From the IMG/VR virus record IMGVR_UViG_3300037991_001364, positions 1 through 24,551 of that record: a DNA stretch of 24,551 nt; one strand, given 5' to 3'. Origin of the DNA: a virus (Duplodnaviria > Caudoviricetes). Shown here piece by piece: positions 1 to 24,551 of the stretch. Made by a program: the position numbers and the translations under genes. Each line of letters begins with the position of its first letter. The first letter of the stretch is position 1. Below the pieces are notes generated by a model. It did no database searches, was not told the DNA's origin, and saw nothing but the letters and a program-made list of their open reading frames with translations.

Positions 1-75
1 GATACAGGACCCGTCTTCTTGGCCTTGTATCCGCACAACTTCTGGATATTTGTTGTAGATAGCTTGATGGTTCAT
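1..75 (-). CDS. Partial (3'-truncated) putative tail fibre assembly chaperone-like protein
   Basis: Not in the ORF track. ATG at 75 overlaps the upstream stop (ATGA) and reads MNHQAIYNKYPEVVRIQGQEDGSCI to the window edge. It resembles the 'MxHxAIYxxYP' small proteins that follow fibre genes in marine phages and repeats the fibre/chaperone pairing seen at 812-1779. Confidence 0.65.
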   Translation of the reverse strand, partial: MNHQAIYNKYPEVVRIQGQEDGSCI

Positions 76-812
76 GCTGCAATCTCCCAGACAATCATGG
101 ATGACGATAGTCGTTCATAATGGGCGCTGTTGACGTCGCCTACCGTGCGGTTCGTATACAGAGTGGCTGTAACATTGCCAGATTGTCTTACAAAAAATTT
201 CATAGTAAAGGTTGAATTGCCTAAGCCTGTAAAAAGGTGGCTATAAAAAGTAGATTCTGGTGTACTATTAGCGTCTGCTTGATGGTACTGATTGAAAACA
301 GTGGATGAACCTACTGGGTGATTTGTACCCATATTGAAACCTAAATGCTGGCTAGGTGGATTAGACGTACCTGCAGCAAATACCATATCCCAGTTAGTTG
401 TAGAAGATAGCTCTCCATTCCACCGTACTTGCACATAAAACTTGCTGTTAGTGCCAACTGGAGTAACAGAAGTTGCCAAATCTGTAATCTCACTCCAAGA
501 ACTATTATTTGTAGAAACAGAGGATGTAAGTTGTTCTTGATTGTAAACAACCTGCAAAACCTTGCCGCCTGACGGAGTGTCAAAAGACAGCGAACCTGAC
601 CCATCGGTTTTTAAAAATTGACCAGCCGACCCGTCTGAACTTGGGTAAGCCAACGAATTGATCTTAGTGACATCTATGTTCCCGTTCCCGTCTTTGGCAA
701 CAATTTCGCCCGCAGTAGCTGGCACAGTCAACGCTATGTCTGAGCTAACCGAGGTAGGTACGTCTAGTTCGACGGAACCGCCGCCAGACTCTGCTTTTAG
801 CTTGATTGACAT
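72..812 (-). CDS. Short tail-fibre-like / putative receptor-binding protein (246 aa)
   Basis: N-terminal MSIKL..GSVELDVP, linker YPSSDGSAGQFLKTDGSGSLSF, then KVLQVV and a C-terminal SMIVWEIAA. Paralogous to 1135-1779. Start overlaps the upstream stop (TAATG). Confidence 0.7.
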   Translation of the reverse strand: MSIKLKAESGGGSVELDVPTSVSSDIALTVPATAGEIVAKDGNGNIDVTKINSLAYPSSDGSAGQFLKTDGSGSLSFDTPSGGKVLQVVYNQEQLTSSVSTNNSSWSEITDLATSVTPVGTNSKFYVQVRWNGELSSTTNWDMVFAAGTSNPPSQHLGFNMGTNHPVGSSTVFNQYHQADANSTPESTFYSHLFTGLGNSTFTMKFFVRQSGNVTATLYTNRTVGDVNSAHYERLSSSMIVWEIAA

Positions 813-1138
813 TACAGTTCAGGCCAGGGAGGGTTTGCAGGGTCGGACGTGTTTGCAGGCAAGTCACGCAAAGCCTGACGATATTTTTTCATAGCGTCAG
901 AAAGCTCTGTGTCCTTCAAAGCTGCGTAGTCCGTTTTAGCCAGCAGTTCATCACGCTTTTCACGCAGCTCGTTCCAAGGAGCTAATTCTCTAAGCCTTAC
1001 AATCTCAGCCTCAATGTCGCTAGGCGTAGGTTCTGACTGCTTCGAGTCAATCCAAGTCAATACATCACCTCGGAGCACCCATTCAGCTCCAGGGCGCAAT
1101 GAATTAAGAGCCTCTACTTTGGTAATTGGATTGATCAT
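812..1138 (-). CDS. Tail fibre assembly chaperone-like protein (108 aa)
   Basis: ALNSLRPGAEW N-terminus and LREKRDELLAKTDY...YRQALRDLP...PWP C-terminus, typical of tail fibre assembly proteins. ATGA overlap with the upstream gene. Confidence 0.8.
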   Translation of the reverse strand: MINPITKVEALNSLRPGAEWVLRGDVLTWIDSKQSEPTPSDIEAEIVRLRELAPWNELREKRDELLAKTDYAALKDTELSDAMKKYRQALRDLPANTSDPANPPWPEL

Positions 1139-1779
1139 CCTCTAATCTCCAACAGCGTAATCTTAGATGTAGACGGGATAGCGTCGGAACTTCTGGTCAA
1201 GGTAAGAGTGCAGTTGCCGGCATATGGTCTGCCTTGGCACTTATAGGTGATCGCGCTTGCCGTGCTAGGAGAATCGACAAACGAAATAGGGTAAATATCA
1301 ATAATCGTTCCCATAGAAGTTTCGTATTTTGCAAACGGATTGACGCCAACAGCAGGCGATTGATAAACAGTGGTTGTACCCCTTAGAACTCTTAACCCCA
1401 TTCCGTTCTGCGTAGTGCCACCAGTGAGCGCCCATTGCACAGCGTGGTGAACCAAAACCAAAATTTTGCTGCTTGTGCTTTTTGGCGTAATGGTGGCTTG
1501 CAGGCCAGAATCTACATATGACAAAGCAGTAGTGACAACTTGTGTCTGTGTAGTGCCTTCTACTACCTGCAAGATGTTGCCGGGCTCTTCAACGGCAATT
1601 GTGCCGCTGGTTGGCATAGTCGTACTGGAAAAAGATAAATTATTTGATGCGTCAGTCTTGAGCACTGTGTTGGCAGCGCCGGGCAGCCCTGGCAGCGTAA
1701 ACGTCAGATTGCCGTCGCACTCTGCGGGAACGTCTAGTTCAACCGAGCCAAATGTTGCACCGTTTAACTTGATGCCCAT
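1135..1779 (-). CDS. Short tail-fibre-like / putative receptor-binding protein (214 aa)
   Basis: MGIKLNGATFGSVELDVP, VLKTDASNNLSF, NILQVV, ITPKSTSSKILV, DSPST...ITYK, SKITLLEI. This beta-rich family is common in marine phage tail cassettes. Confidence 0.7.
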   Translation of the reverse strand: MGIKLNGATFGSVELDVPAECDGNLTFTLPGLPGAANTVLKTDASNNLSFSSTTMPTSGTIAVEEPGNILQVVEGTTQTQVVTTALSYVDSGLQATITPKSTSSKILVLVHHAVQWALTGGTTQNGMGLRVLRGTTTVYQSPAVGVNPFAKYETSMGTIIDIYPISFVDSPSTASAITYKCQGRPYAGNCTLTLTRSSDAIPSTSKITLLEIRG

Positions 1780-1811
1780 AGTCCGGGTGACTCAGACTCT
1801 GTAATAGACGC

Positions 1812-1841
1812 ATTATAGGCAGCAACCATCTCAGGGGTCTA
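1812..1841 (-). promoter_or_regulatory. Putative sigma70-like promoter for the distal fibre cassette
   Basis: Minus strand TAGACC (1841-1836), 18-nt spacer, perfect TATAAT (1817-1812), in a 71-nt intergenic gap upstream of the ATG at 1779. Confidence 0.5.
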
Positions 1842-1850
1842 CAGCCACGG

Positions 1851-3482
1851 TTACACGACAACCCAATTGGAAGTCGCGGGAACAGTGACCACCGCACCTG
1901 AGTTGATTGTCAGAGGGCCTGCGCTGATCGCATTTTTGTTTGCCGTAATCGTGTAACTCGACGTCACCACATTGTCGTGTTCATAAGCAAACTGATCTGT
2001 GCTGCCGCCAGACGCGCCACCGCCAATACTTCCCCACGCAGTGCCGTTATGGCCCTCGAACTGTGTTGTGGTCGTATTGAATCGCATGTAGCCAGTCAGG
2101 TTTGCAGCGTTGCCGCCATCGGCTGGCCGGTCGGTTGTCACCCCGTGAGGCAAAGCCACCGCGTCTGTTCCGTTTATGTCGAGCGTGACCGCAGGCGTGC
2201 AATTGATGCCAACACGGTTTGCGCTTACATCAACAAAAAGCCTGTCGGTATCAACCGTTAAATCTTGGTCGCCAAAATCTGCATCAATCTTAGTGCCTGC
2301 AATCGCAGCGGATGAGTTGATGTCTGCATTGACGATTGTGTCATCAGCAATTTTTGCCGATGTGATTTGAGAATCTGCAATATGCGCAGTATCGATTGAT
2401 CCATCAACGTAATGTTCAGAGTTAATGGAATCATCGGCAATCTTTGTGCCGTCTATTGCGTCTGCAGCTATCTTTGCAGTTGTAACTTGAGAGTCTGCAA
2501 TATGCGCAGTGTCAATCGAACCGTCTACATAATGCTCTGAGTTGATCGAATCATCGGCAATCTTTGTACCATTTACAGCGTCTGCAGCCAGCTTGGCATC
2601 TGTAATCTGAAGGTCAGCAATATGCGCGGTGTCAATCGACCCATCAACGTAATGCTCAGAATTGATTGAGTCATCTGCGATCTTGTCGCTGTTGATTGCA
2701 TCATTGGCAATGTATGCAGTCGCAATGGCAGTCCCGTTCCAAACGCCGGTTGCGATTGTTCCAACGCTTGTCAAGCTAGAAGCAGTAACGCCGCTGCCCA
2801 GCGTGCTGCCACTAAGAACACTAGCGCCGTTAATTTTGAATTCTTTGCCAGAGATTAGGTTTACATGCTCAGAAAAGTCCCAACTACTTGACCCGTTCAC
2901 CCATGTAATTGTGTGATCAGTGGAGCCCTTCAGGGTGATGCCGCCACCGTCAGCCGTCGTGTCAGTTGGTGTGCCAACTTTGCCGATCTCAATGTTTTTA
3001 TCCTCAACCGTCAAAGTGGTTGAATCAATTGTTGTGGTCGTGCCTTGAACAGTTAGGTTCCCAGGGACAGTGACTCCGGTTGCTGCCACAACGAATGCTT
3101 GCGTTCCACCGGCTGTGATGCCTACTTGGTCCGCTGCTGGTTGGTAAATGCCAGTGTTCACGTCACCAGCAAATGCAATTGTTGGGGCGGAATTGGTTCC
3201 TGCTGTTTTGAAGTCAAACTGGCCAGTTGCGCTTATGTTCAAGCGCTCTCCGCCAGCAGTTGAAACACCAATGGTGTTGTCTGCCGAAAGGAATAAACCA
3301 GTGTCGTTATCTCCATCAAACGCGATGCTTGGAGCAGCAGCCGTTCCGGTGCCTGCATTTTCCATCATGTCAGCGATGCTGACCTTCTTTGTGACGTTGC
3401 TGCCTATGTCAACCACGGCAACCACGTCTGTGCTGGTTGGCACGTTGTACGCCGCCAAGTCTGTGATTTTGATGTCAGCCAT
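1851..3482 (-). CDS. Long tail fibre protein with internal repeats (543 aa)
   Basis: MADIKITDL start, two 'GT..APSI.F.GD..TG.Y' repeats, a VQGTTTTIDSTTLTVEDKNIEIG segment, a 10/40-aa periodic shaft, GYMRFNTTTTQFEG, and a C-terminal YTITANKNAISAGPLTINSGAVVTVP..WVVV. Confidence 0.8.
   Translation of the reverse strand: MADIKITDLAAYNVPTSTDVVAVVDIGSNVTKKVSIADMMENAGTGTAAAPSIAFDGDNDTGLFLSADNTIGVSTAGGERLNISATGQFDFKTAGTNSAPTIAFAGDVNTGIYQPAADQVGITAGGTQAFVVAATGVTVPGNLTVQGTTTTIDSTTLTVEDKNIEIGKVGTPTDTTADGGGITLKGSTDHTITWVNGSSSWDFSEHVNLISGKEFKINGASVLSGSTLGSGVTASSLTSVGTIATGVWNGTAIATAYIANDAINSDKIADDSINSEHYVDGSIDTAHIADLQITDAKLAADAVNGTKIADDSINSEHYVDGSIDTAHIADSQVTTAKIAADAIDGTKIADDSINSEHYVDGSIDTAHIADSQITSAKIADDTIVNADINSSAAIAGTKIDADFGDQDLTVDTDRLFVDVSANRVGINCTPAVTLDINGTDAVALPHGVTTDRPADGGNAANLTGYMRFNTTTTQFEGHNGTAWGSIGGGASGGSTDQFAYEHDNVVTSSYTITANKNAISAGPLTINSGAVVTVPATSNWVVV
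2292..2731 (-). repeat. Coding tandem repeat, 120-bp (40-aa) period with a 10-aa sub-period
   Basis: IADDSINSEHYVDGSIDTAHIAD occurs three times, beginning at 2681, 2561 and 2441, with degenerate 10-aa units on both sides. Confidence 0.9.
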
Positions 3483-3518
3483 GACTCAGCCGTTCAGTAA
3501 ATGAATTTTAGCCCTGCC

Positions 3519-4646
3519 CTAGGTCTTGATACAGGGGAGCAATGCGACGTTGCGTGGACGCGCCTCGGCAGCGCCGCTGGTGTTGGTTGTGGCTGAAAAA
3601 CTGTGGTTGTGGCTCGCATTGAAGTTGATTTGACGGCCATTATTGGCGTCATGGCCTTCTAAGCCTCCGACGTTGCCACCATCACTAAAAACGCCTGTGG
3701 CGAGGTTGGCTGCTTGGTGATTGCCGGGACGGAACGAGCCTGTCAAGCTTGCTGTGCTTGTCGTTCCGCTGACAGAGTGGCTGTGGCTGGCATTTTGGCC
3801 GTTTTGCACGCTGCCTAAAGTACGCCCGCTATCTATCCCCTTGCCACTGTCTAAGCCTCGCAGAAACTCGCCACGCAGGTCCGGCACGTTGAAAGTAGTA
3901 GAGCCGTTGCCTGCGCCGTAGGTTGTCCCAATGGCAGCAAACAAAGTCGCAAAGGTTGTTCGGCTTATCGCTGCACCATTAGCGTGCAAGTAGCCAGTGG
4001 GAGCAGTTGATCTGGCTGAGTAAATAATTGTCCCAGCAGGGGTCAGGTCTGTTGCTGCCGGAATCCCTGCAACTTGTGCATCAACGTACGCCTTATTGGA
4101 CGCCATGTTGTTTGTCGTGGGATTGCCAGCAAGCGTCAAATCGCCTGTCAGCGTTCCACCTGCCAACTGCAGGAAATTAGCGTTGGCGTTTGTAATCTTC
4201 AAATATCGGGCATCACCATCAGCTTCTGTAATGCCCAAGGGGTCAACACGCACAAATGCGGCGCCGTCGTAAACCTTCAGCTCATCAGGCGTTTGGCTTG
4301 TATCTAGCCACAGTTGGCCCAATGCTGGTGAGGTTGGCGCAGTGCTTGAAGGGCTGGTCGAGATTGAAGAGCCAGGCAAAAAGCTGACAATCGTAAACGT
4401 CGCGCCGTTGAAGACTTTTAAGACAGGCGGGTTAGTGCTGGTGTCTACCCAAAGCTGTCCGTTGTACGGCGCAGGGTTGGTTGGGGCACTTGAGCCAACA
4501 GTTAAGCCAAGTTGAGTCAGGACTAAGCCAAGGCTGTTAGCGGTGATGCGCCGTGTTTCGCTTGCGCTGATGCTGGTAAAGGGGAGCACGTCATTGGCTG
4601 AGATCGTGCTAGCCGAGGGCAACTGGGAAATGCGTGCGTCAGCCAT
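3519..4646 (-). CDS. Tail fibre protein with phage tail-collar domain (375 aa)
   Basis: Collar motif PAGTIIY...APTGYLHANGAAISRTTFATLFAAIGTTYGAGNGSTTFNVPDLRGEFLRG, His-x-His motifs (HSHS, HNHS), an EARPRNVALLPCIK end, and two 'APT.P..GQLW.DTS..P..LKV..G' repeats. Confidence 0.88.
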   Translation of the reverse strand: MADARISQLPSASTISANDVLPFTSISASETRRITANSLGLVLTQLGLTVGSSAPTNPAPYNGQLWVDTSTNPPVLKVFNGATFTIVSFLPGSSISTSPSSTAPTSPALGQLWLDTSQTPDELKVYDGAAFVRVDPLGITEADGDARYLKITNANANFLQLAGGTLTGDLTLAGNPTTNNMASNKAYVDAQVAGIPAATDLTPAGTIIYSARSTAPTGYLHANGAAISRTTFATLFAAIGTTYGAGNGSTTFNVPDLRGEFLRGLDSGKGIDSGRTLGSVQNGQNASHSHSVSGTTSTASLTGSFRPGNHQAANLATGVFSDGGNVGGLEGHDANNGRQINFNASHNHSFSATTNTSGAAEARPRNVALLPCIKT

Positions 4647-7600
4647 TAGAAACCAATCACCGTGATGTCAACTTCCCCCGCAACAGGGTTGCCGCTGGAG
4701 TTCAGACAACTAACTGTAACCGAGCTAGTGGTTTTTGCTTTAACGACAGCAGTCACCACATTGGGATTCGTTGTCGTTTGCAAAGCCGTGATGCTCACAC
4801 TTGAAATACCCCTGAAAGGTTTCACAAGGGGGATTGCCGTTCCACTGGCCGCGTTTGAGATGGCTACATCGTTTTGCTTTTCAATCACGTCTGGATAGTC
4901 CAGCTGCGCTGTCAGTTCAGTGATGTTGCCAGCGGTTATTCCCCCATCAGGGCTCTTGAAGGTCGTTTCAACCCTGTAAACATCCCCAAGCAATTTTTCA
5001 AATGGTGCGTAGGGGTGAACAATCCCTCCTTCTGCCAATTCAACATCTGAATAAAATCTTTGTTCAGCAAGAATCTGGAAGCCTCTTGCGGCATAGGTGC
5101 CACTTGCAGTTCCACTGAGGGTGATTGCTGTGCCGCCTTGGCTTGTCGCGACTCTAAAGGTTGTGTCCGTCAGGTCAGTGGCAACAACGTGATAAGTCGT
5201 ACCAGCCACAACACCAGTTGGGGCAGCTCCTGTGACGACTATGAATTCAAACGTGTCATTCAAAACCAAACCGTGGCTAATAGTGGCGCCATTTTGCTGA
5301 AGCGAAAAGCTGTTGTTACCGACATCAATAATCAAAGGTTTGTCTTCAAGGAAAATGTCTGAGTCATCTTCTTGGTCAACAAAGAGCGGGTTGCCTGTTA
5401 GCGCGACTAATTTGTGCTGATATGTTGCGGTAGATGTTGTGTCAAGCAGCAGTGAACTTTCCAAGTTATTGTTGTCAAAATTCCAAGTAAAAATGCTGTC
5501 AAGTTCTGGGTTGGTTTGAACAAGGTTGCCACCACTGACTTCGCAGTTGTCTTTTACACCTGGCCAGTTGCCTGGCGCTTGCGTCTTAGCGTTTACAGAT
5601 TGGACTGCGTTGCTAACAGGAGGTGCCCCAATGTTTACCAACACAAAAGCGGGGACATCTGAACGCCACTGAGTGGCGTCAACCGCTTTAACCATGACGC
5701 ACCAAGTGTCTTTGTCGAACAAACTTGTTTCAAACCACTGCTGCTGTGCAGGTAAACCGCCAGAGGCTAATTCAATACCTGCGAACCAAGACGCCTGTAA
5801 ATCAAGGCGTTGCTTAGCGCTAGCAGGACCAGCCACGTTGTAAGTGCCAGTTGCAGTGCCACTCAGGCTGATAGGAGCACCACCGTTTGTCGCGCTTACC
5901 TTGAAGCCAACGCTTGAAAAACCATCAGCCGCAACAAAGTAAGTAGTGCCATCTACAATGCCCGTGGGCAAAGCTCCTGATGAAGCAGCAAATTTAACTT
6001 GGTCGCCAATATCAAATAAGTGCTGGTTGACTTTCGTGCCAATGACAGTGCCCGTCTTAATTGAAATAAGATCGGTGCTGACATCAAACTCAACGACGTT
6101 GGTCGCCAGTGTTCCTTTTTTAAATCTGACCTGATACGCGATAACGTCTGAAACTACGCTTTGGTCCCAGCTCCCATAGATACTTAGCGGAAGCTGCCAG
6201 CTAAAACGCTTTCCGTCGCTTTTCTGGTTTTCTACGACCCCAAAATTGCTTGGTGTTGGCGGCGTAATTTCTTCGCGTTCGACAAGATCGAATATGTAAT
6301 CAGTCGGTTCTTCGCCAAAAATTTTACTTGTGAAATTGACACGCACGTCGTAAGTGTCTGGTGCGTGGAACGCTTGAGTGTAATAACCAGTAAGAGGAAT
6401 ATCCGCTAAGAAATACCAACCTTCCGCGTTAGGTGGTTTTACGCCTGGAATCTCACCCGTGGTCAAGGTTTGAGGCTTTACCCAGCACCTGTAGCCATTG
6501 ATTCGTTCAGGGATTGGGCACGTCCCAGAATCCACAATCAGCAAATGCGTGCCGTCAGGCTGGCTTGCGTGCGTTAGTGTCGCCCCAAACTCTGGTGCGC
6601 TTAGATCTGGAATCGGCGGGAAGGGGTCAACGTCATAGCTGACAAATTCAGACTGGCTGCCAAGTCGGTTTACAGTCGCCACCCGAACCTGATAACTGTT
6701 GCCAAACACATGGTTTTGCAAAGGAATTTCGACCGTGGTCGCCTGCACTGTGACAACATCACTCCACTCAGTGTCTCCGGTTTTTCGCCATTGATACCTA
6801 TAGCCTTTGATAAGCAGGTCAACTGTATTGTTGAACTGAGGAGCCTTCCAAGACGCTTTGATTGATGTTTGCCCGTTAGAGAATTCAAGGTCAGCATCAA
6901 AATTGGTGGGCGGAGTGACCTGCTGTAGCTTGAATGAATCCTTAGGGATTGCTACAGGCAAGTCATTATCGACAAAGCCATATTTGCTAGCGTTGTATTG
7001 GATTGCTTCGACTTGATAGATTAACGGTGACACCTCTGCGATTGAAACGATCCTAAATGTGGCCGCCTGCATCGCGCTCCACTCAAGGACCCATAGAGCG
7101 CCCGTCTGTGATTCAACAACTGCATTTAATTCAAGCTTTGTGTTCTTAGATTCGCTGGTGACAACACGAGCAATTAAGTTGTCATCGTCTTGTGTCAATA
7201 AGTTATCGGTTGTGCTTTGACGTTGAATTTTGAACTCTTGGGTTTCTTGATTTACCTCAGTTGAGCTGACCACATTGAAGACCTGAAGCTTCGGTCGTGT
7301 TGTTTTTGTACCATCCCCGTTGGTTAGTGTCTCGCCATCTGGAACAACTAGCGTCAGTGTGTACGCCGTTCCAGGAGACAACGCCAGCACTGCATCAAGC
7401 GTGACTGTGTTGCCGTCTATTGCAACAATGCGCCCACCTAAACGTTGCCCCTGCCTAAGCGGGTCAGCAATCTGAATAATTTCTCCAACACCGGCAGCTA
7501 GCCCTTCTGCGCCAATACGAAAACTCACCTTTTCAGTCTCGTATCTGTCGCTGAACAGGGTGTGCTTGGCTGCTCGCAGAGCTTGACCGCGAGAAGTAAC

Positions 7601-9034
7601 CCCTATTAAGCGAAGATCGACAGGGTTATAGCCAAACTTGTCCAGCAACTCATCATCCTGCTGGTACTCGGTGACTGAACTGTAGGCTTGACTAGGGTCA
7701 TCCCAGTTTGCAAGCACAACAGTTTTACGCGCTGCACGCGCAGTCCCGGAGTAGTTAAAGCATGGCGTTGAAACCCTGCCGTCCTCTGTAGTCTCTTGAA
7801 TAACATTTGCCTCGCTAAATTGCTGCACAGGATCTTGCAGACGATCTTGCGTCAGGTACAGCTCGCCTTCGCTGTAGTAAATCAATCCACGGAAGCAGGA
7901 CGCTAGCGCGTTCAACACGTCATACACGCTGCCCGGATTTTGCAAATACACATTGCACGTAAAACGGGGCTCAGTTCCACCTGATCCGTTGGGCACGCTC
8001 TCATCGCAATACTGACTAACGGTGTAGAGATACCAAGGATCAATCGCGATTGAATTTACATAACGCTTGACTCCAAACCTTTCGTTTAAAACAATGTCTC
8101 TAAAGATCCAAGCAGGATTATCGGTCCACGCCATTTGGAATGTCCCGTCCCAGACTCCTGTGTAAGTTCGAGTGGCCGCGTTGTAATTGGTAGGAACTTG
8201 AACTCGCTTGCCGCGCACTTTTGCCGACAGATCAGGAATAGTGTTGAACTGTCTTGCGTCAATTTTGAGCGCAACACATGCTGTGTTGGGGTAGGCAAGC
8301 TTTTCATCAATGATTTCGACGTAAGCCTGCCACGAAATACTGTTTTGGATAAACGCAGAACTGCTATCCGCAGTCAAGCGAGTGACGCGAAGATTCCAAG
8401 GCCCTGTCCCAGGCAAGGCAAACTCATACGCTCGCTGAAATTCACTGTTTGATTTGCCGCTTACTGTTGGCTGTGCGACAGTTGTATAAGCACCGCCATT
8501 TGAATTGACTTCAATCCGATAACTGACCGAAGTGCCGTTAATGTCTCCGGTGTCTGGGTTTTGAGCTTGTAACGCAGGGTGCGAAATAATCACCCTCGCA
8601 CGTTCAGTGTCTGTATCGGTGATAGCTCTAGTGACTGCCCCAGTAGCCTGAGTGACAGGAACATTTACGCCGACAGTATTTTCTGCTTGGCTAAAACCTG
8701 GGATTGGAGTCTGCGTTGCATCGTCACCATCGCGAGAATCAAGAGTAAATCCTTCAAAATTTGTAGAATTGTCTGGATTGCGGATTGGGACTCCATCAAG
8801 ATAAACGTCCTTTTCAATGCCGTTAGGAAACCCCTCTATTTCACCCTCAGACAACGCATAAACAGTTTTTGCAAATGCAACCGAAAAAAGATTGTTAGCC
8901 GCTTCTACTGGCTGCTTCGCCGTAGGGGACTGGATAATTGTTTGCTGGATGACAGTTTGCGGCTGTGACTTTCCGCCGCCTCCACCGCCAGCGCCGCTGA
9001 CTTCTACTTCTGTTTTTTGCGTGTCACTGTCCAT
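4646..9034 (-). CDS. Tail tip attachment / host-specificity protein (lambda gpJ-like, about 1462 aa)
   Basis: LSEGEIEG, KLAYPNTA, WDGTFQMAWTDNPAWI, LYTVSQYCDE..EPRFTCN, GVTSRGQALRAA and FN3-like segments. ATG at 9034 overlaps the gpI-like stop (TGATG); the track starts one codon earlier at 9037. Confidence 0.92.
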   Translation of the reverse strand: MDSDTQKTEVEVSGAGGGGGGKSQPQTVIQQTIIQSPTAKQPVEAANNLFSVAFAKTVYALSEGEIEGFPNGIEKDVYLDGVPIRNPDNSTNFEGFTLDSRDGDDATQTPIPGFSQAENTVGVNVPVTQATGAVTRAITDTDTERARVIISHPALQAQNPDTGDINGTSVSYRIEVNSNGGAYTTVAQPTVSGKSNSEFQRAYEFALPGTGPWNLRVTRLTADSSSAFIQNSISWQAYVEIIDEKLAYPNTACVALKIDARQFNTIPDLSAKVRGKRVQVPTNYNAATRTYTGVWDGTFQMAWTDNPAWIFRDIVLNERFGVKRYVNSIAIDPWYLYTVSQYCDESVPNGSGGTEPRFTCNVYLQNPGSVYDVLNALASCFRGLIYYSEGELYLTQDRLQDPVQQFSEANVIQETTEDGRVSTPCFNYSGTARAARKTVVLANWDDPSQAYSSVTEYQQDDELLDKFGYNPVDLRLIGVTSRGQALRAAKHTLFSDRYETEKVSFRIGAEGLAAGVGEIIQIADPLRQGQRLGGRIVAIDGNTVTLDAVLALSPGTAYTLTLVVPDGETLTNGDGTKTTRPKLQVFNVVSSTEVNQETQEFKIQRQSTTDNLLTQDDDNLIARVVTSESKNTKLELNAVVESQTGALWVLEWSAMQAATFRIVSIAEVSPLIYQVEAIQYNASKYGFVDNDLPVAIPKDSFKLQQVTPPTNFDADLEFSNGQTSIKASWKAPQFNNTVDLLIKGYRYQWRKTGDTEWSDVVTVQATTVEIPLQNHVFGNSYQVRVATVNRLGSQSEFVSYDVDPFPPIPDLSAPEFGATLTHASQPDGTHLLIVDSGTCPIPERINGYRCWVKPQTLTTGEIPGVKPPNAEGWYFLADIPLTGYYTQAFHAPDTYDVRVNFTSKIFGEEPTDYIFDLVEREEITPPTPSNFGVVENQKSDGKRFSWQLPLSIYGSWDQSVVSDVIAYQVRFKKGTLATNVVEFDVSTDLISIKTGTVIGTKVNQHLFDIGDQVKFAASSGALPTGIVDGTTYFVAADGFSSVGFKVSATNGGAPISLSGTATGTYNVAGPASAKQRLDLQASWFAGIELASGGLPAQQQWFETSLFDKDTWCVMVKAVDATQWRSDVPAFVLVNIGAPPVSNAVQSVNAKTQAPGNWPGVKDNCEVSGGNLVQTNPELDSIFTWNFDNNNLESSLLLDTTSTATYQHKLVALTGNPLFVDQEDDSDIFLEDKPLIIDVGNNSFSLQQNGATISHGLVLNDTFEFIVVTGAAPTGVVAGTTYHVVATDLTDTTFRVATSQGGTAITLSGTASGTYAARGFQILAEQRFYSDVELAEGGIVHPYAPFEKLLGDVYRVETTFKSPDGGITAGNITELTAQLDYPDVIEKQNDVAISNAASGTAIPLVKPFRGISSVSITALQTTTNPNVVTAVVKAKTTSSVTVSCLNSSGNPVAGEVDITVIGF

Positions 9035-9678
9035 CACAAGAAGTTCTGCAGCTCAAGGCCGAACGAAAGGACAGGCAATGCACCAATGATACGTTCCCCG
9101 TATAGCACCGGCACAACATCGCCTTGAACAGTGTTGGCGTTCGACTTATCAAAAGTGAACGAGTTCAACTGTTCAGCTTGGCTGCGCCCTGTCGTAGCGC
9201 TTGAACGTCCCACGCCGCCCTTCACGGTTGGCATTTTGGGCGTTGGAGTCAAAAGGTCTGCTACGCCACCAAACAGCATTGACGCACCGATTGCGCCGAT
9301 GCCAAGAGAAACCGCACCGAATGGCGTTCCAAAAATTGTTGCCGCTGTTGCGCCAAGGCCTGGGACCAAAATGGCAAACGCGACCAACGCAACACCAGCT
9401 ACGACCTTGCCAACACCGCCACGCCCTACAGGGACAGGGGCAAGCACTAGCCGTTTGCTTATCGGCCATAACAACTGCTCTTCATCAATGCCCTCTGGCG
9501 AGTGATCGGTGATCACCTTCCAAGCAACGCCTTTGTCGCCCGACTCAAGCAGGTATTCCCGCAGGCCCGGTATTTGCAGCATCAAAGCCCGCAAGCCCTC
9601 AGCAGGCGTCTTGATTGCTAACTGAAACTTGCGGCCAAACCTTCGCCCAGCTTCGCCAACCAATCGGATCGTGACCAT
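9034..9678 (-). CDS. Tail assembly protein (lambda gpI-like)
   Basis: Ubiquitin-like N-terminus IRLVGEAGRRFGR, Gly-rich hydrophobic middle, NTVQGDVVPVLYGERIIG. Lies between the K- and J-like genes. Confidence 0.9.
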   Translation of the reverse strand: MVTIRLVGEAGRRFGRKFQLAIKTPAEGLRALMLQIPGLREYLLESGDKGVAWKVITDHSPEGIDEEQLLWPISKRLVLAPVPVGRGGVGKVVAGVALVAFAILVPGLGATAATIFGTPFGAVSLGIGAIGASMLFGGVADLLTPTPKMPTVKGGVGRSSATTGRSQAEQLNSFTFDKSNANTVQGDVVPVLYGERIIGALPVLSFGLELQNFL

Positions 9679-10400
9679 TAGGCAATGCGACGAACGATCA
9701 TGGCCGTATTATCGCGGAAATAACCGCTGTAGGGCATCACCTCAGATTTGCGGCCTACCAAATGCTGAAAGATCTGATTGGCTTCTGGGTCTTCCAACAC
9801 TGCGACATGGTTACACGCATCATCGTTTTTAATCTTCATTAGGAACACGTCGCCCCGCTCTAACGGCACTGACGGGGGGATCCGTATAAAGCCCTCGGCG
9901 GCGAAGTTGTCCTCAAAGTGCGTAAAGCCACGCTGTACCCATTCGCCCTCGTACAAGCGCTCATAGTCGCCCATCGCAACGCCCATCTCTTGGCTGTACC
10001 AGTCACGCACTGCTGAATAACAGTCATAACCGCCATACAGCCATGGGCGCCCCAGCAGCCCTGCCGACTGGTTCGGATCAAAGTAAAAGTGCTCCGTGCC
10101 CGCACAATTAAAAATCGCGTAAGGCAGGTTTAATGCTTTTGAAGCGTTGATGTCGGCAAAGCTGACAGTTCCATAGTCGATGTGACTGTGCCAAGACGCT
10201 GTCGCGTCGTCTAAATGCAAAGCAGTCTCTTCAGCGCTAATCGTAAAAGCGTTCTCTTCTTTTGACGTATTAGTGCATTCGACAATGTCTCCATTGTTCA
10301 AAATAAAGCCACACGCCTCAACAGGGTGCGCAGCCTCTGCACGCTTTTGAATTTCGGCTTGCTGCTTGCTTGTGGTCGGGTTGCTAAAAGAAGAAAGCAT
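9678..10400 (-). CDS. Tail assembly protein (lambda gpK-like; JAB/MPN + NlpC/P60 domains, 240 aa)
   Basis: EACGFI...SWHSH...SFAD (JAB) and YDCYSAVRDWY...NHVAV...IFQH (NlpC/P60). Start moved to the ATG at 10400, just after the gpL-like stop, to avoid a 97-nt overlap. Confidence 0.9.
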   Translation of the reverse strand: MLSSFSNPTTSKQQAEIQKRAEAAHPVEACGFILNNGDIVECTNTSKEENAFTISAEETALHLDDATASWHSHIDYGTVSFADINASKALNLPYAIFNCAGTEHFYFDPNQSAGLLGRPWLYGGYDCYSAVRDWYSQEMGVAMGDYERLYEGEWVQRGFTHFEDNFAAEGFIRIPPSVPLERGDVFLMKIKNDDACNHVAVLEDPEANQIFQHLVGRKSEVMPYSGYFRDNTAMIVRRIA

Positions 10401-10402
10401 GA

Positions 10403-11107
10403 TTAGCCCATTGCATCGGTCAGCCCTGGGAAGCCGCCAAAAGGTAAGCGTGGAGTGTTTCCAAAGCGTAGCTTGCAACTCGTCAAGCGCTTGCCGCACA
10501 CATCGTTTGGTGCCGTGGTGGCTTGATCGTTAGCGTCAAAAAAACTGCTGCCTGCGTAACCACAGCCAATGCTGCTTTTGTAAATCCATTGACACTGCTC
10601 ACGCAGCAGCCTTCGGCCCGGCAAAGATCGGCCTTCAAGGTCAAAAGGTATGGCCAGTTGAAACGATATGGCCAGTTTATTTTCGCTGCTTTTTTGCTCA
10701 ACAATCCACTCATCAGGCCCCCAAAAAGCGTCAGGGTCAGCGCCAGGGGCGCCGTCTAAGTAGGTGGTCAGGGTGCGGATGCGCTGAACCGTAGCGCCCA
10801 CCAAGTCGTCATAAGTGTTAGTCAGAGCAGTTATTCCAAGCCCTACATTTGCGAATGTGATTGAAGGCCTTGCTAGCTGCCCTGTTGTGTTTAACTCAAA
10901 GCCAGACGTCTCAAGGGGCAACGCCGTGTAAGTATGGGTTTTGTAAACCACATCAGTTCCGTTGACTTGCGACCAATTTGCAAACCTGTAAATGCTTACG
11001 TCTGATGACCCCGGCGGTAAAATAGCTGCAATATCAAGAGTAAATAGATCGACAATTTGCGGAAGCTGGGTTTTAAAAGTTTCAGCATTAGGAGGCGATT
11101 GTGTCAC
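10403..11107 (-). CDS. Minor tail protein (lambda gpL-like)
   Basis: DLVGATVQRIRTLTTYLD and a C-terminal four-Cys cluster CQWIYK..CGY...DVCGKRLTSCKLRFG...LPFGGFPG. Confidence 0.93.
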   Translation of the reverse strand: MTQSPPNAETFKTQLPQIVDLFTLDIAAILPPGSSDVSIYRFANWSQVNGTDVVYKTHTYTALPLETSGFELNTTGQLARPSITFANVGLGITALTNTYDDLVGATVQRIRTLTTYLDGAPGADPDAFWGPDEWIVEQKSSENKLAISFQLAIPFDLEGRSLPGRRLLREQCQWIYKSSIGCGYAGSSFFDANDQATTAPNDVCGKRLTSCKLRFGNTPRLPFGGFPGLTDAMG

Positions 11108-11625
11108 ACGTAAACCCTCGCTAACGAAAAAGACAGCACGGCATATGCCGCGTCTATTGTATTTATCTGCCAGCCGTCAGCTAGCAAATAATTTCGTGCG
11201 GCAAGTGTCAGGGTGATTGGAATGTTCGTATTGTTTGGTACGTCGACAGACGTTAAAACTCCTGTCACTAAATTGGCGGTGTAGTTTTGCGGCCTCACAT
11301 AGCCTGTCAAAGTCAAAGCGCTCAGGTTCGTATAGCCTAAAGACAAGGTGCCGCTTGTAAAAGGCTTTGAAAATGTTTTAGTGCTGTATGGCGGAGTCCA
11401 GTTTATGGCTTGGCCTTTTTGCTCTAAAAAGAAACTTTCTAAAGAGTTGATTTCTGCAAAAGTAAGCGGGGGCGTTTGACATTCCCAAATTTCATTTTCA
11501 GCGTTGACGCCATCGGTTAGAACTTGGCTGTATCCATCTCCAAACTGAGCCCGCTGCACGCGCTGTGATCGCCTTTGAGTCAAAGACGCATCAAGCGGGA
11601 TGTCGTTGAAGGCAATGTGAGTCAT
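11104..11625 (-). CDS. Distal/minor tail protein (lambda gpM-like)
   Basis: AQFGDGYSQVLTDGVN and FFLEQKGQAINWTPP; directly downstream of the tape measure gene. Confidence 0.85.
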   Translation of the reverse strand: MTHIAFNDIPLDASLTQRRSQRVQRAQFGDGYSQVLTDGVNAENEIWECQTPPLTFAEINSLESFFLEQKGQAINWTPPYSTKTFSKPFTSGTLSLGYTNLSALTLTGYVRPQNYTANLVTGVLTSVDVPNNTNIPITLTLAARNYLLADGWQINTIDAAYAVLSFSLARVYV

Positions 11626-13607
11626 TACAGCATGCCCCCGCTACGGCGTTCGTTGGCAAGCGTACCAAGAACAATCCCTTTGACCTGCCCTGCTAACTGT
11701 TTTTGGGCTTGCGGTGACAACTGCTCTCCGGTGTTTTCAACGGATATGTTGATCGTACCGACATTCACCCCACCTAGCGACTTGTTAGGGGCAATGCTGC
11801 CACTGCGGCCAGGTGTGAACAACTCAGGGCCTCGCTCCCCTACAACAAAAGACCTCCCACCGGTCACCGTTCCGCCGCTGGCCCTTTCCCCACCAAAGAG
11901 CTTGGTGAAAATGCTGCTGGGGTTGCCACCACCAAGGCCACCCAAAAATGTCTGCAGCCCAAACCTCAGCATGATGTCTGCGAGGTTTCTAAGGGTGTTT
12001 GATGCAACCTCAGCAAGCGACTTGGTGCCATCGACTGCAGCAGCCAACGAGTCAACAATACTGCTTGTGATGGTGTCCCCGATAGACCTATAAAGTTGGT
12101 TCATCTTTTGCGCTTGCTTCTCAATCTGCGCGTCGATCATTGCCCCTTGTTCAAAAATTGCCTTGAGGCCGTCTAGGTTGACCTTATTGTTTTCGGCGGC
12201 TGCCTTAAATTTGTCTTGGTAAACTTTGACCATAGTTCTTTCGTGAGCTATCTCAGCGTCTCGCAATGCGCGTTGCTCTTTAAGTGGCGGTAGTTGCGCT
12301 TCCAAAATTCGCTGGATTTCTACTTCTTTAGCTAATTTCGATTTTGCTATTTCATCTGTTGAGTGCGCTAGCTGCTGCTGTCTTTCCAGCAAAGCGTTCA
12401 TTTCAAAAGTGAGATCTTTTTGCTCGCGTGATCGCTTTGTCCTTGTCCTGCCAGCGCTCCCCCCTGACGCACCTAGAGAAGCACTGCCTGTAGTCAAAGC
12501 CGGAGGTTGCACCCCATTAGCTGCATCTTGCAATCCCTCAAGTTGTTCAGTTACGGGCGCAACTTGACCCTTCAATAGTGCGATTTCACCTCTAAGCTCT
12601 TTAATCCTGTCTGACCTAGATTGGGAAACGTGACGGAATCTTTTGCCCCCTTCTAGCTCCTCAAGCTCTTGCTCAAGATTTGCAATTTTGTTTTCAGTGC
12701 CTAACCCTAAAATTTTGTTGGAAAACTCAATCAATCTAATAATTTGATTTGTAGCGTTGATGGCCGCAGTCAGGACAAAGTCAATGGCAGGCTTTAACGC
12801 ATCCCCGATTGTGACGGCCAGCCTGCCTACGCCATCAAGCAACGTGCTGAATTTGCCGCTTAATGTAGTTGATTGTGCAATGGCCCCGTCGGCATACTTG
12901 CCGCCAGTATCAGTTAATTTTTTCAGGGCAAACTCTGCCGCCTCAGCGCTTATTTGGCCCTTCTCAAGTGCCTTGCTAAATTCTTCCCCGGTTAAATTGT
13001 ATTCTTCTCTCAGCACTCCGGCTAAATCAACGCCGCGCTCTTGCAACTGCAACAGCTCTTCTGTTTGCAATCTGCCTTTCGCTTGGATTTGGCCAAACGC
13101 TGTTGTAATGCCGCCTAGGTCTGCCCCAGTCGCGCCCGCAACGTCACCTAACCGCTTTGTTATATCAACCAACTTCTCAGTTTCAACCCCAAAAGCTTTA
13201 AGCCGTTTTGCCGTTTCAATTAACTCGATGCTCTCAAACGGTGTCACCGAGCCGAAGTCCCTTAGCTCTTGGATAATGTCTTTTGCCTTATTGGCAGAGC
13301 CCGTTAAGACTGTGAGGCTTCTTGCTTGCTTCTCAAGCTCAGCAGTCTTGACAAAAATAAACTTTGCGGCGGTTATTGCAGCGGCAGCTATTGCTAAACC
13401 TTTGACAGCTCCAGTAAGGGCGCTTATGCCGCCAGTGGCAGCCTTTGCGCCGCTGCCCATGCTTACAAACTTGCCCTTAGCGGCTCCTAGACGTTCGTTT
13501 GCTCCCCGAACAGCACCATCAAGCTTGCGAGTTTCAGCCGTCACCCTTTGAAGCGGGCTTATGGCGCGTGAGGCGTCAACGATTAGCTCAATAGAAGACC
13601 TAGCCAC
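11625..13607 (-). CDS. Tail tape measure protein (660 aa)
   Basis: Tape-measure domain (VTPFESIELIETAKRLKAFG...LGDVAGATG...FGQIQAKGRLQTEELLQLQERG), coiled-coil middle, C-terminal RASGGTV...VVGERGPELFTP. GTG start preceded by GAGG. Confidence 0.93.
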   Translation of the reverse strand: MARSSIELIVDASRAISPLQRVTAETRKLDGAVRGANERLGAAKGKFVSMGSGAKAATGGISALTGAVKGLAIAAAAITAAKFIFVKTAELEKQARSLTVLTGSANKAKDIIQELRDFGSVTPFESIELIETAKRLKAFGVETEKLVDITKRLGDVAGATGADLGGITTAFGQIQAKGRLQTEELLQLQERGVDLAGVLREEYNLTGEEFSKALEKGQISAEAAEFALKKLTDTGGKYADGAIAQSTTLSGKFSTLLDGVGRLAVTIGDALKPAIDFVLTAAINATNQIIRLIEFSNKILGLGTENKIANLEQELEELEGGKRFRHVSQSRSDRIKELRGEIALLKGQVAPVTEQLEGLQDAANGVQPPALTTGSASLGASGGSAGRTRTKRSREQKDLTFEMNALLERQQQLAHSTDEIAKSKLAKEVEIQRILEAQLPPLKEQRALRDAEIAHERTMVKVYQDKFKAAAENNKVNLDGLKAIFEQGAMIDAQIEKQAQKMNQLYRSIGDTITSSIVDSLAAAVDGTKSLAEVASNTLRNLADIMLRFGLQTFLGGLGGGNPSSIFTKLFGGERASGGTVTGGRSFVVGERGPELFTPGRSGSIAPNKSLGGVNVGTINISVENTGEQLSPQAQKQLAGQVKGIVLGTLANERRSGGML

Positions 13608-13631
13608 GACCGCCTCAGCACTGATTCCATA

Positions 13632-13820
13632 CTACCGCCGGTTCATTTTTGCGCGCTCCATTGCCCGTTCTTGCTGTTCCCCTTTCAGCTCGTAGTAGGC
13701 AGCAAAATAAACAAGCTCCGCATCGGTCAGTTCCGTGCGCAGCCTGCTGACTGTCATGCCAAGCTCGCAGGCCAGGTGAAACTCAAAAAGAGTCCACTTG
13801 TCCTGCTTTAGTCGTTTTTT
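13632..13820 (-). CDS. Tail assembly chaperone C-terminal extension (gpT-like frame of the G-T fusion)
   Basis: Not in the track. The -1 frame from the slippery site reads RLKQDKWTLFEFHLACELGMTVSRLRTELTDAELVYFAAYYELKGEQQERAMERAKMNRR* (TAG at 13634-13632) and fills the gap before the tape measure gene. Confidence 0.85.
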   Translation of the reverse strand, partial: KKRLKQDKWTLFEFHLACELGMTVSRLRTELTDAELVYFAAYYELKGEQQERAMERAKMNRR

Positions 13821-14164
13821 GCATCGTCAAGGTTTGGCTCTTCGCCAAGCCCAAACAAAAATAGTTCAACTTCATTCAGGACAAATTCAGGCAACTTGCG
13901 CTGTAGCTTTTCAGCATCAGCCGCTGCAAAAGCTTTTGTGCCGTCTTCAAGCTCAGCTATTTGGCAAAGCATCTGCGTGCTAATCGACAAAGCCTCATCA
14001 CTGCCTGCAAGGCTTTGAGCCTTTTTGCGGTCAGCGCGGGTGATTGGCCTGAAGTACAGATCGACAACTTTGTCGCCTGCTTCGTTTTTTAGTTCGTACT
14101 TGCGGCGCTGGTTGAGATCAAACGCCCCAACCAGCAAGTCAACCGTTCTTTCAGTGGCAGGCAT
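13808..14164 (-). CDS. Tail assembly chaperone (gpG-like, 118 aa)
   Basis: Lies between tail tube and tape measure, is acidic, and ends at the slippery site. Confidence 0.85.
   Translation of the reverse strand: MPATERTVDLLVGAFDLNQRRKYELKNEAGDKVVDLYFRPITRADRKKAQSLAGSDEALSISTQMLCQIAELEDGTKAFAAADAEKLQRKLPEFVLNEVELFLFGLGEEPNLDDAKND
13814..13820 (-). other. Programmed -1 ribosomal frameshift slippery site A-AAA-AAC
   Basis: Minus strand GCA AAA AAC GAC TAA: an X-XXY-YYZ heptamer in the correct phase, one sense codon before the chaperone stop. Confidence 0.85.
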
Positions 14165-14199
14165 TTAAGCAACACATTTGCCGCTTAAATATAGCCTCC

Positions 14200-14622
14200 T
14201 CACTGCAAGTTGGAAGTAATAGTGCCGCTGGTGATAAAGCTGCAGCTAACAGTTACAAGCTCGCCAACTGTTGAGCTGATTTCCATGTCGGTCACAATTC
14301 CGCCAAAGGAAACAGAGTCTGTGCCCGTTGAGCTGCCAGTTGTGAACAGTTCAAATGATGCGTCAGCGGTGTCGCCTGTCTTAATCACATCCTCAATGAA
14401 ACTGGCTTGCCCGGTTGCGTCTGGGTCATACACCAATTCGACAGTGCCGGAGCCGCTGATCATGCTGCCGACAAACTGCCGGAAGGTGTTTCCGTGAACA
14501 GTGGTGTCAAGCGTTTCTTTCGTTGTTGTCAGGCTCCAGCTTCGGGTGCCTACAACAGTCGCAAGACTGCCTGAGCCAGTTTCAAATTGAACTGAACCGG
14601 ATTCGCCTCGGATGGTGGCCAT
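14200..14622 (-). CDS. Major tail tube protein (140 aa)
   Basis: RSWSLTTTKETLDTT...RQFVGSMISGSGTVELVYD...VTVSCSFITSG; position after the terminator gene. Confidence 0.88.
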   Translation of the reverse strand: MATIRGESGSVQFETGSGSLATVVGTRSWSLTTTKETLDTTVHGNTFRQFVGSMISGSGTVELVYDPDATGQASFIEDVIKTGDTADASFELFTTGSSTGTDSVSFGGIVTDMEISSTVGELVTVSCSFITSGTITSNLQ

Positions 14623-14624
14623 GG

Positions 14625-15050
14625 TCAGAGTTCCTCGATGGATTCAAAGGTCACACGGACCTGTGTTTGAAAATAGCCCTCGGGTGCTGGTGAAGCCAGT
14701 GCCTCTGGACCAATTGGAGCGTCGAAGAAAACCCCCGACACGGTAACCCTATTGTAAAGGTCTCGGATTCGTTTACCAATAACGTAATTGGCGCCAGGGC
14801 CTACGCCTTTGCTCGAAAATATGTTCAGAACAACCAAGCCCACAATCCGGTTGTAGGAGCTTGTGGTTGATCCATGCCCAAGGTATTCACTTGAGCCAAA
14901 GGTTGTCAAACACTGAACCCACGAACTGTTCGGCGTGGGCTCATAGGGCATGTTATGGAAAACCACAGGGATGGCCGGGCTGCTTGCTAGCTCCGTGGCC
15001 AGCCTGCCCTCAATGGCTGCTCTGATGCTGTTGAGATCTGCAGCAGCCAT
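14625..15050 (-). CDS. Tail terminator protein
   Basis: 141 aa with VVFHNMPYEP, GLVVLNIFSSKGVG and YFQTQVRVTF; immediately upstream of the tail tube gene. Confidence 0.8.
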   Translation of the reverse strand: MAAADLNSIRAAIEGRLATELASSPAIPVVFHNMPYEPTPNSSWVQCLTTFGSSEYLGHGSTTSSYNRIVGLVVLNIFSSKGVGPGANYVIGKRIRDLYNRVTVSGVFFDAPIGPEALASPAPEGYFQTQVRVTFESIEEL

Positions 15051-15400
15051 TAACCCCTCCTAATGATTTTTTGATATTGACCTTGAGCCCATGATTCAAG
15101 CTCTTTGCCGATTAGCTCAGGGAAGCCAGCGACAGTGCCTTGGCGTGTTCTGAACTTGCCTTGCCAAGAGGCCGGTAAATTGGTGCCATAACAAACAGGC
15201 TCAGCATATTCGACGTTGTTCGTCACTTCGCCTTGATAGGGCTCAATTTTGCTTTTCCATCCGATGCGCAAGGTGCCAGTCACCACAGGCGTTCTTTCTT
15301 TGACGCGCCCTTCCCATTCCAGTGTTGTCACTTTGACCAACTGCTGGATCTGACCGTCCATATAGTTGCCGATTTGGTTGAGCGGAATTTCTCTTGCCAT
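15050..15400 (-). CDS. HK97 gp10-like tail completion / neck protein
   Basis: RTPVVTGTLRIGW and NNVEYAEPV motifs; synteny. Confidence 0.85.
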   Translation of the reverse strand: MAREIPLNQIGNYMDGQIQQLVKVTTLEWEGRVKERTPVVTGTLRIGWKSKIEPYQGEVTNNVEYAEPVCYGTNLPASWQGKFRTRQGTVAGFPELIGKELESWAQGQYQKIIRRG

Positions 15401-15402
15401 GC

Positions 15403-15759
15403 CTACGCCCTCAGAATTAGCTCGTAAGTGACAGCAGTATTCTCTTGCTCGTTTGTTTTGACGCTGATGATTTGATGCACAACACTGTTGACGAGCACTT
15501 TGTCTTTGGTTGCAGGAGCTGCGTCTAGGTCTTTCGCGGCAACAGTTAAGCGCTTGTCACCGGCCTGCACCAACTCGTTGGCTTCCTTGTTCACCACATC
15601 CTCAAGGATGCCTTTGACTTCGCTGTCGGTGTTTGTCTCAGCGACTGTTCCAGTGCTTGCGTTGTATGCGCCCGCGCCAACGACACGGATCGTCACATCA
15701 CCGCCAAATTTGCTGATGACCTTATCAGCGACATTGACCAGCGCAGAGGCAATGCTCAT
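15403..15759 (-). CDS. Head closure / head-tail joining protein
   Basis: 118 aa beta-rich protein with GAYNASTG, LVQAGDKRL and YELILR; synteny. Confidence 0.75.
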   Translation of the reverse strand: MSIASALVNVADKVISKFGGDVTIRVVGAGAYNASTGTVAETNTDSEVKGILEDVVNKEANELVQAGDKRLTVAAKDLDAAPATKDKVLVNSVVHQIISVKTNEQENTAVTYELILRA

Positions 15760-15989
15760 CAGAGGTTATACGCGAGGCAGGCACCGCTAGTCAGCGTGAT
15801 GCTGGTGACAATCCCACAGATTTCAGTGTCCGCCACAAAAGTCTCGCCAGCAAGACTGTTGCCGGTCGCGTTCTTAACAGTGATTGCGCTGATGACAGTG
15901 TCTTCTTTGAAATAGATTTTGCTGAACCTGCCGGTGTGGGCAGCAGTGTCAGAGATGAACTCGAAGCCGCCTGAAAGATCCTCGTACAT
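15759..15989 (-). CDS. Small hypothetical virion protein (76 aa)
   Basis: Tightly packed in the operon (TGATG coupling downstream); beta-rich, ending TSITLTSGACLAY. Confidence 0.7.
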   Translation of the reverse strand: MYEDLSGGFEFISDTAAHTGRFSKIYFKEDTVISAITVKNATGNSLAGETFVADTEICGIVTSITLTSGACLAYNL

Positions 15990-15991
15990 GG

Positions 15992-16552
15992 TCAGCTCCG
16001 TTTGATTGCAATGTTGCCTGGTCCACTAATTCTAAGGCCCGTCAAGTACCTTTCAAACATTGGCGGCACACGGTCAGCTCCGATTGCGCCAGTAGTGGCA
16101 GGGGTCACGTCTAGGCTGCCGATCTTGACGTTTTTAAAGTCCTCAAGGCCGCCAAGGCTGATCCCGTCAACATTGTTCTTCAGGTAGACGGCCATTTCAA
16201 TTTGGGCACGCTTGACCTGATCCGGTATTTCCGTGTCTGTGTAGTAATCGTCAGAAATGCGAAAAGGGAAGCCAGTCGCATACGTGTTGACATAGGTATC
16301 AGGCTTACGAACGCCTGTGCGCGGCCACTGCAGGGCTTGTGTGTCTGTTGCCCGTGCGCCAAGGAATCTTTCACGGTCAAGCCTCTGTGCCGCTGCAGCT
16401 AACGCACGGTTGCGGCTGTCATCATTCCCGGTTGTCCACTTAGAAACATCCGAGCTGGAAATCATTGCCTCAACAAAGGTGTCAGCCTCAGCCAGCGTTA
16501 TGTAACTGTTGGCGCTTGCTCCGCCCGCTGTTGCGTCGATTGTTACTGCCAT
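15992..16552 (-). CDS. Head-tail adaptor/connector protein (family often annotated 'DnaT-like')
   Basis: ANSYITLAEAD, QALQWPRTG and IPDQVKRAQIEMA; position after the capsid genes. Confidence 0.82.
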   Translation of the reverse strand: MAVTIDATAGGASANSYITLAEADTFVEAMISSSDVSKWTTGNDDSRNRALAAAAQRLDRERFLGARATDTQALQWPRTGVRKPDTYVNTYATGFPFRISDDYYTDTEIPDQVKRAQIEMAVYLKNNVDGISLGGLEDFKNVKIGSLDVTPATTGAIGADRVPPMFERYLTGLRISGPGNIAIKRS

Positions 16553-16658
16553 CGGGCTTCGGAGTAGAAGTCTTTTTTGTCGGCTTAGGAGGGGCGGAGG
16601 CCACCGCTTGCGCAGCAGCCTCGCGTTCCTTCATCCGCCGAAAGGCGAACATGCCCAT
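16488..16658 (-). CDS. Small basic hypothetical protein (56 aa)
   Basis: Not in the track. ATG overlaps the upstream stop (TGATG) and reads MGMFAFRRMKEREAAAQAVASAPPKPTKKTSTPKPDGSNNRRNSGRSKRQQLHNAG*. It fills an otherwise empty gap of about 105 nt. Confidence 0.65.
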   Translation of the reverse strand: MGMFAFRRMKEREAAAQAVASAPPKPTKKTSTPKPDGSNNRRNSGRSKRQQLHNAG

Positions 16659-17020
16659 CAGGAGCTAGCGCCCTTGAGAAGCACAAAGCTCAGCACGATG
16701 GCCTCGCTTGCGGTTGAGCCAACATTGGCCACAGTGATTGCGAACGAACCAGCAGCGATGCTGTTGGCTTGAACGAGATAGCTGCCAGCAGTACCGGCAG
16801 AGCTGTGGTTGACCACGACCACATCAGTGGCGGTGACCTTGTCGTTGTTGACCGTAAAAGTCACCTCAGCGGCGCCAGCAAGCTCAGCGCCGTTCATGGT
16901 GATTTGACCGGACTCTGTGTTGAGAGTCACGGCGGTTCCTTTGTTGGTGGCCTGGGTGACAGTGCCGCCGTTGGTAGGGCCAATTGCGCTACCTGCTGTT
17001 GCCTCGAAAATGGATGCCAT
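16658..17020 (-). CDS. Putative capsid decoration / head fibre protein (120 aa)
   Basis: Directly after the major capsid gene, with a strong SD (GAGGAGGT); beta-rich and Ala/Thr/Val-rich. Confidence 0.6.
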   Translation of the reverse strand: MASIFEATAGSAIGPTNGGTVTQATNKGTAVTLNTESGQITMNGAELAGAAEVTFTVNNDKVTATDVVVVNHSSAGTAGSYLVQANSIAAGSFAITVANVGSTASEAIVLSFVLLKGASS

Positions 17021-17034
17021 GGTTAGTTACCTCC

Positions 17035-18057
17035 TCAATCCAGTGCGCTGGTGGTGGTAATCCGCACGACACCAATGTTGTTGGTTTCGTACACCTTGGT
17101 CCAGTTGCCCACGGTTTCCAGTTGCGCCCTTGTGGGGTTGGAAACTGAAGTGGAGAACTTAGAGCCGATTGGGTGATACACGTAGTGCAGATCAATCGAC
17201 ATGGCATCGCTCTTAGCGAGGATGTCACGGTCGGTCTCAGTCTGAAGGCCGAGTTGCTCGCCGGAGCCAATGGCGCCTTGGGTGAACATGTAGCTGGCAT
17301 ATTCGGTGGAAGCACCGGAACCAGCGGTCTGCACATCAGCAGACACGATCACGCGCATTCCCATGAAAGTGGGAACAGCAACGTTGCCAAAGGCGTTAGC
17401 CAATGAACCCTGCGCAGCATTTGCGTCTGGCTGACCGTTGTTGTCGTAGACCATGTCGAGCGCACGGCGCTCTTTCAGGTCGTAATAAACCTTGGGGTGA
17501 ACGCAGATAGCGGCCAGCTTGTCGCCTTGATCGCCCAGCAAGGATTGACCTTCAACAACCTGACGTGCAGTCAGTTGAGTTGGGGTGTCCCCTGATTCGC
17601 CATCAACGGCCAAAGCCGCATAAGCAGCAGAGCTGGTGTCACCAACTGCGCCGAATACGCCAGCTAAGCAGGACAGCAAATCCTTTTGACGTTGGTTGGC
17701 AACGTAATCGGCAATCTTGTTGCCAATAGCAGCCATTGGGTCAGAACCGGCAGCCAGTGCAGCCAAGTCGCGTGACTCAAACGCACGACCACGGTGCAGA
17801 ACGACGCCAACTTGCTTGTCAGCTTCGATCTTGCCAGGAGTCAGCGAAGAGCTATCAGTCAGACGCTCAAAATCGCCTGACAGGTTTGCCTTGTAGAAAG
17901 GCACTTGAACGAAGTCACCACCGTCCTCGGCGGCATTTAGCTCGGCCATTGGCTGAACCACGCCGCTAGCCAAAAAGGCATCACGCTGAGTGGTTTGCTC
18001 AATGACGTACGGCGTAAATACCTCAGGGATGATGATGTCAGAGCGAAGAGTCGCCAT
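17035..18057 (-). CDS. Major capsid protein (340 aa)
   Basis: MATLRSDIIIPEVFTPYV, FLASGVV, RGRAFESRDLA..AAGSDPMAAI, ETDRDIL, YVYHPIG, NPTRAQLETVGNWTKVY; SD GAGGA; follows the scaffold gene. Confidence 0.93.
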   Translation of the reverse strand: MATLRSDIIIPEVFTPYVIEQTTQRDAFLASGVVQPMAELNAAEDGGDFVQVPFYKANLSGDFERLTDSSSLTPGKIEADKQVGVVLHRGRAFESRDLAALAAGSDPMAAIGNKIADYVANQRQKDLLSCLAGVFGAVGDTSSAAYAALAVDGESGDTPTQLTARQVVEGQSLLGDQGDKLAAICVHPKVYYDLKERRALDMVYDNNGQPDANAAQGSLANAFGNVAVPTFMGMRVIVSADVQTAGSGASTEYASYMFTQGAIGSGEQLGLQTETDRDILAKSDAMSIDLHYVYHPIGSKFSTSVSNPTRAQLETVGNWTKVYETNNIGVVRITTTSALD

Positions 18058-18088
18058 GACAGATCCTCAAAAATGGTTTTTACGGTGT

Positions 18089-18122
18089 GGGCGTAACCCT
18101 TATGGCACGGCGTAACCGCGCC
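18089..18122 (-). promoter_or_regulatory. Two UUACG-loop hairpins in the capsid 5' leader
   Basis: Minus strand GGCGCGG-TTACG-CCGTGCC (18122-18104) and GGG-TTACG-CCC (18099-18089). Confidence 0.65.
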
Positions 18123-18135
18123 TATGTCTTACATA

Positions 18136-18819
18136 TTAACGGTTCGCTGCAGCTTTCAACCTTTCATACATATCCCGGTCTGCCTTAAACAGCCGTGACT
18201 GCTCTGTGAGGTTGTAAGTGTCCTTGGCAAATGGATTCTTTGTCCCAGGTGGAATGTCGCCACCTGCGCTGCGTCCTGCAGGCGCTCCGCTGCCTTGTGG
18301 CTTTGGTGCTTTTTGCATGTAGCTGGGCAGAGTTTTGGCCCACTCACTTATCGGTTTGCGTTCGTAGCCGTTGACGACAACAACCGTTCCGTCAGCTTCC
18401 CGTTCAATCTGATTTGGATCTAGCAGCCGAGCCTTAAACACGATGCTGGGGTCATGCACCACGTCAGCCAATGCCGTGTTGGCAGGTGTGATCAGCTCCA
18501 GCTCTCGCACTTGCGCTTCAAGTTCAGCGATGCGCTTGTCCTTTTCTTCCGCCGCCTCACGGAACTGCTGCTCCAAAGCTTGTCGCGCTTCGGCGTATTT
18601 GCCCTCTGATTCCAGTTTGCTCTGTTCAGCTTTGCGCTTGAAATCTTTCAGAGCCAAGTAATCGTCAGGGACTTCACCTATCAGCTCTTTCTTTTGCAGT
18701 TTGTTGATGAGGTCGTAGTTCTTCTTTTCTAAAGCTTCGACACTTGCTTTCAGCTTGTCAATTTCAACGTTGCTTGGTGCTTCGGGAGACGTAATCTCCT
18801 GATTCTGCTCTTCAGACAT
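18136..18819 (-). CDS. Capsid scaffolding protein (227 aa)
   Basis: Acidic coiled-coil N-terminal half, GSGAPAG linker and KNPF...NLTEQSRL tail; immediately upstream of the capsid gene. Confidence 0.87.
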   Translation of the reverse strand: MSEEQNQEITSPEAPSNVEIDKLKASVEALEKKNYDLINKLQKKELIGEVPDDYLALKDFKRKAEQSKLESEGKYAEARQALEQQFREAAEEKDKRIAELEAQVRELELITPANTALADVVHDPSIVFKARLLDPNQIEREADGTVVVVNGYERKPISEWAKTLPSYMQKAPKPQGSGAPAGRSAGGDIPPGTKNPFAKDTYNLTEQSRLFKADRDMYERLKAAANR

Positions 18820-18839
18820 GAATAACCCGTAAGGTTGTT
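18785..18839 (-). promoter_or_regulatory. Two UUACG-loop hairpins flanking the scaffold start codon
   Basis: Minus strand AACAACC-TTACG-GGTTATT (18839-18821, one mismatch, ending 1 nt before the ATG) and GGAGA-TTACG-TCTCC (18799-18785, inside the CDS). Confidence 0.65.
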
Positions 18840-18840
18840 T

Positions 18841-19122
18841 TCACGACCACTTTACTTTGTCTGCCCAAAATGCGGCAGATGTTTTCCCTCTGGCGATGTT
18901 CTTTGCGTGCCGCTTCTTAAATGAAGCCCGCTTTGCCTTGTCTGCTGCGCTTTCACCTTTGCGCGGACGTTTAGTCTTTGCGCCTTGCTGGCCGAACCTA
19001 ATCAGCCGGGGGCTGCCGCCGTCATTGACAACCACCGCGTGACTTTTGCCGCTCGGATGGTTTGGGGTCCGAATTGGTTTGTCGAACCCCTTAAACGTGT
19101 GCCCGCCACGCTTGATGGTCAC
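18841..19122 (-). CDS. Small basic phage protein (93 aa)
   Basis: HPSGKSHAV...LIRFGQQG...RASFKKRHAKNI...SAAFWADKVKW, a motif set I recognise from many phage hypothetical proteins. GTGA overlap with the upstream gene. Confidence 0.8.
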   Translation of the reverse strand: MTIKRGGHTFKGFDKPIRTPNHPSGKSHAVVVNDGGSPRLIRFGQQGAKTKRPRKGESAADKAKRASFKKRHAKNIARGKTSAAFWADKVKWS

Positions 19123-19352
19123 TTTTTCTTGCCTTTGGGCGCGGCCCTGAGTTGGGACCGTTTTTTCAAAACAGGGTTGCCAGTGCTTTCTGATTTGATT
19201 GCAATGACAGGATCACCCTTGGCTCCGCGTCGAGTGACAGTGCCGCCTGTCGGCCCTTTGACGCTGTAAGAGCCTTCTCCTTTCACGCTGGTTACAACGC
19301 CAAAAGTGCGCTTGCCCTGGTAAACCCAGCTAACGCGAGAACCCTTTTTCAC
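19119..19352 (-). CDS. Small basic SH3/Tudor-like protein (DUF2945/HVA1-like, 77 aa)
   Basis: KKGSRVSW...GVVT...VTRRGAKGDPVIAIKSESTGNPVLKKRSQL pattern; GTGA overlap and SD GGAGG. Confidence 0.7.
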   Translation of the reverse strand: MKKGSRVSWVYQGKRTFGVVTSVKGEGSYSVKGPTGGTVTRRGAKGDPVIAIKSESTGNPVLKKRSQLRAAPKGKKK

Positions 19353-19432
19353 TTTTTCTTGCCTCCTTTCTTTTTCTTCTTTTTAGGGGGACGGCCCACC
19401 TTTGAGCCGTATGTGCCTTTACCCATTGGCAT
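19349..19432 (-). CDS. Very basic 27-aa peptide
   Basis: Not in the track. MPMGKGTYGSKVGRPPKKKKKKGGKKK*, with SD GGAGG, TAATG coupling upstream and GTGA coupling downstream. Confidence 0.75.
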   Translation of the reverse strand: MPMGKGTYGSKVGRPPKKKKKKGGKKK

Positions 19433-19560
19433 TAGCCGCCTCCCTTAGACCCTTCCTTTTTAGCAGCCTTTCCCTTTGGCGCGGGCTTCCTTGGCGGACA
19501 AGATGGCGCCTCGTTTGGTTCTTGAACGGTGAATTTGTACTTGCTAGGCAGCTTGCTCAT
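19432..19560 (-). CDS. Small basic 42-aa protein
   Basis: Not in the track. MSKLPSKYKFTVQEPNEAPSCPPRKPAPKGKAAKKEGSKGGG*. The start overlaps the end of the head morphogenesis gene and the stop is coupled to the next ATG. Confidence 0.65.
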   Translation of the reverse strand: MSKLPSKYKFTVQEPNEAPSCPPRKPAPKGKAAKKEGSKGGG

Positions 19561-20773
19561 TGGGGTAACGATCTTTGAGTTGTTCCAAGGTTAGCTCTGA
19601 ACCGTCCGCGTTAACAAACTTACGGATGGCATCTGTCGGGCCATACTTGTTTACCAACCGGTTGAAGTAGGGAACTTTGCTTCTGCCTAAAACATCCTGT
19701 TTGGTCGCCATCGATTGCTTGTCAAGCCACTGGCCATAAGTCTCGTTATCAGGCACGCCTTGACCGCGCACGGCTTGGGTGCCCTTAAACGCAGAGTTTG
19801 GGCGGCGCAACTGGCTAGGTGGTGGCGGGTCAATTCCAAGGCCGCTGTAATCAATGACCGGCACTGTCGTGGATCTGCAATTGAAATGCTGCGGCGGTGT
19901 TGGGCCTTTGCCATAGTCAAACTCTTGCCCATCAAGAGCACGACAAATCGCGCTGGTCTTGCTGTCTAAGGTCGCCACGTATCGGTAACGCCTAGTCACA
20001 TCTTGATTCGCCTTGTAAACCTGCTGGCTCGCCTCATTCGCCACCTGGTTGATGCTTGTACGCACCATCGCATTGACTTGGTGGTTTGCTGCGGCAGTTA
20101 CCTGTCCTCCAGCTTGGGCGATTTGACGCAAGCTGCCAGGCTGCCCAAAGCGGAGACGGCCCTTTAACTGCCGTGCAATCTGATCAGCAGATTCCCCAGT
20201 TAGCAACCCGTTGCGGACAGTTTTTGCAAACAGATCGGCCTGTGACTCGGCAAGCCCACGGAACGACTTTTCAAGCACCTTCCCATTTGGCAACGTAATA
20301 GTCGTGCCTTGCGCAGCCGTCAGTTGAAAGGTCTGCGGCGCACCCGCGACAGCAGCTTGCAAGTTGTCGCTAAGCGACACCACGTTGATTGCTGTCGGGT
20401 CCACGGTTGCCACTGATCGCGCAAACTGCGGGCTGATTTGCACACTGCGAATCTGCCTGCGCAACTCAACCGGCAAAGCACGTCGCAGCTCATTTGCCAC
20501 AAACTCGCTTTGCAGTACGGCTAGCCCCTGCAGATCCTCGACGATCGCAAGCGTGCTTGTGCCCGCCCAGCCATCAAGTGACTGCTTTAGTTGCGCAAGA
20601 ATCGCCCTAAGCCGTGCAGCTTTCGCAGGCGCCGCAAGCTCATCAATCCCACGCAAACGATCAACAGCATCCAAAACAAGATCGTTGTATGTAACAGCAA
20701 TTCGCTTTGCGACACTGTTGCTAAATCGGTTGAGATCGATCGCATTGCGATACAGCTCCGATGGTGTGCTCAT
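19544..20773 (-). CDS. Head morphogenesis / minor capsid protein (SPP1 gp7 / MuF-like, 409 aa)
   Basis: MVRTSINQ, YRYVATLDSKTSAICRALDG, PPQHFNCRSTTVP, VPDNETYGQWL and LTLEQLK. Confidence 0.92.
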   Translation of the reverse strand: MSTPSELYRNAIDLNRFSNSVAKRIAVTYNDLVLDAVDRLRGIDELAAPAKAARLRAILAQLKQSLDGWAGTSTLAIVEDLQGLAVLQSEFVANELRRALPVELRRQIRSVQISPQFARSVATVDPTAINVVSLSDNLQAAVAGAPQTFQLTAAQGTTITLPNGKVLEKSFRGLAESQADLFAKTVRNGLLTGESADQIARQLKGRLRFGQPGSLRQIAQAGGQVTAAANHQVNAMVRTSINQVANEASQQVYKANQDVTRRYRYVATLDSKTSAICRALDGQEFDYGKGPTPPQHFNCRSTTVPVIDYSGLGIDPPPPSQLRRPNSAFKGTQAVRGQGVPDNETYGQWLDKQSMATKQDVLGRSKVPYFNRLVNKYGPTDAIRKFVNADGSELTLEQLKDRYPNEQAA

Positions 20774-21054
20774 AAATCATGCAGATCCAACCGTTCAGAT
20801 TTTTCGACGCAGATCACTGAAACATCTGCCCCGATTGTCAGAGCGTTGCCCACAATTTCAGTAAACTCCCGAATCACTTCCGCATCCCTCTTGTTTACGC
20901 GGGTTTCGGTGACGCTGTAAATGCCCTCCTCGTCATACCAAGTGACGCGAACCACTGCGTAAACTTGCTGCCTTAGCTGCTGCCTGACGTAGTACAGGTA
21001 CTGTTTATCTGGATCTTCTTTTTCAGTCCTCTTAAGTCTGTCAATCCAACTCAT
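20770..21054 (-). CDS. Hypothetical protein (94 aa)
   Basis: Fills the gap between portal and head morphogenesis genes; SD GGAGG upstream and ATGA coupling downstream. Confidence 0.75.
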   Translation of the reverse strand: MSWIDRLKRTEKEDPDKQYLYYVRQQLRQQVYAVVRVTWYDEEGIYSVTETRVNKRDAEVIREFTEIVGNALTIGADVSVICVEKSERLDLHDL

Positions 21055-22477
21055 CGGTCGCCTCCGGGTTTTCCCTAGGCATTGTGGCTTCAGTTTCAGC
21101 GACAGGCTCTGGCCTGTCCATTTGTATTAAGCCGCCAGCTTGTGTGGCCTCAATTTCCTCCTCAACGTCGAACTCATCGCCAAGCACTTCACCGGCTGAT
21201 AATTGGTTAAGCAATGTTTCTTGAGTGATCGTCCCTGCCGCATAAAGTTGCAGCAGCGCTTGTATCTCCTGCGGCTCTAAGCGTGCTGCCAAGAAGTCGC
21301 GATTGATAAAGCTCATGCCGGCTTGCGCCTGCTGCATGTACTGCGCGTGAAACGTCAGGCAGTTGTCAATTAGGTCTTGCATCTGCTGTGCAATCACCAT
21401 CATGGTGCTGTCCCCTTGACTGCGATCGATCCGCTTGGCCTCTGCTGTCTCTGCACTGAGCTTTTGCCCAAGCACGGCAGCAAGACCCAGTTCATTGATC
21501 TGCTGAGCAATCTGCTCAAGCCGTTGGAACTGTGCGTTGTAGCTGTTCCCAGATGGCTCAATGTATTCAGCACGCGCTGTCTCGGGCAAAGCCATCGCTT
21601 CCCCTGGGCCTGCGCTTATCTCCTCCGCAGACTGTGGGAACCCGTAGATAGCCAGCATTGGGACTGCGCTGATGTGCAACTGGTTGTCTAAATCGGACTG
21701 CACTTGATACGCCTTCAAATTCAGTTCTGCAATGTCAGCCAGTGGTGGCCGCGACTCAAGAACCCCGACGCGGTTTGAATAGGCCACCGCAAACGGGATC
21801 TCGCTAAGGCTGGTTTTGCCGTCATCCACTAAACGAAATTCACCCTTGTCATCTTTTTGGTGGATTTCAAACGCGCCAGGGGTCAGCACACGCACTTGCT
21901 CAACTTGCTTTTCGCCATAAAGCCCATCCGGCACAGTGACCTTTTCAATGAGCCTGATCATCGTCAGCTTTTGCTTGCCGTCAGCAATTTCAGATCGCCA
22001 GCCAAGAATGTCTCTTGGCGTGTATTGGGTCCAATAAGGGCGGCCATTTTCACCCGCCTTGGGCGCGTCAACTAGAACACCAACGTGGCCATACCTGATG
22101 CACTTGCGAGCAGTTTCATAAGTCCAGACGTTGAGATCGTTGCCCTGCAAATCAACGTCGAAAAGCTGCTCAGTCACAACATCGCTGACATCTTCCAAGC
22201 GCACAGGCTTGCGGGTCAACATGCCAGCCAGCATGCGCTCAAGCCTGACGTAATACGGCGCAAGCGTTGAACGCAAAAGCCTGTTGTCATAAGCCTCGTC
22301 TAATTCTCGCGGCTCTTGCGGCAGGTATTTTCTGTGCCCTTTTCTGATGCCGTAAGTGCCCTGCAACAGAGCTTCAATCAGAAGCCAATGCGGCTCCATG
22401 TTGGCGTAAGCCGTGTTTGGGCTTTCAACAGTGGTGACGTTGCCTACACGCTGCCTGCCTGAGAAACCTGAATACAC
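21041..22477 (-). CDS. Portal protein (DUF4055-type, 478 aa)
   Basis: YLPQEPRE..AYDNRL, GHVGVLVD.P, RPYWTQY..DILGW, PPLADIAELNLKAYQVQSD..LH..AVP, AETAEA; follows terL. Confidence 0.92.
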   Translation of the reverse strand: MYSGFSGRQRVGNVTTVESPNTAYANMEPHWLLIEALLQGTYGIRKGHRKYLPQEPRELDEAYDNRLLRSTLAPYYVRLERMLAGMLTRKPVRLEDVSDVVTEQLFDVDLQGNDLNVWTYETARKCIRYGHVGVLVDAPKAGENGRPYWTQYTPRDILGWRSEIADGKQKLTMIRLIEKVTVPDGLYGEKQVEQVRVLTPGAFEIHQKDDKGEFRLVDDGKTSLSEIPFAVAYSNRVGVLESRPPLADIAELNLKAYQVQSDLDNQLHISAVPMLAIYGFPQSAEEISAGPGEAMALPETARAEYIEPSGNSYNAQFQRLEQIAQQINELGLAAVLGQKLSAETAEAKRIDRSQGDSTMMVIAQQMQDLIDNCLTFHAQYMQQAQAGMSFINRDFLAARLEPQEIQALLQLYAAGTITQETLLNQLSAGEVLGDEFDVEEEIEATQAGGLIQMDRPEPVAETEATMPRENPEATDELD

Positions 22478-22528
22478 GGCTAAAGCCCGCCCGATAGTCT
22501 GATGTTAATCGACAGATCTATAGACACA

Positions 22529-22557
22529 AGAAAAGGGGCCAGCGACTGCCCCCTTTC
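22529..22557 (-). terminator. Putative intrinsic terminator after terL (possibly bidirectional)
   Basis: Minus strand AAAGGGG-G-CAG-TCG-CTG-G-CCCCTTT followed by TCTT, about 30 nt downstream of the terL stop. Confidence 0.55.
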
Positions 22558-22589
22558 AAGATAGCCGGGTAGACACCACCGCGACCGCA

Positions 22590-23942
22590 TCAATATAGGC
22601 GGATGCCTGTTCCCCGTCCAGCTCGTGCATTAAGCATCGAGAAGTCACGGTAAATCAAATAACCCAGCGCATCGTTCATATGGTCATAGCCAGCATCCTT
22701 GTCTGGGTCACCGGCTTCGGTGTAGCTCTGCAGCTCTAAGCACTCGATCGTTCGCTTGCAATTTGCTGACACTTGCAACCGGACTTCCCCCTTGCCGTTT
22801 TCCAGCAAAGCTTGAACAGAAGCCACCCGATCACGAATGGGAGGATTTGCCTTGGGCGATTGATTGCTGAACCCATACGACTCAAGAATCTGAATATCAG
22901 TGCGCGATGCGTTCGTGCTGCGGTTGCCGCCGGATGCGTCTGGGTAGATGTAAACCTTGCGACCTTGAGCACGAGATTGAATCTCTTGCGCCATGGCATC
23001 AGTGTCATGCGCTTTGCTGATCTCATCAATCAACAGAAGTTTGCTGCCCAAGCGGACGCCAATGACTGCGGACATGTTGCCGATGTTGAAGTCAACGCCC
23101 ACACGCAATGGCTCAGTGCTGACATCGGGGATGGAGGTTGTGACGTGCTTGTCACGACTGAACCTGTCGTAAACCTGGCCGGTCGTGAGGTTGCAGAACT
23201 GCCCCTCAAGATATGCCTTCAGCAGGCTCGGGTCGTAGTTGGCCTGAAGTCTTTCAATAAAATCTTGCGGCAGGTACGGGTTATCTGCCGTCCGCATTCT
23301 GATCAGCTTTCGGTCTGTGCGTTCCTGCGCTTCCTCTGTGCCAAAGGTGTTCCACATCCAACGGAAGCCCTCTGGCGTTGATGCTGCGCTGAACTGCCGA
23401 ACATTGCCGGACCTAAGACGACCGAGGATCTTTGGAAATGCTCGCGTGCAAATAGACGGGTTTACGGTATCAATTTCATCGCACAAGATATAAGCAAGGT
23501 TGAGGCCGATGATCCTTGAGTAGTTCTCAAACGACCGGCACAGCAGCTTGCTGTCACCGCTAGGAAAATGCAGGATGTACTCAGGCAATGGCGAGGCGCG
23601 AAACGTGTAGGGGATTTCGTAGTGCTCAAGAAACTGCTCAAAGTCCGCTTGCCAAATGTCACGAATCAACGGGCCGGTTGGTTCCATCACGCAACCCGTG
23701 AAGCCTTGGTTTGCAGCAGCCATAAAGCAAGCCTTTGCCGCTAGGGCTCGCGTCTTGCCAGCGCCATAGCCAGCACTAATGCCAAGGATTTCGGTCTGAT
23801 CGTCATCAACAAAGGCCCGCTGGCCTGGGTGCAGGTCGTCCCTGATCCGATCGAGAAGGCGCTGAACATCAAATGCCGTGTTGGCATCACCGATCCGCTG
23901 CAGCACAGAACCTTCGGCAATGTGGCCAAGAATTCCGTTCAC
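22590..23942 (-). CDS. terL: Terminase large subunit (450 aa)
   Basis: Q motif LHPGQ, Walker A AGYGAGKT, Walker B ILCDE, motif III STPEG, RNase H-like nuclease VGVDFN...YPDASG...YDHMNDALGY. Confidence 0.96.
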   Translation of the reverse strand: MNGILGHIAEGSVLQRIGDANTAFDVQRLLDRIRDDLHPGQRAFVDDDQTEILGISAGYGAGKTRALAAKACFMAAANQGFTGCVMEPTGPLIRDIWQADFEQFLEHYEIPYTFRASPLPEYILHFPSGDSKLLCRSFENYSRIIGLNLAYILCDEIDTVNPSICTRAFPKILGRLRSGNVRQFSAASTPEGFRWMWNTFGTEEAQERTDRKLIRMRTADNPYLPQDFIERLQANYDPSLLKAYLEGQFCNLTTGQVYDRFSRDKHVTTSIPDVSTEPLRVGVDFNIGNMSAVIGVRLGSKLLLIDEISKAHDTDAMAQEIQSRAQGRKVYIYPDASGGNRSTNASRTDIQILESYGFSNQSPKANPPIRDRVASVQALLENGKGEVRLQVSANCKRTIECLELQSYTEAGDPDKDAGYDHMNDALGYLIYRDFSMLNARAGRGTGIRLY

Positions 23943-24277
23943 TGCAACACCTGGGCAATCTGCGCAGCGGTTTTGATGCAGCCCAAGGCAGCGCCGAGGT
24001 TATTTTGCTTTCTGGCCTCTTTTTGCAGCGTTGCCAGTTGGGCAAGAATCTCTGCAGTAAAAGTCCGACGATCAAGCTCCCAGTCGGCGCACAAAAGTTC
24101 ACGCGCACGGCGGATGTAATCGTCTGCTGTCCTATCGCAGCACTCCCACTGGCTCGAGGCATATTGCAGTACGTCGGAGCGCGTTGCGCCGTTAGCCAAG
24201 AGGCGTGCAACACGGTTTACCCGAAGGCCTAGCTCGGCATTTGAGGACCGTTTTTTGGGCTTGATTGGTTTTGGCAT
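23939..24277 (-). CDS. terS: Terminase small subunit (putative)
   Basis: Helical protein with an HTH-like segment (RSDVLQYASSQWECCDRTADDYIRRA), directly upstream of terL with a GTGA overlap. ATG at 24277 is coupled to the upstream stop (TGATG). Confidence 0.75.
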   Translation of the reverse strand: MPKPIKPKKRSSNAELGLRVNRVARLLANGATRSDVLQYASSQWECCDRTADDYIRRARELLCADWELDRRTFTAEILAQLATLQKEARKQNNLGAALGCIKTAAQIAQVLQ

Positions 24278-24551
24278 CAAACAGGCCCTTCAGCTTTAGG
24301 GCTAGCTTGACAATAGTTGGAGCGTTCGGGTCGGTGATGCTCCGCCGCTGTGTCGGTGGACCCGACATTCGCCTGCTTCGAACGCATGTTCCTTTCCCCA
24401 CGGTACATCGAAGCTCCCATTTCTGCGATTTTCTTAAAAGGAATACATGGCACGGTTAAGCGTTCACGCGCTTTAGGGTTTAAAAAATAGAGATAGCGCA
24501 TTTGATAACCTTGCAATGGTTTCCAAGTGCGGAACTCGGAATCCATTTTTA
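24277..24551 (-). CDS. mom: Partial (5'-truncated) Mom-like DNA adenine modification protein, C-terminus
   Basis: The frame is open to the window edge. KPLQGYQMRYLYFLNPKARERLTVPCIPFKKIAEMGASMYRG matches the C-terminal 'GFQLRYIYFL....R.RL.VP.LPF..I...GA.MY.G' pattern I recall for Mom-family proteins. The catalytic core is outside the window. Confidence 0.65.
   Translation of the reverse strand, partial: KMDSEFRTWKPLQGYQMRYLYFLNPKARERLTVPCIPFKKIAEMGASMYRGERNMRSKQANVGSTDTAAEHHRPERSNYCQASPKAEGPV
24318..24385 (-). ncRNA. Non-canonical D-armless tRNA-Gly(UCC)-like RNA, 68 nt
   Basis: GCGTTCG / AAGCAGGCGAA / TGTCG-GGTCCAC-CGACA / CAGC / GGCGG-AGCATCA-CCGACC / CGAACGC-T-CCA. It has a perfect 7-bp acceptor stem, U discriminator, encoded CCA, a 5-bp anticodon stem with central TCC, and a T-like arm with one bulged A. 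Confidence 0.7.

Follow-up and report, generated by a model that had tools for sequence, protein, structure and literature searches.

The window analyzed here, the whole stretch of 24,551 nucleotides, is the whole of a viral record of IMG/VR (IMGVR_UViG_3300037991_001364), with a CheckV completeness estimate of 62%. Twenty DNA runs of marine and vent metagenomes contain all or part of it; none of the runs listed as containing it is an RNA run, and next to none of its words are present in the one metatranscriptome of the same sample. Its right end carries three genes on the minus strand, of which the first to be read belongs to the Mom family; the final 25 or so codons of this mom gene are also an RNA element of tRNA type. 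The genes, the first two given for context only, and the parts of the element are the following.

22590..23942, minus: terminase large subunit (Pfam Terminase_6N/6C, phrog_2)
23939..24280, minus: gene downstream of mom, at the small-terminase position (phrog_34910, no annotated function)
24277..24551, minus: 3' part of the Mom-family gene, open at the window end (Pfam PF25680; identity to the Mom protein of locus L002)
24318..24385, minus: whole 68-nt D-armless RNA element derived from tRNA-Gly (sequence, minimum free energy fold, covariance model, covariation)
24379..24385, minus: 5' strand of the acceptor stem, GCGUUCG, element positions 1-7, paired with CGAACGC
24368..24378, minus: 11-nt linker AAGCAGGCGAA, in the place of the D arm (sequence and fold)
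24351..24367, minus: anticodon arm, stem UGUCG/CGACA and loop GGUCCAC
24359 and 24358, minus: equivalents of C35 and C36, in the UCC-centred anticodon loop
24347..24350, minus: 4-nt variable stretch CAGC, whose GC pairs with the linker (sequence and fold)
24329..24346, minus: T arm GGCGG-AGCAUCA-CCG(A)CC
24331, minus: bulged A, between T-stem pairs 2 and 3
24322..24328, minus: 3' strand of the acceptor stem, CGAACGC (24318..24328 comprises this strand, U and CCA)
24321, minus: discriminator U
24318..24320, minus: encoded CCA

The mom gene and its RNA element

The original prediction, made from the letters of the window, held that the enclosing protein is Mom-like. The fragment present in the window is weak against PF25680 (E 0.026, 14.6 bits for a cut-off of 27.1, profile positions 172-201 of 202), but it shares 89% identity over 90 amino acids with the C-terminal end of L002, a full-length Mom-family protein whose complete ORF reaches 175 bits and E 1.7e-51 on the same profile, and the claim stands. 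By this similarity the window ORF is assigned to the Mom family, as a predicted GNAT enzyme of the DNA N6-adenine glycyl-transferase type. The equivalents of the catalytic Mu residues R111 and S124 (PMC13219725) are invariant in an alignment that includes L002, L005, L007, L187, the Psychrobacter phage protein and Mu Mom; in the window gene, this region falls outside the window. A clade-specific C-terminal motif, EMGAxMY[RK]GE, was considered as a general RNA-binding signature and rejected, because Mom proteins of the L007 type carry the element without the motif.

The RNA had been described as a D-armless, tRNA-Gly-like fold on the minus strand from 24385 to 24318, starting just past the MYRG end of the Mom domain. 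The sequence matches this description exactly in every part, and the element begins 12 nt beyond the MYRG codons. Its minimum free energy structure (-26.6 kcal/mol) is the described one with a 2-bp helix added, formed by linker bases G14 and C15 and variable-stretch bases G38 and C39; the linker does replace the D arm, as proposed, but two of its bases are paired, and the resulting helix extends the anticodon arm. A 7-bp acceptor stem, a discriminator base, a CCA end and a 7-nt anticodon loop are present, as in a tRNA, and the T arm is kept. The D arm is gone, A8 stands where tRNAs have U8, position 33 is G instead of U, and the T loop, AGCAUCA, begins with NGC in place of UUC. Judged on sequence, the features used by EF-Tu and the ribosome (U8, D arm, U33, UUC T loop, regular T stem) are lost or altered, in agreement with the prediction. 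All the proposed GlyRS identity elements are present: G1-C72, C2-G71, U73, C35 and C36 form the published set of eubacterial GlyRS determinants (PMC10464925), which is complete in the window element, while G3-C70 is absent from the relevant passages of that source.

The fold alone is only modestly unusual (z = -2.15; 5 of 200 shuffles equally stable), and standard tRNA finders miss it, as had been anticipated: ARAGORN reports 0 tRNAs on the whole window, and an Rfam search of the window gives no tRNA match (RF00005) at E<=10. Promoter and terminator scans near the element gave nothing above shuffle expectation, either for the window or for the Psychrobacter phage. When all 99 elements were aligned with MAFFT and folded with RNAalifold, the anticodon arm was misaligned because element lengths differ, and only the acceptor, T and linker/variable pairs were recovered. 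We therefore built a covariance model, R1, from 31 gap-free 68-nt relatives, in whose seed alignment the structure is 95.9% paired, versus 32-45% with slid partners; R1 is weak on long, low-GC forms, which were judged by eye and by folding. R1 scores the window element at 90.7 bits (E 6e-20), and the second-best match within the 24.5-kb window at 11.9 bits (E 0.5). Given these relatives, the window element is far beyond chance.

Covariation, family forms and linkage to mom

A covarying fold had been predicted at homologous loci, and this was borne out. In the family alignment, 96.1% of cells are paired versus 31-45% in slid controls, model-fitted alignments being biased toward the model's own structure; double (compensatory) changes occur in 17 of the 19 base pairs, and the covariation score is 0.596 versus at most 0.095 in controls. 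Four pair types are seen at each of acceptor pairs 4-7, the acceptor 5' strand has 51 distinct sequences among 145 unique elements, and all seven pairs are Watson-Crick in 82 of the 101 unique pattern-derived elements, 11 more being fully paired with one G-U. Compensatory changes affect all five anticodon-stem pairs; the five T-stem pairs all covary and are 100% paired; and in wider sets the linker/variable pair changes by compensation as well (CG 18 and AU 13 in one set, 14 and 10 cells in the other). Within the acceptor stem, G-U outnumbers A-C by 16 to 1, and pairing therefore acts on the element strand as RNA.

The published GlyRS determinants are fixed while these other stem positions change by compensation. 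Invariance of the 3' half is partly by construction in the pattern-derived set, and the following counts refer to elements selected through their Mom protein: G1 54/54, C2 53/54, G3 53/54, C70 50/54, G71 54/54, C72 54/54, U73 53/54 and CCA 47-50/54, with the anticodon CC in 43/43 where aligned. The adjacent positions are free (N34: A 22, U 16, C 5; position 33: G 23, U 10, A 6, C 3). The bulged A of the T stem is present in 54/54. A T loop starting with NGC is found in 133 of the 145 unique elements, including UGC in 38 and GGC in 69, the window having AGC.

Linkage to mom was assessed in both directions. A gene-blind scan of viral loci, using a 27-nt degenerate pattern that covers the T arm and the 3' end, gave at least 120 loci, with about 330 estimated in IMG/VR. 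The directly upstream gene is mom in 80 of the 83 pattern loci with flanks (79 by Pfam Mom above the cut-off, and L074 by tblastn), the exceptions being L030, which is the remnant of a deletion, the rearranged L036 and L080, where the contig ends. Conversely, 80 loci were picked by Mom-domain similarity alone, with the tails kept out of the query, and 79 have the element at the mom 3' end: R1 matches directly after mom at E<=0.01 in 62 and more weakly at the same place in 16 further loci, while the L187 element was found by ARAGORN and inspection. L210 is the sole locus of the 80 in which no element was found. The predicted GCG...CGC-U(-CCA), NCC anticodon and bulged T stem are present at these homologous loci. 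The linkage is to one large Mom clade, with the element at or just past the mom 3' end; Mu and eight further cultured phages, whose Mom genes are more distant, lack the element. For scale, about 2,900 IMG/VR stretches fit a Mom peptide pattern. The element is not tied to the gene downstream, since 61 downstream ORFs comprise small terminases of six PHROG families, phrog_34910, an HNH endonuclease, a large terminase and others. The pattern scan of genome contigs gave 37 loci, of which 9 were set aside as chance matches in GC-rich chromosomes; these have no fold, and R1 gives at most 25 bits or no match.

The element is of tRNA ancestry. Some relatives are near-canonical tRNA-Gly cloverleaves, others are D-armless and others lie between these extremes; long-form relatives have a D hairpin at the site of the linker. 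ARAGORN and Rfam overlook most family copies; ARAGORN does recognise those of L191, as tRNA-Gly(acc), and L192, as tRNA-Gly(tcc), and the L021 copy obtains 27.7 bits on the Rfam tRNA model (gathering score 29). A single origin of the D-armless form was considered and is unsupported: on an unrooted, quick FastTree of 170 Mom proteins, with crude length classes, the short and cloverleaf states change at least 20 times, versus 46 times (range 39-52) when labels are shuffled on the same tree.

In most loci the element is co-oriented with mom and overlaps its final codons. The mom frame traverses it in one phase in 76 of 91 cases, the phase differing in 15, and the ORF stops before or within the element in 9; in three long forms (L005, L090 and L112) the mom stop codon occupies element positions 8-10. 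Other arrangements exist. The cultured Psychrobacter phage vB_PmaS_Y8A has two tandem intergenic copies between mom and terS, tandem copies also occur at L032, L138 and L164 (four tandem loci in total), and six copies are inverted relative to mom. Because copies can be intergenic, tandem or inverted, the element is an RNA gene and not a protein tail. The hidden, in-ORF, D-armless state claimed in the original prediction is correct for the window, but it is a derived form, as relatives are free-standing, tandem or inverted and some are full cloverleaves. Common to the family is a conserved and covarying RNA structure, strand-specific and descended from a tRNA, at or after the mom 3' end.

A putative glycyl carrier for Mom

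Mu Mom transfers glycine from Gly-tRNAGly onto N6 of adenine in double-stranded DNA, and the glycyl adduct rearranges into the carbamoylmethyl base, according to PMC13219725, which is the donor report to which the original prediction referred. Since Mu Mom uses Gly-tRNAGly, the most likely function of the element is that of a dedicated glycyl donor for the DNA modification with which Mom would counter restriction. We consider it probable, with real room for doubt, that this phage gene encodes an RNA derived from tRNA-Gly and genetically tied to Mom, likely charged by the host GlyRS, predicted to be excluded from translation, and serving Mom alone. The RNA would be transcribed together with mom, or from its own promoter where inverted, and would be released by RNase P and 3' trimming; its CCA, encoded in most high-GC forms, would elsewhere be added by the host enzyme. 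GlyRS would then glycylate it through G1-C72, C2-G71, U73, C35 and C36. The affinity of EF-Tu for the tRNA body is set by T-stem pairs 1-3 (PMC7826273); the bulged A, which lies inside this three-pair determinant, would together with the missing elbow keep the RNA off EF-Tu and the ribosome. A protected pool of Gly-RNA would thereby be reserved for Mom late in infection.

Several observations count against a carrier or add a cost. Mu Mom accepts all three host tRNAGly isoacceptors (PMC13219725), and its chemistry works without a private carrier; neither Mu nor the eight other phages named above have the element. L161, a good copy with 83.8 bits on R1, has no detectable Mom nearby. Where element and mom overlap in the same orientation, an RNase P cut at G1 would sever mom from its stop codon. 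The GlyRS of L. plantarum, which requires an L-shaped body with D and T arms, has very low activity on a tRNAGly engineered to lack the D arm and is inactive when the T arm is missing (PMC10464925). Charging of the 68-nt form may accordingly be poor, unless the linker/variable helix restores the L shape.

A broader proposal is more tentative, and we lean slightly against it: Mom and a co-inherited minimal glycyl-carrier RNA might form a portable two-gene module, a private channel from the host GlyRS to phage DNA that bypasses EF-Tu. The carrier would be reduced to the features required by GlyRS, the processing enzymes and Mom, the D arm having been shed in many lineages. As U8-A9-G10 of the RNA would be the ancestral mom stop codon, the mom message would be cut whenever the carrier is excised, and the supply of donor would then be coupled to self-limitation of toxic Mom.

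Among the alternatives, the one that survives best is a cis-acting tRNA-like signal in the mom or late transcript, either an RNase P or 3'-end processing site or a stability or translation element, which would not be aminoacylated and would set Mom dosage or uncouple mom from the packaging genes. The usual co-orientation and overlap with mom, the stop codon at positions 8-10 in the three long forms and the location at the packaging-module boundary are all in line with it, as is the description of Mom as toxic and tightly regulated in Mu. We nevertheless judge it unlikely, as C35, C36 and U73 are fixed though a processing signal needs none of them, and inverted, tandem and free-standing copies exist. 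Another reading is a decoy or counter-defence RNA, one that would soak up a host factor directed against tRNAGly or Gly-tRNAGly, for example an anticodon nuclease or a GNAT toxin; its adjacency to mom would then be only a matter of gene order. That type II GNAT toxins act on charged tRNA (figure 5 legend of PMC13219725), and that tRNAGly identity is kept while translation features are lost, would suit a decoy; a near-exclusive link to one Mom clade in both directions (80/83 and 79/80) is unexpected for a general one, and the downstream genes are variable, so we give this reading little credence.

The invariance of the T arm and its bulged A across very different hosts suggests a phage-encoded recognition partner, and might indicate an uncharged regulator or specificity cofactor that binds Mom, holding it inactive or guiding it, without donating glycine. 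This too seems quite improbable: the anticodon CC and the discriminator U, read by GlyRS, are fixed, which makes most sense if charging matters, and CC lies far from the 3' end, which the authors of PMC13219725 propose is what Mom recognises. It is highly improbable that the element is an ordinary phage tRNA-Gly for translation, in spite of the near-canonical cloverleaf relatives and the ARAGORN calls in L191 and L192, given that D arm, U8, U33 and UUC T loop are all missing from the window element, that position 33 is mostly G, N34 mostly A and the bulged A invariant in the family, and that most copies escape ARAGORN and Rfam. Finally, a DNA site (a terminase pac or cos site, or an attachment site that arose from a host tRNA gene) or a conserved Mom peptide tail can be dismissed almost entirely, despite the location directly 5' of the small-terminase gene, shared by the window and many relatives, and the single phase in which mom usually reads through (76/91), as tolerance of G-U but not A-C indicates one-strand RNA pairing, terminase families differ downstream of an unchanged element, the whole tRNA-like unit rather than a 3' fragment is present inside phage genomes, and compensatory changes alter the encoded residues while phase and stop position vary.

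A dedicated glycyl donor would have several consequences. PMC13219725 raises the concern that use of the translation pool could harm the phage, and a possible answer is that these phages appear to bring their own donor and spare that pool. If confirmed, the partitioning of non-proteogenic tRNAs, reported so far only in staphylococci according to PMC7826273, would extend to viruses and to DNA as acceptor; under the more tentative module proposal, the element would also be the first RNA dedicated to amino-acid carriage for DNA modification. We found no description of it in searches of the literature on Mom, phage hypermodification and armless or non-canonical phage tRNAs, and the main text of PMC13219725 contains 0 occurrences of 'tRNA-like' or 'phage-encoded tRNA'. 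A widespread RNA gene placed in the final codons of a protein gene, and missed by tRNA finders and gene callers, reveals an annotation gap. Such RNAs offer a naturally minimised substrate for examining the needs of GlyRS, RNase P, the CCA enzyme, EF-Tu and Mom, and cultured systems are amenable: Psychrobacter phage vB_PmaS_Y8A and prophages of Bradyrhizobium, Caballeronia, Consotaella and Ancylobacter isolates.

Comparison with known systems

Mu Mom belongs to the same enzyme family, PF25680, with the R111 and S124 equivalents kept, and its chemistry and class of donor are presumed to be the same. The difference is that no tRNA-like gene is linked to mom in Mu, whose enzyme accepts any host isoacceptor, whereas the clade of the window has its own tRNAGly derivative beside mom.

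A close parallel for a donor that would avoid EF-Tu is the non-proteogenic tRNAGly of staphylococci, in which UGC replaces UUC in the T loop; these RNAs have weak affinity for EF-Tu and supply the Fem transferases (PMC7826273), a type of transferase that the figure 5 legend of PMC13219725 groups with GNAT-superfamily users of charged tRNA. Like NP1-3 of S. aureus and S. epidermidis, the phage element is an extra RNA of tRNAGly(UCC) type that keeps GlyRS features and has a UGC/NGC T loop. Poor binding to EF-Tu and the ribosome is established for the staphylococcal RNAs (PMC7826273) and predicted for the phage element; the former supply glycine to a non-ribosomal transferase, and the latter would do so, its link to a transferase being gene adjacency. 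The staphylococcal RNAs are chromosomal full cloverleaves, described in staphylococci only, that serve peptidoglycan synthesis (PMC7826273), whereas the phage family is phage-borne, lies at or in the enzyme gene, has an invariant bulged A and has often lost the D arm, and its acceptor substrate would be DNA.

With ordinary phage tRNA genes the family shares an origin from tRNA genes, occasional tandem copies and some near-canonical members. Unlike them, most members fail tRNA finders, the decoding features are gone, and the tie is to one enzyme gene and not to codon usage. The D-armless tRNAs of animal mitochondria likewise have a short connector for the D arm and keep the acceptor, anticodon and T arms, but they are described as translating with co-adapted organellar factors. 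As all known bacterial tRNAs are canonical cloverleaves according to PMC11551756, the armless form in a bacterial virus has no counterpart described there. It would, if the two-gene module proposal is true, be the first natural armless tRNA derivative outside organelles.

The tRNA-like structures of plant RNA viruses can be aminoacylated, have a pseudoknotted acceptor arm and lie at the 3' end of the RNA genome. They resemble the phage element in being viral tRNA mimics that show identity elements to a host synthetase. The phage element differs from such 3'-terminal structures in being an internal part of a DNA phage gene cluster and its transcript; its acceptor helix is a plain one of 7 bp, and its CCA is encoded and would need excision.

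Structure of the element and its enclosing gene

The minus strand at 24385..24318 carries every sequence part that the original prediction had assigned to a D-armless glycyl carrier hidden in a mom-like gene.

Parts of the element (all within 24385..24318, minus strand)
Acceptor helix GCGUUCG/CGAACGC, 7 bp and perfect, followed by U and CCA
11-nt linker at the D-arm position
Anticodon arm UGUCG-GGUCCAC-CGACA, UCC centred in a 7-nt loop
Variable stretch CAGC, 4 bases
T arm GGCGG-AGCAUCA-CCG(A)CC, with a single bulged A

The minimum free energy structure (ViennaRNA) reproduces this fold and adds a helix of 2 bp, in which linker bases G14 and C15 pair with the final two variable-stretch bases; taken as a single sequence, the element stands out only slightly from its shuffled versions (-26.6 kcal/mol, z -2.15; 5 of 200 shuffles were equally good). 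Standard tRNA finders do miss it, as anticipated: ARAGORN reports no tRNA anywhere in the window, and the Rfam tRNA model fails to match at a cut-off as loose as E<=10. R1, a covariance model built from 31 gap-free 68-nt relatives, scores it at 90.7 bits (E 6e-20); the runner-up in the window (16920-17005, minus strand; 11.9 bits, E 0.5) was treated as noise.

Genes and sites around the element
24277..24551, minus: ORF enclosing the element, which forms its last ~25 codons; open at the window end
24398-24421, minus: C-terminal motif EMGA(S/G)MY(R/K)GE
24285-24302, minus: weak terminator-like hairpin, its tail poor in T, 16 nt past CCA
23939-24280, minus: phrog_34910 gene, 113 aa, in the small-terminase position; family without annotated function

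The window is the complete IMG/VR record. Judged by sequence, the enclosing gene is Mom-like, as proposed: its 90-aa fragment, weak alone, matches only the final 30 positions of the Pfam Mom profile (PF25680), under the cut-off (E 0.026), and over its full length shares 89% identity with the C-terminal end of a 284-aa ORF from the related locus L002; that ORF matches the full profile at E 1.7e-51. In a Mom alignment including phage Mu, the positions equivalent to Mu R111 and S124, reported to be essential (Nat Commun 2026; PMC13219725), are invariant, as counted by hand on the alignment rows. The C-terminal motif (alignment columns ~265-282), located beyond where the Pfam profile stops, is conserved among the window, L002, L005, L187 and the cultured Psychrobacter phage vB_PmaS_Y8A; Mu Mom lacks it, and so do the L007-type Moms of the same alignment, which also carry the element. 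Past mom come the phrog_34910 gene, which probably represents an unannotated small-terminase family, then large terminase and portal. The hairpin sits in the overlap between the end of the mom ORF and the start of the next gene; terminator-like hairpins show no excess over shuffled sequence (2 found, 1.4 expected).

Linkage with mom

A degenerate 27-nt pattern derived from T-arm and 3'-end sequence occurs in at least 120 viral loci among the matches listed (~330 estimated in IMG/VR) and in 37 loci of bacterial genome assemblies. Starting from the RNA, 79 of the 83 pattern loci with flanking DNA have a Pfam Mom as the longest frame that extends to the element. In L074 tblastn also places a Mom upstream, missed at first by a wrong frame choice; L030 retains only 16 N-terminal Mom residues and the element's 3' part, L036 is rearranged (Mom not upstream of the element), and L080 is cut at a contig end.

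Starting from the protein, 12 Mom domains with their tails removed were aligned, and the best 80 viral loci by that alignment alone were taken. R1 matched at E<=0.01 in 62 of them, 61 times directly 3' of mom and, in L172, ~800 nt downstream. Among the remaining 18, 16 carry weaker R1 matches beside mom, 15 in the same place and one (L184) ~290 nt downstream; the L187 element was recognised by ARAGORN and by eye, and L210 alone of the 80 has no element at the locus. The weaker matches are low-GC full cloverleaves with GCG...CGC-U, UCC or ACC as anticodon, a T loop of the UUCGA type and the same CC-A-CC bulge, CCA not being encoded; ARAGORN calls tRNA-Gly(acc) in L191 and tRNA-Gly(tcc) in L192.

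Pattern loci in bacterial genome assemblies (37)
Real elements (R1 >=37 bits): 28 of 37
Real elements with Mom just upstream: 26 of 28
Real element cut by contig end: 1 (L149)
Real element, orphan without detectable Mom: 1 (L161)
Chance matches, no fold: 9 of 37

Record titles of the real assembly loci span many phyla, including cultured Bradyrhizobium, Caballeronia, Consotaella and Ancylobacter isolates, the taxa of short MAG contigs being untrustworthy. The orphan (L161:1460-1527) is well formed (83.8 bits) on a Thiohalocapsa MAG contig, with a beta-propeller repeat protein upstream and no Mom detected within 1.5 kb; it could be what is left of a prophage, or an artefact of binning. Phage Mu has no element beside mom (best R1 score 7 bits; ARAGORN blank), and eight further cultured phages, with Moms 24-39% identical to that of L002, likewise lack it. 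The element marks one Mom clade, with at least 48% identity to L002 in the sample examined, whose typical gene order is ParB-like, Mom, RNA, terminase.

ParB_N / sulfiredoxin-like gene directly upstream of mom
L002:1905-2534
L003:1896-2534
L007:1959-2471
L166:2388-2999 (the Psychrobacter phage)

In L030 and L036, the two loci with a lost or displaced Mom, the ParB-like ORF lies immediately beside the element. The first downstream ORF (n=61) is a small terminase in 34 cases, from six PHROG families, phrog_34910 in 8, large terminase in 2, an HNH endonuclease and an RNase E-labelled protein in 1 each, another unknown family in 4 and unassigned in 11; since these families vary, the constant partner is Mom, not terminase.

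A covarying RNA of tRNA origin

The first seven related loci held five distinct acceptor stems, each perfectly complementary and each followed by UCCA; one locus had a wholly different yet complementary anticodon stem, and one a T-stem switch from G-C to A-U. From 126 pattern occurrences in the loci retrieved by then came 101 unique elements of 66-76 nt.

Acceptor-stem pairing in the 101 unique elements
7/7 Watson-Crick: 82
7/7 with one G-U: 11
6/7: 6
Poor: 2 (one, L030, a deletion remnant)

In the 31 gap-free 68-nt sequences, the structure with its linker/variable helix was 95.9% paired, compared with 32-45% in slid-partner controls, and covariation scored 0.407 (controls <=0.086), with double changes in 10 pairs. 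The 54 distinct Mom-selected hits gave 96.1% paired cells, double changes in 17 of 19 pairs and a score of 0.596 (controls <=0.095), figures that lean towards the model's structure because the alignment was fitted to R1. The predicted fold is accordingly conserved and covarying across homologous loci. Among 145 unique elements, 51 different acceptor 5' strands occur, and G-U pairs outnumber A-C by 16 to 1 in acceptor stems, so that the given strand is the one that folds.

The element is a tRNA-derived gene rather than a peptide tail. The family ranges from near-canonical cloverleaves (L021 scores 27.7 bits on Rfam tRNA, gathering score 29) through 72-76-nt forms with a D hairpin to 68-70-nt D-armless forms, and each type folds by itself into the family structure. 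In vB_PmaS_Y8A, the annotated Mom homologue ends at locus position 3645 and the small-terminase ATG is at 3811; between them lie two intergenic copies, at 3653-3720 and 3725-3793, whose acceptor and anticodon stems differ by compensatory changes.

Tandem duplicates, 1-6 nt apart, resembling a small tRNA array
L166:3653-3793
L032:335-472
L138:1384-1527
L164:970-1108

In six loci of a low-GC subgroup (L187, L181, L185, L193, L194, L195) the element is inverted in place, on the strand opposite to mom; that of L187 (2142-2213, minus) is antisense to the mom ORF and overlaps its last 34 nt. Of 91 unique elements, 76 share one phase of entry from the mom frame, and the remaining 15 are entered in different phases. 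Element positions 8-10 form the mom stop, UAG or UAA, in the long forms L005, L090 and L112; in short forms they are mostly AAG (59 of 91), and the ORF therefore now reads through. An alternative-frame ORF of 151 aa in L007 (3032-3487, plus) starts inside mom, runs through the element and stays in frame with the gene at the small-terminase position, which could reflect either chance, the DNA being GC-rich, or an N-terminal extension.

Proposed glycine donation and its alternatives

Position counts were based on the 54 Mom-selected hits, which alone carry weight in the 3' half, fixed in pattern-derived sequences by the search itself.

Fixed positions in Mom-selected hits
G1: 54/54
C2: 53/54
G3: 53/54
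C70: 50/54
G71: 54/54
C72: 54/54
U73: 53/54
Each CCA base: 47-50/54
CC at the centre of the anticodon loop: 43/43 of those aligned
T-stem bulged A: 54/54

In these hits, four pair types occur at each of acceptor pairs 4-7, position 34 is A 22, U 16 or C 5, and the commonest anticodon is ACC; position 33 varies (G 23, U 10, A 6, C 3), so the family does not retain the U33 that is universal in decoding tRNAs. The eubacterial tRNAGly determinants given in PMC10464925 are G1C72, C2G71, C35, C36 and U73. These are near-invariant here and agree with the GlyRS identity elements originally claimed, of which only G3-C70 is absent from that set.

The report of a Gly-tRNA-Gly donor mentioned in the original prediction exists: Mu Mom is described as moving glycine from Gly-tRNAGly to adenine N6 in dsDNA, with subsequent rearrangement of the adduct; each of the three E. 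coli isoacceptors was active and Gly-tRNAAla was not, the 3' end is probably central to recognition, and use of the translation pool may be costly, a cost that late expression would limit (PMC13219725). Sequestration of proteogenic Gly-tRNA by EF-Tu inhibits FmhB, the affinity of EF-Tu for the tRNA body comes almost wholly from the first three T-stem pairs, and staphylococcal non-proteogenic tRNAGly has T-loop UGC in place of UUC (PMC7826273). The phage element shares this T-loop change (NGC begins the loop in 133 of 145 unique elements), and its invariant extra A, between T-stem pairs 2 and 3, falls inside the three-pair determinant. From the Mom donor data, the T-loop change and the bulged A, we propose that the RNA would be excised from the transcript and charged with glycine by host GlyRS, and that EF-Tu and the ribosome would pass it over, leaving it for Mom; everything in this chain beyond a conserved structured RNA linked to mom is inferred.

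Charging is the main published obstacle to such a donor: L. plantarum GlyRS is reported to have very low activity on an engineered D-arm-deleted tRNAGly and none on a T-armless one (PMC10464925). Natural short forms keep the covarying linker/variable helix, which lengthens the anticodon arm and may restore shape.

A cis processing or dosage signal would fit the overlap with the mom stop, but leaves unexplained the fixed C35, C36 and U73 as well as the inverted and tandem copies. Less likely than a glycine donor, though possible, are an uncharged Mom regulator and a decoy against defences that target tRNAGly; either would explain the mom linkage together with the complete set of GlyRS identity elements less well. 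The structure, the G-U asymmetry, the variable terminases and the variable frame contradict three more readings: a decoding tRNA, a pac or att site, and a conserved peptide.

Our full-text literature search returned no tRNA-like gene linked to Mom and no description of armless phage tRNAs; the main text of the Mom paper (PMC13219725) mentions no tRNA-like gene, and all known bacterial tRNAs are described as canonical cloverleaves (PMC11551756). The Mom-linked RNA family is widespread, unannotated and directly testable. As a concept, transferase-reserved tRNAGly is already known from staphylococci.
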